Part shown: one piece after another, positions 1-64,000 of the stretch
Layout: the number at the start of each line of letters is the position of its first letter
Position numbering within the stretch: position 1 is the stretch's first letter
Virus record (IMG/VR): IMGVR_UViG_3300049927_000072
Coordinates: 1-64,000 of that record
Direction: 5' to 3' (one strand)
Length of the DNA: 64,000 nucleotides
DNA from: a virus
Notes under the pieces: generated by a model
Database searches by the model: none
What the model was told of the DNA's origin: nothing
What the model saw: the letters and a program-made list of their open reading frames with translations, nothing else
Program-made: the position numbers and the translations under genes

Positions 1-176
1 ATGGTGCAAGCGAAAATCAAAATGATAATGATGCAGATTTGCAGCCCTGTCAGGTCGTCCAGCGGCTCGTCGTCATAGTCATTGTCGTTCGGCGGGATCG
101 GATAGCTCGGCATTGATTGCCCCCCCAGTGTGCCGAGAATGATCGAGCACCACATGAATGTAAAACAGGATCGGGT

Positions 177-353
177 TCATTCGGGGGGTTCCTTTTTCTT
201 GTTGATCTCGTAGTGATAGACGTGCCGGTATGGCGGGTGGCCGTTCCAGCCGTCGTTGATTTCCGTGATGATCGCGGCGTCGGCACCATCGATCCGTAGC
301 TGTGCATTCGGATTGAGCGTGAGCAGCGTGTCTATCAGGTCACCGACTGTCAT
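177..353 (-). CDS. hypothetical protein (58 aa, MTVGDLIDTLLTLNPNA...)
   Basis: Translated by hand; ATG at 353 with GGGGG SD upstream; below ORF-track cutoff. Confidence 0.55.
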   Translation of the reverse strand: MTVGDLIDTLLTLNPNAQLRIDGADAAIITEINDGWNGHPPYRHVYHYEINKKKEPPE

Positions 354-389
354 TATAAAGTACCCCCGGTTTCGATAAGGTATGTCTTA

Positions 390-1835
390 TCACAAGTTTG
401 TCTGCAACAGGACATCTCGCAGGCCAGTGCCGCTCACAACATCGGCGAGCAACAACTTACCCTCGACGATATCCCAGTTGCGATCATCGACTGTTCCGTA
501 CGTGCGCAACCGAATGATAGATACCGGCTTTCCACCTTTCATTGTCGCACGCTCTTCGGCCTGCGCGATTGTCTTCGCGTCCGGTGTGCTAGAAAAAAAC
601 AGCACCGCATCAGCTGCGGAAAAGTCTCGGCCCTCGCCGCCTGCCCCCGGCTGGCCGAGCAGCACGGTATATTTCAGATCATTTTGGAACGAGAGCCTGA
701 TGTCTTCACGATCTTCCGTGGGGACGCCCCCATGGTATTCGTGAAACCGATAGCCAGCCTCCTTGAGCTTGATCGCGCATCGCCGGATGTCTTCGCGAAA
801 ACGGCACCATATGATTGTCTTGCCCGGCAGCGTCCCATCCACTTGCTCGACCATCGCATCATAGATCGGCGCATCGGGATCAATGGTGACGATGCCTTCG
901 GGCGACATTACATAGCCGTTGAGAATTTGTTGCAGCTTCTGCACCCGCGGCCCTCCGTCGGGTGCGCTCACGCGAGCGTCGCCGATCTCGACCAAGTGGC
1001 GCGCGACCATCTCAAGATACGCACGACGTTGTATCTCCGACATAACGACCGGACGATCAATGCGGAGTAGCTCCGGCATGTCCTCGACATCGGAGCGCAG
1101 CACCACGGAAGAAAATCTCGCCATCTTGGCGCGAAGCTCTTCCATGTTCCGATAGCCCTTGAGCTTCGGCCGCTGTTTCCAATGACCCGGTTTTTTCTCA
1201 AAAATCCATTCGGCGAAATAATTGACGAACGGTGTATACTTTTCGAAGCCGAGCGCCATCGGCTGCAAGATTTCATAGATCGAAAACGCCCGCAGCGGCG
1301 AATTGAGAATGGCTGTGCCTGTCTCGACCGTCCGATACGTTGCATGCTTCGCTAGTCCGCGCGCGAGCCGTGTGCGTTTTGCGCCGGGGCGTCCGAAGTG
1401 ATGCGCCTCCGAGACGACAAGGTGAAACATGCGAAACGTGGCTTCCATAAATTCACGGATCGCGGCCTGACAATCCGGCACGATCAGTGCTTCCATATTC
1501 ACCGCGAACCATTTGGTGCCGCCCGGCGTGTCGATAAACTTGCGCCACGCTGCCTTAACTTCCCAGTCGTTACGGTTCGGCGTACTCCACGCGAATGTCA
1601 GATGCGGACCGGTCTCTTCTGACGCCCATTTTGGGATTTCATTTTTCGTCCAATTGATATGCACGCCGTTCGGCGCAATGATAAGCGCGCCGCCGACACG
1701 ATTGTGTTTTCGGTGGTAGCACGTCTTGTCAATCACGGCCTTGGATTTGCCAGTCCGCATAGACCATAGAAGCGCGCGCGCCTTCTTATCGCGCCCAATT
1801 TGAAATTCGTGCGCTTGGTGCCGCCAGTTAGGCAT
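390..1835 (-). CDS. SNF2-family DNA helicase
   Basis: Motif I variant SMRTGKS, motif II variant SEAHH, TGTAILNSP, helicase-C GGEGRDF and QAEERA; start set at ATG 1835 overlapping upstream stop. Confidence 0.9.
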   Translation of the reverse strand: MPNWRHQAHEFQIGRDKKARALLWSMRTGKSKAVIDKTCYHRKHNRVGGALIIAPNGVHINWTKNEIPKWASEETGPHLTFAWSTPNRNDWEVKAAWRKFIDTPGGTKWFAVNMEALIVPDCQAAIREFMEATFRMFHLVVSEAHHFGRPGAKRTRLARGLAKHATYRTVETGTAILNSPLRAFSIYEILQPMALGFEKYTPFVNYFAEWIFEKKPGHWKQRPKLKGYRNMEELRAKMARFSSVVLRSDVEDMPELLRIDRPVVMSEIQRRAYLEMVARHLVEIGDARVSAPDGGPRVQKLQQILNGYVMSPEGIVTIDPDAPIYDAMVEQVDGTLPGKTIIWCRFREDIRRCAIKLKEAGYRFHEYHGGVPTEDREDIRLSFQNDLKYTVLLGQPGAGGEGRDFSAADAVLFFSSTPDAKTIAQAEERATMKGGKPVSIIRLRTYGTVDDRNWDIVEGKLLLADVVSGTGLRDVLLQTNL

Positions 1836-2070
1836 TGGGCTTCGTCGTCGGGACGCGATCAGCCTTCGGGAGCAGCGCGCACTCCGGGCAGTATTGCTCC
1901 CAGTCATATCCGACAGGCTTCTGCGCAATCCAGCCGATGTCTTTCAATTCGTGAAAGCACTTGACGAATTCATCAATCGGTGAACCTTCATCGCCGTAAA
2001 ATTTATATTCTACGTGACAATGATCGCATGAGATCACCAACGTGTTGCTGTCAATTCTCTCGTGCGCCAT
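1828..2070 (-). CDS. small zinc-ribbon protein
   Basis: CDHC...CPEC pairs; ATG at 2070 with GGGG SD. Confidence 0.65.
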   Translation of the reverse strand: MAHERIDSNTLVISCDHCHVEYKFYGDEGSPIDEFVKCFHELKDIGWIAQKPVGYDWEQYCPECALLPKADRVPTTKPNA

Positions 2071-2965
2071 CTTCTGCCCCCTGTAGTGTGAATGTGCCGT
2101 GCACCCATTTCCAAGCCGGACGTGGAAACGTCCCGGCCTCTTTATCGCGCACGAGCATTCCTTCGTCCGTGCGCAATTTGACCTTGCCGACGCCACCGAG
2201 AAAATCGACCTCGATCAAATCATGGCCGCCGATGTCGCTGTATCCGTGAAAGTTGATCTTGTGCTTGATGCCCCATGTCTCGCGCAGATACCGGTACTCG
2301 CCGAACGCCTGCACAGAGTACGCCGCATAGCGCGTCAAGAACTGTTTCTCGGTATGCTCCGGCGTCCACGGGGTGATGATGATGTCGAGCGGGTTTTCAC
2401 TGTCGCGACCCCAGTCGTTGCCGCTGTCGGACATGAGTTGCGCGCGCTCGTCGGCGATGATGCGGCTATCAAGCTCGTCCTGAAAGGCCGGGATTGGCAG
2501 ATGCGACACGCCATACCACTCCCGCACGCAGTCATTGATCCGATGATCCCACGTGCGAAACTCTGGCATGTATTGTTTGACCGGCCGCGGCATATCCACG
2601 AGGTACGCTTCCGGGGCATCGTGCATCAAAATCTGCAAGCACTCGATTGGAGATTTCTTCAGCACCTGTTCAGCGTAGCTCGCGAGCAGGCACGAGTGCT
2701 GACCGACCGAGTAATGAAACTTGGTGTGGCCCGAGTAACGGCATTGCATGCTCAGCGCGTGCGCGATGTCGATCACTGAGATTGCGCTGGCTTCCGGAAA
2801 CAACGGGCGAAATTGCCGCCCAGTGTAGGTCTCGATAAACAGCGCTGCCTTATAGGCCGTGTCAGTCGGCAACGGTGGCGGCTGCACTGTTGGCAGCATG
2901 AGACCGCCGCCGGAGCGGATGTCGGCCTTTTCTTCTTCAATGTCCCGTCCCCCGATTTCGGTCAC
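2051..2965 (-). CDS. HD-domain phosphohydrolase (YfbR-like 5'-deoxynucleotidase)
   Basis: DIAHALS-CRY-GH, YSVGQHS, LMHDAPEAYLVD motifs. Confidence 0.85.
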   Translation of the reverse strand: MTEIGGRDIEEEKADIRSGGGLMLPTVQPPPLPTDTAYKAALFIETYTGRQFRPLFPEASAISVIDIAHALSMQCRYSGHTKFHYSVGQHSCLLASYAEQVLKKSPIECLQILMHDAPEAYLVDMPRPVKQYMPEFRTWDHRINDCVREWYGVSHLPIPAFQDELDSRIIADERAQLMSDSGNDWGRDSENPLDIIITPWTPEHTEKQFLTRYAAYSVQAFGEYRYLRETWGIKHKINFHGYSDIGGHDLIEVDFLGGVGKVKLRTDEGMLVRDKEAGTFPRPAWKWVHGTFTLQGAEDGAREN

Positions 2966-3228
2966 TCTGCAATCCCCTCTATGATGTCGAACTTGCGCAA
3001 GATGTCATGTGCAAACTCGTACGCCTCGTCCGAACGCAGGATAGTCCACGCGAGAACTTCCCCAGTGTCTTTACTAAAGTACACGAGCCGCACTTGCTTC
3101 GCCTCAACGTGCTCGTCGATGCGACAGACATTGGATAGATAGGCCGTATCGTTGATCCGAACCGCATTTATTTTCTCAAGCGCGGTCCTATCCAACCTTC
3201 GGCCGTGATCGGCATCCCCGGTGCCCAT
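2962..3228 (-). CDS. hypothetical protein (start uncertain)
   Basis: Fills gap between polymerase and HD gene with overlapping stop/start. Confidence 0.55.
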   Translation of the reverse strand: MGTGDADHGRRLDRTALEKINAVRINDTAYLSNVCRIDEHVEAKQVRLVYFSKDTGEVLAWTILRSDEAYEFAHDILRKFDIIEGIAE

Positions 3229-5465
3229 TTTGGTACCTCGCTCATTATGTTTTCAAACTCTTTGAGTGTGGCTGTGCCGATAGGAGCTTCGGCGATAACT
3301 TCGTCGTGGATCGAAAGCAAAAGATCGAACTCGTCCCGCTGGTCGACGCGGTACATCGCCTCTGCCAGTAAATCGCGCGATGATGCCTGATCGTAATTCT
3401 CTACGAGCGTTCCGCCGTGTGTGCCGCAGCGCTTCCACTTGCGCGTGAACGTATCGCGGCCCATGAACGAAAGATGCGGAGATAGGAACGTCTTGGGTGC
3501 CTCATTGAGCAAAGTTTTTTTCTGTTTACCGGCGAGCCGCTCGGCATGGTAGCGCGCCTTGCGCAACGGCACGCCCTGTCGCGACGGGAACATGACAACC
3601 GTCGGCTTACCGTTGGCGTTGAGCGCCTTGAAACGCCAGTTGACTTTAGTGTGCACTTCAGGATCAAGATACGCGAGCAAACGGCCGCTCGGCAGCCGAC
3701 AGTGCAGGAAGCGGCCCTCGACAAAGTAGGAGACCGCGCCCTGACCAAATTCATCACCGCCGCAGTAGTGCTCGCCGCCCTGCTCGACAGCGGCGATGGC
3801 TGTGTCATTGGTCGCCTTCCACAGCGCCGGAATTTCCGGGTACATTTCCTTGCGATAAATTTTCACAATCATTTGGCAGAACTCGTCTTCGAGCCAAATG
3901 CCCTCTTCAGCCCAGACGGTCGCCTGAAACTTCTCCCACCCCATCGCGTAGCCCAGACCAAGAATGGCTTTCTTACCGAGTTGGCGTTCGGTCGGATTAT
4001 CTTTTTTATTGAGGGGTCGTTTATAGATGGCCTCCGCCATCGTGATGTACGGATCGCCGCCGGTCTGAAATAGCGTGAGCAGTGGCGCGCAGCCGGAAAG
4101 CCACGCGAGCTTGCGCGCCTCGATTGCGTTGAAGTCCGCGGCGTACAATTCACAGCCCGGCGACGCGATCAGTGCACCGCGCGCCGCCTTCGAGAGATGC
4201 ACGAGCGGCTCGCCCCACATCATTGTGATAAACTCTCGGTCGAGCGCTAGAATATCATCCCACGCTTCGCCCATATCTTTTGAATGGCCGCGCACGAAGT
4301 TGTGTGGCTGCACGCCTTTGCCAGACCATCGGCCGGTACGGTCCGCGCCGTTGTAGAGCATGATGTCGTGCAGGCGACCATCGGGGCAGACTGAGTTGAG
4401 CATCGCGCGGAATTTTGCCGTCGATGATCGGTTGACTTCGAGACAGATTTCCATTGCGCGCTTTACTTCAACGCCGTTCGGCCCGATATCTTCCCATACT
4501 TTCTCACGTCCGGGGCGTGCGGCTTCCTTGGCCTCTTCGCCAGCTTTCGTTGGAACGCCGTACAGTGCCATCGACAGCGTGTTGGCTTGCATGTCAGGCA
4601 GACCGGTTATCTCGCCGCCGGAGATTGCTTGCAGTCTTCCGTTGATCCACTTGCGCAGAGGGATGCGCTGCGATCCTTTTTCGATGCCAGTGAACGAATG
4701 CAATTCTTTATTGAGCCGATCCGCCTCGACTTTAGCCATGTCGAGCGCAATCCTAGCTGCGTCGAGATCGAGAGTGATGCCCCGCTGGTTCATGCGGAAA
4801 TCCATCACCCAATATTCGCGCTCGCGCTCCGACATCTCCGGCAGCCATTCGGAATAGCTGCGCTCGGTGCGAACGTCCTGCCCGCAGTAGAGCCAATTTT
4901 TTCGATGCTCGGCTTCCTCTTCGCAGAACTCCATCACGGTCGTGATCGTGGTCGCATCCTTTTTCGTGAAGCCTAACGCGATCAATTCGGGGTCAACCAC
5001 GCGGATAGTGCGCCGACGCGGCTTGCTCAGCTTGGTGATAAGTCGGCGACCGTCAGTATCCTTGCGCTGATCCAGCCCGGCGGCTGCGGCGGCGTCGCCC
5101 AGTCTTCGCGGCATCGATACGCACGAGCCTTTTGCGGCGGAGCAATACAATTGCTCTAACTTGATCTCAACATCGAACTCTGGAAATTCTCGGCGTAGCG
5201 TTTCATTCCAAGTATAAAACTCGAAGCCCGCGTTGTGAGCTTCAATTGGCTCGCCGTCACGAATGCGCTCGATTAGTTCATCAGGCCGCGGAGATTTTTC
5301 GATCCAAGGGTGATCGCGGTGCCATAGCTCGACTTCTTCAATCGGGCGCTCACTAAAATTCCAGCACAGGCAAAGAGCTTGCGTAGCTCGATCCATCGCA
5401 TAGCGCATCGCGCCGACCTTTGTCAGATCAACGACGCCGCGCGTTTCAAAGTCGAGTGTGATCAC
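3168..5465 (-). CDS. polA: DNA polymerase family A with 3'-5' exonuclease domain
   Basis: ExoI DFET, HNAGFE, TGRWS, motif A DFNAIEAR, motif B RQLGKKAILGLGY, motif C HDE. Confidence 0.95.
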   Translation of the reverse strand: MITLDFETRGVVDLTKVGAMRYAMDRATQALCLCWNFSERPIEEVELWHRDHPWIEKSPRPDELIERIRDGEPIEAHNAGFEFYTWNETLRREFPEFDVEIKLEQLYCSAAKGSCVSMPRRLGDAAAAAGLDQRKDTDGRRLITKLSKPRRRTIRVVDPELIALGFTKKDATTITTVMEFCEEEAEHRKNWLYCGQDVRTERSYSEWLPEMSEREREYWVMDFRMNQRGITLDLDAARIALDMAKVEADRLNKELHSFTGIEKGSQRIPLRKWINGRLQAISGGEITGLPDMQANTLSMALYGVPTKAGEEAKEAARPGREKVWEDIGPNGVEVKRAMEICLEVNRSSTAKFRAMLNSVCPDGRLHDIMLYNGADRTGRWSGKGVQPHNFVRGHSKDMGEAWDDILALDREFITMMWGEPLVHLSKAARGALIASPGCELYAADFNAIEARKLAWLSGCAPLLTLFQTGGDPYITMAEAIYKRPLNKKDNPTERQLGKKAILGLGYAMGWEKFQATVWAEEGIWLEDEFCQMIVKIYRKEMYPEIPALWKATNDTAIAAVEQGGEHYCGGDEFGQGAVSYFVEGRFLHCRLPSGRLLAYLDPEVHTKVNWRFKALNANGKPTVVMFPSRQGVPLRKARYHAERLAGKQKKTLLNEAPKTFLSPHLSFMGRDTFTRKWKRCGTHGGTLVENYDQASSRDLLAEAMYRVDQRDEFDLLLSIHDEVIAEAPIGTATLKEFENIMSEVPKWAPGMPITAEGWIGPRLRK

Positions 5466-5824
5466 AGCGAGAATGGCCCCCCATAAACGGGCGGCACTTT
5501 GTGGAAAACTTCCTGCGGAACGTGGCGCTTGAACTCTTCATACAAAGTTGGGTGCACGTACAGGCGATCTTTGGTGAAAAATGCGGTCGGCTTTTGCACA
5601 AACTCGCCGCCGTATCGCTTGCACAACTTCTTATGCATGCGCATAGACCGATGCTTCGAGAATGGGAACAGACGCTCTTTGGTTTTCTCAAGCGCGTGCG
5701 GCGTTAGTACGATATGACGGCCGAGCCCATACCCGGGGCTTGGTATCCCGTCCACCACCATCGCCCGCATAGCTTCGCGGATCGTCTCAACTGAGATTGT
5801 TTCAAGCGAGGTTGTTGACATCAC
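5462..5824 (-). CDS. hypothetical protein
   Basis: Operon-coupled ORF. Confidence 0.6.
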   Translation of the reverse strand: MMSTTSLETISVETIREAMRAMVVDGIPSPGYGLGRHIVLTPHALEKTKERLFPFSKHRSMRMHKKLCKRYGGEFVQKPTAFFTKDRLYVHPTLYEEFKRHVPQEVFHKVPPVYGGPFSL

Positions 5825-6026
5825 CTACCACGCGCAGCGTTGGCTTGAGAAATTCAGCCAGAGCGTCGCGTGCTTCCTGTCGTGCGTCCGCGACCGCATC
5901 GAATGCGGCGACTGGCGGCGTTTTGAAATTCGGCGGATTGCTGTGGATCGAGACTGCAACCGCGACCGACATCGTCTCGAAGGCTTCGACCACACGCTCG
6001 ATTTTCGTGTTGACTACGGCGTTCAC
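5802..6026 (-). CDS. hypothetical protein
   Basis: Operon-coupled ORF. Confidence 0.6.
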   Translation of the reverse strand: MNAVVNTKIERVVEAFETMSVAVAVSIHSNPPNFKTPPVAAFDAVADARQEARDALAEFLKPTLRVVGDVNNLA

Positions 6027-6256
6027 TAGACCAAGTCCTCGTCACGCCCGGCCAGATACGATAAGCGTGCGCCGATCATCGCCAACTCTTGCCGATTGCA
6101 ATAGTGCTTGACTTTGAACGTGCCTTCGTCTTCGCGGTCGATACAGACCACGACTATAGCTGTCGGGTTCGGAACCATTTCGAGGCAGTCATCGAGAATA
6201 TGCTGCACGCTCGGTGCAGCGCCGGGAAATAGCACAACGTTTTTCTTGTCGGCCAT
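6026..6256 (-). CDS. hypothetical protein
   Basis: ATG with GGGGGAC SD. Confidence 0.65.
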   Translation of the reverse strand: MADKKNVVLFPGAAPSVQHILDDCLEMVPNPTAIVVVCIDREDEGTFKVKHYCNRQELAMIGARLSYLAGRDEDLV

Positions 6257-6270
6257 GATGGTCCCCCTCG

Positions 6271-6304
6271 AAAAGTACCCGGTGGCCTTTTACAGCCACC
6301 GGGT
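6271..6304 (-). terminator. probable intrinsic terminator after SSB
   Basis: 10-bp stem ACCCGGTGGC/GCCACCGGGT followed by U-run on minus strand. Confidence 0.6.
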
Positions 6305-6350
6305 TGCCCCCAAGTCACTCGCCTCCCCAAAGGCGAGCGTCCCCCGTTTC

Positions 6351-7019
6351 TTAGCCGAGCGGATCAGCGTCGGCAGTCTCTTCAACTCCGAGATCATCGC
6401 CTGCGTCGAACTCTGCGGCATCGCCGCCGAAGTCATCTTCCGCAGTCGAGAAGCCGGAGAAGCTTTCACCGTCGGCGAGCTTTTGCAGATTGCCCAGTCC
6501 GATGCTGACACCTTTGCCAAACTTATTATCGAAGGCGTACGGCAGGACGGACGCGCGAGCGTAGCACCCTGCGTAGAAATCACCTTCGTTTTCGATTGTG
6601 ATCGGCTGGCCCTTGCCGTCCACGACATTCGGGCGGCGCTTGGTCGAGGCCATCACGAAGAATGCGATGCCCGGGCCGTAGCCGTCGATGTCTGGCTTGG
6701 TTTCGCCACGCCGATACCAGATTGTCTGGCCCTTCGGAGTGAGCACTGTAGGAAGTCCGCACACCTTGAACGACGGGTTTGCCTTGACCATATCGTTGAG
6801 TGATTTCTTGAACTTCTCAATGCAAACGTCGTCCAGACGCTTGCGGATCGCAGACCACTTTGCTTTTTCGTCATCCGAAAACCCGGATGGTTGGAAAAGT
6901 CCGGTCACCGAGTATCGGCCCGCACTGCCTTCGAATGAAGATTTTTCGAACACGCTCGGAAAGCTAACCCGAAACTTCGGCGTGAGTAGCGTAGCGCTTT
7001 TTCCTTCTGCCATTGTCAT
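6351..7019 (-). CDS. DUF2815-family single-stranded DNA-binding protein
   Basis: RVSFPSVF, FYAGCYARAS, GVSIGLGNLQKLADGE, acidic tail. Confidence 0.88.
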   Translation of the reverse strand: MTMAEGKSATLLTPKFRVSFPSVFEKSSFEGSAGRYSVTGLFQPSGFSDDEKAKWSAIRKRLDDVCIEKFKKSLNDMVKANPSFKVCGLPTVLTPKGQTIWYRRGETKPDIDGYGPGIAFFVMASTKRRPNVVDGKGQPITIENEGDFYAGCYARASVLPYAFDNKFGKGVSIGLGNLQKLADGESFSGFSTAEDDFGGDAAEFDAGDDLGVEETADADPLG

Positions 7020-7071
7020 CCCCCTCTATCTGTTTTGCAATATATCGACGTTGGCGCATTGTGCGTAGCAG

Positions 7072-7251
7072 CTATGTTTTCGGCTTGTCAACTTTTTCGA
7101 CAGGAAAATTTTTTATCGGGACAGCTTGACTTGGATCGGCAGAGCCGCGCAGTCCGTTGCGCATCCACTCACGCAAGTTTGTCATATGCGCCGTGATTTG
7201 TTTGCGCCGCTCTTCGCAGTTATCGCAGTCCTTGAAAGGATTGAAGCTCAT
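7072..7251 (-). CDS. hypothetical protein (CxxC)
   Basis: ATG 7251 overlapping upstream stop. Confidence 0.5.
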   Translation of the reverse strand: MSFNPFKDCDNCEERRKQITAHMTNLREWMRNGLRGSADPSQAVPIKNFPVEKVDKPKT

Positions 7252-7349
7252 TTGACTTCGAACGCTGCAAAGAATAGCAGCCATCCAATGATCCAGTGCT
7301 CGGTTTCGCACCACATATAAAACGCGGCAAGCAAGAGAAGCGGCTCCAT
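7248..7349 (-). CDS. small membrane protein
   Basis: MEPLLLLAAFYMW... hydrophobic 33 aa, GGGGAG SD. Confidence 0.5.
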   Translation of the reverse strand: MEPLLLLAAFYMWCETEHWIIGWLLFFAAFEVK

Positions 7350-7351
7350 TA

Positions 7352-7957
7352 TCAACTCCCCATGGGTGGCAGTACGAAACAGAAAACGTTCATGATCGCC
7401 TGCTCGTAGGTGCTGAGAAAAAGCACGCCGTGTCCTGTCGGGTTGCCATCTTTCGGTGGATTGACGCGCTCTTTGGGCACTTCGACTTTCGTCCCGTTCG
7501 CGATATACGCGCGGATCGACCCATCGGGATAGGTGATCGCGGAACCATCGGTGATAACAGCCGTATAGCTTCCGTCCGGATGTTTCTCGTACAGGTCCGC
7601 CGCATAAGCATCTCCGTAGCCGCAGCAACTATTGTTTGTGCCCGGCACTTTTAGCGTTTCGAACCAGTGCGCCGTCGGATTGTTTGGGTCGAAGCCTTTC
7701 TCCGCCCGCGCGTAGCTCACGAGCAAAATCAAGGCGATCACAATGGCGGCCGAGAGGCCCATGCCCGCAAAGAACGCGCGCACGTATCGAACTTTAGCGT
7801 ATGGGCTCGTGGTGCGGTTAAGCCGGATGCGATCCATCATCGCCTCAAGCTCCGACTTCTCGCGCAATATGCGGCAGCCAGTGCCGCACCAATCGCACTT
7901 GCTATCGGCGCGGCCCTCCCATTCGTGATGGCACTTGAGACACTTCAAGATCGGCAC
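7352..7957 (-). CDS. membrane-anchored protein: N-terminal Zn ribbon, TM helix, Cys-containing periplasmic domain
   Basis: CLKC/CDWC, hydrophobic helix, WF...SCCG..DA domain. Confidence 0.6.
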   Translation of the reverse strand: MPILKCLKCHHEWEGRADSKCDWCGTGCRILREKSELEAMMDRIRLNRTTSPYAKVRYVRAFFAGMGLSAAIVIALILLVSYARAEKGFDPNNPTAHWFETLKVPGTNNSCCGYGDAYAADLYEKHPDGSYTAVITDGSAITYPDGSIRAYIANGTKVEVPKERVNPPKDGNPTGHGVLFLSTYEQAIMNVFCFVLPPMGS

Positions 7958-8224
7958 TTAGGCCACCATCCCTAGGGCCGCCATGTACACTTCGAGGATG
8001 GCGTCTTGCTCGCGCCGCTCGTCAGTGTCGAGCTTGCGCAGTCGGATCAGCGTGCGCAGCGCTTTGATGTCAAGGCCGGTGCCCTTGGCTTCGGCGTAGA
8101 CATCGCGGATGTCGTCAGCCATTGCCCGCTTCTCTTCTTCGAGCCGCTCAATGCGCTCGATAAACGCCTTGATCGAACTCTTTGCGACCTGCATGCCGCT
8201 CTTGATCTCTTCAGCCTTCGCCAT
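7958..8224 (-). CDS. gapR: GapR-like nucleoid-associated protein (DUF2312)
   Basis: [12 protein letters not shown]...[20 protein letters not shown]...YMAALGM signature. Confidence 0.93.
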
Positions 8225-8480
8225 GGTCTTCCCCCTCTGTTGGTTCAACGTGTAATGCGACCGGCGGCTGCACGCCGCCGACCGTCAACAAAATTGTGCC
8301 GCCGTCTTGCAGCGCCTGTATCTCTTCGAGCGTCGGCTTCCATGTGCTGACAAATTCCTTACCGCGCACTGTATCTTCCACCCGCACCGACAGTGTGCGG
8401 ACCGGACCGCGCACGCTCTCGTCCCATTCTTTCGGCTTGCCGAACAGGTGCGTGGCGTTCTTTGTTGGGACCGGCATCAT
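8211..8480 (-). CDS. hypothetical phage protein
   Basis: GKPKEWD...STWKPT.EE...L..GG pattern; operon-coupled. Confidence 0.65.
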
Positions 8481-8779
8481 ATCGGAATGCCGTTCTTGCG
8501 CTGCTCGACCATGAGCGCATTCTCGCGATTGACTGCGTACTCAACTGCGTCAGCGATGCGGATCATCTCTGGCGTCCCGTGCTTCAGATAGGCGACGCAC
8601 GCGCCCAAGATTATCCCCGGTGACATCGGATTTTCATGGATGATCTTCAGCAGCTTCGCGTGTTCGGCATTGAGATCATAAAAGACACCCGGCTTCAGGC
8701 CCTGAAGCTCGCGGCGCTCACGAGCATTCAACATTTGATCGATAAACTTTTGATTTTTATCGTTCGGAATTTCACTCAT
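8477..8779 (-). CDS. hypothetical protein
   Basis: ATG 8779 overlapping DUF2800 gene end. Confidence 0.6.
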   Translation of the reverse strand: MSEIPNDKNQKFIDQMLNARERRELQGLKPGVFYDLNAEHAKLLKIIHENPMSPGIILGACVAYLKHGTPEMIRIADAVEYAVNRENALMVEQRKNGIPI

Positions 8780-10094
8780 GTTCAATATCCTCACCCTCGA
8801 TTGGATCATCTGCAAAGTCGGCCCCCGCGATCAGCGCGAGATCGATGGCCGCACGAGGATCACTCTCGTCGGCGACGGTGATTTTGCCCGGCGGCGTGAT
8901 TGCAAGCTCGGAAACGAGAGCCTTGAGAAGTTTACGTGTTGCCTTGTCGCCGATCTTCTCGACCTTCGCTGGCGAGACAGGCTTCGGCTCAACCCACAGG
9001 AAGTCTTTGATCTTTTTGAATAGCGGCGATCCAAGCTCGCCAGCGACGCGGCGCTCAAGTTCAGTGCCGGTCACGCTCCACTTGCGTTTGGTTCGGCCTT
9101 CGACGAGCTTAAAGCCCGGCACGATCTTGCCCTCCATAAGCTGTGCCTGTACGTCGCGCTCGATCTCGCGCGCCCACTGGTCGATAAGCGGTATCCATCG
9201 CGCCTTGCGTGAAAGCTCGGCACGATATCCCTCCCCGTCGTCGGCGAGGTCACCGTCGGTCGGGATCAACAGCGGCCCGGGCGGCGGATCAATTCCAAAT
9301 TCGGCGAGTGTCTCGTCGTAGGCGACACGATCAAATTCTTTGCAGCGTGTCTTTGCAGGACACCACTTGCACCAATCCCCGACACGCAGCGGCGCATTCG
9401 GTTTACTCGTGGCGTCGGCCGCTTCCTTCATTTTAATTTCGAACAACTTCAACTCGTCGCACGTATATTTTTCCGAGCGAATGTAGCCATCCTCGTGCGG
9501 TGCGTTCGGCTGCACGATGGTGACTTCAACTTCCTCTGCGTCCGGATGCTCATGCAAAATGCCTACAGCATAGTTTTTCAGTTGCTCGTTGTCTTTTACT
9601 TCAACAACATTGTAGCCGTTCTTGTAGTCGAGCAGCTTCGCCAGCCCAAACGGCTCGACTAGCGTTTTATCCGCCGTGCCACCAAGCCGATCATCGAGCC
9701 ACGACATATTGATAAACCGCTCGTTGAACTCTTCGGGCTTGAACATTTCCTCTTTGGAGCGCTCGACTTCGTCGATAAACATCTGCACGCCTTCGACCAT
9801 CTTGCTGTCGACCGGAAAGGCGTGCCAGCCGGGCTGCAACTCCGTCGGGTTGAATGCATTGACCAGAATGGTTTCTTCAGTGCCCGGCTCGTGCACAATG
9901 GCAGTCCAGCCGTGATACTTGCGAGCATCGGTCTCGCCGTTGTTGCCCATGACCTCGATCACCTTGTGCGCGGCAGTGCCGAGCATCGCGGCCGAGTTTG
10001 TCGTAGAGCTTTCGTCGCCGATCAGTGCGACCGATCCCGCACAATTCATCCAACGATGCGCCGATGACGGTGAGAGTTTTGCGTGAAATGCCAT
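8772..10094 (-). CDS. DUF2800 / Cas4-like PD-(D/E)XK exonuclease
   Basis: HAKLSPSSAHRW.NC.GS, GTAD, DYKNG, QL..YA, WCKWCPAK..C. Confidence 0.9.
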   Translation of the reverse strand: MAFHAKLSPSSAHRWMNCAGSVALIGDESSTTNSAAMLGTAAHKVIEVMGNNGETDARKYHGWTAIVHEPGTEETILVNAFNPTELQPGWHAFPVDSKMVEGVQMFIDEVERSKEEMFKPEEFNERFINMSWLDDRLGGTADKTLVEPFGLAKLLDYKNGYNVVEVKDNEQLKNYAVGILHEHPDAEEVEVTIVQPNAPHEDGYIRSEKYTCDELKLFEIKMKEAADATSKPNAPLRVGDWCKWCPAKTRCKEFDRVAYDETLAEFGIDPPPGPLLIPTDGDLADDGEGYRAELSRKARWIPLIDQWAREIERDVQAQLMEGKIVPGFKLVEGRTKRKWSVTGTELERRVAGELGSPLFKKIKDFLWVEPKPVSPAKVEKIGDKATRKLLKALVSELAITPPGKITVADESDPRAAIDLALIAGADFADDPIEGEDIEHE

Positions 10095-10346
10095 TTAGTC
10101 GCCTCGATCCAACACGGGATGCGGTTTCTTTTCGTAGAGGATGTCGATGTGATCCGGGAACGTCTCGATGTTGAGCACTTGGTCGGGCGCTGGCGGAGCG
10201 ATAGCGAGCCGTGTGCACTCGGTGCCAGAGGGATCGAGGATCACAGCTTCGGCCCCGCCGTTGTTCAGGCGGAACGTGACGCACGTAAAATCATTGTTGA
10301 GCGTTATCACGATGTGGTCGCGCGAGAGCGGGCGGACTGCGGTCAT
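10095..10346 (-). CDS. hypothetical protein
   Basis: Operon-coupled ORF. Confidence 0.6.
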   Translation of the reverse strand: MTAVRPLSRDHIVITLNNDFTCVTFRLNNGGAEAVILDPSGTECTRLAIAPPAPDQVLNIETFPDHIDILYEKKPHPVLDRGD

Positions 10347-10609
10347 TGCGCGGCCTCTTTGGTGAACATGATTTTGACAACGCCGTGCACGCGCTCAAGA
10401 ACGAATACGTGCTTATCGTAGTCGACCTTGAAACTGTTCGGATCGTCTGGATTTTCCAATACATTCCGATCCACGAAGCCCTCTTCTTCGTCGGCAGTCT
10501 GCACGTGCGTTTGCTCAACGCCGTCCACTGTCACAACACACCGATGACCCGCTATCTTTGCCAGCAATGGTAGATAGCCCGGATCATCTTCGAAAACTGA
10601 AATTCTCAT
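10343..10609 (-). CDS. hypothetical phage protein
   Basis: V.VDG.E...V.TADEEEG.V pattern; ATG 10609. Confidence 0.65.
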   Translation of the reverse strand: MRISVFEDDPGYLPLLAKIAGHRCVVTVDGVEQTHVQTADEEEGFVDRNVLENPDDPNSFKVDYDKHVFVLERVHGVVKIMFTKEAAQ

Positions 10610-10917
10610 AGCGTGTCGTACTCCCCCGCCCATATTTCACTTACGCGACCGCCCGATCCAAGGCCGAAACGATCCGCGATTTCTTGAGTGCTCTCGATCC
10701 GGCTCGAATTATTGAGTGGCTTGATCCGGTCACGGATGGCCGCGGTCACGCGAATGCCGGGTTTGCGTGATGTCTCCGCGCTCGCGTGGAAATCTCGATG
10801 CGTGTAGGCATAAGCCTGACTGAGATATTGAAGCACCCCTTCAATATTATCCGCGAGAGCTTGCGTGCGTGCATGCTCTAAAGCTTTCCGTAATTTCTTC
10901 ACGTCCCCCGTCGCCAT
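10606..10917 (-). CDS. putative HTH DNA-binding protein
   Basis: C-terminal STQEIADRFGLGSGGRVSEI. Confidence 0.6.
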   Translation of the reverse strand: MATGDVKKLRKALEHARTQALADNIEGVLQYLSQAYAYTHRDFHASAETSRKPGIRVTAAIRDRIKPLNNSSRIESTQEIADRFGLGSGGRVSEIWAGEYDTL

Positions 10918-10919
10918 TA

Positions 10920-11318
10920 TTATAGTCCCCTCGTGGCTTGCTGTTGCTCCACCATTTTCTTGCGGAGCTTATAGATCAAATCTTTCTGCGCTTTCATTGC
11001 GGCATCGAATGCCGCGCCGAGTGCAGCGCCGGGCGTGTCGTGGTGATGCGTTGTGAGCGTGCGCCATTCGCCGCGCGGAGTGTGCGTGCCGAAGCCGCCG
11101 TGCTCGATCAATTGCTCAACACGAAACGTGTTGCACTTGTATTCGACGCGGGGTGCAAAACCAGCGGTATCGCAAATGTCGTCAGCTATACTCACGTCGC
11201 CAATTGCGTATAACCCGACGATGCGGATCACTCGCGTCGGCACCATATGCGCGATCACGCGCTCACGCGCGGATGCTTTATTGAGAAGCGCGACAAGCGC
11301 TGGCGCGGGCATGCTCAT
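10920..11318 (-). CDS. hypothetical protein
   Basis: ATG 11318 overlapping upstream stop. Confidence 0.55.
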   Translation of the reverse strand: MSMPAPALVALLNKASARERVIAHMVPTRVIRIVGLYAIGDVSIADDICDTAGFAPRVEYKCNTFRVEQLIEHGGFGTHTPRGEWRTLTTHHHDTPGAALGAAFDAAMKAQKDLIYKLRKKMVEQQQATRGL

Positions 11319-11515
11319 ATCTCGACCTCGTCGCCGATGCGAATACGATCCAAATCCATGAGCACAATACGCCCGGACTTGACGACAACCGCTGCCTTGA
11401 CTTCGAGTGCCGCTTGCACAGAGCCGACGCGCGCGCCACCGACGTTGACAAGTTGAAGCAAGTCGCCCGCATGCATCACGTCGCTGTCTCCGTCGAGGTA
11501 GTGGATCAGAGCCAT
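11315..11515 (-). CDS. hypothetical protein
   Basis: Operon-coupled ORF. Confidence 0.5.
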   Translation of the reverse strand: MALIHYLDGDSDVMHAGDLLQLVNVGGARVGSVQAALEVKAAVVVKSGRIVLMDLDRIRIGDEVEI

Positions 11516-11673
11516 GTCGACACCACAAGGCCAGCGCCGAACGCGGCAAGTGTGACCCACGCAAGCACGTACGCCGAATGCCGCATCTTCGGCAACGTTG
11601 CCATGTAACCGACTATGAGCACATGCAGGCTAAAGAGGATCAGGATGGCCCAGACCGCGAGATTGTGGATCAT
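11506..11673 (-). CDS. small membrane protein (2 TM)
   Basis: Two hydrophobic stretches. Confidence 0.55.
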   Translation of the reverse strand: MIHNLAVWAILILFSLHVLIVGYMATLPKMRHSAYVLAWVTLAAFGAGLVVSTWL

Positions 11674-11951
11674 GATTTGACCCCGAAGATTTTCGCAAAA
11701 TAAGAATGCGCGTTCGCCCCACTCCACGTGCCTACGAACGCGCCAGCTGCGGCAGGGATAAGCAGTGAGTGGTCCCCGACGTAACTGATCGTGACGAAAC
11801 CTGAGACGGTTATCATGATGGCGGCCCACAGGCCGGACTTGACCGGCGTGTGCTTTTGCAGCGACTTGGTGTAGCCGACCCAAATGATGTCGAGCACGAC
11901 AAGCCCGACGAACACGGCGATCCATGATGTGAGATGAAAATTATTTAGCAT
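11670..11951 (-). CDS. membrane protein (3 TM)
   Basis: Three hydrophobic helices; GAFVGT motif. Confidence 0.65.
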   Translation of the reverse strand: MLNNFHLTSWIAVFVGLVVLDIIWVGYTKSLQKHTPVKSGLWAAIMITVSGFVTISYVGDHSLLIPAAAGAFVGTWSGANAHSYFAKIFGVKS

Positions 11952-12156
11952 CGCGGATCGCCTTTGCTACCGCCGCGGGGTCTTCTTGCACGAGATACAT
12001 CCCCCCGGACGTGCGTATCTGCGTGGCGTTCGGCTGCTTCGAATTATATGACAGTGACACGTCGGCGACTTGCGATGGCGCGATGTAGACCGGCCTGCCC
12101 GCCATGTCGGTGAACTGCAACAGCGCGATGAAGAGGAACGGCAGAAATTTTTTCAT
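11941..12156 (-). CDS. hypothetical protein
   Basis: Operon-coupled ORF with hydrophobic N-terminus. Confidence 0.6.
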   Translation of the reverse strand: MKKFLPFLFIALLQFTDMAGRPVYIAPSQVADVSLSYNSKQPNATQIRTSGGMYLVQEDPAAVAKAIRDAK

Positions 12157-12398
12157 GTGAGCGCCACCATTAGTGCATCAAAGTCGGACCACTCTAATGG
12201 GGCGTAAAAGTAGATAACCGAGCCACACGAAACCACTCTGCGTTTTGTGTAGTGGTGGCGCGTGTGCGTTTCGCTCACCTTGTCAACCAGACCGGAGTAG
12301 ACGCTCACCGTGCCGTTATACTTGACAGGGAATGCGTCGCTGCCGCAGTCCGTCATCCCGATCCCGTGGCAAGGGCCGCCAATGCAGCGGATTGTCAT
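12153..12398 (-). CDS. hypothetical protein (IGGPxHG motif)
   Basis: Operon-coupled ORF. Confidence 0.6.
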   Translation of the reverse strand: MTIRCIGGPCHGIGMTDCGSDAFPVKYNGTVSVYSGLVDKVSETHTRHHYTKRRVVSCGSVIYFYAPLEWSDFDALMVALT

Positions 12399-12808
12399 GG
12401 CGTCACCAAAAGGTTTGTCAGCTTCGGCCGCCGCGTGCGGATGTAAGCTCCAATCAATAAGAAGGCGAACATCTGAACAGTGTAAGCCTTGAATTCGGCG
12501 GACGGGTCGCGCTCACCCATCGACACGCACAGAAGATCGAACACGTGCGTAGCCTCGTGCACGAGCAATGCGAATATGGCGAGCGGCGAACTTTTGAGAT
12601 CGTCCGCCCCAATAAACACGAGCGCGAGCTTTTCGTCATCGCCGCGAGCTAATTCCATCGTGGTGCCGTCCGTCTTCGGGTACGGCGGTGGATTTTGTAT
12701 GCCAAGCTTTTTAACCGCGCGCTTGTACGCGCGTTCGTTGGGGCAAAACCCATAGGTGAACGGAAAGCAACCGCCGTGATTGTTGAGCCAGACCACTTTG
12801 TCGGTCAT
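12395..12808 (-). CDS. putative zincin-like metalloprotein
   Basis: LVHEATH (HExxH) followed by E..AY. Confidence 0.65.
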   Translation of the reverse strand: MTDKVVWLNNHGGCFPFTYGFCPNERAYKRAVKKLGIQNPPPYPKTDGTTMELARGDDEKLALVFIGADDLKSSPLAIFALLVHEATHVFDLLCVSMGERDPSAEFKAYTVQMFAFLLIGAYIRTRRPKLTNLLVTP

Positions 12809-13308
12809 CGCTTCGCCTTCCTCTGTTTTGGAGGGTACCGAAGCGCGACGGCGTGGATTGGCGCGCGGCAGTGAATATCCCAGTCGCAAACAATTCGGGC
12901 GGCCTCATAGGCTGTCTTGCCCGCTGCCATCGCGCCTATAGCGATCTCTGCGCCTGTCCCGACCGCAGCAAATCCGCGATTGAAAACACATACGCCAATC
13001 TCCGCGTCTTTCTTATCCGGGGTATCGGACGTGGCGACCGTGAAAATGTGGCCGTTCGGCAGCACGAGCAAGCCGGTCCAGTCGAGCCGCAACTCTTGCA
13101 GCTTCGAACGCAACGGCAAATCTTTCTCGTGCTTTACGTTCTCTAGCAACAATTCCACGTCGCGGCTGTCGCCTTCGCCAGCGCCGCCGAGCAACGCGCC
13201 CGACTTGAGACGCCGGATTTTCGTCAGAGAGATTTCCTGCAACCCTTCCGACGTGGCCCAACAACTGTCGCAGGCCATGATGCCGTGTCGGTACGTGATA
13301 ACCGTCAT
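12805..13308 (-). CDS. Ntn-hydrolase, proteasome-beta/HslV-like protease
   Basis: N-terminal MT, DS motif, K, GGAG, AVGTG..IAIGAM. Confidence 0.75.
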   Translation of the reverse strand: MTVITYRHGIMACDSCWATSEGLQEISLTKIRRLKSGALLGGAGEGDSRDVELLLENVKHEKDLPLRSKLQELRLDWTGLLVLPNGHIFTVATSDTPDKKDAEIGVCVFNRGFAAVGTGAEIAIGAMAAGKTAYEAARIVCDWDIHCRAPIHAVALRYPPKQRKAKR

Positions 13309-13502
13309 CCCCCGTCCCCTGTCACTTTACCAATTTGGATAGAAGCCGCCACTCCACAAAACAAACTGCACGGCGATCAGGGCGGCAAGGTTGATCAAAT
13401 GACTGCGCAGCGTGCTTGCGTAAACCGCGCCGTTCATCTGCCATAGCTCATAGAACACGCCGAGAGCGAAGACCGCGAGTATCGTGTATTGCTGCCAGTG
13501 CA

Positions 13503-13697
13503 TCACGTTGCCTTCGGAAGCGCGCGGATGTTTTCGAGCACCCCTTGCAGAAATCCGAGCACGAAGCTTTGGGAAGGCCCGTCACTGTCGCCGTTCTCAT
13601 TGACAAGAAACACGGTGCGCTCAACAACGGCAGGAAGGTGCATGCCTGCCGCGTACGCATCCTGACCTTCCCGGAATAGTGGTCCGTCGATTACCAT
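13503..13697 (-). CDS. hypothetical protein
   Basis: Operon-coupled ORF. Confidence 0.55.
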   Translation of the reverse strand: MVIDGPLFREGQDAYAAGMHLPAVVERTVFLVNENGDSDGPSQSFVLGFLQGVLENIRALPKAT

Positions 13698-14044
13698 TAT
13701 ACTGGTCCTGTCGGTTGACCGAAACCGTGGATTTCTAGCGTGTCATTCGTCGGCATGATCTCGCGGCGCGGCGCGCCGTGAATTTCCATCGCGGCGACCG
13801 CGAGCGCACCAACCTTGCGTACACTTTCGAGTGTCCGCGCATCGCACGCTGGCGACCGATCGGTCGAGCTAGTGAGGATCGCGCGATCAAGATACACTTT
13901 CATGTAGAGCAGGTACGCAGCAAGCTCGTGCTCTGCATTCGTATCTCCGGGATTTGTTCCGCCAGCGCTCTCGCGCAATGCGTCCTGATAGTTTCGCTCG
14001 CTACTCAATGCGGCGAATACTTCCTCACGTGTTGCTTTCGGCAT
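13697..14044 (-). CDS. putative MazG-like all-alpha NTP pyrophosphohydrolase
   Basis: ERNYQD...RKVGALAVAAME pattern. Confidence 0.55.
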   Translation of the reverse strand: MPKATREEVFAALSSERNYQDALRESAGGTNPGDTNAEHELAAYLLYMKVYLDRAILTSSTDRSPACDARTLESVRKVGALAVAAMEIHGAPRREIMPTNDTLEIHGFGQPTGPV

Positions 14045-14342
14045 TTGCTGTCTCCCATGTTCGCCAGTCGAGGCGCACAACGCCCCATGCTTGACCATGT
14101 TTCATAACTTTGATTTCGGTGCCTGCATCCATGAGCGGCGCAAGCTCTGCGGCGAGACCGCGCGGCACGTGGCCGATGATGCGGTTGCCCCAGTTAATTG
14201 CGATGGCGTTCTTGTCGTATTTGTTCTCCGGCTGGCGTCGCAGGATCAGCGGACTACCGTTACGCAGTCTGCCGATCAGATTGCCAGCGCCCGGGTAAAA
14301 GGTGCTGCCAACAATGCTTGCGATGCGCAGATGTTCAGCCAT
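14025..14342 (-). CDS. HIRAN-domain protein
   Basis: IVGSTF, L.L.RQPENKYDKNAIAI, IGHVPR. Confidence 0.88.
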   Translation of the reverse strand: MAEHLRIASIVGSTFYPGAGNLIGRLRNGSPLILRRQPENKYDKNAIAINWGNRIIGHVPRGLAAELAPLMDAGTEIKVMKHGQAWGVVRLDWRTWETANAESNT

Positions 14343-14553
14343 TTGGAGGGCTCTGCTCGACCACTGGCTTCTTGGTCGGCCATGTTTCGGTGATGAACAG
14401 CGCCGAGCTTGTGGTGATCCACAAAGTGATCTCGCTGCCCGGGAAAAGAACTCCCTCTGGGCCGCCGCTCGAAAGGCAGGTGCCGCGATAATTCACATCG
14501 CCGTTGCTGTCTGCCTCGTTTCGAATGGTGATTTTCGTTGTCATATCAGGCAC
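14335..14553 (-). CDS. hypothetical protein
   Basis: ORF with AAGGG SD. Confidence 0.55.
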   Translation of the reverse strand: MPDMTTKITIRNEADSNGDVNYRGTCLSSGGPEGVLFPGSEITLWITTSSALFITETWPTKKPVVEQSPPNG

Positions 14554-14762
14554 ATCCCTTTTCTATCTGTAGTGCCCGACCGTGCGCGGCAGGCCGGGTG
14601 GAGTGCCGCGCACGGTCAAGCTATCAGGCGGGGAGACCGCCAGATAAATTTAGAGGCGCGCTGTGCGTAACGTCGAGATCGTACTGTCGCCGAAGCAACA
14701 AATATCGCGACCGCCTCTAACTCAGTGTGATGAAAAACCCCCCGAAGGACTTTTCCCCGTAA

Positions 14763-15233
14763 TTAGGCCGTCGGATCGAACTCTTCCGCCGGGACCGCTT
14801 CATTTTCAGTTTGACCGCCGACGCCCGCGAGCGCTGTGTTGCACGCTTCGGCAACCTTGTCATAGTCGGCTGGCTTGACCTGAGAGATTTGCTGCACGCT
14901 GGCCTCTTCTTCGAGGATCGCAGACGCTTCCTGCTTTCCGAGCGCATCATTGGTAGCAACCGCACGAATTAGATTTCGCACTTGTTCGTAGCTGTACTTG
15001 CCGACCTTTGCCGGTGGCGGCGCGGCTGGCTTCGCAACCGTTGGCTTGGCAGCCGTGGGTCTCGCGGCCGAAGTGGCCGCAGGCTTCGTCGTCGCTGGCT
15101 TGGTAGTTTGTGCCGTGCTCGCGGCAGTGGCGACAGTCTTCGCAGCACCCGCGACGGCAGCTTTCGCTACGCCGTGTACCGCGGCAATCCCGTGCGCCGC
15201 TGCAATAAGAACTTCTGCTAACTTGTCAGACAT
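14763..15233 (-). CDS. Ala/Thr/Pro-linker protein with C-terminal helical domain, of the kind usually found next to DUF2800/DUF2815
   Basis: EQVR...GKQEA.AIL...ISQVKP.DY; GGGGGAC SD. Confidence 0.7.
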   Translation of the reverse strand: MSDKLAEVLIAAAHGIAAVHGVAKAAVAGAAKTVATAASTAQTTKPATTKPAATSAARPTAAKPTVAKPAAPPPAKVGKYSYEQVRNLIRAVATNDALGKQEASAILEEEASVQQISQVKPADYDKVAEACNTALAGVGGQTENEAVPAEEFDPTA

Positions 15234-15267
15234 TACGTCCCCCCGTTTGGTATTCAGTCAGTGATTG

Positions 15268-15297
15268 GTGGTAGCAAAACTAAATTCGTTTCGTCAA
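15268..15297 (-). promoter_or_regulatory. sigma70-like promoter for replication operon
   Basis: TTGACG-N18-TACCAC on minus strand, AT-rich upstream. Confidence 0.55.
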
Positions 15298-15315
15298 GCA
15301 TCCTCGAAATATTTT

Positions 15316-15645
15316 TTATCTTTGTTCGGTACAATTTCGGCAGACCGTGGCGAACCAAGGAGAGCACGGATAGCTCACGTCCCTATGACAGAATATACAC
15401 CGCGTCAGTTTTAATTCGGGCGTCGGCCCTTTGAAGCGCAGCGGTGTATCATACAGCGTGCAAAAGTTGCTGCCCAGTGAACCGGGATGCTCCACAACGC
15501 CCTCTTGTCGCATATCCAGTTTCAGGTGCTCGAATGCGCGGCACGCTGTTGCGTGATCCCGAAATGTGATCTCGACGCTGAGGCCCTCCGCCGGGATGTT
15601 GCGTTCGGCGAGCCAGTACCGCAACGCGTACATCATGTCTTTCAT
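15316..15645 (-). CDS. hypothetical protein, C-terminal Cys cluster
   Basis: ORF; CIFC...C...CRNC. Confidence 0.6.
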   Translation of the reverse strand: MKDMMYALRYWLAERNIPAEGLSVEITFRDHATACRAFEHLKLDMRQEGVVEHPGSLGSNFCTLYDTPLRFKGPTPELKLTRCIFCHRDVSYPCSPWFATVCRNCTEQR

Positions 15646-15983
15646 GATCTCTGCCTCTTTCGAAGCGCGCGCCGTCGCGTCTTGAGGCCCTTCTGAAATC
15701 GTATCACACGATCTTCGAGGTTATTCAGAATTTCGCGTGCTTCAAATCGAAATGCGAACTGCCGCTCCGGCCCGTTATTGTGGAAAGCTAAGTTCGCCTT
15801 TGCGACATAGTCATCTCGCCATGTTCTATGGCCCTGCGTACCGCTATAATGCAGTCGAGCCTCTCTGAAATTTTCCCACCAGCGGCAGCCTGCGCAGACG
15901 TGCAAAAGTTTTCCGGCTTTGCTCAATGTCGCGACGTAGCGATAGCCGCGCAAGTTACTGCGGATTTGAAGTTTGTATGTCAT
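15642..15983 (-). CDS. hypothetical protein (AGCR.W..F.EA..HY motif)
   Basis: ATG 15983 overlapping upstream stop. Confidence 0.6.
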   Translation of the reverse strand: MTYKLQIRSNLRGYRYVATLSKAGKLLHVCAGCRWWENFREARLHYSGTQGHRTWRDDYVAKANLAFHNNGPERQFAFRFEAREILNNLEDRVIRFQKGLKTRRRALRKRQRS

Positions 15984-16364
15984 TTTATCAACGCCGCCGA
16001 TAGCAGCGCGCTCGCAAGAACAAACTGCCCGACCAGAAGATCGACAATCACCCAAAGAGGCACCGCCTCATGAATTGTGGGTGTCGCGGTCCACAGCAAA
16101 ACCACAAGGGCGACCGCCATCACAATGCCATGCGCCAAGATATTTCGCCTGCGATTTGTCATCGGCAAAACATCGCTTGCATCAGTATCCCAACTAAGAA
16201 TGCCGCATAAGAAAATGCGAACACAACTGGGATTAAACTAGCATAGCGCGACGGCACCCAGAGCCAAGGCCAAAACGATAACAGCGTCTCAATGCTGCCG
16301 TAGCGGTGCGCTAACCAATCCTGATAGCGACTTGAGCTTGGGTCTCTTTCGCCGTCGCGTAAGA

Positions 16365-16760
16365 TCATATGCCCTCTCCATCGGTCTTCCATCGCGGCTC
16401 GCCGTGCTTCAGGTAGTTGTCAATCGCGCGGGCGGCCTGCTTTGGCGTGACCTTATTATAGTTCATAATGTTGTCAGGATAGAAGAGCAAATGTGCATGC
16501 TCGAAAAAACTCGGGCGCAGAGTTTGCTTTAGTCGCCCTTCGACCCACCCGCCGATGCAACACACCGCGCCGCAACCGTCACGTGAGGCCCAGTAGCCCA
16601 TATTGAAATAGCGCGTAAAAGACAGTCGCGTCTTTATCCTGAGACCTCTTGTCCAGCCCTGAAAAGACGGGGTGTGCTTGATTGTGCCGCGGCGAAGATT
16701 GTCGCGCAGCCATCGGAGCGCGTTAATTTCTTTTTTGGTCAGTTTGAATGGCGTGCTCAT
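16365..16760 (-). CDS. hypothetical phage protein
   Basis: FNM..W...CG.VCCIGGW, VTP.QAA.AI.NYL motifs. Confidence 0.65.
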   Translation of the reverse strand: MSTPFKLTKKEINALRWLRDNLRRGTIKHTPSFQGWTRGLRIKTRLSFTRYFNMGYWASRDGCGAVCCIGGWVEGRLKQTLRPSFFEHAHLLFYPDNIMNYNKVTPKQAARAIDNYLKHGEPRWKTDGEGI

Positions 16761-16929
16761 GTCGTCTACCTTTTGCTTGCCGCCCAAAATATCGCGCCGA
16801 GACAAGCCAACATAGTCAACGGCACGAGCCCGGGGAAATGGATTATTGGCATTTCAGGTTGCACGACCAGAAACGCGGTCGACAGCGCCACGAGCGCCAC
16901 GAGCCCGCAGACGATAATCACAATCCTGT

Positions 16930-17142
16930 TCATCGACCTTGCTCCGCTTCTGCACCATCGGCGAGCGCAACTATCCGCGCAGCTTCCTGAAGATTAAAGG
17001 CACGCGCGCGGCATGTCAGGGCGTCTTCGCGCGCTTTCGCACACAGCAGTGCGTGTTCGTCGGCTTTCTGGTCATGACACTGGGCTTGGAACAATTGAAG
17101 CTCGCGCACGAGCCAAAGCGTTTCACGAATACGAGTGCTCAT
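16930..17142 (-). CDS. hypothetical protein
   Basis: Operon-coupled ORF. Confidence 0.5.
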   Translation of the reverse strand: MSTRIRETLWLVRELQLFQAQCHDQKADEHALLCAKAREDALTCRARAFNLQEAARIVALADGAEAEQGR

Positions 17143-17389
17143 GATGGCTGCGCCTTTATGAGATCGTCCAACATTTTCATGCGGATGCGCGTGAGAACTA
17201 TTTGTCGAAACTTTTTTGCCGTGAGGACTTTACCATTGTACTCAATCTCGTCGCCCAAGAACGTCGGCGGCTTGGTACCGCGCGTCAAGATGCGGCTGCA
17301 CGCAATCTGATCGGAAATTTGGTCGAACGTCATGATCGTTGCGAAGTCGCGCATGGGTGAACGTAGCCCCTCGTGACGCCGCGGCTTTC

Positions 17390-17755
17390 TCATAACCCTA
17401 GCCGCTTTGCAACATCGCGCGCACAAATATAATCGTAAAGCGCCGCGCATTTGCTCTTGCCGTGTTTCTTTTCGAACTCAGTGAGGGCGAGCCGACCGCG
17501 AATGCGCTCCATCTGGCTTTGTGAGCACGCTTGCGCCGACAATTTATCAAACTCGGTGTACTCGTGCCACTTGAATGGCAGAAGTTTTGCACTGAGTACG
17601 AGCAGCGGTCCGGCATGTTTGATGCCAGTTAGGTTATCCACCATCTCGCGACGAATGCCGGTGACCTGCGTCATTGCGAACGAGCCGCGAGGTTTAGCCT
17701 TTACCCGGGTACGCTTTATAACGTTCTTTGTCGATCTCGGATGTCGGTGTGTCAT
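17390..17755 (-). CDS. hypothetical basic protein
   Basis: Operon-coupled ORF. Confidence 0.55.
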   Translation of the reverse strand: MTHRHPRSTKNVIKRTRVKAKPRGSFAMTQVTGIRREMVDNLTGIKHAGPLLVLSAKLLPFKWHEYTEFDKLSAQACSQSQMERIRGRLALTEFEKKHGKSKCAALYDYICARDVAKRLGL

Positions 17756-18291
17756 CCGAACGCCCCAAAGGCGGCAGAAAAAGGTGGCGCGGGAAAACTA
17801 CCACTCCCTGAGCCTGCGGAGCTAGTGCCGCCACCGTTGTCAGGTGACGGCGGAGGGCTTCCATGTCCGCCGCCAGAATGGTGTGAGCTTCCTCCGTGCT
17901 TATGATTGTCAGGCTTGCTCCGGTGTAATGCTCCTGATTTCTTGTGAGTTTTTTTATGCAGTAGCGCTGCAAACTTCTTCGGTACCGGAAGCGGCGCAAC
18001 CGCCGGATCAGATTTTGGAGCATCGTCGGTCACCTGTGAACAGTTTGCGCCCGCACGCATCGCATCATAGCGGCCGGGTGTGTCGCAGCGACTTTCATCG
18101 TCGTCTGCAATTTTCGTTTCGATTTGTTTGATTGCTGGCAAGACACCGTGACTGATTTCGTACCGCACGCTCGGGAGCGGGTTCGGTGTTGCGACATGTT
18201 TGTTCTGCGGCATGCTGTATAAGACAGCGATGACGAGCACGGCCCAACAGGCGAACAAGAAAGTGAGAGACTTCCAGTTGTGTGTCTGCAT
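17752..18291 (-). CDS. membrane-anchored protein with His/Gly/Ser/Pro-rich tail
   Basis: N-terminal TM, low-complexity C-terminus; ATG 18291 about 8 nt from predicted -10. Confidence 0.6.
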   Translation of the reverse strand: MQTHNWKSLTFLFACWAVLVIAVLYSMPQNKHVATPNPLPSVRYEISHGVLPAIKQIETKIADDDESRCDTPGRYDAMRAGANCSQVTDDAPKSDPAVAPLPVPKKFAALLHKKTHKKSGALHRSKPDNHKHGGSSHHSGGGHGSPPPSPDNGGGTSSAGSGSGSFPAPPFSAAFGAFG

Positions 18292-18299
18292 GAGGACAG

Positions 18300-18361
18300 G
18301 GTCTACGGAAAAGTCGGCAGCACTGTCAAGTCTTGCTAAAAAAAAATTCTTCGCGTACAGG
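18300..18361. promoter_or_regulatory. back-to-back divergent promoters
   Basis: Leftward TTGACA-N18-TAGACC; rightward TTGCTA-N17-TACAGG. Confidence 0.65.
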
Positions 18362-18390
18362 TGCATTTCGATTTCAGTCCGGGGGGACAC

Positions 18391-20631
18391 ATGACATCAC
18401 TCGATATCGCGCTCGACTTTCTCGATCTCAATCCCGACTGCTACATATTCCCTATCAAGGCCAAAAAGAAAACGCCACCGCTGATCAAGGATAACCTTAA
18501 CGCGGCGAGCAACGATACCGATCAAATCAAAGTCTGGTCCGCCAAGTGGCCCAATTGCTCATGGGGCCTCGCGCTCAAAAAGTCTAAGCGCCTCGTCGTC
18601 GACATTGACCGCAGGCCCGGCAACGTCGGGCAAGATACCTACAATATGCACGATCTTGAGTACGGCTGGCCTGAAACGATGCGCGTCAAGACGCCATCGG
18701 GCGGTTACCATCTGCATTACGCTGGCGAGCACGTGTTCGCGCTCGGCAAGGACGGCTTCGGTCTCGACATCGATAGTCCGAACTATGTTTTGCTGCCCGG
18801 CTGCGAATTGGAAGACGGCACCAAATACGAAGAGGAAGGCGCAATGCAAGTTGTGCCTGCGCCACAGTGGTTTTATGACTTATTGGGCGCGCCGCGCGAG
18901 CGCGACGCAAACGAAACCGCGCTCGCCGTTGTCGATCTCGATCAAGCACACAACGTCGAATGGGCTATCCACTATCTCAAGAACGACGCGCCGCCCGCGA
19001 TTGAAGGTCAAGGCGGCGAGAGCACAACGCTCAAAGTCGCAATGACGCTACGTGACCACGGGATCAGCGAAGAGCGTGCGCTCGAATTGATGTCGGACCA
19101 TTACAATATTCTCGGCATCTGCGATCCGCTTTGGGATATTGACGGCGATCACGGTCTGGCGAAGAAAGTCGCGAACGCTTATGCGTATGCCAATTTGAAA
19201 GCGCCGGGCGCATCGACCGCCGAAGCCGATTTTGCTGACAGCCCGTACATTGGCACGCTGCCGGAATTGAAGCCCGCAGTTGCTGAAGTCATCGCCGACG
19301 ACAAGAAAGCGCGCGACAAGGTCAAAGGCCGCAAGCCTGAAAAGCGCTACACCCCTGCGATGCTCGCCGACGAGTGGGTCTACATCGCACAGCAAGAACA
19401 ATTCGTGCGCAGGAAAGACAGTTTCACGCTGTCTACCAAGGCTTTTAACGCGCGTTACGCTTACACGACGAAGCAAGGGCCGATCAGCACCAAATTGCTC
19501 AAGAGCAATGCCAATTCGATCCGCAAATTCGACAGCTATTGCTACGAGCCGGGTTCGGGCGAGCTTGAATGCGCCAGCTACAACTTGTATCGGCCGGGGG
19601 CTATCGTGCCGACCGCGGGCGATACATCGACTTGGAACGAGCATCTAGCGTTCCTGTTCCCGGACGAAGCTGATCGGGCGCATGTGCTCAATTGGCTTGC
19701 GTGGGTCTACCAAAACCCGGGCAAGAAACCCAAGCACATGCTGATTATACAGGGCGAACAGCAAGGAACCGGGAAAAGCTTTATCGGCGACGTGTTCGGC
19801 GCGATCCTCGGCCACCACAACGTCACGCAATTGCGCGACGAGATCACGAAAAGCTCGTTCAACGGATGGGCCAAGCACACCAAGCTGATCGTGATCGAGG
19901 AAGTGCGTCAGGCAGGCCGCAATGACGTTGCCAGAGCCCTGCACGACATGATCACGCAGGAATGGATCACGATCAATGAAAAGAACGTGCCGCACTTCCG
20001 GATGCGCGATTATATCGCGTGGCTTGGCTTCACAAACCGCGACGACGCGATGTCGATGGATGACAGCGACCGTCGCTACCTCGTAGTCCGGACGCCAGCC
20101 GAGCGCAAGGACACAGGGTACTACGTCGATCTCTACGCGACGCTCGAAGACAAAGCCGCGCTGGCCGCTATCGCCGCGCAACTCGGGTCGCGCGATCTCG
20201 GGGCCTATAATGGTCAAGCGCGAGCGCCCCTCACTAATGCCAAGCAGGACATGATCGAGGCCGGGCATGGTGATCTTGAGACGTGGTTCAAGGACAATCT
20301 CGGTGTGCCGCCGCTGTCATGGAAACTAGTCACCGTCGGCGACGTGATAGCAAATTTGCCGACCTATGTCACGCGCGGCAACGGCGGCATCCGGCTGCAA
20401 AAGCGGATCATGGAATGCCTCAAAAGGTTCGCCAAGGGTCAGACATGGCCAGATCAATGTCGACTTTCGAATGGAGAAAAGGTGCGTTTATGGGCACTTA
20501 GCGGATCGTTTTCCATCCTAAATAACGTCGATCCGCGCGAGCGGGCGAAGGTGTACGAAGCGCAACGCGACCGCTCGAAAGCGCAGGAAGTCACTGCGGC
20601 CGTTGACGATTTCGGCAACGAAGCCGAGTAG
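18391..20631 (+). CDS. bifunctional primase-polymerase fused to SF3 (D5/DUF5906-type) helicase
   Basis: IFPI...KTP, VVDID, TPSGGYHLHY; Walker A GEQQGTGKS, Walker B IVIEE, FTN, DRRY. Confidence 0.92.
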   Translation: MTSLDIALDFLDLNPDCYIFPIKAKKKTPPLIKDNLNAASNDTDQIKVWSAKWPNCSWGLALKKSKRLVVDIDRRPGNVGQDTYNMHDLEYGWPETMRVKTPSGGYHLHYAGEHVFALGKDGFGLDIDSPNYVLLPGCELEDGTKYEEEGAMQVVPAPQWFYDLLGAPRERDANETALAVVDLDQAHNVEWAIHYLKNDAPPAIEGQGGESTTLKVAMTLRDHGISEERALELMSDHYNILGICDPLWDIDGDHGLAKKVANAYAYANLKAPGASTAEADFADSPYIGTLPELKPAVAEVIADDKKARDKVKGRKPEKRYTPAMLADEWVYIAQQEQFVRRKDSFTLSTKAFNARYAYTTKQGPISTKLLKSNANSIRKFDSYCYEPGSGELECASYNLYRPGAIVPTAGDTSTWNEHLAFLFPDEADRAHVLNWLAWVYQNPGKKPKHMLIIQGEQQGTGKSFIGDVFGAILGHHNVTQLRDEITKSSFNGWAKHTKLIVIEEVRQAGRNDVARALHDMITQEWITINEKNVPHFRMRDYIAWLGFTNRDDAMSMDDSDRRYLVVRTPAERKDTGYYVDLYATLEDKAALAAIAAQLGSRDLGAYNGQARAPLTNAKQDMIEAGHGDLETWFKDNLGVPPLSWKLVTVGDVIANLPTYVTRGNGGIRLQKRIMECLKRFAKGQTWPDQCRLSNGEKVRLWALSGSFSILNNVDPRERAKVYEAQRDRSKAQEVTAAVDDFGNEAE

Positions 20632-20645
20632 GCGGGGCGCAGGCT

Positions 20646-20813
20646 TGCCTCAGTCTGCCTCGGTCCTGCCTCAGATGTAGTGAGGCACATATCATCCTAC
20701 TCTCACAGTCACTTTAGTGCCCTTGCCTCAGTGCCTCAGTATTATTTAACTCTTTAAGAGAGAAAGATAGTATTAGCAATGTCCGACGTACTGAGGCACG
20801 AGGCAGTGAGGCA
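20646..20813. repeat. iteron-like TGCCTC/GAGGCA array around an AT-rich core (candidate replication origin)
   Basis: 5 TGCCTC plus 4 GAGGCA copies; 10-bp inverted repeat 20732-20741/20789-20798. Confidence 0.7.
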
Positions 20814-20910
20814 GACGCGCCCCTGTAAGTGATGGTCGGGCTACCGCCTTGAAAATGCGGTCTTTTGGGCGCGTTTTTTAATTTTCGCTTTGCAAAATAC
20901 GCGCACGTAC

Positions 20911-21130
20911 CAAGGGTTTCTTGCATTCGAACGCGAGAAGTGCCTGTGCCGCAGCGACTTTCTTCATTGCACCAAAAGTGCCCATTTTATAAGGGTTTCT
21001 TGCTGTTGCAGCGCAACTAATCGCACTGCCGCAGTGCTTTTCGAGCATATACAAGAAGTCCCTGTGCCGCAAGGGCTTTCTGCATTAAGCACTGCTAAGT
21101 GACGCCTAGAACCGCAGCCACTTCTGCATG
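20911..21130. repeat. degenerate ~40-bp tandem repeat
   Basis: AAGGG(T/C)TT at 20912, 20991, 21071 interleaved with CCGCAG...(T/C)TTC units. Confidence 0.55.
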
Positions 21131-21489
21131 GTTAATATCGAGTGATCTCAATGGCTTAGATGGTTAACGTTCCGACCGCATCATGGTAAATAATTAACGT
21201 TAACGCATTGATACTGCTGCATTAACCATGTTCATTAACCCTAACGCGGCCGAGTAGGTGCTGTTAACGTTAATTCGTAGGGTTAATGCCTACTACCAAT
21301 AGTGTGTTGACAGATGTCCACACTACTAACTGTGGTAGATGCGTGCATTAACATTAATTAGTAGGGTTAACGTATCAAGTTCCACACCAGTTGTTAACCA
21401 TGTTCCTTAACTATCTCCATTCATCATGTGCATTAACGTTAACTATTAAGCATGCCGCTCGAAGGTTGGTGCCCCGGCGTTAACCTTAA
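21128..21489. promoter_or_regulatory. dense TTAA array (TTAA-N9-TTAA x5, TTAACCAT x4)
   Basis: Counted directly; see findings. Confidence 0.7.
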
Positions 21490-21659
21490 CGGCCGGTCAC
21501 GAGCTATGGGGTAGGGTTCCAATTCGGAATGATTTGCAAAAACGTGGTGTGTGCTTCTGTGCTCACTCTCTCCCAATTTTTCACCTTAAAATCGAAAAAA
21601 TAAAAAAGACGTTGACAAATAAAGTTCGCTGTCCGTTCCGCCTGCCGGGCCCCTGCCTG

Positions 21660-21721
21660 TTAACTCGAAATTCACCAAGTTCCGTGATCCAGCTTGCAAC
21701 CTTCCCGGCCGCGTGTAGTTT
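21660..21721 (+). promoter_or_regulatory. early promoter with upstream CtrA-like box
   Basis: TTAA-N7-TTCAC, TTGCAA-N16-TAGTTT, ATG 6 nt after -10. Confidence 0.65.
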
Positions 21722-21727
21722 GGCATC

Positions 21728-21925
21728 ATGAACGGGAGACAACCGATGCCGACGCACTACGTGCAGGCAGACTATGAGCGGCGCGAGTATTACGTGATCG
21801 AGCACGCCACCGGTCGGCGCGTGGCGATCTATCGCTACGGAGTGCCAACCATAAGTTCGCGCCCCTCTGCGCAGGCGAGTGCGAACGCGCACTGCAATAC
21901 TTTGAACCGTGGGCGCACGTCATGA
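21728..21925 (+). CDS. early hypothetical protein
   Basis: First ORF after promoter. Confidence 0.6.
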   Translation: MNGRQPMPTHYVQADYERREYYVIEHATGRRVAIYRYGVPTISSRPSAQASANAHCNTLNRGRTS

Positions 21926-22185
21926 GCTTTCACCTTGAGCGCTTCGAGGAATTTGCAGCTGGCGACGTGATCCGCGTCCTGCCAGAAGTGGATACCGCGT
22001 TCGGCGACGCTATCATCCTTGGTTTCAATACCAATGGCGACGCCAAGCTCTCGCGGCCTTACGGCTACGCACATAATGTCGGCACGACTGCGCCCGTGTC
22101 ATTGCTTGGCAGTGAGATTTATTCGCTGCCGCTGCGAACGATCCGGGTCTTGCAGCGTGTCGAGAGCGGCGGGAGGCGCGCGTGA
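21922..22185 (+). CDS. early hypothetical protein
   Basis: ATGA-coupled. Confidence 0.65.
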   Translation: MSFHLERFEEFAAGDVIRVLPEVDTAFGDAIILGFNTNGDAKLSRPYGYAHNVGTTAPVSLLGSEIYSLPLRTIRVLQRVESGGRRA

Positions 22186-22403
22186 GTAACCCGGCATTCC
22201 AGAAACGTCATTACGAAAAAATCGCTGAGGCAATTCAAGAGGCGCGCGGCGACGCTTGCATCCACACCGCGCAGCATCCCGAAGCGATCAACGTTGTCGT
22301 CAATGAACTGGCCGACGCCTTCGCTCGCGATAATGGACAATTCCAGCGGGGCAGGTTCATCGCGGCTTGCGAATGCGGCGCGAACGTGAGAGCGCGGTCA
22401 TGA
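22182..22403 (+). CDS. early protein, HYE.IA...ADAFARDNGQF...RF.AA family; paralog of 35939-36181 body
   Basis: Manual alignment. Confidence 0.7.
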   Translation: MSNPAFQKRHYEKIAEAIQEARGDACIHTAQHPEAINVVVNELADAFARDNGQFQRGRFIAACECGANVRARS

Positions 22404-22702
22404 CTGATCTAAGAAACATGACGCCCGAAGAAATTGCACGTCGGCGCGCGAGCGCTTACGAAGGTCGCGCCGAAGTCGGGCGCTTCGCACGAGCCCCGGG
22501 CTTCTACTCGCCGACCGTCATGGCCGAAAACATTCCGGATTGGTGGCCGACGTTCTACTATCGGCGGCGGCACATCAAGATGGCGGGGACCGAGAGCAAG
22601 CACCCGGTGCGAACACCGGACCGCCTCGTCTTTCTCGAAGTGCTCGCCCTTTGGAGCAAGTCGGCTCCCGACGATTGGCAGTATTGGGAATGCGGACCAT
22701 GA
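22400..22702 (+). CDS. early hypothetical protein
   Basis: ATGA-coupled. Confidence 0.6.
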   Translation: MTDLRNMTPEEIARRRASAYEGRAEVGRFARAPGFYSPTVMAENIPDWWPTFYYRRRHIKMAGTESKHPVRTPDRLVFLEVLALWSKSAPDDWQYWECGP

Positions 22703-22994
22703 GCAAAATGTATCGCAAGAACCCGCTGCCGGGCCACGCTTACCACACGAAGACGGATGACGAGCTTCGCACGCTCATGTTGGCAGACGACTACGAAGCG
22801 CTCGTGATCCTGCACTGGCACATCGCGCCGCCGGGAGATTGAACCATGAGCGAACGGCTGACACGTTTTTATGTCATGTGCCCGAAGTGCGCCAAGACGA
22901 GTGAGATCGTGTGCACGACGGCGCAACCGCCTGCGGTCAACTGCGGCGACTGCCTTGTGCAGATGAAAGTCATGGGCTCGAAGGCGTTCCGCGA

Positions 22995-23258
22995 ATGATT
23001 GTCTATCGTGTCTCAGTACGCGCGGCGACGTTGCATGCTCTCACGTGGGAGCAAGAGAACCCGCAAGCGACAGCGCGGCAGAAGCTTGCGGAATTTAATT
23101 CGTACGCCGCGATAGAGCGCGAGCAATTCGAGGCGATGCTCAGCGCGGGCTTCGAGCCAAAAGATTTTCCGACGCGATTGAGCGCGACGGTTTATGCAAA
23201 TACGATTGCGCTCGCGTGCGGCTTTCAGCCGGACGTGACTGAAGTGAGCGCACTATGA
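22995..23258 (+). CDS. early hypothetical protein
   Basis: ATGA-coupled. Confidence 0.55.
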   Translation: MIVYRVSVRAATLHALTWEQENPQATARQKLAEFNSYAAIEREQFEAMLSAGFEPKDFPTRLSATVYANTIALACGFQPDVTEVSAL

Positions 23259-23305
23259 GTGCCGTGCTCGTGACAATACGTCCCCCGTTTGACACGAGCA
23301 TGACC

Positions 23306-23341
23306 GGACGGGCGGGGAGTTGCAACTTCCCGTCCGTCTTT
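23306..23341 (+). terminator. hairpin / possible terminator
   Basis: GACGGGCGGGGAG-TTGCAA-CTTCCCGTCCGTC-TTT. Confidence 0.5.
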
Positions 23342-23365
23342 AATTCGGGGACATAGGAGCGCTTT

Positions 23366-23824
23366 ATGGGCACGCGATCTCTGACAATCATTATGCACAA
23401 TAATGACGAGCTTTGCCGCATCTACCGGCAGAATGACGGATACCCATCCGGCCATGGGTACGAACTCGCCGAACTTTGCGACCGATTGATTGTCAACGGC
23501 TATAGCGGCTCAATGACGAGTGCCGCAGGCAAGAGCTATCCGCGTGAGCAGCAAGCCAACGGCATGGGTTGTCTCGCCGCATCCGTCATTGCCGGACTGA
23601 AGGATGGCATCGGCGGCACCTATATCGAAAGGACCGGCGGCGAGATCAATGATTGGTGCGAGTACATCTACATCGTGCGCGGGAAAGAGGGCGACATCCC
23701 GACTATCGAGTGCACGACGCAGACCGGCCCGTGGCCGTTCAACGCCCAAGAGATCAGCAAGCACATTTTCACACTGCCCGCCGATCAGGTAGTCGAGTAC
23801 GTCAAAAAAATCGGAGCTTTGTGA
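23366..23824 (+). CDS. conserved phage protein (MGTRS...IY...DGYP..HG family)
   Basis: Characteristic motifs, NGMGCLAA, EYIY. Confidence 0.75.
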   Translation: MGTRSLTIIMHNNDELCRIYRQNDGYPSGHGYELAELCDRLIVNGYSGSMTSAAGKSYPREQQANGMGCLAASVIAGLKDGIGGTYIERTGGEINDWCEYIYIVRGKEGDIPTIECTTQTGPWPFNAQEISKHIFTLPADQVVEYVKKIGAL

Positions 23825-24142
23825 ATGATAGCTCCCCGGTGGATGACAATTCCACGATGGAAAGAATATCTCAAGCTGCTCACACTTAACGTGGCGATTG
23901 GTGTGGCGGCTGTCATTGTTGCCCCATGGGTCGGGGTGTTGATAAACCGATACTGGGAATGGGTGTACTGGCTATTTGACCGGGGGCACGTATGACGCTG
24001 TACGACTACGTGAGATACCACATCGAGCGCCAGTACCGGCCGCGGTCGAATATTAAGCAAGCAAATGATGATCGCATAAACGAGATGTCCGATGTCAAAC
24101 TATTACAATGGATCAGCGATTATCTGGATCGGAGCGAGTAAC

Positions 24143-24376
24143 ATGCTGACGCACGAAGCGGCCATCATACACCTGACAAAGCTTCGCAACATCTCCGCCG
24201 AAGCGGCGAAGGCTGCGCAGCGGCATAACAGGCGGCGACGATTTACTCAACGTCGTGAGGCGATGGCCGTCGTGAGTTACTTGCGCGATGTCGAAGCTCT
24301 TGACTTCGCGATTGCGGAGTTGACCGATTGGTGGCTGACGGCGGACCCGGAGGCAAGAAAGGCTGCGAGGAAATAA
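24143..24376 (+). CDS. hypothetical protein
   Basis: GGAG SD, ATG 24143. Confidence 0.55.
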   Translation: MLTHEAAIIHLTKLRNISAEAAKAAQRHNRRRRFTQRREAMAVVSYLRDVEALDFAIAELTDWWLTADPEARKAARK

Positions 24377-24585
24377 TGGCGACAACTTACACACTGAACG
24401 AGGCCGTCGGCCGCGCCATCGAGCGCGCTCGACAGGATGTCGACAGCTACTGCGTATTTCGCAATCGCGAGAGAGATTGCATCGTACGCCATGCTTGGGC
24501 TACTCCGCCGCGCGGTGATTTCGAACGCGTCTGCACCGCGTCATGCAGCGACACGACTAGCACGGTCGTAGTGAGGTTTTCGTGA
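24376..24585 (+). CDS. hypothetical protein
   Basis: Stop/start-coupled. Confidence 0.55.
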   Translation: MATTYTLNEAVGRAIERARQDVDSYCVFRNRERDCIVRHAWATPPRGDFERVCTASCSDTTSTVVVRFS

Positions 24586-24806
24586 ACAGTAGCCCGGCCC
24601 GATATCAGTTCAAAGCAGTCAAGGCGTCGCCGCACGGTGGTCAAGAGGCGTTCTACGCTCAGGTGCGGCGCAATGACTGGGCCGACGGCTACTGGCTCAC
24701 GATTGCCAACCGCTTCGGAAATAAAATCTCATACATGACGCGCGAGTACGCTATCGCCGCCGCGGAATATTGGGCCGTGCAGCATGGGATGAATGTCAAT
24801 GAATAG
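24582..24806 (+). CDS. hypothetical protein
   Basis: GTGA-coupled. Confidence 0.6.
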   Translation: MNSSPARYQFKAVKASPHGGQEAFYAQVRRNDWADGYWLTIANRFGNKISYMTREYAIAAAEYWAVQHGMNVNE

Positions 24807-25026
24807 GCGCGCCTTCCTGCTCGGATCGGCCGCGGTGCTTACCGCCGCGGCAATCCCTGCGGCGATCCCTGCAAGCAATCTCGGCATCCTTGGTGGCGAG
24901 GCCCTCAGCATCGCTGTGGATTTGTCCGGGCCGGTTTGGTATGCGAAGAATGGCGGCCCGTGGATGCTTCTCGAAGAAGTGGTCCCTACAGGAAAAAGGT
25001 ATTTCGAAGGGAAGGTAACCCAATGA
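24793..25026 (+). CDS. small protein with twin-arginine-like signal
   Basis: MNRRAFLLGSAAV. Confidence 0.6.
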   Translation: MSMNRRAFLLGSAAVLTAAAIPAAIPASNLGILGGEALSIAVDLSGPVWYAKNGGPWMLLEEVVPTGKRYFEGKVTQ

Positions 25027-25247
25027 GCAGCCTGTACATCATCATCCGACAAGCGCCGATGTCATGCGACAACGGCGAAGACTGGCCTGCAATGTTCGCG
25101 GTATGGGAACGGCCGCACAATGGTCGCGGCGGGGTCAAGGTCAGTCAACACGCAACCGAAGACGCAGCGCTCGAAGCGAAGGCGCGGTACGAGATCGGCG
25201 ACATGCGGCAACACCGCAATGGTCAGAAGGTCGGCATAGCTAAATGA
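25023..25247 (+). CDS. hypothetical protein
   Basis: ATGA-coupled. Confidence 0.55.
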   Translation: MSSLYIIIRQAPMSCDNGEDWPAMFAVWERPHNGRGGVKVSQHATEDAALEAKARYEIGDMRQHRNGQKVGIAK

Positions 25248-25519
25248 CAAACGCGCTCAAGTCGAAAGACGACGTGTTTATCGGCTTGTCTCTGTACGAA
25301 CGTCTCTATCTCGTGAGCGTGCTCGGCTCATGGAAAAAGAACTTCTCGCCGCACGGCGCGCAATGGGAAGCCGAGATGTGCGATGCGCTGATTGCGAAGT
25401 TCACGCCCACAGGGAAATAAGTCCTATGCTGAAAATTTTAATCGCGCTTCGCGCAGCTATTAACGATGTATCCCCAGATGCCTTGACAGACCGCGGACAG
25501 GCAAGTTAGACGAGCAAGC

Positions 25520-25786
25520 ATGAAAAACCGGGGGGCAGAACGCTACGACGATTACGGGCACCCGCGCCCTATTGATCCGGTCCGGCTCCGCCGTCCGCTC
25601 GGAAAATTTCTTCGCATCCTCACGCTATGCGCCGCCCTTGCCTTCGTGCTCGCTGTTCTCGTCCGCTGCGAGACGGTCGAATGCAATAAGCGCACGCAGT
25701 GGTGTCCGGCTGATCCGCGCGCCGAAGTGCCAGCGCCTGACAAGTTTTTTGTCGGGCCATCATCAACCCCAAAGAGGTTCAAATGA
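25520..25786 (+). CDS. membrane protein
   Basis: One TM; TTGACA promoter immediately upstream. Confidence 0.6.
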   Translation: MKNRGAERYDDYGHPRPIDPVRLRRPLGKFLRILTLCAALAFVLAVLVRCETVECNKRTQWCPADPRAEVPAPDKFFVGPSSTPKRFK

Positions 25787-26112
25787 AACGACGCGGCCGG
25801 AAAAAGCGCCACTACAAGACGCGCACCAAGCTTGAAAAACCTTTCTGCGTAATTGCGGCAACCTCGGTCAACCGCTCGTGGTTCGAAACTGAAGCGGAAG
25901 CTATCGAGCACGCAAGCACGCTTCATAAAGGAAGCGCGAAATTGGAATGGTTGACCCGCCACTACGGCGGCAAAGAGAACATTCCCCCGTGGACAATGGA
26001 TAAACTAAAACGGGATGCAGACGGGCCGCAGCCGACTTTTGCAGTCGTGCGCGTTACGGCAAAGGTTGGGTCGCCACCTGCGCCGCCGCGCTTGGTCACG
26101 TTATATAAATGA
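25783..26112 (+). CDS. hypothetical protein with very basic N-terminus
   Basis: ATGA-coupled, GAGG SD. Confidence 0.6.
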   Translation: MKRRGRKKRHYKTRTKLEKPFCVIAATSVNRSWFETEAEAIEHASTLHKGSAKLEWLTRHYGGKENIPPWTMDKLKRDADGPQPTFAVVRVTAKVGSPPAPPRLVTLYK

Positions 26113-26509
26113 GCACGGGTCTCCCATACGTCGTGGTCTGGACCGAGATCGGTGACGACTGCACTCACGTGCGGCACATCAAAGTCTCGACCGAAAAGGC
26201 AGCGAAGAGGATCGCGAAACTATTGCTCGCCAAGGACCACGAAGGCTTTGTGGAGGTTGTCAGTGACAACTAGACGGAAGATCAGCACATCACCTGCACT
26301 GGGCGCGCCGTACTGCGGTATGCGAATGCACGTGAGTGACGAAGAGCGCGCGGTCTACATGGAGAAAAACGGCTGGCCGTGTTCAAGCCGCGGTAACCTA
26401 AAAACAATTCCCGACTTGAGTATTCCTGAGTTGCGCGCTATTGCTGGCCTGTACGCAAAAGTTCTCGCAGACGAAGCGCAGAATATTTATCAACTCGAAA
26501 GGGCAGTCC

Positions 26510-26710
26510 GTGAGCGCGTCTAGGCCAACAAAGCAGGAAAGCATTCATCCGCGCGCGTACCGCGGCGACGGTGTCAAGAAAAACACGTGCGCCTCGAAAA
26601 ATAAAGGCGTGACCGCTCGGAAAATTGCTGCGCTCGAAAAGCACCTTGAAGTTCACCCGACGGACAGGCATTCGCAATCGCATGTTCAGGCGCTGAGGGG
26701 CGCGTTGTAA
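26510..26710 (+). CDS. small basic protein with uS15-like helix motif
   Basis: KIAALEKHLEVHPTDRHSQ; GTG start after AAGGG. Confidence 0.55.
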   Translation: MSASRPTKQESIHPRAYRGDGVKKNTCASKNKGVTARKIAALEKHLEVHPTDRHSQSHVQALRGAL

Positions 26711-26798
26711 TGGGTGCGCTATGGTGGTTCGAAACTATTTTGATATTCGCGCTGTTCGCATCGTACCTGACTAGCCTCGCTCTGCAACTCGGCTGGAT

Positions 26799-26900
26799 AT
26801 GAAACGCTCGGCGATCAAAAAAGATTTGAGGTCACCGAAGTACCGGCAGCGCGTCGTGCGAAATAAGAAACGGTACACGAGGAAGGGAAAGCAAAGATGA
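26799..26900 (+). CDS. ArfA-like 33-aa basic protein (alternative ribosome-rescue factor-like)
   Basis: MKRSAIKKDLRSPKYRQRVVRNKKRYTRKGKQR; ATGA-coupled at both ends. Confidence 0.65.
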   Translation: MKRSAIKKDLRSPKYRQRVVRNKKRYTRKGKQR

Positions 26901-27041
26901 CGTACTCTGCACGCGATAATCAGGTTTTCGCTCTCGATGAATTGTTCTTGACAGTGCACGAGACCGAACCAAATCGCATGGGCCTCATAACCGTCCGCGA
27001 GCAGGCTGCGCTCGTCGCAGATGTCTTGAACGGCACACCGC

Positions 27042-27224
27042 ATGCCGAATAGAGGCAATCACGTTCCGCGCGAAAGCAAGAGCAAATGCGTGCGCAACCT
27101 GACCACGGGCGACGTTCGGCGCGTCACGAACGCAGAGGCTGATCAGCTAACTCAAGACGGTTGGAATTTCGTGCCCAAGAGCGCGTGGCGCGCCGATATT
27201 CGCAAACCAGTTGTAGAGGCTTAA
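27042..27224 (+). CDS. small conserved phage protein
   Basis: VRRV...EA..L...GW.FVPKS.W. Confidence 0.65.
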   Translation: MPNRGNHVPRESKSKCVRNLTTGDVRRVTNAEADQLTQDGWNFVPKSAWRADIRKPVVEA

Positions 27225-27226
27225 AA

Positions 27227-27439
27227 ATGGCGCAAAATAAAATTCCTACGAGCGCAGTGAGCATGTCGTGCGAGAAACTTCTCGCCTGTGCCAAAGCCGC
27301 AAAAGCTGCTTTGATCGATGAAATCAACGCTGGCAATCGAGACTGGGCAAAGCTGCAAATGCTGCTAGACGCTTATTCAGACTATCAGACCGGGGCCGAT
27401 GCGCTCGGTTACGGCGGATCAATCGAAAACCACGCTTAA
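27227..27439 (+). CDS. hypothetical protein
   Basis: GAGG SD, ATG 27227. Confidence 0.55.
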   Translation: MAQNKIPTSAVSMSCEKLLACAKAAKAALIDEINAGNRDWAKLQMLLDAYSDYQTGADALGYGGSIENHA

Positions 27440-27469
27440 ACTCTTACCAAAATTTGAACCGGGGGGTTC

Positions 27470-27910
27470 ATGGACAATAATATTCTCGGGCCCGGCGATT
27501 GCGATTTTTCGCGCGTGCTGGCGACGGTCTACGGCCGCTCAATCTATCTAGGCGAGCACAACGGCATCGCGATATTCACACGCGTGAGCGTAGAGGATTA
27601 CGAGTGGGCCTGTCAGTGGCGCTGGCGGTTCACGATGGATAAGCGCAAAAAGAAATACTACGCGACACGTAACACCCGCATCCGTTCCGAACACCGGCAA
27701 GTCACGCTCTTCCTGCACAAAGAAATTCTGATAGATCGTATGCACGCTGGACAGCCTTCCTACGAGCATCACATCGGGGATCACGGCGACGGCGACAGTC
27801 TCAACAATGTCCGGACAAATCTGTCATGGGCAACCGCGTCCGACAATTGCAAATCGGCCAAGAGCCGCGCCGCGCAATGCCCGGTGACGAAGAGGTTCAT
27901 CGCAGCATGA
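27470..27910 (+). CDS. HNH endonuclease
   Basis: VS.EDYEW, LFLHKEI, DHGDGDSLNN.R.NL...T..DN. Confidence 0.85.
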   Translation: MDNNILGPGDCDFSRVLATVYGRSIYLGEHNGIAIFTRVSVEDYEWACQWRWRFTMDKRKKKYYATRNTRIRSEHRQVTLFLHKEILIDRMHAGQPSYEHHIGDHGDGDSLNNVRTNLSWATASDNCKSAKSRAAQCPVTKRFIAA

Positions 27911-28326
27911 CGCACCCCAGTTTTATCCGAGTGCTCGCCCGCGCCGACGCTGCTATGGAAGCGCGCGTCCAAACGCCAGAGTGTCAAATCGTTCCCCCGC
28001 TGCGTGAGATCGTGCATGCCGCGCAACTTGCGGTGATCGGCTCCGGCGATACGTCGCAGGCTCTGATCGACGAGAGCGAAAAGCTCGGATGGTGGATGTC
28101 AGCTGCGCTTGATGATAAAAATGTCTGCGCCGAAATGAAATCCAACATCAACGCATGGTTTGTCGCGCTCGAAAATTTTAACAACGTGAGGCGCATTGCA
28201 GCCGCGCTGCCGAAAGCATACGCGCAGGTCTATGCGGAGATGCCGTTCGAAGTGAAACCGACTACCAAACGCAACAGCAAACGGGGGGTACCCAATGCTA
28301 AACGTAGGAAGAAGCGGAAAGCGTAA
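27907..28326 (+). CDS. hypothetical protein
   Basis: ATGA-coupled. Confidence 0.55.
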   Translation: MTHPSFIRVLARADAAMEARVQTPECQIVPPLREIVHAAQLAVIGSGDTSQALIDESEKLGWWMSAALDDKNVCAEMKSNINAWFVALENFNNVRRIAAALPKAYAQVYAEMPFEVKPTTKRNSKRGVPNAKRRKKRKA

Positions 28327-28807
28327 GCCTACCTCGCTCTCGCGAGCGGTTTTCTATCTCGTCGTTCTTGCGATCCTGATAATCTTCGCTCAAATATTCG
28401 GCTCTAAGGCGCACGCCAGCCCGCGCTCGATGCAAGGCGTCGCCAATGTGGGGACGATTGCGCACCCGGCCGGGTGCCCGCGTAGCCTTTTCTGTGCGTG
28501 CGGTCTCGCGCAATACTGGGGCATCTGGCGTGCCGAATTGAACAAGGTGAGCAACTGGCCACACGAGTTCAGTCGCGCTAGTGGCCCGGGCGTCGGCGTC
28601 GCGGCCGTACGCATAGGTGGCGGCCATCATGATCACGTCATCGGTATCGTTGGCGGCTCGCCCGGCGCTTGGGAAGTCGTTGACTTCAACTCAGGCAAGG
28701 GACAGTCTCACCACTACACCGCCGCAGGCTTTCCCGGATATATTTTCCTCAACGTCAAAGGGCAGGGGTTCGCATCAAATGACAATTCACGCGCAAACAA
28801 TTATTGA
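28295..28807 (+). CDS. signal-anchored CHAP/NlpC-P60-like Cys/His protein (putative peptidoglycan hydrolase)
   Basis: N-terminal TM and AHA, PAGCP..FCACG, NW, GVAAVR..HV, NSG. Confidence 0.65.
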   Translation: MLNVGRSGKRKPTSLSRAVFYLVVLAILIIFAQIFGSKAHASPRSMQGVANVGTIAHPAGCPRSLFCACGLAQYWGIWRAELNKVSNWPHEFSRASGPGVGVAAVRIGGGHHDHVIGIVGGSPGAWEVVDFNSGKGQSHHYTAAGFPGYIFLNVKGQGFASNDNSRANNY

Positions 28808-29444
28808 TCGACAAGAAAGTCTCAAGCGTGAACTACTCGATGCGCCGCAATGCAGCTGGTCTGAAGCGGTCTTAAAAAACTACCGCTTCTACTTCACAGG
28901 CGTGCCGTGCGTACGCGGGCACATCTCGAAACGCAGCACATCGGACAAGGTGTGCGTGGAATGCAAACGAACTCGCAAGAACTACTACCAGCCTAAAAAG
29001 AAGACAGACCTGCCAGCCGCGATCCTGTGCGGCGTCGAAGTGCGGATCGGCGAGCTTCGCGAATACGCCCGGAGCGGCAGATTGCCGTTCCAAGTTTTAG
29101 AGAAATCCGGTCTATTGTCGCCGGGCCTCGATAGCGAGATCGCCGGATATTACATTCGGGAAGGGATGGATCATAAGACCGGGCGCGTCTCGTGGGGCAT
29201 ATTCCAGCGCAACTGCGGCACGCGCATTGCATCATTCCTGCCGGGCTTCCCGCGTGTGGTATCAAACGTGAAAGACCTATACGATGTCGCCTGCGAAAAC
29301 CGAAGAGAGAACATCGCCGGACGAGTTGAGAAATTATCTGCGCGACAATTACGGGACATGCTTGAGAGGCACGGCATGCACGTGTGCTCGACTAGGGTGG
29401 CTCGGGACGGCGTGCCCTCACTGGCAGCCACTGGAAGTTTCTAA
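28779..29444 (+). CDS. protein with Zn-binding YFTG.PC..GH...CVEC module
   Basis: Motif; ATG 28779 with GGGG SD. Confidence 0.6.
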   Translation: MTIHAQTIIDRQESLKRELLDAPQCSWSEAVLKNYRFYFTGVPCVRGHISKRSTSDKVCVECKRTRKNYYQPKKKTDLPAAILCGVEVRIGELREYARSGRLPFQVLEKSGLLSPGLDSEIAGYYIREGMDHKTGRVSWGIFQRNCGTRIASFLPGFPRVVSNVKDLYDVACENRRENIAGRVEKLSARQLRDMLERHGMHVCSTRVARDGVPSLAATGSF

Positions 29445-29472
29445 CTACGCAACTCAGAAAGGAAATGCAAAA

Positions 29473-29667
29473 ATGTTCGACACACCCCTCAAAGTGATGC
29501 TCTGGATTACGGTCGCGATACTTGCCCTCGCTTTCTTTTTCGGGCACGCCTCGGCACAGGTGATCGGGATCACTGATGCGAATGGCGGCACGACAATTGT
29601 AGTACCGCTCGGTTCGGCCGCGCCGCACATTATCGACGTGGAAGCGAAGCGCAAAGGGTGCGAGTAA
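29473..29667 (+). CDS. small secreted protein
   Basis: Signal peptide ending ASA. Confidence 0.55.
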   Translation: MFDTPLKVMLWITVAILALAFFFGHASAQVIGITDANGGTTIVVPLGSAAPHIIDVEAKRKGCE

Positions 29668-31031
29668 TGTCAGAGACCATGACCCGCCGCCCTGATCTGT
29701 ACCAAGTTCGCGCGCGTGAGATCGCGATAGAGAAAGGTCTCGACCCCGATGCGCGCGTCGGTGACGGGCGCGGCGCTCCGCAGTGGTGCTCATTCCGGCA
29801 AGCCGCTCGCGACGAGCACAGCGCACGCGAAGCGAAAGCAGCATCCGGGCAAATCGCAGCGATGCCCGCGTATCAAGCGCCTGAATACACGAACGCACCG
29901 TTGGCGATCTTCGGTGAGGACCACGACGAGAACACGATCCTGCAAATGAAGAATTGCATGTCAGTCGGCAATGTGGTCGGCGGGGTGATTTGCGCCGACG
30001 GTCATCTTGGCTACGCGCAGCCGGTCGGCGGAGTGATCGCCTATGATAAGCAAATCAGCATCTCAGGCGTCGGCTTCGATATCGGCTGCGGTAACATGGC
30101 CGTGAGGCTTGCCAGAAATTTCTTCGATATATCCAACGATGAAATTGGGATGTTTGCGCGCGATATCGCCAGCGAGATTTCGTTCGGTGTCGGCCGCATC
30201 AACGAAACGAAAGTTGAGCATGAATTGTTCGACGATGTTGAGGCGTGGCGCGCGAGTGGCATGGAAGACTACAAACCGAAAGCACGGGCGCAACTCGGCA
30301 CGGTTGGTTCAGGCAATCACTACGTGGACTTGATGCGCGACGAGCTAGGCTTTGTCTGGATCGGCGTGCACTTCGGATCACGCGGTCTCGGCCACACGAG
30401 TGCAACAAAATATCTCAAAGCGGCTGGCGGCAAAGATGGGATGCACGTGCCGCCCGCCGTGGTCGACGAGAGCAGTGAGATCGGCGTGCGGTACCTTGCG
30501 GCGATGGAACTTGCCGGGCGCTACGCTTATGCCGGGCGCGAGTGGGTCGTAGAACACGTGCGACAGATTGTCGGCGGCGAAGTTCTCGACAGCGTGCACA
30601 ATCATCACAACTACGCGTGGAGGGAATTGCACAACGGGCGCGAGCTTTGGGTCGTACGCAAAGGCGCAACGCCAGCATTTCCGGGACAGCGAGGATTTGT
30701 CGGTGGCAGCATGGGCGACGATGCTGTGATTATTGAAGGCGTCGAAAGCGATTGGTCACGTCGTGCGCTTTTCTCGACAGTGCACGGTGCGGGCCGTTTG
30801 TTCGGCCGCAAGGAAGCCAAGCGACGTTTCACTAAAGATGAAATGGATGGATGGCTACAGCGGCGCGGCGTGACGTTGGTTGGTGCTGATCTCGATGAAA
30901 GCCCGATGGCATATCGCCGCCTACCAGAAGTGCTCGCCGAACATTTAGATACGATCATCGTACGTCATGTGCTGCGGCCGTTCGCGGTCGTCATGGCGGG
31001 GGAAGGCGAGTTCGATCCATTTAAGGATTGA
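29667..31031 (+). CDS. rtcB: RtcB family RNA 3'-phosphate/5'-OH ligase with N-terminal extension
   Basis: DGH.G...PVG, GFDIGCG, QLGT.G.GNHY, H.GSRG.G, HHNY, RKGAT, GSMG, HGAGR, DESP.AY. Confidence 0.95.
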   Translation: MSETMTRRPDLYQVRAREIAIEKGLDPDARVGDGRGAPQWCSFRQAARDEHSAREAKAASGQIAAMPAYQAPEYTNAPLAIFGEDHDENTILQMKNCMSVGNVVGGVICADGHLGYAQPVGGVIAYDKQISISGVGFDIGCGNMAVRLARNFFDISNDEIGMFARDIASEISFGVGRINETKVEHELFDDVEAWRASGMEDYKPKARAQLGTVGSGNHYVDLMRDELGFVWIGVHFGSRGLGHTSATKYLKAAGGKDGMHVPPAVVDESSEIGVRYLAAMELAGRYAYAGREWVVEHVRQIVGGEVLDSVHNHHNYAWRELHNGRELWVVRKGATPAFPGQRGFVGGSMGDDAVIIEGVESDWSRRALFSTVHGAGRLFGRKEAKRRFTKDEMDGWLQRRGVTLVGADLDESPMAYRRLPEVLAEHLDTIIVRHVLRPFAVVMAGEGEFDPFKD

Positions 31032-31082
31032 TTAACTCTGGCCGCAAGTTTGGCTTGATCGAACCTGCGGCTTTGCTATGGT
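31021..31082 (+). promoter_or_regulatory. promoter with perfect CtrA-type box
   Basis: TTAA-GGATTGA-TTAAC; TTGATC-N16-TATGGT. Confidence 0.7.
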
Positions 31083-31112
31083 CACGGTGCAAATAAAAAC
31101 GGGAGACACAGA

Positions 31113-31295
31113 ATGCAGATTGATAACGCACGACAGGATCGAGCGGCGGAAGCTCAGACCGCTGCCCGCTCACAAGCCTACCGTAACGCCTTCGAATGGA
31201 AAAAGCGCGCGATCCGTGCGCAGCGCGAAGGTGACCTCGAATTGGGTGCACGGCTCAATGCACAGGTCAAACTTGAGATCGGCAAGTATCAATAA
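31113..31295 (+). CDS. hypothetical protein
   Basis: GGGAG SD; own promoter and terminator. Confidence 0.65.
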   Translation: MQIDNARQDRAAEAQTAARSQAYRNAFEWKKRAIRAQREGDLELGARLNAQVKLEIGKYQ

Positions 31296-31303
31296 CAGGG
31301 AAA

Positions 31304-31333
31304 CCGCCCGGGGCAACCCGGGCGGCTTTGTTT
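31304..31333 (+). terminator. intrinsic terminator
   Basis: CCGCCCGGG-GCAA-CCCGGGCGG-CTTTGTTT. Confidence 0.75.
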
Positions 31334-31666
31334 ATGACGAAACCGAAGAAACCCCCAATGTGCAAGATAAATCATTCAGACCCGGATAGCATTCCTGCGT
31401 TCCTTTGCTTGGCGTGCAATCCGCGCGAGCCTGACAGGAAATTTATTGCCGAAGCGACCGAGCGCGTCGAAAGCGATGCACGACTTCAGCTAGACACAGC
31501 GCGGCGCAGGGTGCACAAACTGCGCTCGCAAGTAGGAAGCCTTGAGCGGCATATAAAAGGCGCGAGCGATCCGAAGAGCCGCGCCATCTCTGACAATGCA
31601 ATCGATGGAAAGAGAAAGCGACTTGCAGAAGCCGAAGCGGCGCTCGCGGAGCTTGAGGCAACATGA
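31334..31666 (+). CDS. hypothetical coiled-coil protein
   Basis: ORF. Confidence 0.55.
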   Translation: MTKPKKPPMCKINHSDPDSIPAFLCLACNPREPDRKFIAEATERVESDARLQLDTARRRVHKLRSQVGSLERHIKGASDPKSRAISDNAIDGKRKRLAEAEAALAELEAT

Positions 31667-32022
31667 GCAGGAAACAATACAGCGAGCGCGACGCGGCATG
31701 GGGTCAATACGCCGCGGGCGACGAGGGCAAGAACGCACGGGACGCGTTCAATGCCGGATGGCGTGCGCGCAAGCAAGTTGATTATAGGCAGTTCGCAGTA
31801 GGGCCGCGGCATCTGTCGCCAATCGAGAAGATCGCAGCCGAGATTGCAATCGCGGTGCCTGAGAAGCGCGGCATGTGGTCCGCATCGGCGCGCGTGCACT
31901 GGGTTTTTATCGAGGCGCTGCGCGAGAAGTTTTCGAAGCTCGGCTACGACTGGCGCGAAGGGCGGCGCGAATACCTCAGATTGAAAGCAGACAGCAACGC
32001 GCCAGTATGGGGCAACAAATGA
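31663..32022 (+). CDS. hypothetical protein
   Basis: ATGA-coupled. Confidence 0.6.
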   Translation: MSRKQYSERDAAWGQYAAGDEGKNARDAFNAGWRARKQVDYRQFAVGPRHLSPIEKIAAEIAIAVPEKRGMWSASARVHWVFIEALREKFSKLGYDWREGRREYLRLKADSNAPVWGNK

Positions 32023-32276
32023 CAAAATTTGTAGATTTTGTTTTCGAGAGCAATGAGCATAATTCGGAGCTTACTTTTATCGAAGTTGAAAACGATGCAG
32101 GTAAAAGTATCGCTCTCGGAGAATGGGTACAGCGGCCCGATGGCTACGTGGTGTTGCGCGTCCCGCTTCCGATAGAGATCGCAAGCCCGCTCCCGGCGCT
32201 GATCTATAAAGGATCGGCCGCGCCAAAACTTCTTCCCGAGCAATTCAAGGAAGACGATCCGAAATGGACGATCTAA
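32019..32276 (+). CDS. hypothetical phage protein
   Basis: FIEVEND.G.SI..GEW..R.DG...LR. Confidence 0.65.
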   Translation: MTKFVDFVFESNEHNSELTFIEVENDAGKSIALGEWVQRPDGYVVLRVPLPIEIASPLPALIYKGSAAPKLLPEQFKEDDPKWTI

Positions 32277-32515
32277 AACGGATAAAGTTGCTTTCTTTTA
32301 GCTTGCACCGCTGGTACCGCAGTGAGCTACGGTTGAACCGCGCTATCCAACTGCGTGACCGTGAGCTAGATCGTGTTCGGCTTGAGCGTCACACGTGCCG
32401 ATGGGTTGACAGGGTCACAGCTTTAACCGTACCGGCAAAATCGGCTTGAATTAAATTTCTGAAGCTGCCAAATGTCTCGTGTAACTTCATCATTGTAAAA
32501 AGGATACACTCGGAC

Positions 32516-33283
32516 ATGATTAAACTAGCGAAGCTCGCGACGGTGTCGGCTCTGGCGATCAGTCTCGCCTTGCCAGCATACGCCGCGCCCCCGTCGGGTA
32601 GTAACGCCGGGGGAAACTCCGGCAGTAACTCAAATGCCGGTGGATCGAACGCTGGCGGCAATTCTGGTAGCAACGGCACGCCTCCCGGGCAGGGCGGCGG
32701 ATCACCGAGCAACTCCGGCAGCAACATCGGCAACGTCGGAAATACAGGCAACGGAAATTCCGGCAACGGAATTGGAAACACCGGCCCGGGCAATCCCGGC
32801 CAAGGGAGCGGCGGCACGCAAGGCAACGCTGGCGGCAGTCCCGGCGGTGGCGGTGGCGGTGGCGGTGGCGGTGGGGGTGGCGGTGGCGGCGGTGGTGGCG
32901 GTCACGGACATGGCCATCACCCGCACGGCAAGCCAGCGGCGACCAATCATTCATCCGGTGGCCGTAGCGGCGGACACGGCTCAGCGGCGGCGGCCTACGT
33001 CGGCGCGGCAGTCGGGTGTTCGGCTGTATTTCTGATCGCGGGCGGGGCCGTCAAGGCCGCGCGCGAGAATAAAGAGCTTTCATTCGAGGAAGCCTATTCT
33101 ATCGTCGGAAATTGCTTTCTGCCATTCTTAGGCGGGATGGCAATGGCAAAGCTCGGCCGCGATACCGACAAAGCGGTCTGCAAAAACCCTCACATGCTCG
33201 ACAGCTATTTCCCTGAAACGGCTGGCGAGGTTCGGGCGCGTTTCGTCCGGCAGCATTGCAAGGGAACGCAACTAGCTCAGTAA
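32516..33283 (+). CDS. secreted/membrane Gly-Asn-Ser-rich protein with poly-Gly run
   Basis: Signal peptide (AYA), GN repeats, 20 consecutive Gly, two hydrophobic segments. Confidence 0.75.
   Translation: MIKLAKLATVSALAISLALPAYAAPPSGSNAGGNSGSNSNAGGSNAGGNSGSNGTPPGQGGGSPSNSGSNIGNVGNTGNGNSGNGIGNTGPGNPGQGSGGTQGNAGGSPGGGGGGGGGGGGGGGGGGGGHGHGHHPHGKPAATNHSSGGRSGGHGSAAAAYVGAAVGCSAVFLIAGGAVKAARENKELSFEEAYSIVGNCFLPFLGGMAMAKLGRDTDKAVCKNPHMLDSYFPETAGEVRARFVRQHCKGTQLAQ
32843..32902 (+). repeat. (GGC/GGT)n microsatellite encoding Gly20
   Basis: Direct reading. Confidence 0.9.
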
Positions 33284-33300
33284 ACCAGCGGGGCGTGACG

Positions 33301-33337
33301 AAGCCCGGGGCATGAGCGTGCCCCGGGCTTTTGCTTT
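33301..33337 (+). terminator. intrinsic terminator
   Basis: AAGCCCGGGGCA/TGCCCCGGGCTT plus T-rich tail. Confidence 0.8.
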
Positions 33338-33338
33338 G

Positions 33339-33401
33339 TTAACTCGGCATTAACCGCGCGGCCAGTTTGGGCTTTGCGGCCCGGCTGGCCGGGGGTAGTA
33401 T
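33339..33401 (+). promoter_or_regulatory. promoter with perfect CtrA-type box
   Basis: TTAA-CTCGGCA-TTAAC; TTGCGG-N16-TAGTAT. Confidence 0.7.
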
Positions 33402-33408
33402 CTCCGTC

Positions 33409-33513
33409 ATGAACATTCTCAAGGTTTTCGCAGCCCTCTACGTGATCCAAGCCGCGACAGGCTTCGCGGTCGGCTTCACTATCCCGTGGCTGCACTTTTT
33501 CGGAGTGCTGTGA
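33409..33513 (+). CDS. small membrane protein, probably leaderless
   Basis: MNILKVFAALYVIQAATGFAVGFTIPWLHFFGVL; ATG 7 nt after -10. Confidence 0.5.
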   Translation: MNILKVFAALYVIQAATGFAVGFTIPWLHFFGVL

Positions 33514-33716
33514 CATGACGTGCCTCATAGTGCTCGCAGGTCTCATAATCGCGACGGCGCTCGTGCCATCTCTGCAACAGAAAGTGCTCTAATGCGCGTC
33601 GTTTTATGTGCAGCCTTGCTACTTGTTTTCGAGGCTGCTAGTGCTGGCATCGTCGCCGACTTTGTCGGCCATCACATCACGCTCCCGCCGCTCGAAAAAG
33701 TCTTGAGGGCATTGCA

Positions 33717-33914
33717 ATGAAATACCGAGTAGTTTACGGCGAGACGATGCCAAGTTGGGAGCGGACATTTCCGACAATGCGCGAAGCCACGGCGTTCGCC
33801 AAAAAGCACCGGAACTTCGGTGACCGGATTTTCAGCATCGCAAAAGTGGTCCCCGGCGAACCGCCAAGGTCGATAACGGCGGCATTGGAATTGGACAGGC
33901 TCGACCAAACATGA
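33717..33914 (+). CDS. hypothetical protein
   Basis: ATGA-coupled. Confidence 0.55.
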   Translation: MKYRVVYGETMPSWERTFPTMREATAFAKKHRNFGDRIFSIAKVVPGEPPRSITAALELDRLDQT

Positions 33915-34059
33915 ACACGTTTGATAATAATCCAGAAGAGCAGCGGCGTCGAAATATGGTACTCGCCTCGCAGCGCAGGCTCCCACGTGTGCGCGAGCGT
34001 GCGTATGCAGAGGCGCTGTTCTACATTGCTGCGCCGCTTATTGTGCTCGCCATCTGCGC

Positions 34060-34461
34060 GTGGTTCCTGTGAACCAAAATACAGGTTGGCCGACTTTCGA
34101 TGACCTCTTGAGGGACATCCGTCTCCGGCGGATAATTCTGGCACAAGAACGACAAAGTCGGGGGCGTGCCGTGAAACATTTTCAATTCCAAATAGCGTCA
34201 GAGATCGCAAGCACGAAAGTGCCGGGCGGTTGGACGAAAGCCGATCTCGCGCAGGTCGTGCTTGTGCACATGCGTGCGTTCTCACCAGAGCAAACCGAGC
34301 GCTCGCTGCGCAAGCACGCGGGTTGGCGCACGGTCGCAAATATAAAGCCAGAGCAATACGGCACATGCATTGCGCATCTTTGCTACGAGATGACGCGACG
34401 CCCGCATCTCATGACGCAACCCCTCTTACCGAAAAAAGGAACCGATGACAATCTCACATAA
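34060..34461 (+). CDS. hypothetical protein (start uncertain)
   Basis: ORF in operon. Confidence 0.55.
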   Translation: MVPVNQNTGWPTFDDLLRDIRLRRIILAQERQSRGRAVKHFQFQIASEIASTKVPGGWTKADLAQVVLVHMRAFSPEQTERSLRKHAGWRTVANIKPEQYGTCIAHLCYEMTRRPHLMTQPLLPKKGTDDNLT

Positions 34462-34894
34462 CGATATGCTGCTCGCGCTCGCGGGCGAGCCGAAAGCAGA
34501 GGAAGCGATTTTCTGGTTTGCGTTCGCATGGCACAGCGGAAAAGGCTCCGACCTCTATCGCATCTTATGTGAAAGTCCGTACGTGGCTACACTTGACCGC
34601 AAGTGGCACGAAGACCCGGACATCGTGCGAATGTTCGAAGTGCTTGAGAAACATTTCAAGCCAGCAATTGAGGCGGCGTATCGACCAGTTCAATTGCACG
34701 AAGTTGAGGACGGCGATATTCTAATCGCTGGCACTAGCTTCCTGTGCATCCCGAACCGATGGCCGTGCCGCGTGTTCAAAAATGAGGGTGAACTTGTCGT
34801 CATGTGCCGCGGCAAACATGAGGATGAAAAGTGGGCGGGCGTCCACACGCTGCGCGCCGACGGCGATGGCAACGTAATTGGCTTTCGACGCTAA
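34445..34894 (+). CDS. hypothetical protein
   Basis: AIFWFA..WHSG..S.LY motif; AAGGA SD. Confidence 0.65.
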   Translation: MTISHNDMLLALAGEPKAEEAIFWFAFAWHSGKGSDLYRILCESPYVATLDRKWHEDPDIVRMFEVLEKHFKPAIEAAYRPVQLHEVEDGDILIAGTSFLCIPNRWPCRVFKNEGELVVMCRGKHEDEKWAGVHTLRADGDGNVIGFRR

Positions 34895-34904
34895 AGGGCC
34901 GCAC

Positions 34905-35078
34905 ATGGGCTACGTTTTGATAACACGCAATCCATCGAATAAAAAGCTTGTCGCTATTGTCGATAATGACGGCGACGCTATTGCCGAGTTCAGTACCGAA
35001 GATGCCGCCACTGAAGCCGCGCACAACACCACACTTTGCAAGGCGTGGGGTTATGAGATAATTCACGTCGACGCTTGA
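34905..35078 (+). CDS. hypothetical protein
   Basis: ATG 34905. Confidence 0.55.
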   Translation: MGYVLITRNPSNKKLVAIVDNDGDAIAEFSTEDAATEAAHNTTLCKAWGYEIIHVDA

Positions 35079-35388
35079 TGCGCCAACAACGGCAGGGAGA
35101 TTGATATGGAAACAGCTGTGACACCAGCCGAGGCATTGAGGCTGCTTTTAGATCATGTCGATTACACGAAAGATGCGTGTAGTCTTACGGAAAAGGTCGG
35201 CGCTGTTTTGCCGCCAGAGGTTATAAAAATCTGTCACGAAGCATTGTCCGCCGCACTGTGAGGAACAGATGGAAAATTGTGGTCCGCTAACTTGGTGTCT
35301 TCTTTGGCAACTTATTGTGGGGTTTTTATTCTGGCCGACTGTGTTCGCGATAATGGCCGGGATAGCGCGGCTCTTTTACGGTAAATGG

Positions 35389-35421
35389 CCGGTTGCGAGT
35401 TTTCTGAAACGGCGATAAACA
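35389..35421 (+). promoter_or_regulatory. late promoter motif CCGGTTGC...TAAACA
   Basis: Near-identical copy at 36994-37026; related copies before structural genes. Confidence 0.75.
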
Positions 35422-35452
35422 CGGCGGCTCAATTCGGGGGGGGGAGACCGCC

Positions 35453-35689
35453 ATGGGTGTATTAAAAGCCAAGTCGCGCAACGCGCTGCCGTCGAAAGAT
35501 TTCGGCCTGCCGGATACGCGCCAGTATCCAATTGAGAATAAGGCTCACGCGCGCGATGCACTGGCCCGGGACAGTGAAGAGCTTGCCAAGGGCAAATTGA
35601 CCCCGGCACAGGCGGCTCAAATCAGGCACCGGGCCGACGTAGTGCTCGGCGAGACTGACAGCAACTACCACAATCACAGCAAGAAATAA
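35453..35689 (+). CDS. small late protein, LP.KDFGLP..R.YPI....HA..AL (DUF6582-like)
   Basis: Motif recognition. Confidence 0.7.
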   Translation: MGVLKAKSRNALPSKDFGLPDTRQYPIENKAHARDALARDSEELAKGKLTPAQAAQIRHRADVVLGETDSNYHNHSKK

Positions 35690-35717
35690 TTAACTTTTAC
35701 TGTGGTAGGTTCAGGCC

Positions 35718-35942
35718 ATGAAAGATGCACAGGGACACGGCAGCGATAGCACTGGCAACCTCGCCCAGACAGGGCGCGGCCCGGCGGCTCATTCGTCGTT
35801 TCTGATCCAGAAATTAAACCCGGCGCTCGTGGGCAACCCGTGGCAGACGGTCGCGCGCATGAAAAACCAAGCGACGGCCGAGCGTGTCGCGCAGCACATG
35901 CGAACCGATGACCGCAGTATAACGAATAGGGTGAGACGATGA
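35718..35942 (+). CDS. MKD-GHGS-tagged small protein 1
   Basis: N-terminus MKDAQGHGSD. Confidence 0.75.
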   Translation: MKDAQGHGSDSTGNLAQTGRGPAAHSSFLIQKLNPALVGNPWQTVARMKNQATAERVAQHMRTDDRSITNRVRR

Positions 35943-36181
35943 AAGACGCACAGGGACACGGCAGCGAAGGCTCCGGCGCTGCGCATCAACGCGGCGTCGA
36001 GAAAGCATCGGCCACGATGACGCGCCAGCATTTCGAGATGATCGCGAGTACGCTCGCGAGCAGTGGAGCGAGTGCGGAGATTGTTAAAAATTTCGCTGAC
36101 AAACTCGCGGCGACAAATCCGCGATTTGATGCGGCTAGGTTCACCGCTGCGGCATCGAAAAGCTCCGGAGCAAAGAAATGA
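35939..36181 (+). CDS. MKD-GHGS-tagged small protein 2 (body paralogous to 22182-22403)
   Basis: MKDAQGHGSE; HFEMIA...FADKLAATNPRFDAARF. Confidence 0.8.
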   Translation: MKDAQGHGSEGSGAAHQRGVEKASATMTRQHFEMIASTLASSGASAEIVKNFADKLAATNPRFDAARFTAAASKSSGAKK

Positions 36182-36429
36182 AAGACGCACAAGGACACGG
36201 CAGCGACGGCAGCGGTAGCTTTATGCCGAAGTCTATCAGCGATGCTCGCGCGGCAGCGGCGCTCGCGCAAAATCATCCGAAGTCCGACACTAGCCCCGTC
36301 ACCGGACGACTTCCGGGTTCCGGAATTGGCATGAGCGCGAATGCGAGCTTCTCGGCTCCGGCGCGTGGTATGAGTTTCTCCGGCAACACCGCAGCGATGC
36401 TCATGCGTCAGAAGATGACAGGGCGATGA
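36178..36429 (+). CDS. MKD-GHGS-tagged small protein 3
   Basis: MKDAQGHGSD. Confidence 0.75.
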   Translation: MKDAQGHGSDGSGSFMPKSISDARAAAALAQNHPKSDTSPVTGRLPGSGIGMSANASFSAPARGMSFSGNTAAMLMRQKMTGR

Positions 36430-36779
36430 AAGACGAACGCGGGCACGGTAGCGATGCGCGCGGGGATATGGCTCGTCAAAATCCGACAGTCGTTTCTATT
36501 TCTGCCATACGCCCGTCTCAAGAAAATCTAGCTTGGATTGCAAAAGGATTAGCCGCCGCCGTTGAGGGTGCTAAGGCTGCACAGGCTGCGTACGGTGGAA
36601 AACTTGTTCCGATAGAAACAGGCGTGGATATGTACCGTCAACAAATTCGGTCTGGCGCGTATATTGCCCCGCTCAGCGTTGACACGAAAATGAACTTGAT
36701 CGACGGGCATACTCGGCTATTAGCCTACAAGGCCGAAGGAATTGCAAAAGTGCCGGTACAAGTCGTTCGAGGGAAATAG
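36426..36779 (+). CDS. MKD-GHGS-tagged ParB/Srx-like domain protein
   Basis: MKDERGHGSD; PLSVD...LIDGHTRL.A....G...VPV. Confidence 0.8.
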   Translation: MKDERGHGSDARGDMARQNPTVVSISAIRPSQENLAWIAKGLAAAVEGAKAAQAAYGGKLVPIETGVDMYRQQIRSGAYIAPLSVDTKMNLIDGHTRLLAYKAEGIAKVPVQVVRGK

Positions 36780-36782
36780 GTC

Positions 36783-36986
36783 ATGGCAAAAAGCAAAGGC
36801 GGGGCAAACGCAAAGTTTGGTCTCAAGAGCGGCAAAGGTGCACCGAGTTCAACCGTGCAAGTGAAGCCGACATATCAGCACGATGTAGTCGAGTGGCTGA
36901 AGCAGGAAGCGGATCGCAACGCGCTCGCGGTCAAACTCGGTCGCACAAAGACGAAAAGCAAATTCGCTCCGAAGTCTTCCCTATAA
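36783..36986 (+). CDS. small Lys-rich protein
   Basis: GAGGG SD. Confidence 0.6.
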   Translation: MAKSKGGANAKFGLKSGKGAPSSTVQVKPTYQHDVVEWLKQEADRNALAVKLGRTKTKSKFAPKSSL

Positions 36987-36993
36987 TAAATTG

Positions 36994-37026
36994 CCGGTTG
37001 CGGCAATATTGAAACGGCGATAAACA
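36994..37026 (+). promoter_or_regulatory. late promoter motif
   Basis: CCGGTTGCGG-N17-TAAACA. Confidence 0.75.
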
Positions 37027-37052
37027 CGGCGGCTTAAATCGGGGGACCGCTC

Positions 37053-37340
37053 ATGAATATCGCACGTTCCGGCGCGCCCAAAGCGCCGCAGACCGAATTT
37101 GCTCCGCGCGACACCATGAAAGACATGACCGAGTATTCGGCCGGTCCGGCGACGCCCGGCTCTGGCCCGGATGCGTCGGCCGCAAATCCGCTTGAGAGTG
37201 AACCTCGCGGGAAGCTTCTGACCAAACAGCCCGGCGCTGTTGGCGCTGCATGGGATATGACGGACGGAGACGGCGACGGCGTCGATCCGACTATTGGTGG
37301 TGACGTGCTCAAGGAAGGCAAGCTGACAGGACGGCCATAA
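37053..37340 (+). CDS. small disordered late protein
   Basis: GGGGGAC SD. Confidence 0.65.
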   Translation: MNIARSGAPKAPQTEFAPRDTMKDMTEYSAGPATPGSGPDASAANPLESEPRGKLLTKQPGAVGAAWDMTDGDGDGVDPTIGGDVLKEGKLTGRP

Positions 37341-37341
37341 G

Positions 37342-37587
37342 ATGAAAGACGAGCGGGGCCACGGGTCAGACAGTCAAGGGGGCGCGGGCATATCGCATCA
37401 AAGCGCAGTGCAGCGGATCGGTGCAACACTCGGAGCGTTCGCAAAAGATGAAAGCGGTTCCGGCAAAACAGTCGGAGAAGCAGCCTTCGAGAAAATGCAC
37501 GACCCGGCGATGATCGCTAACTTAGTCGCCGAACTTGGGTCGCCAGAATTGGCGACCGTTGCGCATCTCGCGCACCTTTTGATTTAA
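37342..37587 (+). CDS. MKD-GHGS-tagged small protein 5
   Basis: MKDERGHGSD. Confidence 0.75.
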   Translation: MKDERGHGSDSQGGAGISHQSAVQRIGATLGAFAKDESGSGKTVGEAAFEKMHDPAMIANLVAELGSPELATVAHLAHLLI

Positions 37588-37594
37588 CGGGGAG

Positions 37595-37825
37595 ATGAAC
37601 ATGGCGACGAACGTTTACGGATCAGACATGCCAGCCGACAATTGCTACGGCGAGAATGGCTACACCGGCCAGTCGAGCGTAGTGCCCGGCCAGCCCGCGG
37701 TTAGCTGCGATCTCGAAGCGAGCAAAGGGCTCGGCTCCGTTCCCGCCATCTCGCAGACCCGCCAAGTAAGCGCAAAGCCGCTCGCGACCCGCGTTGGACG
37801 CGGCGCGTCGGCTCAGTGGAAATAA
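37595..37825 (+). CDS. small late protein
   Basis: GGGGAG SD. Confidence 0.6.
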   Translation: MNMATNVYGSDMPADNCYGENGYTGQSSVVPGQPAVSCDLEASKGLGSVPAISQTRQVSAKPLATRVGRGASAQWK

Positions 37826-37943
37826 TCAGCCTGTAGGTTGATTTCGAAAATGCAAAATCAGCCCGCAGGCTGATTTTGTCCGTCACCGAGCGCATGGGCG
37901 CTCACACTCGGCATGGGCCGGTGCGACAAAAAGGAATACCGGC

Positions 37944-38633
37944 ATGAGCCGCTCAAGCGATTTGGCGAAAGCGCCCGTGAGCTTGCGAACGCGCGAGCCG
38001 GGCAGACGATATAATCCCAAAACATTGCGGAATGTGGTCAAATGGGCGCGAGAGATGCCCGTCATTCGCGTGATATGCGAGCGCGCTCGGGTCACCCGTG
38101 CTGGTCTAGCCTACTGGATCAAGAAGAGCGCCGCGGGTGAGATTGGGTGTGGTGATGGTTTCGACGTGACTATCAATGGCGAGACGCGCCGTTTTCACGA
38201 TTGGTATTACGATGCGTTCAGCGACGGTGTTGATCGCGTCGAAGAAGCCGCATTCAAACTCGCGAACGGCACGCACATGGAAGCGCTCTCTTACCGGGGC
38301 CGCGTGAATTATCAGGAAGACCCGGACTTGCTCGCGCTCGGCTTCGAAGGGCCGGAAGCGTGGAAGCGAGACAAGAACAATCGTCCAATACCAGAGGCAA
38401 TAGCAAAACTCGACCCGGATATGACGCGCTTCATTCTAAAAGCGCATCGGCCGGAACGGTACATCAATACGCAGAAAATAGATGTAACGCACAAGGGCGG
38501 CGTGCTTGTGGTCGGAACGCAAATGAAGCGCGAAGATTTCGAGAAAAAGTTTGTCGGCAAGTCCGGCACCGCAGACGTATTGGATGTTGAGTTCGAAGTT
38601 GTACCCACTGACGCCCCAGACCCGACGGCCTGA
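37944..38633 (+). CDS. terS: terminase small subunit
   Basis: N-terminal HTH-like region, D.VE..AF..A, F.LKA.RPE.Y; directly upstream of terL. Confidence 0.8.
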   Translation: MSRSSDLAKAPVSLRTREPGRRYNPKTLRNVVKWAREMPVIRVICERARVTRAGLAYWIKKSAAGEIGCGDGFDVTINGETRRFHDWYYDAFSDGVDRVEEAAFKLANGTHMEALSYRGRVNYQEDPDLLALGFEGPEAWKRDKNNRPIPEAIAKLDPDMTRFILKAHRPERYINTQKIDVTHKGGVLVVGTQMKREDFEKKFVGKSGTADVLDVEFEVVPTDAPDPTA

Positions 38634-38634
38634 C

Positions 38635-40191
38635 ATGGGTGTGACCGTAGAAAAATGGCGGCTGAAGGATGGTGTGTGGCGGCCGTGGGTCCGCAACAAC
38701 GAAGGCGAATTGATTGAAGCCATCTGGGCCGCGCAAGCTGGATCGCAAGACGCATTTCTCTCGTGCCCTACATTCGAAACTCTCTACTCCGGAACACGTG
38801 GACCGGGAAAAACTGACGCGCTCTTGATGGACTTCGCGCAGGATGTCGGCAAAGGCTTCGGCTCTAACTGGGTTGGCATTCTCTTCCGGCAGTCGCATCC
38901 GGCGCTGCGAGACGTGATCGAGAAGAGCAAGCGCTGGTATAAGCAAATCTGGGGCGATGCTGCGTTCTACAATGAGATCAAATTTTTCTGGGAATGGGAT
39001 ACCGGCGAGCGGTTGTACTTCTCGCACTTTGCGACCATCTCGGACTACGACAAGTACCACGGCCACGCGTACCCGTGGATCGGTTGGGAAGAATTGACCT
39101 CATGGGCCATGCCGGATTGCTATAAGTCTGCATTCTCACTTTGTCGCTCGCCTGTGCCGGGCATCCCGAAGAGGATACGCGCGACGACCAACCCGCACGG
39201 TGTCGGCCACAACTGGGTCAAGGGTCGTTTCCGGATCATTACAGTATCGCCGGATAAAATCGCAGACCCTGTGATAACGGATGCGAAAGACGAACAAGGT
39301 CGGCCCGAGCCACCGCGTCAAGTAATCTTCGGCTTCCTTGAAGAAAATAAAATCCTGCTACGCGAAGACCCGGAGTATGTCACCAACCTGCGAACAGCGG
39401 CGCGAAGTGAAGCGCAACTGCAAGCGTGGCTTTACGGTTCATGGGACATCGTCGCCGGTGGCATGTTCGACGACATCTGGCACGGCTACAAGACGGACAT
39501 CATCGTTGAGAATTTCCAAATACCGCCAGAGTGGCCAATCTATCGCGCGTACGATCACGGAAGCTCGAAGCCGTTTAGCGTCGGCTGGTATACGGTGAGT
39601 GATGGCTCCGATGTCATTGTCAACGGCAAGGTTCGGGCAACTGTGCCGGGCGATCTATTCCGGATCGCCGAATGGTACGGCTGGCGCGGTGTAGAAAACG
39701 AAGGCACGCGCATGCTCGTCGCAGATATCGCGCGCGGAATTATCCAGCGGGAGATCGATTGGGGATGGCGCTCACGCGACGGCAAGCACGTGCGAGTGAA
39801 ACGCGGACCGGCGGACACGTCCATATTTGACGAAAACAATGGCGTATGTGTCGCGGATGATTTCGAAAAGCCTGTGTTTATCAACGGCATCAAACATCGC
39901 GGCGTCGTATGGGAGCGCGCCGATAAAGGCCCCGGCTCACGCGTGCAAGGTTGGGAGCAAGTCCGGCGACGCTTGAAAGCAACGAAACGGCCGGACGGCG
40001 GCATCCGGGAAGTGCCGAGCCTGTTTATCGATGCCAAATGCAAACAATGGCTGCGCACTGTGCCAAATCTGCCGCGAGACGAAGATAAGATCGATGATGT
40101 GAACACAGAGGCAGAGGATCACGTCGGGGACGAGACACGCTACATGCTGCGCTTCGAGCCAAGAACAATGAAATCGGGGCGCACAATCTAA
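38635..40191 (+). CDS. terL: terminase large subunit
   Basis: GTRGPGKT, WIGWEEL, ATTNPHG.GH.W, nuclease D residues (YDHG, EDHVGDETRY). Confidence 0.95.
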   Translation: MGVTVEKWRLKDGVWRPWVRNNEGELIEAIWAAQAGSQDAFLSCPTFETLYSGTRGPGKTDALLMDFAQDVGKGFGSNWVGILFRQSHPALRDVIEKSKRWYKQIWGDAAFYNEIKFFWEWDTGERLYFSHFATISDYDKYHGHAYPWIGWEELTSWAMPDCYKSAFSLCRSPVPGIPKRIRATTNPHGVGHNWVKGRFRIITVSPDKIADPVITDAKDEQGRPEPPRQVIFGFLEENKILLREDPEYVTNLRTAARSEAQLQAWLYGSWDIVAGGMFDDIWHGYKTDIIVENFQIPPEWPIYRAYDHGSSKPFSVGWYTVSDGSDVIVNGKVRATVPGDLFRIAEWYGWRGVENEGTRMLVADIARGIIQREIDWGWRSRDGKHVRVKRGPADTSIFDENNGVCVADDFEKPVFINGIKHRGVVWERADKGPGSRVQGWEQVRRRLKATKRPDGGIREVPSLFIDAKCKQWLRTVPNLPRDEDKIDDVNTEAEDHVGDETRYMLRFEPRTMKSGRTI

Positions 40192-40247
40192 AGGCCGGTT
40201 GCTAATAAAACTGGAACGTGATTTATCGCAAATTCGCGGGGGACACC

Positions 40248-41900
40248 ATGAGCCTTGAAGACAAACATCCGGAATATATCAATCGCCTAGGTGAATGGAT
40301 ACAAATGGGCGACACCTACGCGGGTGAGCGCGAAATAAAGCGCAAGCGCGTAGACTACCTGCCCCCATGCGAAGGAATGATTGCGGACGGCATGTCCAAT
40401 CCGCAGTCTCCCGGCTGGAAAGACTACGAAGCGTATTTGATGCGGGCCGTGTATCCTGACGTGGTCAAGGATGCGGTTAAGGCGATGGTCGGCATTATGC
40501 ACATGCGACCCGCTACGATCACGCTCCCGAAAAAACTGCAAGGCATGTTCACCAAAGCCACCGCTCAGGGCGAGGGCTTGCAAATGCTTTTGCGTCGGAT
40601 CAATGAGGCGCAACTCAAAAACGGTCGCTGCGGATTGCTGGTCGAAGTGCCGACAGGCAAGGACGCGGCGAGTGCGCTCCCGTATATCGCGTTCTACGAT
40701 GCCGAACGCATCACGAATTGGGACGCTGGCCGATATGAAGAGGGCCAGAACGATTTGGAAATGGTTGTGCTCGACGAGAGCGGACCATCGCGCAAAGGTT
40801 TCACATGGCAGACGGAGCGTAAATTTCGCGTCCTTACGCGCGGGGCTTTGAGCGCTATAAATGCCGACGGAGAATGGCGACCCACCGATACCGACGAATA
40901 CGTGGTCGCAGTGAAAATCAATGAAGTCAACACTCCGACCGCGGGCGATTTTATCACACCACAAATCGCTGGCCGCACACTGAAAAAAATTCCGTTTGTG
41001 TTTATCGGCGCAAACGATCTCGTACCAGAGCCGGAAGTCCCCCCACTAATTGGTCTCAGCAATCTAGCTCTCGCGATCTATCGTGGCGAGGCTGACTATC
41101 GTCAGACCCTGTATTATCAGGGCCAGCAAACGCTCGTTATCATCGGCGGCAACGCTGGTGACACTGACGAGCAAATTCGCACCGGCAATAAGGGCGTGAT
41201 CGACCTCAAGCTTGGCGGCGATGCAAAATTCATTGGCGTTTCCGCGACTGGCCTTGGCGAGATGCGTCAAGCGGTCGAGAATGACAAGGCCAAAGCCGAC
41301 AGTATGGGCGTCGCATTCATGGATGTCGGCAATGCGCGCGGCGAGAGTGGCGAAGCTCTCCGTATTCGAGTGGCCGCACGCACCACGACAATATCATCGA
41401 CCAACCAAGCTGCGGGCGCTGGCCTCGAAGCTGCGTTGAAATTCTGCGCGGAGTGGGTCGGAGAAAATCCGGACGAAGTGAAAGTCGAAGTGCAAACCGA
41501 CTTCGCGGATCAGAGTGTCGCGGGTGCTGCATTGCTTGCGTTCATGCAGGCGAAGCAACTTGGCTTGCCGCTGTCTCTCAAGTCGTTACATCGCACTATG
41601 AAGGCGAACGACTTGACCGACATGACCTTCGAAGAAGAGAGCGACCAAATCAAGGAAGAAGCCGTGACCGCGGTCGAGGATATGGCCGATCTCACGCAAG
41701 TGGCGAGCGACAATAACTTCCTTGACGAGCCAGCCGACACGACAGATGCGACGGCAGGGAATGTGAAAACCACTCCGCCCATCGCTCCCGCCGGGCTTAT
41801 CAAGCCCGGCCAGAGCGTCCCGGTAACCCCGCACGCGCGCGGAACGCCAGTCCCCATGAAAGGCAAAGTCGGCAAAAAAGGTGCGTCGGCTGGAAAGTAA
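40248..41900 (+). CDS. portal protein (DUF4055 type)
   Basis: HPEY, YLP, Y..YL.RA, IPFVFIG, PPL..L, ESGEAL; position after terL. Confidence 0.9.
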   Translation: MSLEDKHPEYINRLGEWIQMGDTYAGEREIKRKRVDYLPPCEGMIADGMSNPQSPGWKDYEAYLMRAVYPDVVKDAVKAMVGIMHMRPATITLPKKLQGMFTKATAQGEGLQMLLRRINEAQLKNGRCGLLVEVPTGKDAASALPYIAFYDAERITNWDAGRYEEGQNDLEMVVLDESGPSRKGFTWQTERKFRVLTRGALSAINADGEWRPTDTDEYVVAVKINEVNTPTAGDFITPQIAGRTLKKIPFVFIGANDLVPEPEVPPLIGLSNLALAIYRGEADYRQTLYYQGQQTLVIIGGNAGDTDEQIRTGNKGVIDLKLGGDAKFIGVSATGLGEMRQAVENDKAKADSMGVAFMDVGNARGESGEALRIRVAARTTTISSTNQAAGAGLEAALKFCAEWVGENPDEVKVEVQTDFADQSVAGAALLAFMQAKQLGLPLSLKSLHRTMKANDLTDMTFEEESDQIKEEAVTAVEDMADLTQVASDNNFLDEPADTTDATAGNVKTTPPIAPAGLIKPGQSVPVTPHARGTPVPMKGKVGKKGASAGK

Positions 41901-41906
41901 AACATC

Positions 41907-42779
41907 ATGGCCTTCGACCCGGATCAACTCCGAGACGAGCATGGCCAGTGGACGAGCGGGGGAGCTTCAACGCCTGAAAAGGCGCAAGAGCAAGCCAACC
42001 GCGTCGCCGCTGGCGCGAAGCCTATTGAGAGCCTCCCGCAAAAGCCAATCAACATAGGCGGCAAGTGGTACGTGCCGGGACCGATAGGTTCGCTGCGCGA
42101 CGCTGCATCCAAGTACATGGCTGAGAGCAAGCTCGACTACAGTCCGGTCACGAAATATGAAAAGCTCGACGAAGAGCGTGCAACCAATATCGCGCAAGCC
42201 TTTGAAGAGATGAAAAACGATCCGACCAATCCGGAAGTGAAAGCATCCTACGAAGCAATGGCGCACGAAGTCATGGGCCAATACCAAGCGCTCGTGGACA
42301 GTGGTGTGAAAGTCGAATGGATCAAGCCGGGCCAACCGGACCCATATGCAGCAACGCCGCGACTTGCTGCGGTGGATGTGAGCGAAAACAAGCATTGGTG
42401 GGGCTTTCCGACCGATCTCGGCTATGGCTCCGGCGATCATACGGACACAAAAGACAATCCGATGCTGCAAAAAGTCGGCATTAAAATTGACGGGCGCGAT
42501 GTCGTGCTTAACGACGTGTTTCGCGTCGTGCATGATATGTATGGTCATTTCAAAGAGGGCAACGGTTTTCGCGCCGCAGGCGAAGATAACGCTTGGCGAT
42601 CTCACGCCTCGATGTTTTCGGAGAAAGCTTTGCCAGCAATGACCGCGGAAACGCGCGGGCAAAATTCGTGGGTAAATTACGGGCCATACGGCTCATACAA
42701 TCGCACGGCGAGCGCGGGAGACACGCATTATGCTCCGCAGAAAATCGGCATCATGCCCAAGTGGACACAGGCGCGATGA
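41907..42779 (+). CDS. putative internal virion protein with RDxxGxW leader and HDxxGH metal-binding-like domain
   Basis: DQLRDEHGQWT; NDVFRVVHDMYGH...GEDNAW..H...ETRGQNSW. Confidence 0.7.
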   Translation: MAFDPDQLRDEHGQWTSGGASTPEKAQEQANRVAAGAKPIESLPQKPINIGGKWYVPGPIGSLRDAASKYMAESKLDYSPVTKYEKLDEERATNIAQAFEEMKNDPTNPEVKASYEAMAHEVMGQYQALVDSGVKVEWIKPGQPDPYAATPRLAAVDVSENKHWWGFPTDLGYGSGDHTDTKDNPMLQKVGIKIDGRDVVLNDVFRVVHDMYGHFKEGNGFRAAGEDNAWRSHASMFSEKALPAMTAETRGQNSWVNYGPYGSYNRTASAGDTHYAPQKIGIMPKWTQAR

Positions 42780-43126
42780 CCAACCTAGACAACTCCGCCG
42801 CGCGCCCGAGAAAGCAAGTTCCTGAAGAGGAAGCTTGGCGCAAACATCGAGCATTGCAGCAACTGCCGCGCACAACTTTCTCTATATCGCCGCGCGACAC
42901 ATCGACAGCGCGCGTCGGTCGGGCAGAAGCGTGGAAAGACGCGGTCAAGATCATTGACGCCACTGAGCCGGAAGTACGGGATATCATCGAGCGCGGTCTT
43001 GCATTTCGTGCGGCGACGTACGGTGAACGAATGTTACAAGTCATGTCCGTTGTGGATCAGGTCGCAACTGTGCGGATCAAGGCGTTCAAAAAAGCATTTC
43101 GTCTTGTGCGAACGCGTGGTGTGTGA
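42776..43126 (+). CDS. head-morphogenesis (MuF-like) N-terminal fragment, tentative
   Basis: Position; ATGA-coupled. Confidence 0.5.
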   Translation: MTNLDNSAARPRKQVPEEEAWRKHRALQQLPRTTFSISPRDTSTARVGRAEAWKDAVKIIDATEPEVRDIIERGLAFRAATYGERMLQVMSVVDQVATVRIKAFKKAFRLVRTRGV

Positions 43127-43392
43127 TGGATGACATGATGCAGATGCGTCCGAAACAAATTGCGCGACTGACAGTCGCGCAGTGGGCGAAATATTTTGCA
43201 GAAAAAGATCGCACTCTTATTGACAACGCCATACGAGGCGGTGTAATAGCCGGACTTGAGAGCACTGAGATCGCGCGCAAGGTGATCGGCAGTTTGCAAC
43301 TGAACGGTCTCGACGGCGCGACTGAAAACACCCGACAGCAAATTATGAAATTAGCGAGGGTCGCCGTAGCGCGGCGTAAAAAGCGCGAATAA
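43126..43392 (+). CDS. head-morphogenesis (MuF-like) central fragment
   Basis: I.NAI..G..AG....EIAR.VIG...NG.DG..E.TR. Confidence 0.6.
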   Translation: MDDMMQMRPKQIARLTVAQWAKYFAEKDRTLIDNAIRGGVIAGLESTEIARKVIGSLQLNGLDGATENTRQQIMKLARVAVARRKKRE

Positions 43393-43455
43393 GTTTCCGA
43401 CGCATGGGCGTCACTCGGGGGCATGTGCATCCGGGACTGAGAGGGGGACTACACC

Positions 43456-44316
43456 ATGGCTAAGCTGAAAACCATCTATGAGACCGCAGAGGAAATTCCC
43501 GAAGGCTTCGCGGACTTGTTCACCGAGCGAAACGGGAAGTTCGAACTAACCGGCATCGAAAACGTCAAAACACAAGGTGACGTTGACCGAGTGGCCGAAG
43601 CTCTCCGTAAAGAAAAGGCCGATCACAAGGCCACCAAAGAGAGCCTTGTAAAATTTCACGGCATCGATCCTGAGACCGTCAATGCTCAACTCGAAGAGCT
43701 TGAGAGCACCAAGACCCAACTCGAAACCCTCACGAAAGGTGGCGCACTCGACGAGGCCAAGCTTGAGCCGATTATCGAGGCTCGCGTCAAGCGCGCTCTC
43801 GGCCCAGTCGAGCGCGAGAAAACTCAGTTGACGCGTGCGCTCGAAGTGTCGAAAAACGAAACCGTAGCTGCACGAACGGAAGTGGATAAGCTCTCTGGCG
43901 TGCTACAGTCTGGCACGATTGAGCGCGCGATCCGCGATGCAGCCATCGCCGCGAAGGTTATCAGCCCTGCCATTGAAGACGCTGTTATGCAGGGCCTTAG
44001 TGTCCTAACTGCCGCCGAAGACGGCGCGATTGTCACCAAGGACAACGTTGCGGGTGTGACCCCGGGCATCAGCGCTGCCGATTGGCTCAAGGACATGCAG
44101 GACAAGCGTCCGCATTGGTGGCCCGTCTCGCAAGGCGGCGGTTCACGCGGCGGCTCGGGCGGCGCGGTTAATCGCGCGGACAACCCGTGGACAAAGGAAG
44201 GCTGGAACATGACCAAGCAAGGTCAGACGGTGAAAACTCTCGGCGAGGCGAAAGCGAAAGCGATGGCTGAGAGCGTCGGCAGCTATATCGGCGCTACCAG
44301 CGCGGCGAAAGTCTGA
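43456..44316 (+). CDS. capsid scaffolding protein
   Basis: Coiled coil, PHWW..SQGGG, C-terminal NPW...WN.T.Q. Confidence 0.85.
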   Translation: MAKLKTIYETAEEIPEGFADLFTERNGKFELTGIENVKTQGDVDRVAEALRKEKADHKATKESLVKFHGIDPETVNAQLEELESTKTQLETLTKGGALDEAKLEPIIEARVKRALGPVEREKTQLTRALEVSKNETVAARTEVDKLSGVLQSGTIERAIRDAAIAAKVISPAIEDAVMQGLSVLTAAEDGAIVTKDNVAGVTPGISAADWLKDMQDKRPHWWPVSQGGGSRGGSGGAVNRADNPWTKEGWNMTKQGQTVKTLGEAKAKAMAESVGSYIGATSAAKV

Positions 44317-44342
44317 CCGAACTAACCGCTTGCAAAAACAAT

Positions 44343-44373
44343 AGGCCCCGGATAATACCGGGGCCTTCTTTTT
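44343..44373 (+). terminator. terminator overlapping a promoter (-10 in loop)
   Basis: AGGCCCCGG-ATAATA-CCGGGGCCT plus T-run; TTGCAA 17 nt upstream of TAATAC. Confidence 0.75.
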
Positions 44374-44386
44374 ACTGGGGGACGTA

Positions 44387-44983
44387 ATGGCCGACATCCT
44401 AAGCAACCCGTGGGCCGCAGACACGTGGCACCTAGGCCAGCAAGCACAGTATGAGCAGCGCTACGGCACTCCGGCGGCAGAGCGCATGGCGCGCATCGCC
44501 GGTACGAAAATCGGCGGACTGCCGAAAAAGCCTGCGGGACAGAACAAAATCTACATCATTCAAGGCAAGCGTGGACCGGCCGGGCGTGACGGTTCATCTG
44601 GCGCTGGCGCGGGCACGCACGAGTTTCTCGGCTTTTACGCCGCGGGCACATTCGGCGATGCGCAGGTATTCACGGCATCCGCAACACCGCGCGCGACTTC
44701 ATTTCCGACGATCAGCCCGCCAGATGAGAGCCGCGCAACGTGTCGCGTCGCACCGACAAGTGATGTGAGTTTTTATCTCGTCAGTGATGTTGCAGAATTT
44801 ATGGGCGACGGATCGACGCTAATTTGCACAATCACGTTCGCTGCCAACTCGCTCGCCGGATCGTTTGTCTACGGCTCGCCAATAAGCGTTCCTATCGATA
44901 CTGCACTTTTTATCGTGTGCCCACTCACTGCCGATCCCGCGATCACAGATGTGCAGATCGTGTTTTGTGGTGATCCGACGTGA
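44387..44983 (+). CDS. virion protein: scaffold-like N-terminal motif, short collagen-like linker, beta-sandwich paralogous to 60701 C-terminus
   Basis: Manual alignments. Confidence 0.7.
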   Translation: MADILSNPWAADTWHLGQQAQYEQRYGTPAAERMARIAGTKIGGLPKKPAGQNKIYIIQGKRGPAGRDGSSGAGAGTHEFLGFYAAGTFGDAQVFTASATPRATSFPTISPPDESRATCRVAPTSDVSFYLVSDVAEFMGDGSTLICTITFAANSLAGSFVYGSPISVPIDTALFIVCPLTADPAITDVQIVFCGDPT

Positions 44984-46392
44984 CAGCTTCATTCGTATCG
45001 GCCGGTGCTTTTACCAATTCCGCCGGAGCAACATCAAGCTCGCCTGCGCTGCCAGCCGGTTACACCGGGAGCGCGCTGCTTATTGCATATGTCGTCACTG
45101 CAAATGCGAAGACGATTGCTGTATCCGCCGGATGGACAAAAGGTCAAGCCGAGCCGTCCGGCGCAACTTTGCAAAAGTCATGTTGGGCGTGGCGCGTCGC
45201 CGACGGATCGGAAACGGCCTGCGTGTTCTCGTGGACGAGCAACACCGCGTGCGTATCCGGCTGTAATGCCTATACAGGCGCGCCCGCAACTTCGCCGATA
45301 GCAGGATCAGCGACCCCGGCTGACGGTACATCAAATCCGAACGTCGGTACTTATACGACAACTGTGGCAAACGCGCTGCTAGTAGAGATTGCACTTAGCC
45401 AAGCGGCGAACGTCACCATCACGGAAGCAAATACCGGCTGGTCAGCGGCAGACAGTTCTTTCAAAGCAGCATCGCGGCAATCGGTCTACACCTTCCACGA
45501 CATCGTTTCAACCTCTGGTACGGTTGTCAGTTTCGGCACAGGCGACGGGACAGGTTCGCAGAAAATCGATTTCGTTGTCGAACTGAAGGCCGACCTTGTT
45601 ACTGAGACTTCAACCATCGACATGACGTTCGCGGCTATGACGCAAGCGGCTACCGTGGCCGAAGCCGAACCATCGACAATCGGCATGACCCTTGCAAACA
45701 CTCTCTTGCAAGAGATCGACGCGTCGAATGATGGCCTTAATGTAACAATCGCCACGACGTTAGCGAATATCTCGCAAGAGATAGACGCGACTGAAGTCGT
45801 GACTGGCACAGTTGACCAAACTTTTCCGGTTATGCAAGAAGAGATCGATGTGGCCGACAGCCCCGATGCCAGCATTGGGATGACGCTCTCTGGCGCGCTG
45901 CAAGAACTGCTCATAACGACGGAGATCGTGATCGAGAGCATAGACCAGACGCTTCCGGGGGCGCTGCAAGAGTTACTAGCCGCGACGGAAGTTGAAATAA
46001 CGTCGGTAAATACAGTGCTTTTCTCGCTCTCGGATCAAGAGCTAGACGGGAGCGTCAGCGGCCCCGCTCGCATTACGCAGATACTGCCGGGCGTACTACA
46101 AGAGGTTTTCGCGGCTACCGAGATCGAGATCACGGCGTTGGATCAAGTGCTGCCGGGTTTGATTGTCCTCGACTTCGAGGCGGATCAATCGCCTCCGGTA
46201 GTTATAAGATCGAATATCCCGTTCGCCTTGTCGATGGATGTCGAAGCAATAATTGCTGACGACGCGCAGATCGACATGACCTTCGTGAGCATCTCTGCTC
46301 CGCCGGTGGGCATGCACGTTGACATGACGCTCGGCGGCTCGATCTCTTGCGCGAGCGGCGTGTCACGTTCCGGATGGTGGGCCGGAGAGTAA
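44980..46392 (+). CDS. putative fibre scaffold/adhesin: N-terminal beta domain plus about 11 repeats of ~21-22 aa
   Basis: Repeats I..TL....QE. Confidence 0.7.
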   Translation: MTASFVSAGAFTNSAGATSSSPALPAGYTGSALLIAYVVTANAKTIAVSAGWTKGQAEPSGATLQKSCWAWRVADGSETACVFSWTSNTACVSGCNAYTGAPATSPIAGSATPADGTSNPNVGTYTTTVANALLVEIALSQAANVTITEANTGWSAADSSFKAASRQSVYTFHDIVSTSGTVVSFGTGDGTGSQKIDFVVELKADLVTETSTIDMTFAAMTQAATVAEAEPSTIGMTLANTLLQEIDASNDGLNVTIATTLANISQEIDATEVVTGTVDQTFPVMQEEIDVADSPDASIGMTLSGALQELLITTEIVIESIDQTLPGALQELLAATEVEITSVNTVLFSLSDQELDGSVSGPARITQILPGVLQEVFAATEIEITALDQVLPGLIVLDFEADQSPPVVIRSNIPFALSMDVEAIIADDAQIDMTFVSISAPPVGMHVDMTLGGSISCASGVSRSGWWAGE

Positions 46393-46452
46393 ACACCCGT
46401 TGCGAATTTCTGAAACCGACGATAAAACGCCAAGCTCAATTAGGGGGACATC

Positions 46453-46887
46453 ATGACAGCCGCACCACAATACAGCGAAGCCGCAGCACAGGCGGCCCTT
46501 GACGCACTTCTCGCCAAACTCAATGTCGGCGGTGCGGGCGTGATCAAAATTTTCGACGGCACCATCCCGGCCAACTGCGAAGCCGCAGATGCTGGTACCC
46601 GGCTCGCCACGTTGACGCTCAGTGCAACGGCATTCCCATCTTCAGCGACAAATGCCTCGCCGCGCGGTGCGAAAGCAACTGCAAGCGCAATTACGTCGGA
46701 TACCAACGCCGCAGCCACGGGCACCGCTCAGTATTTTCGGGCCTATGATCACACTGGCACCACGTGCGTCATTCAAGGCAATTGCGGCACTTCTAGCGCC
46801 GACATGATCCTGAATACCACATCCATCGCGTCCGGCTCGACCGTCTCGTGCTCGTCGTGGACGGTAACGCTCCCGGACGGCGGCTAA
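46453..46887 (+). CDS. putative fibre subunit (paralog of 62650)
   Basis: GGAG..KI, D..AA..GTA, TS.AD..L; own promoter at 46396. Confidence 0.75.
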   Translation: MTAAPQYSEAAAQAALDALLAKLNVGGAGVIKIFDGTIPANCEAADAGTRLATLTLSATAFPSSATNASPRGAKATASAITSDTNAAATGTAQYFRAYDHTGTTCVIQGNCGTSSADMILNTTSIASGSTVSCSSWTVTLPDGG

Positions 46888-46959
46888 TAAGAACACCCGT
46901 TGCGAGTTGCAAAGGCGCGGGCACAATGTCCGCGCCTTTTTGTTAGGGGGTTGAGAAAA

Positions 46960-47247
46960 ATGTACAAAGTTATTTTGGTCCTCGTGCATATAACTCTTGG
47001 GCCTGCGACTGTCGGGTCTCCGTCCGATCAAACGTTTGCGACGAAAGCAGAATGTATCGCGGGCATCTCGGGCGAAGTCGAGCGCGCTCAGATAATAATC
47101 GACACCGATATGCGTTTGGAAAAAGAAACAATGAAAGTTGTAGGCGGCCGATGTTTTTCGCTCGACGAGATCAATCAAATGTCAGGCGGCAAGAGTGCTG
47201 AAAATTTTCTTTTCAAATTGCCGGTTGCTCAGAATAATTTCGCGTGA
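46960..47247 (+). CDS. small secreted/membrane protein, moron-like
   Basis: Hydrophobic N-terminus, F.TK.EC; own promoter. Confidence 0.6.
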   Translation: MYKVILVLVHITLGPATVGSPSDQTFATKAECIAGISGEVERAQIIIDTDMRLEKETMKVVGGRCFSLDEINQMSGGKSAENFLFKLPVAQNNFA

Positions 47248-47389
47248 TAATTCTGCGAACACAATGAGTGATCCCCGCACTTGAGAGAGCGATGACGCGA
47301 TCTCGTTCGGGCTTTCATCAACGCCAGTTCTCCGACATGGGTCGGCGACGGATCAATTTTTTCGTAGCCAAAACCCAAGGGGAACGCAC

Positions 47390-48487
47390 ATGACTACCGT
47401 CTCCACCACCATTTCTGACGTTATCGTCCCGTCAGTCTTTACGCCCTACACTCAGCAACTTACGATGGAAAAGACTGCTCTTATCCAGAGCGGCATCGCT
47501 TCGCGCGATGATTTCCTCGACAAGCTGCTCGCGGGCGGGGGCCTGACCTTCACCGTTCCGTCATGGCAGGACATCGGCGATCCCGCCGAAAACGTGTCCA
47601 GCGATGACCCGGACACTCTCTCTACCCCGAACAAGACGCAGGCTTCGGCCGAAGTCGCGGTGCGCCTCTCGCGTAACGCCTCTTGGAGCACGATGCGTCT
47701 CGCCACGGCCCTTGCCGGTGCCGACCCGATGCAGTCAATTGCATCGCGCGTCTCCGACTACTGGGTCCGTCGCCTTCAGCGCGCCTTCGTGGCGGTTGCT
47801 AACGGCGTGTTCGCGGACAACGCTCAAGCCGATCCGACCAATGGTCGCTCTGGCAACGTCGGCCTGACTGCCGCTTATGGCACGCAGAATGACTTGACGC
47901 ACTCGATCATCGGTGGCTCGTTCTCCGATGGCGTGACAAACTTCTCGGCTGCGGCGTTCATTGACACCGCAACCCTGCTCGGCGACGCGGCCGAAGACGT
48001 GACGGCAGTTGTAATGCACTCGGTTGTTTACAGCCGTGCGCAAAAGAACAACCTGATCGACTTCATCCCGGACAGCGAAGGGAAAATCAACATCCCGACG
48101 TTCCTTGGACGGCGCGTGATCGTTGACGACGGCATGCCTAACCCGGCTGGCGACAGCGGAAACGGTGCGCAGACTGCTTCGGGCATCTATCACACTTGGC
48201 TTGTTGGCCCGGGCGCGTTCCGCCTCGGCGTCGGCACCCCGGTTGTGCCTACCGAAGTGTTCCGCTACCCGGATCGCGGCAACGGCGCTGGATCGGACAT
48301 CCTCTATAACCGTGTCGAGTGGTCTATCCACCCGGTCGGCCACGCCTACATCGGAACGCCTTCAACCGAAGGTGGCCCGACGAACGCTTCGACGAGCAAC
48401 AACCTCGCCGCTGCGGCTTCGTGGGTCCGTGTGTTCCCCGAGCGCAAGCAAATCAAGCTTGCTCGGCTAATCACTCGCGAGAGCTAG
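47390..48487 (+). CDS. major capsid protein (HK97 fold, YuA-like)
   Basis: T.ISDVIVP.VFTPY, L.G.DPM..IA.RV..YW, MHS.VY, TFLGRRVIVDD. Confidence 0.92.
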   Translation: MTTVSTTISDVIVPSVFTPYTQQLTMEKTALIQSGIASRDDFLDKLLAGGGLTFTVPSWQDIGDPAENVSSDDPDTLSTPNKTQASAEVAVRLSRNASWSTMRLATALAGADPMQSIASRVSDYWVRRLQRAFVAVANGVFADNAQADPTNGRSGNVGLTAAYGTQNDLTHSIIGGSFSDGVTNFSAAAFIDTATLLGDAAEDVTAVVMHSVVYSRAQKNNLIDFIPDSEGKINIPTFLGRRVIVDDGMPNPAGDSGNGAQTASGIYHTWLVGPGAFRLGVGTPVVPTEVFRYPDRGNGAGSDILYNRVEWSIHPVGHAYIGTPSTEGGPTNASTSNNLAAAASWVRVFPERKQIKLARLITRES

Positions 48488-48512
48488 ACCTCTCACGGCT
48501 GAAAACTGAAAC

Positions 48513-48547
48513 AGGGGCGCGAGGTATAAGCCTCGCGCCCCTCTTGC
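48513..48547 (+). terminator. hairpin after MCP
   Basis: AGGGGCGCGAGG-TATAAG-CCTCGCGCCCCT. Confidence 0.65.
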
Positions 48548-48563
48548 TGAAAGGGATCGGAAC

Positions 48564-48797
48564 ATGGCTTATGTATTCAAAGGCGCGTCGCCTCAATCGC
48601 ACGCAAAGCACAAGCGGTATGCGCAAGCCTCGCGCCACCGTAACTCGCAGAACTTCAACGCCTTCCTTGGCGTGCAGGCCGCGCGCTTGAGCACCACGGC
48701 GGCGAATATTTTCGCTCTCTTTGCCGCGAAAAAGCGCATTGCAGAACAAATTCAAGTTGCGACCAGCTACTCCGCTTCGGACGTGCACGGCTTCTAA
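48564..48797 (+). CDS. small basic protein
   Basis: ORF with SD. Confidence 0.6.
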   Translation: MAYVFKGASPQSHAKHKRYAQASRHRNSQNFNAFLGVQAARLSTTAANIFALFAAKKRIAEQIQVATSYSASDVHGF

Positions 48798-48935
48798 TCG
48801 GAAGGATTGAAGCAAGGTGCGGCCCAGAGGGGGGACTTCCGGACGTACTAAGCTTTGATCTAACCGACCCGGCGGAGCGGTTGAAAGCCGCTCCGCCACC
48901 ATCTCTCGCCCCCTCTATGATGAAAGGAAAATACC

Positions 48936-49580
48936 ATGTCTAACCAGTACGCCGAAAAAATCACCGAAGCGCTCGCGAAACTTGACACCCAAAATCCAGA
49001 CCATTGGACAGACGACGGGCTTCCTGTAACCCGCGTTGTGCAGATGCTCGCGGGCGAGCCCGCGATCAAGCGTTCAGACTTGAACGAAGTCGCTCCGGGA
49101 TTTTCGCGCGATAGTGTAGACGGTGCGGGCCTCGGAGTTGATGGCGGCACCGTGCTCGAAGCAGCAACGCCTATCGAGCCGCTTGGCCCGTCGATTGATC
49201 CAGTGACCGGTCTGACGACCACTCTCGCCGTGAGCAATCCGTCTGACATGCCAGACGAGACCAAAGCTGAGTTTCAGGCAGCGTTCGAAGATGCCGATCA
49301 AGCGCTCGTCGATGCCCGGAAAGCGACCGTTGATGCGCGGACGGCAGAGCAAAAAGCGCAGAAGGCGCGAGATGCAGCCCTTATCAAGATGAACGCTGCT
49401 TTCCCGCCACTGACTGCGGCTGAGAATATCCAGCAATACCTCAAGCACGAAAACGAACAGCGGGCCAAGAAGTTTGGCGCGCTCGGGGTTTACGCGCAGA
49501 GCCAACTCGATCAGGTCATGGGTGCACGGCGCGGACGGCATAACACGCGCCCGCAACGTGGGCAGACTGTCGCAAGGTAA
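48936..49580 (+). CDS. head-associated protein (LD..NPDHWT.DGLP domain)
   Basis: Motif; position after MCP. Confidence 0.7.
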   Translation: MSNQYAEKITEALAKLDTQNPDHWTDDGLPVTRVVQMLAGEPAIKRSDLNEVAPGFSRDSVDGAGLGVDGGTVLEAATPIEPLGPSIDPVTGLTTTLAVSNPSDMPDETKAEFQAAFEDADQALVDARKATVDARTAEQKAQKARDAALIKMNAAFPPLTAAENIQQYLKHENEQRAKKFGALGVYAQSQLDQVMGARRGRHNTRPQRGQTVAR

Positions 49581-49583
49581 AAT

Positions 49584-50027
49584 ATGGGCAACCCATTCGA
49601 GACATTTGCAAAAAGAACGGGGCCGCAAAACGCGGCCCTGTTTTACGCAAGCAAGCGCAACTACGCGGCGCGAGATGCCACGGCTGTGACCGACCCGACT
49701 TCGCTTGCGAGAGGCTCGATCTCGTTTTCCGGACAACCGGGCAATTCCGACACTGTCACGCTTGGCGGGACGGTTGTAACGTTTGGCTCGGGTCACAACG
49801 TTGCCATCGGCGCAACGCTTGCTGCAACGCTCGTGACGCTGGCTGCGTTTCTGAACGCGAGCGCCGACGTGAATATCTCGAAGTGCACATACACTGTAAC
49901 CGATGCAGCCCTGCAAATAGCCTATAAAACGCCGGGTGTTGCGACCTTCACATTGGCCGCGTCGGCCGCGACACGCTCGGCTGCGACGCTGGCTCTCGGC
50001 ACCATTCACGCGAGGGTGGCACTATGA
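49584..50027 (+). CDS. virion structural protein
   Basis: DTVTLGG...IGATLAAT..L...LNAS module. Confidence 0.7.
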   Translation: MGNPFETFAKRTGPQNAALFYASKRNYAARDATAVTDPTSLARGSISFSGQPGNSDTVTLGGTVVTFGSGHNVAIGATLAATLVTLAAFLNASADVNISKCTYTVTDAALQIAYKTPGVATFTLAASAATRSAATLALGTIHARVAL

Positions 50028-50875
50028 TTGACCCAGTTTTCAGCGTGCAGGACGCCACCGGCTCCGTACAGCAACTTGAAATTGCGGATCATCCGACGAC
50101 CGAGATCGCCGCGGGCGATACCGGTACGCTTGCAGATATCCTGTTTACGGTCACGGATGTCGTGAGCACTGTGCAGTTCAGCGTTTCGACGAATGGTGAA
50201 GATACTGACTTCCCGGCCACTGGTACGATCACGTGGCTAACCGGCGCGAACGCCACGACCACTTCAGACGTGATCGAGAAAGATGGCGCAAACGCCTACA
50301 TGACGGTGGCTCAGTTCAAGGCGTATCACGATGCGCGCGGAAATTCCTATGCGGGCAGCCCGGAAGAGGCCGTTCGGTTCGCCATTGTCAAGGCGACGGA
50401 CTATCTCGATCAAAAGTACCGCTATAAAGGGGTCAAGAAGGTCTCCGTAATTGCGAACCTCGTGGACCCGAACCTCGCGTTTATCGACCCTTTCCTGTCA
50501 CCATTCGGCGTTGGCACGATCCCGTTTCTGTCGTCGAGCACTTCTTCGCAGTCGACAGAGTGGCCGCGGCAAGGCGTGACAGACAATAACGGCAATTTGG
50601 TTGTCGGCATCCCGAAGCAAATCATATGGGCGTGCGCAGAACTAGCGAACCGCGTGCTCAATGATACCGATTTGCAGCCGGACTACGATGGCGATCTCAT
50701 AAATAACGGCGGCGTTGTGCAGGCGATCAGCGAAGAAGTCGGACCGATAAAAACGAGCAGAACATTTGACACTCGGCTCGGTCTCGGATTTTTTCCATCG
50801 TTCCCGCACATCGACAGGATGTTGGCGAAAGCCGGTATCTTGATGGCGGGCGGCGGACGAACTGTTCTCCGATAA
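50024..50875 (+). CDS. head-tail adaptor (DnaT-like domain) with N-terminal insertion
   Basis: ANAY.TV..F.AYH..RG, ATDYLD, EWPR, IP..I..AC.ELA, VGPI. Confidence 0.8.
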   Translation: MIDPVFSVQDATGSVQQLEIADHPTTEIAAGDTGTLADILFTVTDVVSTVQFSVSTNGEDTDFPATGTITWLTGANATTTSDVIEKDGANAYMTVAQFKAYHDARGNSYAGSPEEAVRFAIVKATDYLDQKYRYKGVKKVSVIANLVDPNLAFIDPFLSPFGVGTIPFLSSSTSSQSTEWPRQGVTDNNGNLVVGIPKQIIWACAELANRVLNDTDLQPDYDGDLINNGGVVQAISEEVGPIKTSRTFDTRLGLGFFPSFPHIDRMLAKAGILMAGGGRTVLR

Positions 50876-50908
50876 TTGCCGGTTGCCACGACGACGGGGA
50901 TTTGTAAT

Positions 50909-51265
50909 ATGGCCGCGAAATTCGACTACCTCGGTTCACGTGCAACCGCTGACAGGCTGATAAAGAAATTCGGCATGCGGGCGGTTTTGCGTCGAGGCAC
51001 AACGGATCGCGAATGCTTCGTCGTCATAGTTGACTACGAGCCAAGCGATAAGCAGGCGATGCTTGCGAACCCGACGGATCGGAAAGTTGTTATGTCCGCT
51101 GTCGGTCTCGAAAGTCAACCGCCTGATAATGAGCAGGATATGCTCGTGACCTTTGTGCAACCGGCCGGAGTAGTCGAGCACGAGTTGCTGCCTTTCACGT
51201 GTCCCGTGAAACCGACAGCGCCAGCGGGCGTCGTTGCAGTGTACGAATTTACGGTGCGCCGATGA
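50909..51265 (+). CDS. head closure protein
   Basis: FDY....TA.RLI.KFG; PAG....Y. Confidence 0.75.
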   Translation: MAAKFDYLGSRATADRLIKKFGMRAVLRRGTTDRECFVVIVDYEPSDKQAMLANPTDRKVVMSAVGLESQPPDNEQDMLVTFVQPAGVVEHELLPFTCPVKPTAPAGVVAVYEFTVRR

Positions 51266-51771
51266 CTGCGAACAAAGATAGGCGACAAGAGATTTTGACG
51301 AGGCTCGATACGCTCCTAAGTGGGCTAACGATCACTCTGTCGACGGGAGCGATACCGGCGGGCAGCTTTGTCCACAACCGGAATGAACTCCCAAAAGATT
51401 TGGTACCGGGCATCATCTTGCTCGATGCTGACGAAGTGCAAGACCCCCGGGGCATCAGGCTTCCGGACGGTCGCCAGCTTCCGATGGGCATCCAGCTTAT
51501 GAAAATGACCCCGGAGATTTATGTGGTGCTCGACGTGCGCAAGCCGAAGAACATCGACGTAGGGGAAGACTTGAACACCGCGCGAGCCGCAATTCTCGCC
51601 GCAATATTTATCGATGCCGAACTACGCGCTATCTGTGGTTCGAACGGGGGGATTACTTACGACGGATGCGTGACAGACTTGGCGCGCAACCGAACGATGC
51701 AAGGCCAACTCGGATTGAGCATTTCTTTCACGTACATGCTCTCCCCGACGGAACTACAGACGAACGCGTGA
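51262..51771 (+). CDS. tail terminator protein
   Basis: R..IL, P.I.LLD.DE; position before tail tube. Confidence 0.65.
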   Translation: MTANKDRRQEILTRLDTLLSGLTITLSTGAIPAGSFVHNRNELPKDLVPGIILLDADEVQDPRGIRLPDGRQLPMGIQLMKMTPEIYVVLDVRKPKNIDVGEDLNTARAAILAAIFIDAELRAICGSNGGITYDGCVTDLARNRTMQGQLGLSISFTYMLSPTELQTNA

Positions 51772-51795
51772 TTTTAATTTCAGGGGGAGACACCA

Positions 51796-52356
51796 ATGCC
51801 CGGCCAATTCAACGTAGAGGGTTCGCTACTCAGCCCGAACATCGGCAACTATTACATCGGCAAAGGCTTGGTTTCTGTCAAGCTGCTCGGTGAGACCGAT
51901 TTTACCGAGTGCGGCAACTGCCCGACATTCGAGTTCATGGCGAAGGTGACACAACTCGATCACTTTTCCAGCATGACCGGCGTCAAGGTGAAAGATTTCA
52001 CCGCTGTGACGGAAATTTCTGGCACGCTGACGATGGTACTCGAAGAGTACACCGCGCGCAACGTCGGCTTCGCCCTACTTGGTATCCCGAGCGGCGGCCC
52101 ATCGCCAGCGTCAGATACCATTGACATTTTCTCCGATCCCGTAATTTACGGTGCGGTGAAATTCGTCGGCGCGAATGACATCGGCCCAGTGTGGACGGTT
52201 CAGTTCCCTCTCGTGAAACTTTCGCCGAACAAGGCGCTCAGCCTGATCGGTAACACGTGGGGCACCATCGATCTCGAAGGTGATGTGCTGTTCGACCAAG
52301 CTTCTGGCGGGTTCGGCACGGCTGTCGTGTCACTGCCGGAAAGCCCGACCAGCTAA
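51796..52356 (+). CDS. major tail tube protein
   Basis: NYYIGKG, GNCP.FEF, DHFSS..GV..KD, F.G.N..GP. Confidence 0.85.
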   Translation: MPGQFNVEGSLLSPNIGNYYIGKGLVSVKLLGETDFTECGNCPTFEFMAKVTQLDHFSSMTGVKVKDFTAVTEISGTLTMVLEEYTARNVGFALLGIPSGGPSPASDTIDIFSDPVIYGAVKFVGANDIGPVWTVQFPLVKLSPNKALSLIGNTWGTIDLEGDVLFDQASGGFGTAVVSLPESPTS

Positions 52357-52366
52357 TTGCTCTCAA

Positions 52367-52398
52367 GCGTCGGCGCGCAAGCGCCGACGCGCTCTTTT
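52367..52398 (+). terminator. intrinsic terminator
   Basis: GCGTCGGCGC-GCAA-GCGCCGACGC plus T-run. Confidence 0.7.
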
Positions 52399-52421
52399 CC
52401 CTGAAAAAGTGAGGCTGACCC

Positions 52422-52649
52422 ATGCGCGAGGAATTTCTCGTCGAGGAAAAGACCTCGTCCGGCGTTCACCCCTTTCCCGTGAGACGCCCGCGCGCAGCAC
52501 CAGTGGCCGTGCAAGTGCAACACCCTAGCAACCCAAATATCCTGCGCGGTATTCAGAGCGCGCCAGAAAATCATCCCGACACTCCGGCCGCGCACAAAGT
52601 TGCCGAGCCGGAACCATCACGAACGGGGCTAAAAGCAGATAGCCCATAA
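52422..52649 (+). CDS. small Pro-rich hypothetical protein
   Basis: GAGG SD. Confidence 0.5.
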   Translation: MREEFLVEEKTSSGVHPFPVRRPRAAPVAVQVQHPSNPNILRGIQSAPENHPDTPAAHKVAEPEPSRTGLKADSP

Positions 52650-52665
52650 CACAGAGGAAGTCCCC

Positions 52666-53145
52666 ATGAGCCAAGGTTTAAGTCTACTCGACATCGCACC
52701 AGCGAGCGAGAACGTGCTGATAAGCACGGATACTTCGTTGGCAGTCTACGGAATTTCAGTGAGGGATATCATCGCGCTCCTTCAACGTTTTCCGGAAGCG
52801 CAACAGTGGATCAGCGGCGGCAAGTTGGATACGGCACACTTTATCCAGACAGCGCCGAACGCAATTGCGGCAGTGATCGCCGCCGGTTGTAAAAAGTTTG
52901 GAAACGAAGAAGCAGAGGCACGAGCGGCAGAACTCACTATCGAGACACAACTCGACATTCTCGAAGCGGTCAGTCGATTGACGTTTAGGAGTGGTTTCGG
53001 CCCTTTCGTGCAACGGATAACCGGGGCCGCAAATCTCGCGGCAGCGCTATCCGGAAACTCTGGAAAGGCCCCGGATACGAACTCGCCGCAAGTGTCGACG
53101 CCCTTGCCGCAGACTGGGGCGGACCCGGACAAGTCTGGGAACTGA
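52666..53145 (+). CDS. tail assembly chaperone (gpG-like)
   Basis: Position; contains slippery site. Confidence 0.8.
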   Translation: MSQGLSLLDIAPASENVLISTDTSLAVYGISVRDIIALLQRFPEAQQWISGGKLDTAHFIQTAPNAIAAVIAAGCKKFGNEEAEARAAELTIETQLDILEAVSRLTFRSGFGPFVQRITGAANLAAALSGNSGKAPDTNSPQVSTPLPQTGADPDKSGN

Positions 53146-53294
53146 CGCCAGCCCAGATTAACGCTTTTCTGTTTCTGGCCGAGCGTCGGCACGAGCGCGA
53201 ACTGCACGCCCAGTTGGCAACGCAATCTCTCGCAGCAAGTGGTGATGGGAAGCAGATACAAAAGCAGTTGGATAGTTGGGAGCGCGATCAGTGA
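53001..53294 (+). CDS. -1 frameshift extension of tail assembly chaperone (gpGT-like)
   Basis: C CCT TTC at 53001-53007; -1 frame open to TGA 53294, containing VWELTPAQI. Confidence 0.75.
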   Translation, partial: PFRATDNRGRKSRGSAIRKLWKGPGYELAASVDALAADWGGPGQVWELTPAQINAFLFLAERRHERELHAQLATQSLAASGDGKQIQKQLDSWERDQ

Positions 53295-53824
53295 TCCGTA
53301 TAGAAGTCAGGCGAGTAAGCGGCGACATCAAAAAGAATATGGCGTACGTGCGCGACCGTATGAACAAAGCCATCACGGCTTCTGCAAACATGCTCACGTC
53401 AATGATGCGCGATCAATTCAAGGCAAACATCGCTTCGTCCGATGGCAAACTTGGCACTTTGTCGGAAGGTCTGACCGTTGTCTGCACCACGAGTGACCTG
53501 CGCGCGACAATCGAAACGTTCCATGATCGCCCTTACGCTGGTATTTTCGAAGAGGGTGGCCAGATAACTGGCGACCTCTTGTGGGTGCCACTAAGCGGCA
53601 CCGATGCGGAAGGGGTGCAGCCGAAAGAATATCCGGGCGGTCTGTTCTCGATCAAGCGCGAGAGTAGCGGACGGCCGCTCTTATTCAGTATAGCAGATAA
53701 AAAGCCAAAATATTTCGGCATCGAGGCTGTGACCATTCCCCCCAAGTGGAATTTACGAGGCATCCAAGCGAGTGTTCTCGCGAACTATCGCGAGCTTTAT
53801 GATGCCGCATATAAGAGTGCATAA
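53291..53824 (+). CDS. neck/tail-completion-like protein (HK97 gp10-like, tentative)
   Basis: PYA.IFEEGG.I, LWVPL; GTGA-coupled. Confidence 0.65.
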   Translation: MIRIEVRRVSGDIKKNMAYVRDRMNKAITASANMLTSMMRDQFKANIASSDGKLGTLSEGLTVVCTTSDLRATIETFHDRPYAGIFEEGGQITGDLLWVPLSGTDAEGVQPKEYPGGLFSIKRESSGRPLLFSIADKKPKYFGIEAVTIPPKWNLRGIQASVLANYRELYDAAYKSA

Positions 53825-53826
53825 CC

Positions 53827-55755
53827 ATGGCTGGCGCGTTAGATGACATTGTCCAAAAAGTAGTTATCGAAGGTACCGGCGAAGTCGGCGGCTTGCTCGG
53901 CGAGATGGCCGGTATTGCCGAAACGGCATTCGGCCGGATCAGTACCGCTGCGACTTTGCTCAACTCTGCCCTCTCTGGCCCTATCGGGATTATTCTGGCG
54001 GTTGTCGGCGCGGTCACCGCGCTCGCTGAAGCGACAACGAAATTCGCAGAGAGCCAAGCACGAGCGCAAGTTGCATTGAATGCAACAGCGAAAGTTTATG
54101 GCGCGACGCGCGACGAGATCGTCGGCTTGCGCGTGGCTCTTTCGCAATCCGGCCTGACGGGCGAAGAGATCAACCGCGGCTTGCAGCGTATGGCTCGCCA
54201 GATGGCGAACTCATGGAGCGAAGTCACGTCGGAAATCCGCAAAGGCCCGACCGCGATGGCGGAAGCGCGCAACGGTATCGAAAGCGCACAACTCGGCATC
54301 GCTACCGCGATGACGAATAATAAGTTTGCCGCGGCTGAATGGGCGAACAAATTAAAAGGTGACGCGCTTTCTGTTGCGGAAGCGTACAATAAAGTCAAAT
54401 TTGCCGCAGAGGACGCGGCCTCAACCTCAAACAATGATTTCCTGTCGGTACAGGGTGCGCAACTTGGTGCGAAAGAGGCCGAAATCAATTTCCGCAAGTC
54501 ACAAGGATACGGCGGCTACGAGCAAGACGAAGCTCAGCTAAAAGTCGATAAGGCTGCCAACGCATTTTATCAAGCGCAACAACGCGTGCAGGATGCGCAG
54601 ACGAAACAACTCAAGGATATGGCGAACGCTCCAATTGAGCGCCAACGCGCCGAGCTTGGCTTGTCGGAAGCGCAAAATAAACAAGCGAAAGATCAAGAGA
54701 GCGAAGGCCCGGCGATTGCAAAGGCGGCGGTTGATTTCCGCAGCGCAGTGAACGCATTCGAGCAAGCCGTCGAAAAGATGCACGACACCGAGCTAAAAGA
54801 TTTGCCGACTATCATAAACGCCATCAAGGATAAGAATGGCGATGCGCTGCGAGATATGAAGCCGACCGATATTGTTCATGCCATCGACGCCCAGACGCGG
54901 CAACAGGTGGAGCAACTCGGAAAGGTCGCTACGGATTTAGACCTTTTGAAAGGTCGCGGCGAGGCAGTTAAGAGCTTAGAGGGCACGATCAGCGAAGGTC
55001 AGATGCAAGGTGTGTTGCAAGCCGGTGGCCTGCCTGCGCGGGGCGGTCAAGCCGCACAGTGGGTGGACGCGATCAAGAACCTTGGCGAGCGGCTTCCGGA
55101 AGCGTTGAAGTTGTCACAGGGTGCGGGCGGCACAGACCAAAATCAGGCGAATGCAGAAAATACATTGAAGATGGTCGCAGCCACCGACGAAATGAAATCA
55201 ACGATGGCACGTCTGGCTGGAACTAGCGACATAGCGTCTGCCACTGCTCAAGCCACGCTCGAAGTGCAGCAAGGTATTTTGATTGGTGTCAGGGAAGCAC
55301 CCGCTAAGTTCGCAGAAGCATTGAAAGGTCTACAGACGCCCGTGCAAGGACTGTCGGACGCGGCGGCGGCCGGTGCAGGGCTTGCGGGCGGCGGTCAGAT
55401 TTTCGGCGCTGGCACTTCCACGAGCGACAGCATTCCCGCGCGCCTTTCGCACGGTGAATTTGTCGTCAAAGCAGCGGCGGTCAAGGCTTACGGCGCGGAC
55501 CTCTTTCACTCGCTCAACAGCATGGCGATCCGCGGCTTCGCGATGGGTGGCCTCGTGCCGGGGCCGGGCATGGCTCCGATCCGTTTCGCCGATGGCGGAG
55601 CGGTCAAAGCTCAGCATTCGGTCGTCAACCTCTCAATCGACGGCAACCGCTTCGAGGGTCTGAAGGCTCCGGCGGATGTCGCGCAGAAACTAACGTCCTA
55701 TGCGGTCAGTCGGCAAACTTCGCAGACCGGCCGTCGACCATCATGGGTGAGATAA
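53827..55755 (+). CDS. tape measure protein
   Basis: Ala/Gln-rich helical; G.GT.TSDSIPARLS.GEFVV motif. Confidence 0.88.
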   Translation: MAGALDDIVQKVVIEGTGEVGGLLGEMAGIAETAFGRISTAATLLNSALSGPIGIILAVVGAVTALAEATTKFAESQARAQVALNATAKVYGATRDEIVGLRVALSQSGLTGEEINRGLQRMARQMANSWSEVTSEIRKGPTAMAEARNGIESAQLGIATAMTNNKFAAAEWANKLKGDALSVAEAYNKVKFAAEDAASTSNNDFLSVQGAQLGAKEAEINFRKSQGYGGYEQDEAQLKVDKAANAFYQAQQRVQDAQTKQLKDMANAPIERQRAELGLSEAQNKQAKDQESEGPAIAKAAVDFRSAVNAFEQAVEKMHDTELKDLPTIINAIKDKNGDALRDMKPTDIVHAIDAQTRQQVEQLGKVATDLDLLKGRGEAVKSLEGTISEGQMQGVLQAGGLPARGGQAAQWVDAIKNLGERLPEALKLSQGAGGTDQNQANAENTLKMVAATDEMKSTMARLAGTSDIASATAQATLEVQQGILIGVREAPAKFAEALKGLQTPVQGLSDAAAAGAGLAGGGQIFGAGTSTSDSIPARLSHGEFVVKAAAVKAYGADLFHSLNSMAIRGFAMGGLVPGPGMAPIRFADGGAVKAQHSVVNLSIDGNRFEGLKAPADVAQKLTSYAVSRQTSQTGRRPSWVR

Positions 55756-55756
55756 C

Positions 55757-56209
55757 ATGCCATTCGAGAACTCACTTCCTTCGGGAGCAGACACGCTTCT
55801 TTCGATCTCCGGCCTCGGAGGTTTCCAATATCAGGCTCGCGGCCTGATCCAAACGCTGTCGCCGATCAAGCAATCATCGCAACTCGCACGCACAGTCAAT
55901 GCCTTGCTGATCGACATGAGTGCGCCGCAGTTTCAGAAATACTCGTCGAAGATTTCATGCACCGACGTGAATGCTCCGCCGCTCGATGGTGTGTGGCCGG
56001 GATTAGAAGTAACAGTGCATTGCGCAGCTTCGCTTTGCTATCCAATCGGAGGATCAGCCGGGCGCACCGAAGTGAGCGGATCAAGCTCTACCGAAGGTCA
56101 CATGACGTTCTATCGTCCGGTGCTCTTGATGCGCGTTGTGAACTTCGAGCAACACTTCGATGAGTGGAAGGCGGCGAATGGTTGGGATTTGGAATTAGAG
56201 GAAGTCTGA
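55757..56209 (+). CDS. distal tail protein-like
   Basis: RTVN..L.D.S...F.KY.S.I, W.LELEE; follows TMP. Confidence 0.7.
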   Translation: MPFENSLPSGADTLLSISGLGGFQYQARGLIQTLSPIKQSSQLARTVNALLIDMSAPQFQKYSSKISCTDVNAPPLDGVWPGLEVTVHCAASLCYPIGGSAGRTEVSGSSSTEGHMTFYRPVLLMRVVNFEQHFDEWKAANGWDLELEEV

Positions 56210-56210
56210 C

Positions 56211-58829
56211 GTGGCAAGCCCGCAATTCCCATTTTATTTTGCGTGGGTCAACTCCACGGAAACAACGTTCGGTCCCGAACATGAGATCGTGGACGAGAAC
56301 GTGATTTCGTTTGACCTCAAGCACGACGAGGGACAGTACCCGACGTGTGAGATCACTGTCAAAAATCCGCGCGTCGGCTTACTCGCCCCCGGACGAAAAG
56401 TTTGGGCGTGGCTTTCATGGCAAGGGCCGTCAAGTGTCGTGCCGCTTTTCTTCGGCGTGCTTGTCGGCATTCCGCAGAACATTTTCGCCGAAAGCGTTAC
56501 TCTGAAATTTATCGCGCAACCGGAGAACTACATCGAGCAGCGGCAAGCAATCGCCGAGACGATGAAAGTTCGGCCGTTCTATGATCCGGTATTTACTGAC
56601 GAGCGGCATCGCGATGATCCGGACACAGTTCTCGAAGGCTGGTCATCGCTGTGGCATGTGGACCGCACGACACTCGTGACCACTGCGAGTGACATCCTTG
56701 TCGGCGAAGACGGCACAATCGATTTCCCGAGCGATATTGTCCTATACGACAGCTTGCAGATGCAACTCTCGCAACCGCCGCTCAGCATGGTCGAGGTCAA
56801 GGCCCGCGTGAATTGGACGCAGCGCCAGAGCGGCTACGTCGATATGGGTCAGTATAATTTTGTCTCCTACACTGGCGAGACGATCATGTCGGACTGGCCG
56901 AAGCCCGGCCACGGGCTTGGCAGCGGCTGGCGCGTTGAGAGTAGCTTCGTGGTGGATGTGTATGCGGTTGCGCAAACGCCGACAGCGCAGTCACACGGCG
57001 ACTGGCACAATAGCAGCGAGAACAAACTGCAATGCACTCCTGATAGTTCGAACTTCTCCGCCTCTTGGCCAGCGCTTCTATCTCCGAACAGCATTCAAGC
57101 GACGCTCACGAGCCAATGGCAGACCGGAATTTGCGATCCGTTCTCTGATCCGCAAACCAATCGGCCCGCGTCCGTCCACGACACGGGCGTTATCATTCCG
57201 CTGTGGTACATCTCGGCGAATATGTTGCTGCGCTACGATGCGAAGCGTCAGCGCACGGAAGAGCTTTATTTCGTCGTCACCACGGATCAGCAAGCGGTGT
57301 TGACATCTCCGACAATCGAGCAGCGCACGGAAGTGATCTCAATCCAAGGTGCGGATGTAGGTGAGCCGCTCTTCGACCCGCTCGCGTGGTCTGATTTCAC
57401 CGAAGAGGCTGTCGGCATCGGACAAGTTATTTTCCCGAACGATCCGACAACGGTCGGCGGTAAGAGTTATCAGATTTGCGTGGTTGCCGGAGTGGCTGGC
57501 TCAATCGAACCGGCATTTAGCGACATCGTCGGCGTTGTAACTATCGATGGCACTGTGCACTGGGCGAGCATGGGTGAAACACCACTCACGACGCAGCCCG
57601 ACTGGTCGCCCGCTTCACCCGTACCATTCGGCGAGGTTATCTGTTTCAAAGAAGTGGTGTTCAATCCGGCGACGGCAACGCTCGAAGATGTAGCAAATTC
57701 GACAAGTTATTATATCTGCACCGCGGCGGGCACGACGAACTCGACTTACACGACCATCAACTACGTGCCGCCGCCGTTCACGAGCAACGACGCTCCGCAG
57801 CCTGTGGCGCATTTCACCTATATCCCGCGTCCGGCATTTTCACCAAACGCGGGCACGCAGATTGTTGACGGCTCTGTCACGTGGACTGTGCTCGGTGCTG
57901 CCCCGGCGCTTCTTGGTATTCCAATCGGCGGCACGGCAGAGAATGTCCCGGCACGTGCATATTTCCCGACAGACCGCGGCCTGTGGAGCGTCGAACATCT
58001 TATTTGCAAAGCGCGGGCACTTCTGCGGCACCGCTCGCGCGCGGTTACGATCTCGTTCGAAGTACCATTCCCGGAAGCGATTGATCTCTCGTGTCGGCTT
58101 AGCGGAACCATCCATGATGACCGCCTGCCCGGTGGCGTCGCCACTGGCAAGATCATCGCCTACGATATGAAATGCAATGGTCAGACTGGCGAATACTGTG
58201 GACACATAACGATTGGTTGCGCGGTTGGCCGTGGCGGATCGGCCGCCGCGGTCGACGGTGCTGGCGTCTATGCTTCTCCGGGCTACACGCTGCCCGGCTA
58301 TCAAATCATGGAAGGCGAAATGCCGACGCTCGGTGACATCTCCTACTCGAAGCCGGTATTTGCGCCCGATGACGATGGCCTCTCGTTCCCGCTCACGAAA
58401 GGCCAGATCATAATTTCAGAGAACGTCAATGGCGACGCGAACAGCCAAGCTGAAGCGATCAATGCTGCGATCCCGGCCTCGCAAATGCTCGCGAGCGGCG
58501 CGAGCGATGATATGGGCTTTTCTCTCATACCTTCGGGTGGCACGGGCGGCAGTCGCAGCTTCGCAGGTGGCAGCGGCACGGCGGATTTCACCGGTTTAAC
58601 GACGCATGGCGGCATCGTCGGCGGCGGGCCGTCCGGCGCGTGGGCGCTTGAGCAGTCGCAACGATATTGGACGGCGTTCGCAATCCCTGCGGTCATGGAA
58701 GCGAATGCGGTGTGGTATGAACTCGTTCTCAAGCCGGTGCAGAACGGGCCGTTCTCTGCGGAGTATACGATCAACGTTTCCCCGCTCAGCATTCCGCAAG
58801 GGATTAACTTAGAGGCTCCGTCGCTATGA
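56211..58829 (+). CDS. tail tip/hub protein with inserted carbohydrate-binding-like repeats
   Basis: Position; two Y.C..AG...DG.V.W modules. Confidence 0.75.
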   Translation: MASPQFPFYFAWVNSTETTFGPEHEIVDENVISFDLKHDEGQYPTCEITVKNPRVGLLAPGRKVWAWLSWQGPSSVVPLFFGVLVGIPQNIFAESVTLKFIAQPENYIEQRQAIAETMKVRPFYDPVFTDERHRDDPDTVLEGWSSLWHVDRTTLVTTASDILVGEDGTIDFPSDIVLYDSLQMQLSQPPLSMVEVKARVNWTQRQSGYVDMGQYNFVSYTGETIMSDWPKPGHGLGSGWRVESSFVVDVYAVAQTPTAQSHGDWHNSSENKLQCTPDSSNFSASWPALLSPNSIQATLTSQWQTGICDPFSDPQTNRPASVHDTGVIIPLWYISANMLLRYDAKRQRTEELYFVVTTDQQAVLTSPTIEQRTEVISIQGADVGEPLFDPLAWSDFTEEAVGIGQVIFPNDPTTVGGKSYQICVVAGVAGSIEPAFSDIVGVVTIDGTVHWASMGETPLTTQPDWSPASPVPFGEVICFKEVVFNPATATLEDVANSTSYYICTAAGTTNSTYTTINYVPPPFTSNDAPQPVAHFTYIPRPAFSPNAGTQIVDGSVTWTVLGAAPALLGIPIGGTAENVPARAYFPTDRGLWSVEHLICKARALLRHRSRAVTISFEVPFPEAIDLSCRLSGTIHDDRLPGGVATGKIIAYDMKCNGQTGEYCGHITIGCAVGRGGSAAAVDGAGVYASPGYTLPGYQIMEGEMPTLGDISYSKPVFAPDDDGLSFPLTKGQIIISENVNGDANSQAEAINAAIPASQMLASGASDDMGFSLIPSGGTGGSRSFAGGSGTADFTGLTTHGGIVGGGPSGAWALEQSQRYWTAFAIPAVMEANAVWYELVLKPVQNGPFSAEYTINVSPLSIPQGINLEAPSL

Positions 58830-59050
58830 CAATCGAAACCATCGTACGGCCATTTATCGGCCAAGACACGACACCGGTTCGCACAGTAAGAGCCGGGCAA
58901 TCCTCAGTCGAGCCGGTGCTTGTAGTGGCGGGCCGCAAAGGCGGCGCGCGTACGTTCGCATGGTCCGGCTCAGCAAGCATGACTTCCTACCTCATTCGTA
59001 TTCACCGCGAACGCGGCAACGTCCGGTCTGCACTCAACGGCGGCGGCTAA
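58826..59050 (+). CDS. small tail tip protein
   Basis: ATGA-coupled. Confidence 0.65.
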   Translation: MTIETIVRPFIGQDTTPVRTVRAGQSSVEPVLVVAGRKGGARTFAWSGSASMTSYLIRIHRERGNVRSALNGGG

Positions 59051-60651
59051 TGTCAACACGCATCGTGCATCATGTTCGGATCACAAATCCGAACGACAAA
59101 GATATGTGGGTGGAGGTAAAAGTTCACGACACGATTATGTACAAGGGGCCGAACGGGCAAGATATGGTGCTCGACTTTCGGCAACGGAACGTCGTCGCCG
59201 ACATAGATGACCGTTCGGGCGACGGCAATGGTGTGCAGAACTCGAATGCCACACGTCTCTCAACCATCTATCGTATGACAAATCCAGACGACGATACATA
59301 TTATCTTGACGTGGAAGTTCTCGACGGCATTCGCTTCAAAGGGCCGAACGGGAAAGACGGCGTGCTGCACATGCCAAGTTCGATCTCCGGCATCAATGTG
59401 GATGATACGGATGGTACGGGCGCGACAGGTAACGGCGGCACAACGCAATTTGCGCACACGTTGAAAGTGGTCGACCCGCTCAGCACGACTGCAAAAGAAG
59501 ACGAGAGCGACGAGTTTATTGGTGTCACTATTACGGATGCGATCCGTTTCAAAGGCACCAACGCGCAAGAGAGCGTTCTCTATTTCCCGAACGTTGACGA
59601 GGAAGACACGACGGCGTGGGAGACCGACGACGACGGCAATCAAAAAGCACCGGAGAATACGGACGCTAATAAATATGTGACGTTTGCCGACAGCACTACA
59701 GACAACCCGGACGGAGGCCCGGAGGGACCATGGCTTAAGAATGGCTCCCAAGGGTTCGGAATTTCGCAAGGCATTCTCTGGCACATCACCAAAGCATCCG
59801 GCGGACATACGAAACCGTGGTGGGTCTGGGTGCCGACGCAGCAACCGATGCAAATCTCTGGCTATCTCTTCGCGGATCGGTTGATCGTGGATGGCTCGTG
59901 GATCGGCTATACAAACTTCGACCTCCGGAAGCAGCGAAATAAGCAACTTTCGCATTTCGAGGACTATGCCGTGCCGGACCCGCCGCATTGGCCTAGCCTC
60001 GGCGACATTCCGCTGCAAGGTTTCGACAGCCTCGACATCAATGCGCGTCAGTTTGTGGCTGGCACCACAAAGGGCGTCGATAACCCGCCGATAAAGGTCA
60101 ACTTTCTTTTATATCCGGACGAGCCACATTTTATTCTGTTCGGCGGACAAAACTGCGGCGTGTATCAGCCTAACATATTCCAGATCGTCGGACGCGCGGA
60201 CGAGCAACCATTTAAGAAAAATCCAGACGGCAGCGACTTCATTGATCCTGACACTGGCAAGAAAGTGCCAAAGATGCCGTCGAAGAAACTTGCGAAAGAC
60301 ATAGTGCAGGACTTCGTGGATCAATGGACGGAAAGCTCTGACCTGTACAACGAAGATGCGAGCACGGTCGATACGCTGGAATTTCTCGGCAACCCGATCC
60401 AGTACATGCCGTATCCGACTTGGGCGTTCAAAGACCCGCTGCTCGTGACGGTGCCAAATCCGTCGTCAGTGGCGCAGCGCTTCTGGTTTATCGGCGGCAT
60501 CCCCGCAGGCTTCTGGTTTTTCAATGGCGAGTTTGACGCTGCATTCGATACGTTCTCCGCGTACGCATCCTACATTGGTGCTGATCAGCTTGACGAAAAA
60601 GTCTGGGATACAAGCGGCGATGAGCCAGTCCTGCGACCACCGCCTGCGTAA
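59050..60651 (+). CDS. tail protein with three internal D.I.[YF]KG.N repeats
   Basis: TAATG-coupled; repeats seen directly. Confidence 0.7.
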   Translation: MSTRIVHHVRITNPNDKDMWVEVKVHDTIMYKGPNGQDMVLDFRQRNVVADIDDRSGDGNGVQNSNATRLSTIYRMTNPDDDTYYLDVEVLDGIRFKGPNGKDGVLHMPSSISGINVDDTDGTGATGNGGTTQFAHTLKVVDPLSTTAKEDESDEFIGVTITDAIRFKGTNAQESVLYFPNVDEEDTTAWETDDDGNQKAPENTDANKYVTFADSTTDNPDGGPEGPWLKNGSQGFGISQGILWHITKASGGHTKPWWVWVPTQQPMQISGYLFADRLIVDGSWIGYTNFDLRKQRNKQLSHFEDYAVPDPPHWPSLGDIPLQGFDSLDINARQFVAGTTKGVDNPPIKVNFLLYPDEPHFILFGGQNCGVYQPNIFQIVGRADEQPFKKNPDGSDFIDPDTGKKVPKMPSKKLAKDIVQDFVDQWTESSDLYNEDASTVDTLEFLGNPIQYMPYPTWAFKDPLLVTVPNPSSVAQRFWFIGGIPAGFWFFNGEFDAAFDTFSAYASYIGADQLDEKVWDTSGDEPVLRPPPA

Positions 60652-60700
60652 TAATTCACCCGTTGCGACTTCAAACTCTCTGACGTAAGGATCACGCACC

Positions 60701-61540
60701 ATGACAATCACATATCGCACAAACGACAACACCCGGTGGGGCAGCGGTCAGGGCACTGACCTTTCTGCGGCTCAGGTCGACATCAATTTCTGGGAACTGT
60801 TTAGCGCGATCAGTGCGCTACAGGACCATTCGAACAATGGTGCGTTTATCGACTTCTTCGCCGTGAGCGGTAACAATCTTTTCGTGCACATGACCGATCA
60901 CTCGGTGCTCGGTCCCTACTCGCTTCCCGTTGCACAGTGGAATTTCCGGGGCCAATGGCAGCCGAGCACGGCTTACGCGATCATGGACACTTTCAATGGT
61001 CCGGATGGTGGTGTCTATCTTACTATTTTTGCACACACGAGCGACCTCACATTCTCCGCCGGAGCGAACGATGGCCTAGGGCACGACTTCTACGCCGCGC
61101 TGCTCAATCCGCCGATCAGTCTCATGCCCGCAGGCGGCACGATTGCGCAACGGCTCGCGAAGGTCGACAGCACGGATTACAACGCCGCGTGGGTCAACGA
61201 TCCTATAAAGATCGCGGTGTACGTCGAAGGACAGCCGACATCGGGCGAAAAGCTCATGGTGTACACGTCGGTCGATACTTTCATCCTGCCAGCGGGTCTG
61301 ACAACCTCGCGCGCGTCATGTCAGGCGTCCGGTGCAGGTGCGATCTCGTACAACCTCTTCAAGAATGGCTCTTCAATCGGTACCGTCAACTTCGCGGCTG
61401 CGGCCGTAGTGGCAACGTTCGCATTTTCGGCCGATGTGCAATTCGTGCCGGGTGATGTGCTCACGCTGACCGGCCCTGCTTCGCCAAGCGCGACGCAGAG
61501 CGGCATCGCGGTCACGATTGTCGGCCTAATCAACGGCTAA
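60701..61540 (+). CDS. tail fibre anchor/adaptor protein
   Basis: G.G..L.A..VD.NF N-terminus, RG.W...T.Y module, C-terminal beta-sandwich. Confidence 0.75.
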   Translation: MTITYRTNDNTRWGSGQGTDLSAAQVDINFWELFSAISALQDHSNNGAFIDFFAVSGNNLFVHMTDHSVLGPYSLPVAQWNFRGQWQPSTAYAIMDTFNGPDGGVYLTIFAHTSDLTFSAGANDGLGHDFYAALLNPPISLMPAGGTIAQRLAKVDSTDYNAAWVNDPIKIAVYVEGQPTSGEKLMVYTSVDTFILPAGLTTSRASCQASGAGAISYNLFKNGSSIGTVNFAAAAVVATFAFSADVQFVPGDVLTLTGPASPSATQSGIAVTIVGLING

Positions 61541-61547
61541 ATGAGCC

Positions 61548-62621
61548 ATGAGCAATACCACATTTAATCCGAGCGATAAAAGTGCCAACATCGTACTGAG
61601 TAACGGTAACCACACGTATACTCAGTCTTCGTCGGGCGAGCAGGGCGTCCGGACCGTGCTCGGCGTGAACACCGGCAAGTTTTACACCGAGACGAACTGG
61701 GATAATACGCCGTCGGGCACCGATACTGGCGCTGGATTTTGTACAGCGGGTGCGACCCTCACGAGCTTAGGGTCTACAGTTACCAATGCGTGCATCGCCT
61801 TTAAGAGCGGCTCGATATGGGTCAACGGGAGCAGCCCCGGCAACGTCGGCGGAGCTTTCGCAATCAATGATAAAATATGCTGCGCGATAGACCTAGTTAA
61901 CTCGAAAGTCTGGTTCAGAAAGAACGGTGGCAATTGGAATAACAGCGGCACCGCAGACCCGGCGACTAATACCGGCGGCTTCTCAATCTCTGGCTTCCAG
62001 ACGAACAATTCGACCGTGATGCACGGCTGTGGTTGCGTCAACGTAAGCGCCGACACGCTCACGTCAAACTTTGGTGACACGTCATTCTCATTCACAGTGC
62101 CGTCGGGCTTTCAACCGGGCCTGCCGGGCACAGTTACTGAGACCTCTACAATCGACATGATCTTCTCGACCATGGCGCAAGCGGTCACCGTCACCGTGCA
62201 CTTTGGTACGCTGGCTGTCACGGAAGGGACCGATACGTTCGCAGGAACCGGCGACGCATTCCCGGGCTTGGTCGCAGGCTTCGACGGCCTCGAAACGAGC
62301 GATATATTCGACGGCGCAGGCTATGCAGACATTGTCGGACCGATGGTCACGACAGAAGCGGGCGATGTCTTCCACGGAATTTTGGTATCTCCGAAGAATG
62401 TCACGTTCGCTATCACAGAAACGAAAGATATTTTTAGTGGAATTGGTTTTGTCGTCGGTATAAGTGGACTGTTCGCTACGACAGAACCTGTTGACAGAAT
62501 GACTGCGACAGGATTTATCAAGCCGAAAGGTCCGCTTGTGGCGACCGAATTGGCCGATAGGTTCTCGGCTCGTGCGCCGGGTGTGGTCACGATCATACGA
62601 CGCCTGATCTCAGTGAACTGA
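61548..62621 (+). CDS. SPRY/B30.2-like receptor-binding domain plus E..D.F repeats (fibre scaffold)
   Basis: T.NPSDK...I.LSNGN, GKFY.E, CAIDL...KVWFRKNG, NFG...F....P.GF. Confidence 0.8.
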   Translation: MSNTTFNPSDKSANIVLSNGNHTYTQSSSGEQGVRTVLGVNTGKFYTETNWDNTPSGTDTGAGFCTAGATLTSLGSTVTNACIAFKSGSIWVNGSSPGNVGGAFAINDKICCAIDLVNSKVWFRKNGGNWNNSGTADPATNTGGFSISGFQTNNSTVMHGCGCVNVSADTLTSNFGDTSFSFTVPSGFQPGLPGTVTETSTIDMIFSTMAQAVTVTVHFGTLAVTEGTDTFAGTGDAFPGLVAGFDGLETSDIFDGAGYADIVGPMVTTEAGDVFHGILVSPKNVTFAITETKDIFSGIGFVVGISGLFATTEPVDRMTATGFIKPKGPLVATELADRFSARAPGVVTIIRRLISVN

Positions 62622-62649
62622 CGCAAGTTGAAACCGAAGGGGGACTACC

Positions 62650-63024
62650 ATGTCTATCGTATACAATACGACGTTGAAAAATACGCGCCTCACCGATGTG
62701 GTGACCGCGATTGATACTGGCGGCGCTGGTGCTCTTAAGATCGGCACGACTGCCATGGGCACCGTGCTATCGACCATCACGCTGGCAAACCCTGTCGGCT
62801 CTGTCTCCGGTGGCGTGCTCACATTCTCTGGCACTCCGTTGAGCGATAGCTCTGCGGCGAACTCCGGTACGGCGGCTGCGGCTGCCATTTACTCCGGCGG
62901 ATCGACACTGATTATCTCGTCGCTCACCGTGAACACAAGCGGCGCGGATATCAATCTGTCGTCCGTTGCTGTAGTCGCTGGCGAACCGGTCACGTTGACC
63001 TCTGCATCCATCACACACGGCTAG
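62650..63024 (+). CDS. putative fibre subunit (paralog of 46453)
   Basis: GGAG.LKI, SD..AA..GTA, TSGADI.L. Confidence 0.75.
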   Translation: MSIVYNTTLKNTRLTDVVTAIDTGGAGALKIGTTAMGTVLSTITLANPVGSVSGGVLTFSGTPLSDSSAANSGTAAAAAIYSGGSTLIISSLTVNTSGADINLSSVAVVAGEPVTLTSASITHG

Positions 63025-63028
63025 TGCC

Positions 63029-63895
63029 GTGATGTTGAAAGTCCCCGCCGTCACGCTCGTCATAGCCGAGACGCGAGCTTATGAGCTTGCCGCGCGCGCG
63101 ATCAACGATCTCGTGAGCCGCGTGCAATTCGGCGACATCCTGATTTATTCTGACGATTGCTGGCGCATCGACGTGCCGGGTGCACGTTACATTCATGTCA
63201 AGGATTGGGGTGACAAGATTGCTTCCGGCCGCTTTTACTATACTGAGGCGGCGACGAAGATCAAAACCTCACACGCGCTGCTCATGGAATGGGATGCTGG
63301 CCTCAACGATCCGAGCGCGTGGGATGACGAGTTTCTCAGCTATGATTGCGTCGGAGCACCGTGGCGCGGCGAACATCCAAATCTGACAGGCGGGCGCAAC
63401 GTTGGCAATGGCGGTTTCATGCTTCTGTCGAAACGCCTAATCGATTTCCTCTACCAAAAACGCGATAAATACCTGATCGCGACCGACGTGCATCTCTGTT
63501 GCGAGCATCGCCGCCAAATCGAGGCCGAAGGGGCCTTCCTATGGGCGAGAGCCGATGTTGCCGAGAGATTTTCTTATGAAGGCTGGCATTGGGTGGAGAA
63601 CAAAATCACGCTTAAAGAACGTCCGCGCAGTTTTGGCTTTCATGGTGTCTTTAACTGGCCTTACATGCTCTCAAGAGCAGAATTGCTCACGCGCCGTGAC
63701 ATGCTCGTTGCTAACGAGTTTACGCGGCGGACCAAGCTTGATTTGCTCTTGAAATACGCGCCGGAGCTTCGCGCCACTTTACCGGCGATGCAACGTCCAC
63801 TCAATCCAATTGACAAGGCGCGGCAAGCTCGTGCTCGCCAGCGCACGGATGCAATGCGCGTATACCGCGGCGGCAACAGAGGATTGAAAGCATGA
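63029..63895 (+). CDS. DUF5672-like glycosyltransferase-fold protein
   Basis: H.L...WD, W.DEFL.YD..GAPW, VGNGGF.L.S, FS.E, FGFHG. Confidence 0.8.
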   Translation: MMLKVPAVTLVIAETRAYELAARAINDLVSRVQFGDILIYSDDCWRIDVPGARYIHVKDWGDKIASGRFYYTEAATKIKTSHALLMEWDAGLNDPSAWDDEFLSYDCVGAPWRGEHPNLTGGRNVGNGGFMLLSKRLIDFLYQKRDKYLIATDVHLCCEHRRQIEAEGAFLWARADVAERFSYEGWHWVENKITLKERPRSFGFHGVFNWPYMLSRAELLTRRDMLVANEFTRRTKLDLLLKYAPELRATLPAMQRPLNPIDKARQARARQRTDAMRVYRGGNRGLKA

Positions 63896-64000
63896 ACCCT
63901 GACACTCGCATATCTGTGCACTGCTACGAAGGCGACGCGCACCAAGTGGTATCGGCGCTCGGTCTCTACACGCATCATCAATGTCCAGTGACTGTGATTT
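63892..64000 (+). CDS. partial ORF, possibly a second glycosyltransferase
   Basis: ATGA-coupled MNPDTRISVHCY...; truncated by window end. Confidence 0.45.
   Translation, partial: MNPDTRISVHCYEGDAHQVVSALGLYTHHQCPVTVI

What the first reader, a model, noticed from the sequence alone, without database searches (positions are those of the whole stretch)
26799..26900. Unannotated 33-aa ArfA-like minigene
Seen: MKRSAIKKDLRSPKYRQRVVRNKKRYTRKGKQR, ATGA-coupled on both sides. From memory the E. coli ArfA core is [35 protein letters not shown], giving a shared pattern K..AI...L..P.[FY]RQRV..NKK...Y.RKGK. Known: ArfA binds the empty mRNA channel of stalled ribosomes and recruits RF2, and is mainly beta/gamma-proteobacterial. 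This copy lacks the inhibitory C-tail and the GKGS segment. Inference: a phage ribosome-rescue factor or mRNA-channel blocker.
Basis: partly seen in the sequence, partly recalled or inferred. Interest (0 to 1): 0.75.

Follow-up and report, generated by a model that had tools for sequence, protein, structure and literature searches.

The report
Phage-encoded 33-aa mini ArfA homologue
This soil phage carries a real 33-codon gene from a very large, virus-specific family of tiny proteins related to the bacterial ribosome-rescue factor ArfA; it probably plugs the empty mRNA channel of stalled ribosomes, but phage ArfA genes have been annotated before and none has been tested.

Summary
The ORF at 26799-26900 (+) is exactly as described: 33 aa, with ATGA stop/start overlaps on both sides, in a run of small co-oriented genes of a tailed phage from a soil metagenome. 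It is not a chance basic peptide. A family HMM built without it scores it at 52.3 bits (E 4e-15); the next best of 1,841 six-frame segments in the window scores 4.5 bits. The family is large (950 clusters at 50% identity) and virus-specific: at least 119 viral contigs carry the motif, against 5 chance matches in 596 Gb of bacterial genomes. It partly corresponds to Pfam DUF7230 and is homologous to ArfA: hhalign probability is 80-88%, the only PDB hits are ArfA, and intermediates pass Pfam's ArfA cut-off, including a 33-aa peptide 71% identical over the first 24 residues. The window's peptide keeps ArfA's A-site core (P-x-Y-RQRV) and basic tunnel tail. It lacks ArfA residues 1-11, two of the three residues that hold RF2 Trp319, the C-tail and the truncating hairpin. 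Ribosome binding is therefore likely, while RF2 activation is open. Phage ArfA is already annotated (RXM g10, J2-1, HTVC027P gp30, which is expressed) but untested. Verdict: new member of a known kind; moderate interest.

The parts
26799..26900 (+). Mini-ArfA gene: 33 codons plus the TGA stop
   Evidence: Searches give the ORF. The family HMM built without it scores 52.3 bits, E 4e-15. Pfam ArfA is its only Pfam hit and ArfA chains are its only PDB hits.
26802..26834 (+). Residues 2-12 (KRSAIKKDLRS). They align to ArfA K12-D22, the remnant of the N-terminal minidomain. ArfA residues 1-11 have no counterpart; A18->K8 and L19->D9.
   Evidence: HMMER and hhalign alignments. Residue roles come from Demo et al. 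2017, PMC5378476.
26835..26858 (+). Residues 13-20 (PKYRQRVV). They align to ArfA P23-E30, the A-site and decoding-centre core that forms the beta-sheet extension with RF2. P, R, R, V, V are invariant in alignment A1, but that invariance was imposed by the search pattern.
   Evidence: loci chosen by this motif. Independent support: conservation of RNP.A..L outside the pattern, P/K/Y >=90% in A3. PMC5378476: Pro23 packs on A1492/A1493, and His21-Glu30 lies in the A site.
26859..26897 (+). Residues 21-33 (RNKKRYTRKGKQR), 8 of 13 basic. They align to ArfA K31-G46, the mRNA-tunnel segment, with a 3-residue deletion (GKG). The KH motif is KQ here.
   Evidence: alignment. PMC5378476: aa 31-48 occupy the tunnel. 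The KH motif is described in PMC8012679.
26710..26802 (+). Upstream 30-aa hydrophobic ORF whose TGA overlaps the mini-ArfA ATG (ATGA). Context only; function unknown.
   Evidence: no Pfam hit.
26897..27052 (+). Downstream 51-aa ORF whose ATG overlaps the mini-ArfA TGA (ATGA). Context only; function unknown.
   Evidence: no Pfam hit.

Best explanation
The ORF is a real phage gene for a minimal, diverged homologue of the bacterial alternative ribosome-rescue factor ArfA. It belongs to a very large virus-specific clade of 33-80 aa proteins that partly overlaps Pfam DUF7230. Shown: the homology and the family membership. Inferred: the peptide is made constitutively, because it has an ordinary stop codon, no truncating hairpin and no tmRNA-controlled tail, probably from the same long rightward transcript as the neighbouring small genes. 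Inferred from ArfA structures: its basic C-terminal 13 residues thread into the mRNA entry tunnel of ribosomes whose tunnel is empty (ribosomes stalled at the 3' end of broken mRNAs). [quoted passage not shown] Most likely outcome, not shown: a host class-I release factor is recruited, the peptidyl-tRNA is hydrolysed without a stop codon, and the ribosome is freed for phage protein synthesis at a time when host and phage nucleases produce many truncated mRNAs. I put about 0.9 on real gene plus ArfA homology, about 0.75 on binding the ribosomal tunnel and A site, and about 0.5 on release-factor-dependent rescue. The figure below is for the whole statement.
For: The ORF and its coupling are. A family HMM built without the window scores 52.3 bits, E 4e-15, with the runner-up at 4.5 bits. 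All 119 viral motif hits lie in short ORFs that share extra conservation outside the searched pattern (RNP.A..L). The profile search finds 950 clusters at E<=1e-3. Only 5 matches, all chance, occur in 596 Gb of bacterial genomes. Link to ArfA: PF03889 is the only Pfam hit; all six PDB hits are ArfA, E 0.008; tblastn finds the true Salmonella arfA between zntR and mscL. hhalign of family against ArfA gives 88.5% (E 2.7e-6) and 80.4%. Intermediates pass Pfam's ArfA cut-off of 25.5 bits: L134 33-aa ORF 29.7, RXM g10 29.6, XM05 36.9, and J2-1 41.3, which also passes DUF7230 at 28.6. L134 is 71% identical to the window's peptide over residues 1-24. Residues with assigned ribosome or RF2 roles are kept: P23, F25 (as Y), R26-Q27-R28-V29, N32-K33-K34, Y39, R41-K42-G43-K44. 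Precedent: the authors of PMC12753301 call pelagiphage HTVC027P gp30 ArfA (PF03889) and report it highly expressed early and late in infection; RXM g10 is annotated ArfA; IMG names 42-aa relatives ArfA.
Against: On its own the peptide is below Pfam's ArfA cut-off (13.9 against 25.5 bits) and does not match DUF7230 at all. The part of ArfA that switches RF2 on is not conserved. Residues 1-11, which include Ile11 and the h44/S12 contacts, are absent. Ala18, where even A18T abolishes release, is Lys. Two of the three hydrophobic-patch residues that hold RF2 Trp319 are charged (L19->D, L24->K). The tunnel tail runs 13 residues after the core, against 17 in the shortest ArfA reported active (truncation at Asn47), and KH is KQ here. 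The host is unknown. If it is an alphaproteobacterium, as the portal relatives hint, its RF2 has never been shown to work with any ArfA. There is no direct evidence of expression for this gene.
Confidence: 0.5

Rival explanations
1. Same binding site, opposite outcome. The peptide occupies the empty mRNA tunnel and A site of stalled or vacant ribosomes but cannot open a release factor. It would then act as a competitive blocker of the host's own rescue systems (tmRNA-SmpB, ArfA, ArfB) or as a ribosome-silencing plug. That could keep phage nascent chains from being ssrA-tagged and degraded, or contribute to host shut-off.
For: The RF2-activating minidomain is missing or altered: no residues 1-11, A18->K, L19->D, L24->K. 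ArfA(A18T) still binds and recruits RF2 but does not release (PMC8012679), so binding and activation can be separated. K/R at the Ala18 position and K at the Leu24 position are the rule across the phage clade. SmpB, ArfA and ArfB all compete for the same tunnel.
Against: Blocking rescue would trap ribosomes that the phage itself needs. BrfA, which shares almost no sequence with ArfA, still recruits and activates RF2 by beta-strand addition plus a basic tail, so a different N-terminus does not preclude activation. Intermediates such as RXM g10 and L134 grade smoothly into true ArfA, which suggests a conserved function.
Confidence: 0.22
2. A generic basic nucleic-acid-binding peptide, for example a DNA-condensing or RNA-binding factor with no ribosome specificity, whose likeness to ArfA reflects shared composition only.
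For: The peptide is 42% Lys/Arg. In many marine podoviruses the family ORF lies inside a scaffold-like gene next to the coat gene, a position that could suit a virion-internal peptide. HMMER reports a composition bias of 10.3 bits on the family hit.
Against: The conserved positions are not merely basic: N, I/V, A, L, P, Y/F, V, V, N are fixed or nearly so, and they coincide with the ArfA residues that contact the decoding centre and RF2. The only PDB matches among 177,635 sequences are ArfA. Relatives pass the curated ArfA threshold.
Confidence: 0.06
3. Not a functional gene: a chance or decaying ORF.
For: It is very short, has no clear Shine-Dalgarno sequence upstream, and no RNA data exist.
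Against: 52.3 bits to a family HMM that excludes it, with every family-conserved position kept except one Ala (K7). The start and stop are intact and precisely overlap the neighbouring ORFs.
Confidence: 0.02

Closest known systems
Bacterial ArfA (YhdL; Pfam PF03889), E. coli/Salmonella type; structures 5MGP, 5MDV, 5U4I, 5H5U
   Same: An alignable core spans ArfA residues 12-45: N/S-A-I...L..P.[FY]RQRV..NKK...Y.RKGK. It comprises a basic tunnel segment plus an A-site segment. It is a small protein that is unstructured off the ribosome.
   Different: 33 aa instead of 72 (about 55 aa in the active form). It has no residues 1-11. A18->K, L19->D, L24->K, E30->V. It has a 3-residue deletion (GKG), and KH is KQ. 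It has a normal stop codon instead of a non-stop mRNA made by RNase III/hairpin cleavage (fold z = 0.38) and no hydrophobic tail. It is encoded by a virus. It scores below Pfam's ArfA cut-off.
Pfam DUF7230 (PF23876), function unknown; an example is the unannotated 36-aa ORF of Acinetobacter phage 133 (48.8 bits)
   Same: Same virus-borne mini-protein clade. 32 of 117 relatives retrieved with the window's family profile match DUF7230, best E 3.9e-10. Consensus: RNP[IV]AKDLRTPKYR.RVV.NKKKY.RK.
   Different: The window's own peptide gives no DUF7230 match; it matches ArfA instead. It has S-A for N-P, K7 in place of the nearly invariant Ala, and an ArfA-like RYTRKGK tail. No paper in the library searched mentions DUF7230, so I found no published link to ArfA.
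Phage genes already annotated as ArfA: Citromicrobium phage RXM g10, Pseudoalteromonas phage J2-1, pelagiphage HTVC027P gp30
   Same: Phage-borne, short, with the same core motif. RXM g10 carries the phage-type RNPLA..L..P.FRQR together with the ArfA-type KGRGSYTRKGR. J2-1 lacks GKGS as the window's peptide does and passes both Pfam cut-offs. HTVC027P gp30 is transcribed early and late (PMC12753301).
   Different: RXM g10 and J2-1 are longer (60 and 51 aa) and pass the ArfA threshold here. I did not retrieve HTVC027P gp30; its PF03889 domain is the authors' report. The window's peptide is shorter and sub-threshold. None of them has been tested biochemically.
BrfA (Bacillus subtilis) and ArfT (Francisella): non-homologous release-factor-dependent rescue factors
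   Same: For BrfA (PMC8012679): the same working principle is expected, a basic C-terminal tail in the empty mRNA tunnel plus a beta-strand added to RF2 domain 2, with a KH motif in the tail.
   Different: No sequence relationship. They show that the RF-activating N-terminal part can differ widely, so the altered N-terminus here does not by itself rule out activation.

Membership tests
ArfA (Pfam PF03889) | Profile match at or above the curated gathering score (25.5 bits) | tested here: not met
   13.9 bits, E 0.037; 11.2 bits in the six-frame search. Close relatives do pass: L134 33-aa ORF 29.7, RXM g10 29.6, XM05 36.9, J2-1 41.3. Profile-profile probability is 80-88%.
ArfA (Pfam PF03889) | Mid-region in the A site: Pro23 on A1492/A1493, and the F25-R-Q-R-V29 strand pairing with the RF2 domain 2 sheet | tested here: met
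   P13-K-Y15-R-Q-R-V19 aligns without gaps. These positions are fixed across the family. Roles are from PMC5378476. Only the sequence was tested, not binding.
ArfA (Pfam PF03889) | Positively charged C-terminal segment long enough to fill the mRNA tunnel (aa 31-47 suffice; truncation after Met40 inactivates) | tested here: inconclusive
   13 residues follow the core, 8 of them basic, aligned up to ArfA G46 with a 3-residue deletion; KH is KQ. That is shorter than the shortest ArfA reported active, but more densely charged.
ArfA (Pfam PF03889) | Hydrophobic N-terminal minidomain (aa 1-20: Ile11, Ala18, Leu19; plus Leu24) that orders on the ribosome and opens RF2 via Trp319 | tested here: not met
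   There is no counterpart of residues 1-11. A18->K8, L19->D9, L24->K14; only I16, L20 and F25 (as Y) are kept.
ArfA (Pfam PF03889) | Synthesis from a truncated non-stop mRNA (hairpin/RNase III site inside the ORF; full-length tail inactive; repression by tmRNA) | tested here: not met
   The in-frame TGA follows codon 33 and overlaps the next ATG. There is no tail, and no stable hairpin beyond shuffled controls (z = 0.38).
ArfA (Pfam PF03889) | RF2-dependent, stop-codon-independent peptidyl-tRNA hydrolysis on non-stop ribosomes | not testable with these tools
   This needs a biochemical or genetic assay.
DUF7230 (Pfam PF23876) | Profile match at or above the curated gathering score (27 bits) | tested here: not met
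   No match at E<=10. 32 of 117 relatives match it, best E 3.9e-10; phage 133 ORF 48.8 bits, P0223 32.9 bits.
Virus-borne mini-ArfA clade (defined here by alignment A3) | Motif [KR][NS][PA][IV]A[KR].L..P.[YF][RK].RV[VI].[NDS]KK in an ORF of about 33-80 aa on viral DNA | tested here: met
   52.3 bits, E 4e-15 to the HMM built without the window. 65% identity to P0264 and 71% to the L134 ORF. One departure: K7 where at least 90% of members have Ala.

The most novel reading that the evidence does not exclude
The virus-specific clade, of which this 33-aa peptide is among the shortest members seen here, is not a simple copy of ArfA's function. It has lost the RF2-opening minidomain while keeping the decoding-centre and tunnel parts. 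It may therefore work as a phage-made plug that outcompetes tmRNA-SmpB, ArfA and ArfB on stalled ribosomes. Alternatively it may recruit release factors by a different contact, and do so in hosts such as Alphaproteobacteria, where arfA was found in 0 of 2,376 genomes. Either way it would be a widespread and so far unstudied way for viruses to control the fate of stalled host ribosomes.
Probability: 0.25. Interest if true: 0.75.

Novelty: new member of a known kind. Interest (0 to 1): 0.42.

Why it matters
If phage mini-ArfAs are active, they give a 33-residue minimal form in which to separate the two steps: sensing an empty mRNA tunnel and activating a release factor. They would also show that phages routinely bring their own ribosome-rescue or rescue-blocking factor. 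Many of these phages infect hosts that lack ArfA, including SAR11, Roseobacter, Erythrobacter, Citromicrobium and Ochrobactrum; ArfA was found in 0 of 2,376 alphaproteobacterial genomes (PMC11633108). The family is large (at least 950 clusters at 50% identity) and frequently unannotated or mislabelled in GenBank phages. Linking Pfam DUF7230 to ArfA would therefore give a testable function to many 'hypothetical' phage minigenes. For this window alone the result is an annotation gain, not a new principle.

Tried and rejected
- NCBIfam gave no hit.
- PHROGs gave only two weak unknown-function families for the window's peptide; phrog_20887 matches 13 of 26 relatives.
- blastn of window 24000-30000 against phages found no match, so no close sequenced relative is available.
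- tblastn of a marine member (L006 ORF) against phages found no match at E<=0.01.
- `complex prediction` of E. coli RF2 with the peptide (alignment A3) returned no verdict, score 0.00. This is not evidence either way.
- `look-up of sequencing runs` listed no RNA holder. One soil-metagenome DNA run holds the stretch and may be its source.
- tblastn of all 93 window ORFs of at least 45 aa between 18 and 38 kb, RtcB included, against the 120 family loci gave no hit at 1e-5. So there is no conserved neighbourhood, and RtcB proximity is not a family trait.
- The promoter and terminator scan was at background level.
- The second motif scan, for the window's own subtype, returned one locus, L134.
- The Atlas look-alike search gave a weak lead to DUF7230: 16% of members, score 0.91.
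- I did not attempt structure prediction of the lone peptide, because ArfA is disordered off the ribosome.
- The frame-selection test on the embedded copies favours the small frame, but it is partly circular because the loci were chosen by the motif.
- I rejected the 'chance basic peptide' and 'generic nucleic-acid binder' readings, for the reasons given under the rival explanations.

Full report
**1. The observation.**
The sequence at 26799-26900 (+) reads ATG...TGA and translates to MKRSAIKKDLRSPKYRQRVVRNKKRYTRKGKQR. The ATG overlaps the TGA of a 30-aa hydrophobic ORF (26710-26802). Its own TGA overlaps the ATG of a 51-aa ORF (26897-27052).

The window is part of a 75.9-kb IMG/VR virus record. 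It encodes a DNA polymerase, helicase, exonuclease, primase, RtcB, large terminase, portal, major head protein and tape measure, so it is a tailed phage. From about 18 kb rightwards the genes run on the + strand, and the minigene sits in a run of small co-oriented ORFs about 2.8 kb upstream of RtcB. The only sequencing run found to hold the stretch is a soil metagenome. The nearest portal relatives are alphaproteobacterial siphoviruses (Roseobacter phage RDJL3 48%, PhiJL001 45%). The host remains unknown.

**2. Is it more than chance?**
Yes. Every match lies in a short ORF that shows further conservation outside the pattern: [KR]NP[IV]A..L just upstream, and a basic tail downstream.

The same pattern in 596 Gb of bacterial and archaeal genomes gave 5 matches. 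None has the extended motif; four lie inside much longer frames and one is a 23-codon fragment, so all are chance. A profile of 26 members found 950 cluster representatives (clustered at 50% identity) at E<=0.001 among 1.84 billion proteins, nearly all 33-90 aa long.

An HMM built from 116 of those relatives, with the window's sequence left out, scores this ORF at 52.3 bits (E 4.2e-15) against all 1,841 six-frame segments of the window. The second best scores 4.5 bits. The ORF is therefore a real member of a large, virus-specific family.

**3. Relation to ArfA.**
- On its own the peptide hits only ArfA in Pfam, below threshold (13.9 against 25.5 bits).
- It hits only ArfA in the PDB: six chains, E 0.008-0.026, aligned over residues 2-32 with one 3-residue gap.
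- tblastn against the phage collection also picked up the genuine Salmonella arfA between zntR and mscL.
- Profile-profile comparison of the phage family with 16 enterobacterial ArfAs gives 88.5% probability (E 2.7e-6), or 80.4% with the larger alignment. The register is N14-A-I-E-A-L-L-H-D-P23[11 protein letters not shown]34.

Intermediates close the gap:

| Protein | ArfA, bits (cut-off 25.5) | DUF7230, bits (cut-off 27) | Note |
|---|---|---|---|
| L134 33-aa ORF | 29.7 | - | Shares the window's N-terminal half (71% identity over 24 residues) and has ArfA's KKGKGSY.R |
| Citromicrobium phage RXM g10 | 29.6 | - | |
| Erythrobacter phage XM05_102 | 36.9 | - | |
| Pseudoalteromonas phage J2-1 | 41.3 | 28.6 | Passes both cut-offs |
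| Acinetobacter phage 133, unannotated 36-aa ORF | - | 48.8 | |

Of 117 family members, 32 match DUF7230 and 4 match ArfA at E<=0.01. The phage clade is therefore a diverged branch of the ArfA superfamily that Pfam has partly catalogued as DUF7230. The window's peptide lies between the two models. No paper in the library searched mentions DUF7230.

**4. Anatomy against the ArfA structures.**
The roles below come from Demo et al. 2017 (PMC5378476) and the 2021 review (PMC8012679).
- His21-Glu30 lies in the A site and extends the beta-sheet of RF2 domain 2.
- Pro23 packs against A1492/A1493.
- Residues 31-48 fill the mRNA tunnel through redundant basic contacts, and a KH motif binds a pocket there.
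- ArfA truncated at Asn47 works; truncated after Met40 it does not.
- The N-terminal minidomain (aa 1-20) orders only when RF2 opens.
- Leu19, Leu24 and Phe25 hold RF2 Trp319.
- Ala18 is buried against Ile11 and C1914, and A18T still recruits RF2 but gives no release.

The window's peptide keeps P13 (=P23), Y15 (=F25), R16-Q17-R18-V19, N22-K23-K24, Y26 (=Y39) and R28-K29-G30-K31 (=R41-K44). Eight of its last 13 residues are basic.

It differs in these ways: no counterpart of residues 1-11; K8 for Ala18; D9 for Leu19; K14 for Leu24; a 3-residue deletion (GKG); KQ for KH; and it ends about where ArfA G46 lies. K/R at the Ala18 position and K at the Leu24 position are typical of the whole phage clade.

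The ORF has a normal stop codon and no hairpin more stable than shuffled controls (z = 0.38). So the tmRNA-controlled non-stop expression of bacterial arfA does not apply here.

**5. Most likely mechanism.**
- Shown: homology, family membership, and retention of the A-site and tunnel residues.
- Inferred: the peptide senses ribosomes whose mRNA tunnel is empty and sits in the A site.
- Most likely but untested: it recruits a class-I release factor to free the ribosome.

That function would suit a phage whose infection produces many truncated mRNAs. The phage's own RtcB RNA ligase points to RNA damage during infection, but that association is not general: none of the 120 family loci shares any neighbour with this window.

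The main rival is a non-activating plug that blocks host rescue. It is favoured by the altered RF2-activating part. It is disfavoured because such a plug would trap ribosomes that the phage itself needs, because the family grades smoothly into true ArfA, and because BrfA activates RF2 with an unrelated N-terminus. My odds are rescue about 0.5, blocker about 0.22, other ribosome-related roles about 0.2, non-specific binder 0.06, and not a gene 0.02.

**6. What is known already.**
- Bacterial ArfA is restricted to Gammaproteobacteria (699 of 2,704 genomes), some Betaproteobacteria (37 of 1,000) and a few Bacillus; it was found in 0 of 2,376 Alphaproteobacteria (PMC11633108).
- Phage copies have been annotated: RXM g10 (PMC8953757), J2-1 in GenBank, and IMG names 42-aa relatives ArfA.
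- Pelagiphage HTVC027P gp30 was reported as ArfA (PF03889), with high transcript levels early and late in infection (PMC12753301).
- I found no functional test of any phage copy.

The idea of a phage ArfA is therefore not new. Three points are not stated in anything I could find: the size of the virus-specific clade, its overlap with DUF7230, and its systematic change in the RF2-activating residues.

**7. Verdict.**
The gene is a new, unusually short and sub-threshold member of a known kind. Interest is moderate (0.42): it is not surprising to a specialist who knows the annotated phage ArfAs, but it offers a directly testable minimal rescue factor and a functional lead for a large DUF. The scan had flagged this same stretch in another window read (e1-6097965) and as part of a proposed RtcB/ArfA/uS15 module (e1-6098721). 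I could only partly test the module idea: the S15 likeness of ORF 26441-26707 is weak (E 0.0037), and I saw no family-wide linkage to RtcB.

Noticed in passing
L006:2679-2807, L010:7603-7725, L011:2386-2499, L024:3302-3430, L013:7255-7398 and about 40 more loci; L001:2489-2614 (Roseobacter phage CRP-13): In most marine podovirus contigs the mini-ArfA/DUF7230 ORF (40-48 aa) is not a separate gene. It lies in another reading frame inside a 300-340 aa ORF, within an acidic low-complexity stretch. In CRP-13 that ORF is gp52, directly upstream of the coat gene, so it is probably the scaffold. Across 45 distinct DNA versions the small frame is better conserved (72% against 55% amino-acid identity), and third positions of the small frame vary most. 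The test is partly circular because the loci were picked by the motif. This is a possible overlapping gene.
   Followed up: partly
L131:1498-1635 (+) (Pseudomonas phage pf16); L132:1417-1641 (Salmonella phage Arash gp99c); L002:2495-2605 (Acinetobacter phage 133): Clear ArfA or DUF7230 genes in GenBank phages are missed or mislabelled. The pf16 ORF (72.6 bits to ArfA) is unannotated and overlaps an annotated opposite-strand 'hypothetical' gene, pf16_199. Arash gp99c (67.8 bits to ArfA) is labelled 'ribosomal protein L2'. The 36-aa ORF of phage 133 (48.8 bits to DUF7230) is unannotated and lies about 1.7 kb downstream of rnlB.
   Followed up: partly
window 26441-26710 (+): An 89-aa ORF two genes upstream of the minigene gives a weak sub-threshold match to ribosomal protein S15 (PF00312, E 0.0037, 17.8 bits against a cut-off of 31; residues 60-85 match model positions 27-52). 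Another first-stage note called it uS15-like. I did not examine it further.
   Followed up: partly
window 29658-31031 (+) and 31304-31325: An RtcB RNA ligase (phrog_1075, E 8e-74) whose match starts only at residue 69, so it carries an extra N-terminal segment. It is followed by the only strong terminator-like hairpin of the region (9 G-C pairs plus a T run). No tRNA genes are present anywhere in the window.
   Followed up: no
window 27470-27910 (+): A 146-aa ORF with an HNH_3 endonuclease motif just under Pfam's cut-off (24.2 against 24.8 bits), between the minigene run and RtcB. It may be a homing endonuclease.
   Followed up: no
window 26710-26802 (+): A 30-aa strongly hydrophobic ORF (MGALWWFETILIFALFASYLTSLALQLGWI) is translationally coupled to the mini-ArfA start. 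It looks like a single transmembrane helix and has no family match.
   Followed up: no
P0264 (NCBI SDR49483.1): A 44-aa relative, 65% identical to the window's peptide, is annotated as a hypothetical protein on a 9.08-Mb contig of Rhizobiales bacterium GAS113. It may lie in a prophage, which would hint at soil alphaproteobacterial hosts.
   Followed up: no

Follow-up and report, generated by a model that had tools for sequence, protein, structure and literature searches.

A shared N-terminal peptide on unrelated small proteins encoded beside the terminase genes of an IMG/VR phage, a candidate label for proteins carried in the head

Why should five small phage proteins with otherwise unrelated sequences begin with the same ten residues? 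The question is raised by IMG/VR virus record IMGVR_UViG_3300049927_000072, positions 1 to 64,000 of which form the stretch of DNA analyzed here (the window). Five plus-strand ORFs, starting at 35718, 35939, 36178, 36426, and 37342, begin MKD[AE][QR]GHGS[DE]; in order they read MKDAQGHGSD, MKDAQGHGSE, MKDAQGHGSD, MKDERGHGSD, and MKDERGHGSD. When all six frames of the 75,884-base record were scanned for KD..GHGS, exactly five matches appeared, each directly after a Met, and the corresponding DNA pattern gave five forward and no reverse matches, with none for a reversed-pattern control. The DNA encoding the tag varies at synonymous positions (GAT/GAC, CAG/CAA, CGC/CGG, GGA/GGG/GGC, GGC/GGT/GGG, and AGC/TCA). 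The original prediction had described these shared starts and synonymous differences, together with mutually unrelated bodies, ATGA coupling of four of the genes, and a location just upstream of terS, and on all of these points our analysis agrees with it.

The array opens with a 78-residue gene (35453..35689, plus strand, like all genes described in this paragraph) that matches phrog_16160 (E 4.6e-19) and, weakly, DUF6582, and whose homologues lie just upstream of tagged arrays at five other loci. It is followed by tagged genes 1 (35718..35942; 74 residues, pI 11.6), 2 (35939..36181; 80 residues, of a body family typified by Q(R)RH[FY]E), 3 (36178..36429; 83 residues, pI 11, with a recurring HPKS..P motif), and 4 (36426..36779; 117 residues, with a ParB N-terminal-like domain), which are linked by three ATGA overlaps, an arrangement that is automatic with any ATGAAR (Met-Lys) start. 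Between genes 4 and 5 lie an untagged small basic ORF with no family match (36783..36986; 67 residues) and a conserved 95-residue gene without assigned function (37053..37340), which follows the array lineage-wide and has homologues at seven loci. Gene 5 (37342..37587; 81 residues, with a conserved HLAHxL C-terminus) starts 1 nt past the stop of the latter. None of the five tagged proteins contains cysteine. Next come a conserved 76-residue gene (37595..37825), the small terminase subunit (37944..38633; phrog_4044, E 6e-5; kept at four loci), the large terminase subunit (38551..40191; phrog_979), and the portal protein (40218..41900; phrog_145, E 1e-108; DUF4055). The gene after the portal (41907..42779) encodes a cysteine-free protein with a polyvalent-protein domain body and an N-terminal tag of a second type, MAFDPDQLRDEHGQWTSGG.

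It had also been proposed that the array stands behind copies of a late promoter. A repeat search did find a 59-nt element three times in the record, at 35382..35440 and 36987..37045 on the plus strand and at 46389, where it precedes a head gene; the first copy reads GTTGCG..TGAAAC..CGATAAA..GGGGG followed by ATG and is a putative promoter with ribosome-binding site. The repeated element is thus confirmed, and its promoter role and late timing stay putative.

Genes 1, 2, 4, and 5 have counterparts among the tagged genes of related phages (at five loci for gene 1), and for gene 3 the match beyond the tag is weak, covering 42 aligned residues. These related IMG/VR phages, with large terminases 61%–64% identical to that of the window, carry six to 13 tagged genes in the same syntenic slot before terS, TerL, and portal. 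Several tagged families are retained in a fixed order throughout the lineage, and the array is therefore in part core, as opposed to wholly accessory; arrays differ from one another by single-gene insertions. Loose clustering divides 234 tagged proteins into 63 body clusters. For ten database protein clusters examined, the only name among members is “hypothetical protein,” and a Pfam search of 87 tagged proteins found no family common to all.

Among 290 distinct IMG/VR copies of the motif, an ATG lies one or two codons before the Lys in 246 (~85% N-terminal); the invariance of K, D, G, H, G, and S among these copies is built into the regular expression and the scan pattern. Every synonymous codon is used for each conserved residue, including both AGY and TCN for Ser, and hence selection acts on the peptide. 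An HMM of the tag, run against 1.84e9 representative sequences, gave 195 matches at E ≤ 1e-3; among the best 150 of these, ~85% begin at residue 1 or 2, and most of the remainder are multi-copy polyproteins. This search had been suggested with the original prediction, and the motif proved to be mostly N-terminal and placed on variable bodies. Genomes as different as 39% and 56% in GC, whose head modules are unrelated, have the same tag core.

The tag is most likely undescribed: it turned up in no publication, in no Pfam family, and in no phage in culture. Literature searches for GHGS-type motif strings found nothing relevant, and a profile search of the PDB gave a best match at E = 1, to an irrelevant entry. 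Two 30-residue tag queries had no tblastn match at E ≤ 10 in 50,697 phage records, a search whose sensitivity is limited by short queries and the low-complexity filter. NP1 and MMDA13, whose capsid proteins are the closest among cultured phages (~59% identity), show no array in the annotated head-gene stretches examined. A scan of GTDB yielded eight stretches only, mostly single tagged ORFs in Alphaproteobacteria MAGs, too few for host assignment; soil Alphaproteobacteria are the likeliest guess. One of the GTDB stretches adjoins a VapE-like gene.

What follows the tag is varied in fold and uniform in composition. Tagged proteins span 22–204 residues and are Gly/Ala-rich; pI exceeds 8 in 94%, gene 5 of the window (pI 5.6) being unlike the others in its acidity. 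Cysteine is absent from 98% and makes up 0.03% of body residues. The early genes of the window have 1.8% cysteine, and its capsid, scaffold, and 642-residue tail proteins have none. Pfam domains in tagged bodies include ART-PolyVal (E 1.4e-12), Arr-ms, GNAT, ParB_N, and the HEIGH peptidase (a zincin), the last of which is tagged in some arrays. Cargo bodies are also domains of the “large polyvalent protein” of cultured phage Pag-Yong1 and of Rizal gp102, which is encoded in a head-gene cluster. Untagged relatives lie in the early region of the window, at 22182–22403 and about 22717. The first of these, which has three cysteines in 73 residues, had been assigned to the body family of gene 2; a direct BLASTP comparison of the two gave no alignment, and the relationship is seen solely by way of a tagged protein of another phage that matches the early ORF at E 9e-5.

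Within the window, a recognizable fold is seen in one of the five tagged bodies, that of gene 4, which matches phrog_620 (E 4e-6). Its AlphaFold2 model, moderate in quality (mean pLDDT 69), has a folded body, and tag residues 4–17 fall below pLDDT 50; Foldseek matches it to the ParB N-terminal domain of pNOB8 (5k5d, E 1.6e-4, TM 0.52). The segment IDGHTR aligns with EDGENR and RDGSHR in homologues bearing PF02195. Gene 4 thus shows the ParB/sulfiredoxin fold, including its DGxxR segment.

The motif is also found within longer head-associated proteins. Fusions of the XkdF head protease (PF14550, E 2e-15; phrog_3017) and jumbo-phage polyproteins have it where their modules join, and such internal copies follow a conserved helix end, ..[FVL]xK[AET]. 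It occurs as well in a protein with a weak local match to head-morphogenesis family phrog_4728 (E 1.4e-5, residues 720–764), which we read by eye as MuF-like and ART-bearing. For one XkdF fusion (P0002) and one NCBI polyprotein (P0016), no related loci were found in IMG/VR. In the T4-like phage G001, which encodes a gp21 protease (PF03420, E 2e-40), the motif comes directly after ten-residue leaders with L/I-x-E at positions 8–10, in keeping with the cleavage rule of the T4 capsid-targeting sequence, or CTS (PMC9026906). Its position behind a separate CTS there suggests that the motif may have its role at a different step from capsid targeting. Of the genomes searched for PF03420, only G001 has it, and it was not found in G000 and G008; five array-bearing genomes, including that of the window, gave no match to S78, S78_2, S77, or ClpP-type proteases.

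The tag is one of several. A single body family bears three alternative N-terminal tags with unrelated sequences, and a tag of the form MAWSDAARxAAxEARR (WSDxxRxAxxEARR) shows the same pattern of arrays and joints. The MAFDPDQLRDEHGQWTSGG type heads different bodies at ten related loci. The body of the window protein that carries it (41907..42779) is the sole protein in common with jumbo phage G006, and it too forms part of the Pag-Yong1 polyvalent protein and of Rizal gp102.

The best explanation, which we regard as about evenly poised between right and wrong, is that the tag is a portable label for proteins that are kept inside the head and co-injected with the DNA. On this reading, MKD(A/E)xGHGS(D/E/N) would be a short linear motif marking the start of each such module. 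In the lineage of the window, each module would have a small gene to itself, the array being transcribed immediately ahead of terS, TerL, and portal, and in other phages the same modules would be joined into head-associated polyproteins with the motif at every joint. The tag, apparently unstructured, would dock its variable cargo in the procapsid or hold it ready for ejection, and the cargo would then probably be delivered with the DNA. Conservation at the peptide level, the N-terminal position, the diversity of cargo, the genomic context, the occurrences in head-protease and MuF-type proteins and after a CTS, the avoidance of cysteine, and the interchange of tags all speak for this reading. 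Against it, the T4-like phage already has a CTS ahead of the motif, which may not be a targeting signal there, and a near-identical motif amid unrelated head proteins is hard to square with docking on a fast-evolving scaffold; its partner may instead be generic. The families of fixed order could also be ordinary core proteins that share a functional N-terminus, and the acidic gene 5 departs from the general pattern. A complex prediction for capsid protein, scaffold, and a 45-residue tag alignment scored 0.00 against a mark of 0.32, a value that speaks neither for binding nor against it.

No receptor for the tag was found, and two candidates for a partner were set aside. The 35453–35689 gene has homologues in unrelated contexts (N4-like and Komagataeibacter phages) and is absent from G006 and G001. 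The genes at 44387–44983 and 44980–46392, considered as tag receptors, read from sequence alone as decoration or fibre proteins.

Several observations could be accommodated otherwise. The helix ends that precede internal copies, the XkdF protease fusions, the position just after a predicted gp21 cut in the T4-like phage, and the tagged HEIGH peptidases would all suit a motif whose main role lies in processing, as the P' side of a protease site setting the N-terminus of the mature module; stand-alone genes would then start where the cut would fall, with capsid targeting left to other features. We consider this unlikely: a tag at the very start of a protein leaves nothing to be removed, and still its six core residues do not vary, a site serving only for cutting need not be conserved in genes that are never cut, and the array-bearing genomes lack matches to the protease families sought. 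It seems similarly improbable that the motif works after delivery or inside the infected cell, binding a conserved host component or nucleic acid or controlling the stability or activity of the effectors, so that the link to head genes is indirect. The identity of the core across disparate GC contents and head modules would fit such a role, as would the separate CTS of the T4-like phage, and with its unvarying K, D, H, and S set between glycines the motif resembles a specific binding or metal-binding peptide. There is, however, no candidate partner, the interchange of three unrelated tags on one body fits a lineage-specific address better than a single universal host target, and both the scarcity of cysteine and the presence of the motif in head polyproteins suggest a place in the virion.

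Less probable still is that these are co-regulated small basic, partly disordered proteins (DNA-binding or nucleoid-remodeling, for example) that owe their common N-terminus to descent and are used in the cell, never packaged. Their basic, Gly/Ala-rich composition, the core families in conserved order, and the untagged early-region relatives would be expected of such a group. But the bodies have unrelated folds, enzymes among them, which makes common descent of whole genes unlikely, and head-protease and MuF-type proteins carry the motif too; the near-universal lack of cysteine in tagged bodies also contrasts with its frequency in early genes, including the untagged relative at 22182–22403. 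Finally, a feature of the DNA or of translation, such as a recombination boundary for cassette swaps or a start region giving ATGA coupling, would account for the overlaps produced by Met-Lys starts, for the single-gene insertions that distinguish arrays, and for the 24–51 nt, ribosome-binding region included, over which tags 1 to 3 are 69%–82% identical. This we judge highly improbable, given that all synonymous codons occur at every conserved residue, that the peptide is kept from 39% to 56% GC, and that the motif is also found inside long ORFs and in MAKD.. starts without ATGA overlap.

How far, then, does the label reading resemble known systems? In T4, a CTS of about ten N-terminal residues loads the diverse proteins IPI, IPII, IPIII, and Alt into the head for injection, and some of this cargo is anti-restriction or host-modifying (PMC3012670, PMC9026906). 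The five window proteins likewise share a short N-terminal peptide on otherwise unrelated small proteins. Their tag differs in having no sequence likeness to the CTS and no L/I-x-E site, in its invariance across unrelated head proteins, and in standing behind a separate CTS-like leader in the T4-like phage; moreover, the array-bearing genomes searched gave no match to a gp21-type protease, and the tagged genes form a tandem array beside the terminase genes, their packaging being putative. The polyvalent proteins of Iyer, Burroughs, Anand, de Souza, and Aravind 2017 (PMC5512222) share the repertoire of ART-PolyVal, ParB-like, zincin peptidase, and GNAT domains, the portal/terminase neighborhood, and a predicted delivery with the DNA, although within the window only the ParB-N-like gene 4 has an effector domain of this kind and the others are found in relatives. 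There, 2–15 disparate domains are joined in one giant polypeptide, whereas the tagged proteins of the window have 74–117 residues, at most one domain, and each its own gene and tag, the multi-module forms with the motif being found in other phages. In that paper, the terms “short motif,” “N-terminal motif,” and “linker” were not found, and the passages on processing mention no such motif.

Leaders such as Pfam DUF7211 (likened by its description), FDPNExRDxHGRW, and MAWSDAARxAAxEARR are comparable as short conserved N-termini before variable bodies, in arrays by head genes and with copies at polyprotein joints; they are unrelated to the tag in sequence, and their roles are putative. Encapsulin cargo-loading peptides are similar in that a short disordered peptide directs varied cargo into a shell of HK97 fold. 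In encapsulins, though, the peptide usually lies at the C-terminus and fits a known pocket on the shell protein, whereas no contact with the shell is predicted for the phage tag.

The original prediction of an address-label-plus-cargo system accordingly survives in its modular tag, varied effector-type bodies, and head-gene context, and not in its likeness to a targeting sequence of the T4 type. The anti-defensive role that it suggested for the cargo is one that we infer from the domain types of tagged proteins in relatives; in the window itself, a single body in five offers a fold to judge by. It is possible, if doubtful, that tailed phages more generally have a few very short N-terminal address motifs, exchangeable for one another, by which proteins are marked to travel in the head and enter the host, with KDAxGHGS, FDPNExRDxHGRW, WSDxxRxAxxEARR, and HPRxPxGxxGGGEF as candidates, making up a general code for protein loading and injection distinct from the T4 CTS. 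Each of these motifs is near-invariant even where the capsid, scaffold, and portal proteins of the phages are unrelated, which suggests that the partner may be generic packaging or ejection machinery, or the packaged DNA, as opposed to a lineage-specific scaffold.

If the tag truly serves to load cargo, phages would have a second widespread signal for this purpose beside the T4 CTS, one of about nine residues and present in phages with no detectable prohead protease. It would explain the splitting of “polyvalent” proteins into arrays of single genes, and engineers could use so short a tag to package foreign proteins in phage heads. The near-absence of cysteine from tagged proteins could serve more generally as a simple mark by which to recognize virion-internal proteins. 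With the tag as a query, injected phage effectors could also be sought directly in metagenomic sequence; among them would be ADP-ribosyltransferases, acetyltransferases, ParB-like proteins, and peptidases, and many of these are likely to be counter-defense or host-takeover factors.

Five small genes on the forward strand (genes 1–5: 35718–35942, 35939–36181, 36178–36429, 36426–36779, and 37342–37587) begin with MKDAQGHGSD, MKDAQGHGSE, MKDAQGHGSD, MKDERGHGSD, and MKDERGHGSD, respectively, bearing out both the shared tag of the original prediction and the synonymous codon differences among its DNA copies. In a six-frame scan of the complete 75,884-base source record (estimated completeness 71%; the window is its first 64 kb), KD..GHGS has only these five copies, all immediately behind Met. 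The array lies just upstream of terS, as predicted, with terS (37944), TerL, portal, scaffold (43456), and capsid protein (47390) following on the same strand. ATGA overlaps do link genes 1 to 4, but any Met-Lys start generates such an overlap. The proposed late-promoter copies may correspond to a repeated 59-nt element, a putative promoter, with the consensus GTTGCG..TGAAAC..CGATAAA..GGGGG. Its three copies, ~10 nt upstream of ATG, stand ahead of the array-opening gene 35453–35689 (copy at 35382–35440), the conserved gene 37053–37340 (36987–37045), and the head gene 46453–46887 (46389–46447). The element may serve these genes as a common promoter or leader, and its placement would fit co-regulation of the array and head genes. 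Upstream of the array, a 255-aa protein (32516–33283, +) opens with what looks like a signal peptide (MIKLAKLATVSALAISLALPAYA); it also has a hydrophobic segment and a very long region, rich in Gly, Ser, and Asn, that includes a poly-Gly run and HGHGHH. The N-terminus of a 198-aa protein (44387–44983; NPWAADTWHLGQQAQ..) looks similar to the C-terminal segment (NPWTKEGWNMTKQGQ..) of the scaffold (43456–44316), and a short collagen-like stretch comes next; the common segment may be capsid-binding.

A degenerate DNA scan of IMG/VR, run without ATG in the pattern (a broader version returned 116 stretches), found the motif nearly always immediately after Met in other contigs. Among 290 distinct copies in the fetched loci, ATG precedes 246 by one or two codons (MKD.. 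or M[APS]KD..), and GTG or TTG takes that place in about ten others. The logo reads M(A)KDA[KL]GHGS[NDE]x[RH]GG. All synonymous codons occur at the fixed residues, both serine codon families included; hence selection acts on the peptide, as had been claimed, across genomes spanning 39%–56% GC. Searching 1.84 billion representatives exhaustively with an HMM yielded 195 matches at E ≤ 1e-3; roughly 85% of the best 150 begin at residue 1–2, and the remainder are mostly polyproteins with several copies. The same gene order recurs in related contigs (identity to the window phage 61%–64% for TerL and 63%–65% for the portal): the homologue of 35453, the tagged array, homologues of 37053 and 37595, terS, TerL, and portal. 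Each array comprises 6 to 13 tagged genes, and complete genomes of 119 kb and 127 kb have 13 and 8 tag copies. The few bacterial-genome matches are in soil Alphaproteobacteria MAGs. One such contig (L166, 1.96 Mb) has a single tagged ORF (about 1441–1833) and, ~5 kb away, a VapE-like primase/helicase gene (about 6702–8000), which suggests a prophage or satellite with one tagged gene. No Pfam family covers the tag in 87 tagged representatives, a PDB search gave no match for it, literature searches for the motif found no paper, and tblastn with two tag queries against 50,697 phage records found no cultured phage with the tag.

Tagged proteins are 22–204 aa long (median 126), and the bodies of 234 of them form 63 loose or 111 strict clusters. 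A few body families recur in conserved order, with window genes 1, 2, 4, and 5 as members, and many bodies are unique. Among the 87 representatives, Pfam identified ART-PolyVal in three proteins (E 1.4e-12), one Arr-type ADP-ribosyltransferase, one HEIGH metallopeptidase, GNAT acetyltransferases, and ParB_N. Gene 4 is the window's ParB-like member (phrog_620, E 4e-6); its AF2 model has an unstructured tag (residues 4–17, pLDDT below 50) and a folded body; in the structure comparison, it scored best against the pNOB8 ParB-N domain, sulfiredoxin, Noc, and ParB. The commonest array body and that of the post-portal gene (41907–42779, +) are neighbouring domains in gp102 of Mycobacterium phage Rizal, encoded within a head-gene cluster. 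Planktothrix phage Pag-Yong1 also has the latter body, within its 2,773-aa "large polyvalent protein". Judged from these domain types and links, the cargo repertoire is the one Iyer et al. described for polyvalent proteins, whose packaging and injection they predict (PMC5512222); term searches of that paper found no mention of such a motif. In Rizal (L191, 3777–6957), gp101 and gp102, neighbours in the head cluster, have the N-terminal leader TAREQFEMLxPW..REA in common, possibly another lineage-specific leader, here in a cultured phage; gp101 (629 aa) is cysteine-free.

Cysteine makes up 0.03% of 231 tagged bodies, 98% of which lack it altogether, and the pI is above 8 in 94%. Curated window genes give 1.8% for early-region proteins and 0.79% for structural proteins, a fairer comparison than one control ORF set that includes spurious frames. 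The window's capsid protein, scaffold, 41907–42779 protein, and 642-aa tail protein have no Cys, and Pag-Yong1's polyvalent protein is likewise free of it through residue 2,733. An untagged early ORF of gene 2's body family (22182–22403) has 3 Cys in 73 aa; gene 2 has none. This ORF and another untagged early-region ORF (about 22717–22779, +) match body families tagged elsewhere (E 9e-5 and 6e-5). As indirect evidence, cysteine avoidance would be consistent with residence in an extracellular particle or with unfolded passage through the tail.

The tag is also exchangeable. Among 90 proteins closely homologous to the commonest array body, 81 are headed by KD..GHG, and the others that are full-length begin with M[AT][FY]NPNQxRAKxGxW or M(A)WSDxxRxAxxEARR instead. 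One body thus occurs behind three alternatives (KDAxGHGS, NPNQxRAKxGxW, and WSDxxRxAxxEARR), each followed by an AHxxGVxxVG segment (proteins P0296, P0315, P0322, P0305, P0313, and P0335). The WSDxxRxAxxEARR tag has 51 distinct copies in the IMG/VR scan, 26 of them in the N-terminal MAWSD.. form. MAWSDAARxAAxEARR heads arrays of three to four small Cys-free ORFs (loci L198, L210, L222, L226, and L227); their bodies are unrelated, and two appear ART-like by eye. Inside long ORFs the WSD tag recurs at joints, preceded by ..EK[AV] (polyproteins in L199 and L209). The post-portal gene itself starts MAFDPDQLRDEHGQWTSGG, and M[AT]FDPNExRDxHGRWTxGG heads post-portal genes in ten related loci, with quite different bodies of 39–796 aa, apparently a second tag system within the window's lineage. 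The 41907–42779 body is the sole protein common to the window phage and a 197-kb jumbo phage, which has a further tag, HPRVPxGxxGGGEF.

Occurrences within longer proteins raise the alternative that the motif is a processing junction. The jumbo phage and its relatives encode 1,078–1,590-aa proteins with three to four copies, each coming after the end of a helix, for example ..EFVAK[AET]. In two XkdF-type head maturation protease fusions (PF14550, E 2e-15; phrog_3017, E 3e-12) the motif opens each of three modules behind the protease domain. A 1,380-aa protein contains the motif four times and matches a head-morphogenesis family weakly and locally (phrog_4728, E 1.4e-5); by eye it reads as MuF-like, with ART-like segments and a MuF-type HPxCRC element. 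In other proteins the motif comes after a leader of 15–25 residues whose last residues are ..KA. P0050, a 256-aa protein with the tag at residues 2 and 112, looks like a fusion of two adjacent array genes, intermediate between arrays and polyproteins. In a T4-like phage (160 kb, 39% GC) with a gp21 prohead protease gene (PF03420, E 2e-40), two proteins start MKSFKGYLLE-AKDAQGHGSD and MKSFTTFIKE-AKDAQGHGSE. Bulky residues occupy positions 4 and 7 of these leaders, and positions 8–10 read L/I-x-E, the rule for the T4 capsid targeting sequence and gp21 (PMC9026906). In this phage, a capsid-targeted protein would, once mature, begin with the motif. A tag at the extreme N-terminus leaves nothing to remove, and canonical prohead protease cleavage is unlikely in the five array-bearing genomes searched, the window's among them, since no S78, S78_2, S77, or ClpP-type protease was detected there.

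Weighed against a processing junction, a motif that functions in the host cell, and a non-packaged protein family, the best-supported reading is that the tag would serve as a docking or address signal on proteins kept inside the head and co-injected. We give this roughly even odds, because the motif does not vary among phages whose head proteins are unrelated and coexists with a separate capsid targeting sequence in the T4-like phage; these same two features suggest that it may do more than simply bind a scaffold.

Follow-up and report, generated by a model that had tools for sequence, protein, structure and literature searches.

The 80-aa late protein encoded at 35939-36181 and the 73-aa early protein encoded at 22182-22403 are almost certainly homologous members of one family, as judged by profile searches. 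The best explanation overall, which is held with modest confidence, is that they represent two subfamilies of this family: a late lineage that is fused to a leader and perhaps loaded into the capsid, and a plain early copy. The window, that is, the whole stretch of DNA that was analysed, comprises the first 64 kb of a 75,884-bp IMG/VR virus record whose completeness was put at 71% by CheckV, and its terminase DNA is distant kin of that of YuA-, RDJL- and MW2-type siphophages.

Gene layout and homology of the two copies

The left arm of the genome holds the replication genes (polymerase, exonuclease and primase), and a plus-strand block that starts at about 21.7 kb comprises first small genes and the gene of an RtcB-like ligase and, further on, those of terS, terL, portal, scaffold and major capsid protein. 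The features that are used below are the following:

22182-22403, plus strand: early gene for an untagged 73-aa homologue, whose subfamily has the pattern F-x-K-R-H-Y-E...D-N-G-x-F...R-F..A-C-x-P-G-A-N-V-R-A
31304-31325, plus strand: strong, bidirectional intrinsic terminator that separates the early gene from the array and has 9 G-C pairs
33300-33331, plus strand: strong intrinsic terminator with a 14-pair stem, upstream of the late unit
35453-35689, plus strand: conserved untagged gene that forms the upstream border of the array (phrog_16160, E 4.6e-19), the same border being found in 13 related loci
35718-35942, plus strand: tagged gene 1 (product of 74 aa), coupled through ATGA with the late gene and with body relatives in the tag arrays L016, L029 and L013
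35939-36181, plus strand: late tagged gene, 80 aa, with a disordered leader (residues 1-26) and a three-helix body (M27-K80)
35939-35968, plus strand: the N-terminal tag MKDAQGHGSE, common to five ORFs of the window
35978-36010, plus strand: second leader motif, AAHQRGVEKAS; the consensus in related arrays is A-H-[QS]-x-G-[VI]-x-x-[VI]-G
36017-36178, plus strand: body domain, which opens at an internal Met (MTRQHF...), the exact start point of stand-alone family members
36178-36429, plus strand: tagged gene 3, whose 83-aa product contains ALAQNHPKSDTSPV; its PKS motif, '..LA.G.PKS..VP.H', recurs in many tagged proteins
36426-36779, plus strand: tagged gene 4, whose 117-aa product has a ParB-N-like body (phrog_620, ParB-like, E 4.1e-6; no Pfam match)
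37053-37340, plus strand: conserved untagged gene between array and terS, with homologues likewise placed in about 20 related loci
37342-37587, plus strand: tagged gene 5, 81 aa, a tag-bearing ORF
37944-38633, plus strand: terS (PHROG match), directly downstream of the array
38551-40191, plus strand: terL (PHROG match)
40218-41900, plus strand: portal (PHROG match)

Two strong plus-strand terminators separate the early gene from the late one. The tag array and the terminase form one predicted transcription unit, and the early gene lies in a separate upstream unit; by these predicted units the gene at 22182-22403 is classed as early and that at 35939-36181 as late. The separation into an early and a late gene made in the earlier note is supported by these predicted units, with one gene upstream and the other among the terminase and head genes. 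The early ORF starts with GTG at 22182 behind GGGAGG and overlaps the preceding stop codon by GTGA, and the late ORF starts with ATG at 35939, preceded by GGGTGAG. The gene for an RtcB-type RNA ligase (29658-31031; phrog_1075, E 8e-74) was observed in the middle region, immediately 5' of the bidirectional terminator.

Both ORFs lie where the earlier note had placed them and their translations agree with the residues that it quoted; the alignment that it gave is the optimal Smith-Waterman alignment of the pair. This alignment has a score of 52, with 15 identities over 43 aligned positions and z = 6.1-6.8, and was equalled by 1 of 2000 shuffles. BLASTP of the late against the early ORF returned no alignment at E <= 100, and once the many possible pairs are allowed for, the resemblance of the two sequences taken alone is borderline. 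By using profiles, a search with P0002, a tagged metagenomic orthologue of the late protein, gave E 3e-6 for the early protein and E 6e-7 for P0005, a relative of the early protein. Among the 1,606 six-frame ORFs of the 75.9-kb genome, which served as search space, the profile of each family found the other gene as its best non-self match (E 1.3e-5 and 0.0024). Profile A6, built from 15 family members with both window sequences and their close relatives left out, matched the late protein at 1.5e-18 and the early one at 2e-12 in the same 1,606 ORFs; only these two were matched, the next value being 0.56.

The earlier note would have dropped the relationship for a non-significant profile alignment or for different folds. 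The hhalign comparison of the late with the early family gave 86.8% probability and E 4.3e-6, and both proteins are predicted as three helices in the same order, so that neither refuting outcome was obtained. The AlphaFold2 (AF2) model of the late protein has an overall pLDDT of 78, with residues 1-28 disordered (about 60) and helices at 29-42, 46-59 and 65-77 (above 90); that of the early protein shows three helices at a pLDDT of 85. Both models were built on largely shared alignment rows, so that their agreement in fold is not independent.

The three-helix family and its two lineages

A profile search of 1.84 billion representatives gave 1,259 clusters at E <= 1e-3, and the family can be described as a three-helix module of about 55 aa found in phages and prophages. 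Most members are stand-alone proteins of 55-80 aa that start with MT[RK]xxF.LIA and are encoded among early-type small genes. The pattern of the family is [RK]-x-H-[FY]-E-x-I-A ... [FL]-A-D-x-[LF]-A-x-x-N-[PG]-x-F-x-x-x-R-F-x-x-A, in which the N-x-x-F turn between helix 2 and helix 3 is present in both window proteins, its N and F being invariant in 87 alignment rows. The near-invariant positions are hydrophobic apart from one Asn, at this same turn. Since the domain is small and has few polar invariant residues, it is read as a module that would bind a protein or nucleic-acid target, not as an enzyme.

The only PHROG match of the family is phrog_19432, of unknown function. To this phrog_19432-like family, with members in Streptomyces phage Coruscant, Mycobacterium phages Myrna and Predator and Rhizobium phage RHph_X3_9, among others, both window proteins belong by profile and predicted fold; typical members lack the leader and the cysteine-free, basic composition that the late copy adds. 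Cultured phages of Streptomyces, Mycobacterium, Rhizobium and Erythrobacter carry members, as do prophage-like regions of Sphingomonadales, Acidobacteriota, Nocardiaceae and other genomes. The bacterial neighbourhoods of stand-alone members are prophage-like, with recombinases and small ORFs and no constant partner gene. Pfam and NCBIfam hold no model for the family, the weak matches being DUF4142 (0.015) and TraN (0.002, far below the TraN cut-off), and the late protein, the early protein, P0101 and the module of the long proteins were all without a Pfam match, polyvalent-protein LPD families included. A sequence search of the PDB with the domain found no solved relative (E > 0.2) and Foldseek against the PDB no specific match; the VIA wide fold search returned only generic helical bundles and designed proteins (Z <= 6.0) and the ESM Atlas only viral 'hypothetical protein' clusters. 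The nearest structures are those of uncharacterised small phage proteins.

The module is also part of nine long representatives of 362-1169 aa, in most of them as two copies, and in one, P0048, two copies are joined to, or lie behind, a region annotated as 'virion structural protein'. The module was also seen paired in one polypeptide in both tagged and untagged proteins (P0012, P0019, P0021, P0044, L014:7897-8334, P0020, P0050 and P0155) and in the long proteins P0037, P0052, P0053, P0124, P0133 and P0153. This frequent pairing hints that the module may work as a dimer. For the early protein with the late body, complex prediction gave a score of 0.25, which is below the mark of 0.32 and bears on binding in neither direction.

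Within this family the two window proteins stand apart. Their mutual identity is about 25-35%, and each reaches about 60% identity with proteins from other phages. P0002, at 60% identity to the late protein, retains a loop that was lost from the latter. The early protein and seven metagenomic proteins, to which it is about 60% identical, make up the alignment of an eight-member subfamily characterized by F-x-K-R-H-Y-E, D-N-G-x-F, an invariant Cys63 and the C-terminal P-G-A-N-V-R-A tail. In a family tree of 73 columns, which is poorly resolved, the late protein groups with the tagged P0002, P0011, P0013 and P0023 and the early copy falls inside an all-untagged clade; the tagged label requires 7 changes on this tree versus 28 with shuffled labels. 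On 13 viral contigs with early-type proteins, no tag was found within 10 kb on any. Of the description of the late gene as a paralog of the early one, the homology therefore stands by the profiles, and the notion of a duplicated gene falls on the different subfamilies and on a mutual identity well below that to outside proteins. By sequence, the two copies are ancient relatives from two subfamilies and no recent in-genome duplicate.

The leader, its gene array and the fate of the tagged proteins

Five ORFs of the window begin with MKD[AE][QR]GHGS[DE], at 35718, 35939, 36178, 36426 and 37342, all on the plus strand, and the 75.9-kb genome has no further start of this kind. The DNA of the tag varies at synonymous sites, for example AGC versus TCA for Ser, and nothing is conserved upstream of the ATG; selection thus acts on the peptide, not on the DNA. 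A search of IMG/VR by the tag DNA pattern recovered 29 stretches that hold 134 tagged ORFs in all, with runs of as many as twelve or so, and one further array was found on a metagenome contig, a metagenome scan with P0002 leading to contig L066. In the loci examined all tags are strictly N-terminal, including three seemingly internal ones that proved to lie behind GTG or TTG/CTG starts. Cultured-phage records searched for the tag and its companion motifs gave nothing usable and no tagged protein, and a search of the literature on the tag peptide found nothing relevant.

The leader is ordered as tag, Gly-rich linker and often the second motif, A-H-[QS]-x-G-[VI]-x-x-[VI]-G, which follows the tag in P0002, P0011 and P0013 as well as in the majority of the 134 tagged ORFs. 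The three-helix array members L030:5415-5684, P0014, P0036 and P0031 were seen without MKDxxGHGS and with the second motif (H-[AS]-E-G-V-E-Q-I-G), so that the two leader motifs are separable. At the joint of leader and body, the internal Met of the late protein is kept by most tagged relatives, and it looks like the scar of a leader that was fused before a complete stand-alone gene. Internal initiation at M27, which would yield an untagged isoform, was considered and is unlikely, the upstream GAGAAAG being a poor and badly spaced Shine-Dalgarno sequence.

The position of the array is constant, between the border gene (35453 here) and two small conserved genes, followed by terS. The array-bearing phages form a related clade, and their shared position and composition are partly inherited and not independent; the window shares 35-69% identity with the other array-bearing contigs in terS, terL and portal. 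The three-helix module is often present in the arrays, being tagged in L014/L031, L015, L029, L066 and L067; the copy in L030 has a variant leader and that in L019 is cut off at the end of the locus. Among the other bodies are an Arr-type ADP-ribosyltransferase (L028:3181-3630; PF12120, 29.7 bits, cut-off 25) and a GNAT acetyltransferase (L018:2386-2799; PF00583, 33.1 bits, cut-off 20.7).

Some further observations were made in these loci. Tagged proteins reuse short linear motifs in varying order (L006-L034 and L066; for instance L027:2042-2416 and L029:5928-6278): 'TPVQSENAPFKSRL...[FY]LDPHDPR' occurs after the tag or at the C-terminus, and others are '..LA.G.PKSAPVPVHD', 'NAIASSNRSGRRIGGKEA..IHRLLKGR' and 'HNDQGHAWGSPEALKDF'. 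At L019:5851-8340, on the minus strand, a terL homologue is matched in two pieces, residues 45-173 and 172-536, about 950 bp apart, which suggests an insertion (an intron, intein or homing-endonuclease gene). Just after the portal of the window, 41907-42779 encodes a 290-aa product that matches only phrog_3170 (unknown) and has 64-67% identity in the array-bearing relatives L033 and L012; it is a candidate head-associated partner.

The composition of the tagged proteins sets them apart. A set of 104 distinct tagged proteins, all with 60 aa or more, is 99% cysteine-free (0.0075 Cys per 100 aa), and 95% have a pI above 8; untagged members of the three-helix family have a median pI of 8.0 and contain 1.16 Cys per 100 aa. 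In this genome the Cys content per 100 aa is 2.1-2.4 for the early and replication proteins and 1.08 for the terminase and structural proteins. The window pair fits the rule, with a pI of 9.9 and no Cys in the late protein versus a pI of 6.8 and 3 Cys in the early one. Such a gap points to a physical constraint on tagged proteins that is absent in their untagged relatives. In these related phages, a cysteine-free and basic composition fits, short of proof, proteins that reside with DNA and leave the cytoplasm.

As judged by analogy, by composition and by where the genes lie, the best-supported reading is that the leader directs the late copy into the virion, at roughly even odds. A stand-alone gene, start Met included, would have been fused behind a disordered leader made of MKDxxGHGS, a Gly-rich linker and AHQxGVxxxG. 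The fused lineage would then have become a recurrent member of a variable array of leader genes, between the border gene and terS-terL-portal, in an uncultured phage clade, and like all array members it would have turned cysteine-free and basic. The early copy would have kept its conserved Cys and near-neutral charge under transcription from the separate upstream unit. During infection, the leader would load the late copy into the procapsid, from which it would enter with the DNA, as the T4 capsid-targeting sequence (CTS) does for internal proteins, and the early copy would act from the cytoplasm once transcription has started. A bolder picture is advanced tentatively, and is doubtful as a whole: in a siphophage-like uncultured clade, an undescribed two-motif leader may load changeable small effectors into the capsid, the leader lineage having been stripped of Cys and made basic for life with DNA and for cell entry, and the plain early copy may serve as a backup, giving a natural matched pair.

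Alternatively, the leader could be a shared handle that serves other ends than capsid loading: a docking peptide for a late chaperone, for a modifying enzyme or for terminase or portal during packaging, or else a timing or degradation signal, with the late copy acting late in the infected cell. Conservation at the level of the peptide and the organisation in arrays would fit any common reader, and so would the strictly N-terminal position of the tag in all loci examined. In addition, the five head-module products that were scanned, from terL to the major capsid protein, include a scaffold (phrog_206) and a major head protein and offer neither a protease nor a receptor, so that a T4-like cleave-and-load route is without an identified enzyme here. 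However, near-total cysteine loss together with high pI across dozens of unrelated bodies is hard to account for in purely cytoplasmic late proteins, a cysteine-poor and basic composition fits residence with DNA or outside the cell, and the repertoire of bodies (ART, GNAT and ParB-like) matches that of known injected effectors (PMC5512222, PMC3012670). This alternative is considered rather unlikely.

The pairing, known systems and significance

The earlier note had read the two genes as the same activity made once early and once as a tagged, virion-delivered copy, and had taken this as what a model of tagged cargo predicts. With a mutual identity of only about 25-35% and different subfamilies, sameness of activity is an assumption. 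As for the pairing, seven array-bearing genomes, each at least 90% complete, were searched over their whole length for copies of the module. Three have a copy inside the array only, one has only an untagged copy, about 25 kb from the array, and three have none; a tagged and an untagged copy together occur in 0 of the 7. Therefore, the pairing is an individual feature of the window phage, is not selected for across its relatives and does not amount to a conserved design; it neither follows from the cargo model nor tests it.

It is unlikely that the two copies serve one function against a common target, one being pre-made and injected for DNA entry and the other made early to sustain the effect. 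A common family, a common predicted fold and conserved core pattern, and expression from different transcription units would all suit such a division, but the low identity, the different subfamilies, termini and charge, and the seven complete array-bearing genomes, where the two copies never occur together, weigh against it. That the resemblance is due to chance or composition and the two ORFs are unrelated, as the empty BLASTP comparison and the shortness and helical nature of both proteins would allow, is already refuted by the profile searches, given an independent A6 profile with nothing else in the genome below 0.5, reciprocal best profile matches, the hhalign E-value of 4.3e-6 and bridging sequences that connect the two proteins.

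If the late copy is loaded into the virion, phage T4 offers the nearest comparison. Its Alt protein is a head-packaged ADP-ribosyltransferase. The array bodies resemble the T4 internal proteins in being diverse and fast-changing, and they include, in related arrays, an ADP-ribosyltransferase to set beside Alt. The internal proteins of T4 are a highly diverse set in which only the CTS is conserved, and the CTS encapsidates them into the scaffolding core (PMC3012670). As with the CTS of IPI, IPII, IPIII and Alt, one short N-terminal peptide here heads otherwise unrelated small proteins, five in the window and 134 in related contigs; the likeness is one of arrangement, no sequence likeness being claimed, and the tagged proteins are known here from their genes. 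The head module of the window phage differs from that of T4, having a phrog_206 scaffold, and the five products scanned gave no protease; its tagged genes lie in one array adjoining terS, whereas those of T4 are scattered; and the tagged leader, unlike the CTS, has a second conserved motif.

Polyvalent proteins, known from phages and from conjugative elements (Iyer et al. 2017), provide a second comparison. ParB-like, GNAT and ART domains are among the domain types of these capsid-packaged effectors, and solo versions of such domains among late genes beside virion genes have been read as capsid-deployed (PMC5512222). The same three domain types stand among the late genes beside virion genes in the arrays, and the three-helix module, like the domains of polyvalent proteins, occurs inside long multi-module proteins, usually twice (P0037, P0052, P0133 and others). 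In contrast to polyvalent proteins, each array module is a gene of its own with its own leader, and not part of one polypeptide destined for cutting.

What the finding means depends on the leader. If it is not a loading signal, what is left is an ordinary case, one genome that carries two distantly related representatives of a common phage family. If it is a loading signal, the tagged and untagged pair of one fold would be a ready-made control for the sufficiency and necessity of the leader, and the contrast in composition, no Cys and basic versus Cys-bearing and neutral, would show the demands that residence in the virion makes on a protein. Under the same condition, the pair would open a first way to the function of this unnamed and very large family of small proteins of phages (> 1,200 clusters), and the leader would furnish a portable packaging tag for phages with scaffold-type heads.

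Follow-up and report, generated by a model that had tools for sequence, protein, structure and literature searches.

Why would a tailed phage carry two versions of the same three-gene unit, one embedded among its head genes and the other at the end of its tail genes, and what do these units build? The question is raised by a metagenomic contig of a Chi-like siphovirus, whose fibers are known here from genes alone. The stretch analyzed, called the window below, comprises the first 64,000 nucleotides of IMG/VR record IMGVR_UViG_3300049927_000072. Both units have the gene order A-B-C, and their six open reading frames, like all other features given below, lie on the plus strand. Cassette 1 consists of A1 (44387 to 44983), B1 (44980 to 46392), and C1 (46453 to 46887), and cassette 2 of A2 (60701 to 61540), B2 (61548 to 62621), and C2 (62650 to 63024). 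A first-pass annotation of this DNA had described two cassettes of identical gene order, and this description is borne out. We conclude, with a probability of roughly 0.7, that each cassette encodes a chain-like virion fiber built as beads on a rope. What the sequences show are the homologies, the repeats, a rope with no fold of its own, and a slot that varies among relatives. Fibers of this architecture are in the literature already. The novelty lies in where the genes occur: a siphovirus has two paralogous copies of the cassette, and cassette 1 occupies a hypervariable slot flanked by the scaffold and capsid genes, where A1 opens with a homologue of the scaffold C terminus. Chain-like fibers have been solved only from 2023 to 2026, in the necks of myophages and in a small number of podophages, and the locus would extend the type to a siphovirus.

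The argument begins with the small C proteins (C1, 144 amino acids; C2, 124 amino acids). Pairwise BLASTP of the A, B, and C proteins gave little, and profiles were therefore needed; C1 and C2, for example, are 30% identical across 134 amino acids at an E value of only 0.02. As the first-pass annotation had proposed, they belong to one family. Both match phrog_3758, "virion structural protein" (C1, E = 4.9e-31; C2, E = 3.4e-11), both match a bead-family hidden Markov model (HMM) of 49 sequences (4.7e-49 and 1.6e-25), and 51 of the 80 viral homologues fetched are matched by both. C2 represents a short subfamily from which two loops are absent. The family profile aligns with 44nx_B, the fiber I protein gp40 of Pseudomonas phage A1002 (E = 1.1e-17), and with 9rkv_A, the garland protein gp014 of Agrobacterium phage 7-7-1 (E = 5.4e-14), covering the full length of both. 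Judged by these profile alignments, C1 and C2 are homologous in sequence to bead subunits whose structures have been solved in chain-like fibers. The AlphaFold2 model of C1 (pLDDT 88), an N-terminal helix followed by a beta sandwich, has 9rkv_A as its closest solved structure (Z = 14.7; rmsd 2.5; 135 residues), with lower scores for the whiskers of Bas63 (Z = 10.5) and Sf14 (Z = 10.2) and for GP4 8jou_a (Z = 6.6); the arm segments of phi812 and A511 (Z = 6.4) are a weak fold match. A Pfam search returned no match for C1 or C2, none of the 49 bead-family members matches PF23140 Gp80 (GP4 fiber I protein) at E values up to 1, and hhalign gives only 9.5% probability against the Gp80-type protein of a relative. 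No link between C1 and the phiCbK head filament was found, phage Seuss being the sole Caulobacter match. In the wider bead family, a portal gene lies upstream in at least 14 of 41 loci, the A-B-C order recurs in three loci, and C-B recurs in two.

In the chain-like fibers of known structure, an extended rope strings the bead dimers together by beta-sheet augmentation (PMC13730344, PMC12609058, PMC12796354). The number of dimers per rope is 11 in A1002 (PMC13730344) and 5 in GP4, with 2 per collar in Bas63 (PMC12609058). In the cassettes described here, the rope would be supplied by B. The head domain of B1, residues 1 to about 205 (44980 to 45594), is all-beta and confidently folded (pLDDT about 80 to 96). 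The remainder (45595 to 46392) comprises about 11 repeats with a period of 22 amino acids, at residues about 205 to 450, and a short aromatic tail; in the AlphaFold2 monomer model, the repeat region has a pLDDT below 50 and no fold of its own. The head of B2 (residues 1 to about 190) belongs to phrog_10080 and is SPRY-like, on a weak match; it is followed by a junction motif (196 to 215), about seven repeats with a period of 21 (residues about 211 to 350), and a basic-hydrophobic tail. The second genes had been presented in the first-pass annotation as paralogues with a globular domain followed by repeats of about 21 amino acids. That layout stands, whereas the paralogy does not reach beyond the architecture and the 20-residue junction motif, which is all that B1 and B2 have in common (15 of 20 amino acids, E = 4e-5; about 80% identical in DNA). 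Their head domains are unrelated by sequence comparison, an HMM of the B1 head finding no match to B2. The B1 head belongs to a widespread unnamed domain family (153 representatives in a library search). Pfam returned nothing for B1 or for 41 homologues of its head, and Foldseek and VIA-wide searches found no clear structural relative of the head (best Z = 5.4, generic beta sandwiches), a result that speaks neither for nor against the adhesin role proposed at first pass. Large protein searches yielded few relatives of the B1 repeat part, and a search of viral contigs for close relatives of B1 yielded none. The spacing of about 22 amino acids per site in B1 is close to that in A1002, where about 270 to 330 rope residues bear 11 dimers. 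As the rope is a clean tandem repeat, repeat number may set fiber length.

The first-pass annotation had further suggested that copies of the small subunit dock on the repeats of an extended scaffold, and had named a multimer prediction of subunit plus repeat as a check. We modeled two C1 copies with a stretch of B1 repeats, scoring the rope partner alone. The score was 0.67 (0.67, 0.64, and 0.70 in three runs), versus 0.00 for the best of three controls, and reaches a mark that 58 of 80 solved complexes attain, versus 2 of 110 mismatched pairs. Predicted contacts join B1 residues 314 to 338, a 25-residue stretch, to residues 117 to 144 of both C1 copies; agreement between runs (at least 6% of contacts) and partner pLDDT (at least 43) are both low. 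Because like complexes have already been solved, the prediction may be partly recall. It supports a model in which a B1 repeat docks between two beads, against their C-terminal strands, and together with the bead homology and the unfolded repeats it favors the docking suggested earlier.

In the mechanism that we propose, C would be the bead, a helix and beta sandwich that probably acts as a dimer, and B would be the rope, a folded beta-rich head continued by an extended chain of docking repeats. The C-terminal strands of the bead subunits would clamp each repeat through beta-sheet augmentation, and if one dimer occupied each repeat, up to about 22 copies of C1 could sit on B1. A would contribute a tip domain and a cassette-specific N-terminal attachment part. 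The stoichiometry of the fiber, its place on the virion, and its target are what we infer from the genes; the flagella or pili suggested at first pass would be a possible target. In A1002, dimers of gp40 and gp41 sit on the rope domain that gp39, the nozzle-rope protein, carries (PDB 44NX; PMC13730344). The two systems share a bead homologous in sequence and an extended chain that has about 11 docking sites besides a folded domain; the beta-sheet augmentation between rope and bead is, for the cassettes here, a prediction. Unlike that podophage, in which the rope is part of a nozzle protein, the phage studied here would have its rope in the C-terminal part of a separate protein with regular repeats of 21 to 22 amino acids, and it carries the complete cassette as two paralogues, one of which lies in the head module; an extra A protein with a jelly-roll tip is encoded in each. 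The Herelleviridae baseplate arm (in phi812, the gp117 scaffold and the gp118 segments; in A511, gp105) also has a segment protein of N-terminal helix plus beta sandwich with C-terminal strands bridged by scaffold-protein linkers; in phi812, the segments of the arm rely on these linkers to complete their beta sheets (PMC13433997). Those arms, in contrast, belong to a contractile-tail baseplate, and their linkers are not regular repeats.

The first proteins are composite. A1 comprises a module resembling the scaffold C terminus (N-module; residues about 5 to 50), a short Gly-X-Y stretch (60 to 76), and a jelly-roll tip domain (79 to 196), and A2 comprises an N-terminal part (homologues with CBM_5_12) and a C-terminal jelly-roll tip domain (169 to 276). 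BLASTP between A1 and A2 is not significant (E = 0.21), and their N-terminal halves are unrelated. By profile-profile alignment (hhalign), A1 79 to 196 aligns with A2 169 to 276 over 108 columns (probability 97.2%, E = 4.5e-11). The A2-family HMM matches 7-7-1 gp015 at residues 471 to 581 (7e-7), where the reference region for the distal jelly-roll domain is residues 473 to 587, and gp013 (3e-8); A1 alone gives no significant match to gp015 and is tied in through A2. On this profile evidence, A1 and A2 share as their C-terminal domain the jelly-roll found at the distal tip of the long tail fiber in 7-7-1. The first-pass annotation had thus recognized a genuine C-terminal beta sandwich, and its term "adaptor" understates what A carries. 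A Pfam search gave no match for A1, whose family has only four other members, all from short contigs. The five Gly-X-Y triplets of A1 are too few to claim a collagen trimer; in relatives, long Pfam Collagen repeats stand behind an A1-type N-module.

Where the two fibers would sit is a separate matter. Cassette 2 is read as a tail-tip fiber from its place at the end of the tail genes. Cassette 1, as had been noted at first pass, splits the gene for the head scaffolding protein (43456 to 44316; phrog_206, E = 4.6e-36) from that for the major capsid protein (47390 to 48487; phrog_247, E = 3.4e-103; about 59% identical to NP1-like and related phages), which forms the downstream edge of the variable slot. 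The two genes are adjacent in MMDA13 and RDJL3, and 18 of 33 close relatives have a gap of 1.4 to 7.3 kb between them. The insert opens with a scaffold-like N-module in about 14 distinct relatives (E = 1e-8 to 1e-16), and a C1 homologue lies directly upstream of the capsid gene in six. A small open reading frame of 95 amino acids with a hydrophobic N terminus (46960 to 47247), between C1 and the capsid gene, is not part of the fiber; similar frames occupy the equivalent place in two relatives. The module reuses a motif in the scaffold C terminus (residues 243 to 279), which BLASTP aligns with A1 residues 7 to 43 (E = 8e-6), and the A1-family HMM matches the scaffold protein at 1e-7. We reject the view that the module is a mere recombination relic, given residues invariant across the A1 family and its conservation across inserts that differ downstream. 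This conservation, whatever comes after, argues for a function connected with assembly of the head, and since A1 starts with a homologue of the scaffold C terminus, the capsid or neck probably recruits it while the head is assembled. Gene position and the scaffold-like N terminus, the two features that form the basis of this reading, suggest that cassette 1 may encode a head-attached filament.

A stronger version of this idea, which we put forward tentatively and would not rate as probable, is that the Chi-like clade anchors interchangeable fibers (beaded, collagen-like, or with other tips) on the head through a copy of the coat-binding motif of the scaffold. On that view, cassette 1 would encode a beaded filament that is truly anchored on the capsid, and gp009 to gp015 would be candidate capsid fibers of 7-7-1. 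The genes of the 7-7-1 head filaments are unknown, according to the authors who described that phage (PMC12796354), and this toolkit would be the first concrete candidate. A module that docks fibers on the head would explain how accessory head fibers are recruited and would offer a handle on the head filaments of flagellotropic phages.

It is also possible, as a minority view of some weight, that both cassettes build fibers associated with the tail or baseplate, that the slot does no more than tolerate insertions of accessory late genes, and that the products of cassette 1 sit on the tail tip or neck instead of the capsid. All solved homologues (A1002, GP4, Bas63, 7-7-1, Milano, and phi812) are on the tail, baseplate, or neck, and the slot holds unrelated cargo in relatives, including collagen-like fibers, a glycosyltransferase, and small open reading frames. 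The whisker of Bas63 attaches to the connector even though its gene, too, is found among head genes (PMC12609058). The N-module, retained ahead of such varied cargo, argues against a neutral insertion site, and the tail already has a paralogous cassette of its own. The collar-whisker complexes of Bas63 and Sf14 and the GP4 Fiber I with its rope (PDB 9MT4, 9C39, 8JOU; PMC12609058) share the bead fold and thread their dimers as beads on a string, and the whisker gene of Bas63 and Sf14 is likewise found among head and neck genes. They differ in bearing only two to five dimers per rope, in the Gp80 family that C1 and C2 do not match, and in an anchor that is an Ig-like collar, whereas here it would be the scaffold-like N-module plus a jelly-roll protein.

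Comparison with 7-7-1 bears on a different alternative, namely, that the jelly-roll tips of A carry the C dimers as a garland or clamp, that these dimers are not threaded on B, and that B is a separate fiber with self-folding repeats, for example, a homotrimer. Garland proteins are known from flagellotropic 7-7-1 (gp014 and gp012; PDB 9RKV; PMC12796354) and from Milano (gp125 and gp127; PMC10811340), and the bead HMM matches 7-7-1 gp012 at 9e-23 and gp014 at 2e-18. Like the cassettes here, 7-7-1 has neighboring genes for an A-type tip (gp015, gp013), a pair of C paralogues, and the repeat proteins gp009 and gp010. In these myoviruses, small dimers wrap the distal ends of baseplate fibers and no rope has been resolved, whereas here a repeat rope is encoded between A and C; garlands with no identified rope imply that a rope is not obligatory for the bead family. 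The garland protein is the closest solved structure to C1, the A tip is the type of domain that the garland contacts in 7-7-1 (PMC12796354), and a monomer prediction cannot reveal an oligomeric fold of the repeats. Against this, the complex prediction places the B1 repeat on the C-terminal strands of the beads, an unseen "string" was already suspected in the Milano study itself (PMC10811340), and regular repeats of 21 to 22 amino acids recur beside bead genes in unrelated contigs. We consider the garland arrangement unlikely and retain the beaded rope.

Scaffold C termini, as in P22-type scaffolds, generally bind the inner surface of the capsid, a poor fit with an external fiber, and the scaffold-like motif is conserved, so A1, alone or with partners, might be an internal procapsid passenger in the style of a cargo-targeting peptide; this is very improbable, as the other cassette parts (the jelly-roll of the tip, the beads, and the long collagen repeats of relatives) are known only from the virion exterior.

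Signals around the cassettes are less clear. A promoter of its own had been ascribed to the small gene of cassette 1; a sigma-70 scan finds none for C1. The motif CCCGTTGCGA does precede this gene. The window contains three copies, all of them right after a stop codon, against a chance expectation of 0.39. The first copy, ACACCCGTTGCGA (46393 to 46405), directly follows the B1 stop upstream of C1 and is possibly a promoter -35 element. The second copy and the hairpin behind it, which is rich in G+C and has a T run, together span 46893 to 46940; this hairpin was read by eye and is absent from the scan list. The third, TCACCCGTTGCGA (60656 to 60668), directly follows the stop of a 563-amino-acid tail gene upstream of A2. 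A terminator-like hairpin of nine pairs (eight G-C) followed by a T run lies between the scaffold gene and A1 (44343 to 44366). Directly 3' of cassette 2 is a gene for a DUF5672 protein (63029 to 63895; PF18922, E = 1.7e-10).

The first-pass annotation described two related three-gene fibre cassettes, one in the head module and one at the tail end, and the relationship is borne out, though barely visible by pairwise BLAST. The window covers the opening 64 kb of a 75.9-kb IMG/VR record, and the late genes lie on the + strand. These include head genes (portal, scaffold [43456-44316, phrog_206], and capsid [47390-48487]) and neck and tail genes (head-tail adaptor, head closure protein, tail tube, tape measure, and three large distal proteins). 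The capsid proteins of NP1-like, Xanthomonas, Sphingomonas, and Roseobacter siphoviruses are ~59% identical to that of this phage, and Salmonella Chi-like phages provide more distant matches. Cassette 1 occupies the slot between scaffold and capsid genes and encodes A1 (44387-44983), B1 (44980-46392), and C1 (46453-46887), all on the + strand; the A1 and B1 frames share 4 nt, a separate Shine-Dalgarno sequence serves C1, and a strong terminator-like hairpin (44343-44366) lies 3' of the scaffold gene. Cassette 2, also on the + strand, encodes A2 (60701-61540), B2 (61548-62621), and C2 (62650-63024), directly followed by a DUF5672 protein (63029-63895, +).

C1 and C2 share 30% identity (BLASTP E 0.02), both belong to phrog_3758, each is matched by the HMM of a 49-sequence family, and the majority of viral C homologues are matched by both. 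BLASTP of A1 against A2 yields no significant match; when a small A1-family alignment is compared with an alignment of 36 A2 relatives by hhalign, A1 79-196 aligns with A2 169-276 (probability 97.2%, E 4.5e-11). B1 and B2 have a common layout, a folded head followed by repeats (period 22 and ~11 units in B1, 21 and ~7 units in B2), and a common 20-residue junction motif (15/20 identical) that was not found elsewhere among the fetched loci. The corresponding 60 nt of head-rope junction DNA (45598-45657 and 62133-62192) are ~80% identical, outside of which the two genes have no DNA similarity, and family assignments and HMM comparison indicate that the heads are unrelated. Gene conversion, use as a linker in module swapping, or a site for a partner common to both proteins could each account for the junction.

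The C family profile matches two solved chains at full length, 44nx_B (E 1.1e-17) and 9rkv_A (E 5.4e-14). The former belongs to Pseudomonas podophage A1002, whose chain-like fibre has 11 gp40/gp41 dimers strung along the fibre-dock "rope" of nozzle-rope gp39; fibre I gp40 is the 147-aa chain, and every dimer forms an augmented beta sheet with the rope (PMC13730344). The latter is from the tail fibres of flagellotropic Agrobacterium phage 7-7-1, whose "garland" protein gp014 binds distal fibre parts as dimers (PMC12796354); the 141-aa chain agrees with gp014 in length. AlphaFold2 predicts an N-terminal helix and a beta sandwich for C1 (pLDDT 88), and this model resembles 9rkv_A (Z 14.7), the neck whiskers of Bas63 (Z 10.5) and Sf14 (Z 10.2), GP4 8jou_a (Z 6.6), and arm-segment proteins of phi812 and A511 (Z 6.4). 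The paper on Milano voiced the suspicion of an unseen string (PMC10811340). Because none of the 49 family members matches Pfam Gp80, the C family counts as distinct from it in sequence while having the same fold. Homology suggests that C has the same role as A1002 gp40.

For B1, AlphaFold2 yields a confident all-beta domain (residues 1 to ~205) and repeats without structure (pLDDT under 50), as would be expected of a chain ordered only on its partner. Docking of the small subunit on the repeats, as originally proposed, is favoured by bead homology and by a predicted complex of two C1 copies with B1 residues 299-386, whose score of 0.67 (runs 0.67, 0.64, and 0.70; best control 0.00) represents likeness more than independent proof, because like complexes are already solved. 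The benchmark mark for this score was reached by 58/80 solved complexes versus 2/110 mismatched pairs. The runs share at least 6% of contacts with a partner pLDDT of at least 43, and B1 314-338 is placed against the C-terminal strands of both C1 copies (117-144). In A1002, ~270-330 rope residues serve 11 dimers (PMC13730344). That ratio and the ~25-residue footprint suggest one dimer per repeat, and thus up to ~11 dimers on B1 and ~7 on B2. The docking architecture corresponds to one already published and is not new.

The C-terminal domain of A matches 7-7-1 gp015 residues 471-581 (E 7e-7), the distal "triple jelly roll" of the long tail fibre, and is thus a fibre-tip domain by homology; it also matches the small protein gp013 (E 3e-8). 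In 7-7-1, the tip jelly roll is the part touched by the garland (PMC12796354). Phage 7-7-1 adjacently encodes a fibre with an A-type tip, two C paralogues (gp014 and gp012), and two repeat proteins, the same toolkit as in the window cassettes. Its gp009 and gp010 (L090:10297-12740) have ~20-aa repeats and a basic-hydrophobic tail, shared with B2 and the ropes of viral contigs L008 and L012, and may serve as ropes in the 7-7-1 garland or capsid fibres. The order A-like, B-like (21-22-aa repeats), C recurs in contigs L008, L012, and L013, and C then B in L009 and L072. Across the broader bead family, at least 14/41 loci have a portal gene directly 5', an arrangement also seen for the Bas63 whisker. 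Capture of flagella or pili is speculative. Flagellotropic phages account for two of the homologous systems, while no flagellotropism is reported for A1002, GP4, and Bas63.

We consider the putative head anchor of A1, a scaffold-like module (about residues 5-50), the most original element of the locus. In cultured relatives, scaffold and capsid genes are adjacent. In a set of 33 close relatives from metagenomes (MCP 74-89% identical), the slot measures under 1 kb in 15 and 1.4-7.3 kb in 18; only 1/20 distant relatives has an insert. Complete A-B-C inserts occur in five relatives (L105, L106, L117, L121, and L125; C1 homologues 60-67% identical), and other cargo includes long fibres of the Pfam Collagen type, a group-1 glycosyltransferase, and a genuine Pfam Gp80 bead in L137. 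The part that does not vary is the beginning of the first gene in the insert, a module of ~45-70 residues that the A1-family HMM finds in ~14 distinct relatives (E 1e-8 to 1e-16). The same HMM region matches the scaffold C-terminus in essentially every relative, and that of this phage matches A1 (HMM 1e-7, BLASTP 8e-6). Fibre loci usually combine a conserved anchor with distal parts that can be exchanged. The scaffold-derived anchor suggests recruitment via the capsid protein during head assembly, and a head location for cassette 1 would be plausible. Two points speak against it: the tails of scaffold proteins normally attach to the inside of the shell, and the solved bead relatives are all on the tail or neck.

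In three relatives (L105:4494-5200, L108:4128-4364, and L137:5073-5339), a 78-89-aa ORF of its own encodes the anchor and ends ...SSGDGPP, overlapped by a following ORF that starts with a conserved DG(D/E)FYI(D/N)(D/N)L. The window has both anchor and tip domain in one 198-aa fusion protein, A1. Collagen-triple-helix proteins (Pfam Collagen, E 3e-59) behind a scaffold-like anchor, together with a group-1 glycosyltransferase, are found at L108:4361-6634, L116:1505-3310, and L116:3370-4467, hinting at glycosylated collagen-like head or neck fibres in close relatives. Fibre modification is possible, given DUF5672 3' of the tail cassette and a glycosyltransferase 3' of the head cassette in relatives.

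The motif CCCGTTGCGA occurs three times in the window, each just 3' of a stop codon: before C1 (46393-46405), after C1 (46893-46905), and before A2 (60656-60668). All three copies, beside the fibre cassettes, have the form (A/T)CACCCGTTGCGA 2-6 nt past the stop codon, and the 10-nt core is expected 0.39 times by chance, with three copies reached in 1/100 shuffles. It may be a late promoter -35 element or a processing site. The first-pass annotation gave C1 its own promoter; this was not confirmed, as a sigma-70 scan found no standard promoter; the upstream motif is a possible -35 element. Just 5' of the capsid gene, a 95-aa ORF (46960-47247) with a good Shine-Dalgarno sequence begins with a hydrophobic, signal-like stretch, and two relatives (L147 and L148) have small ORFs with like N-termini at the equivalent spot.
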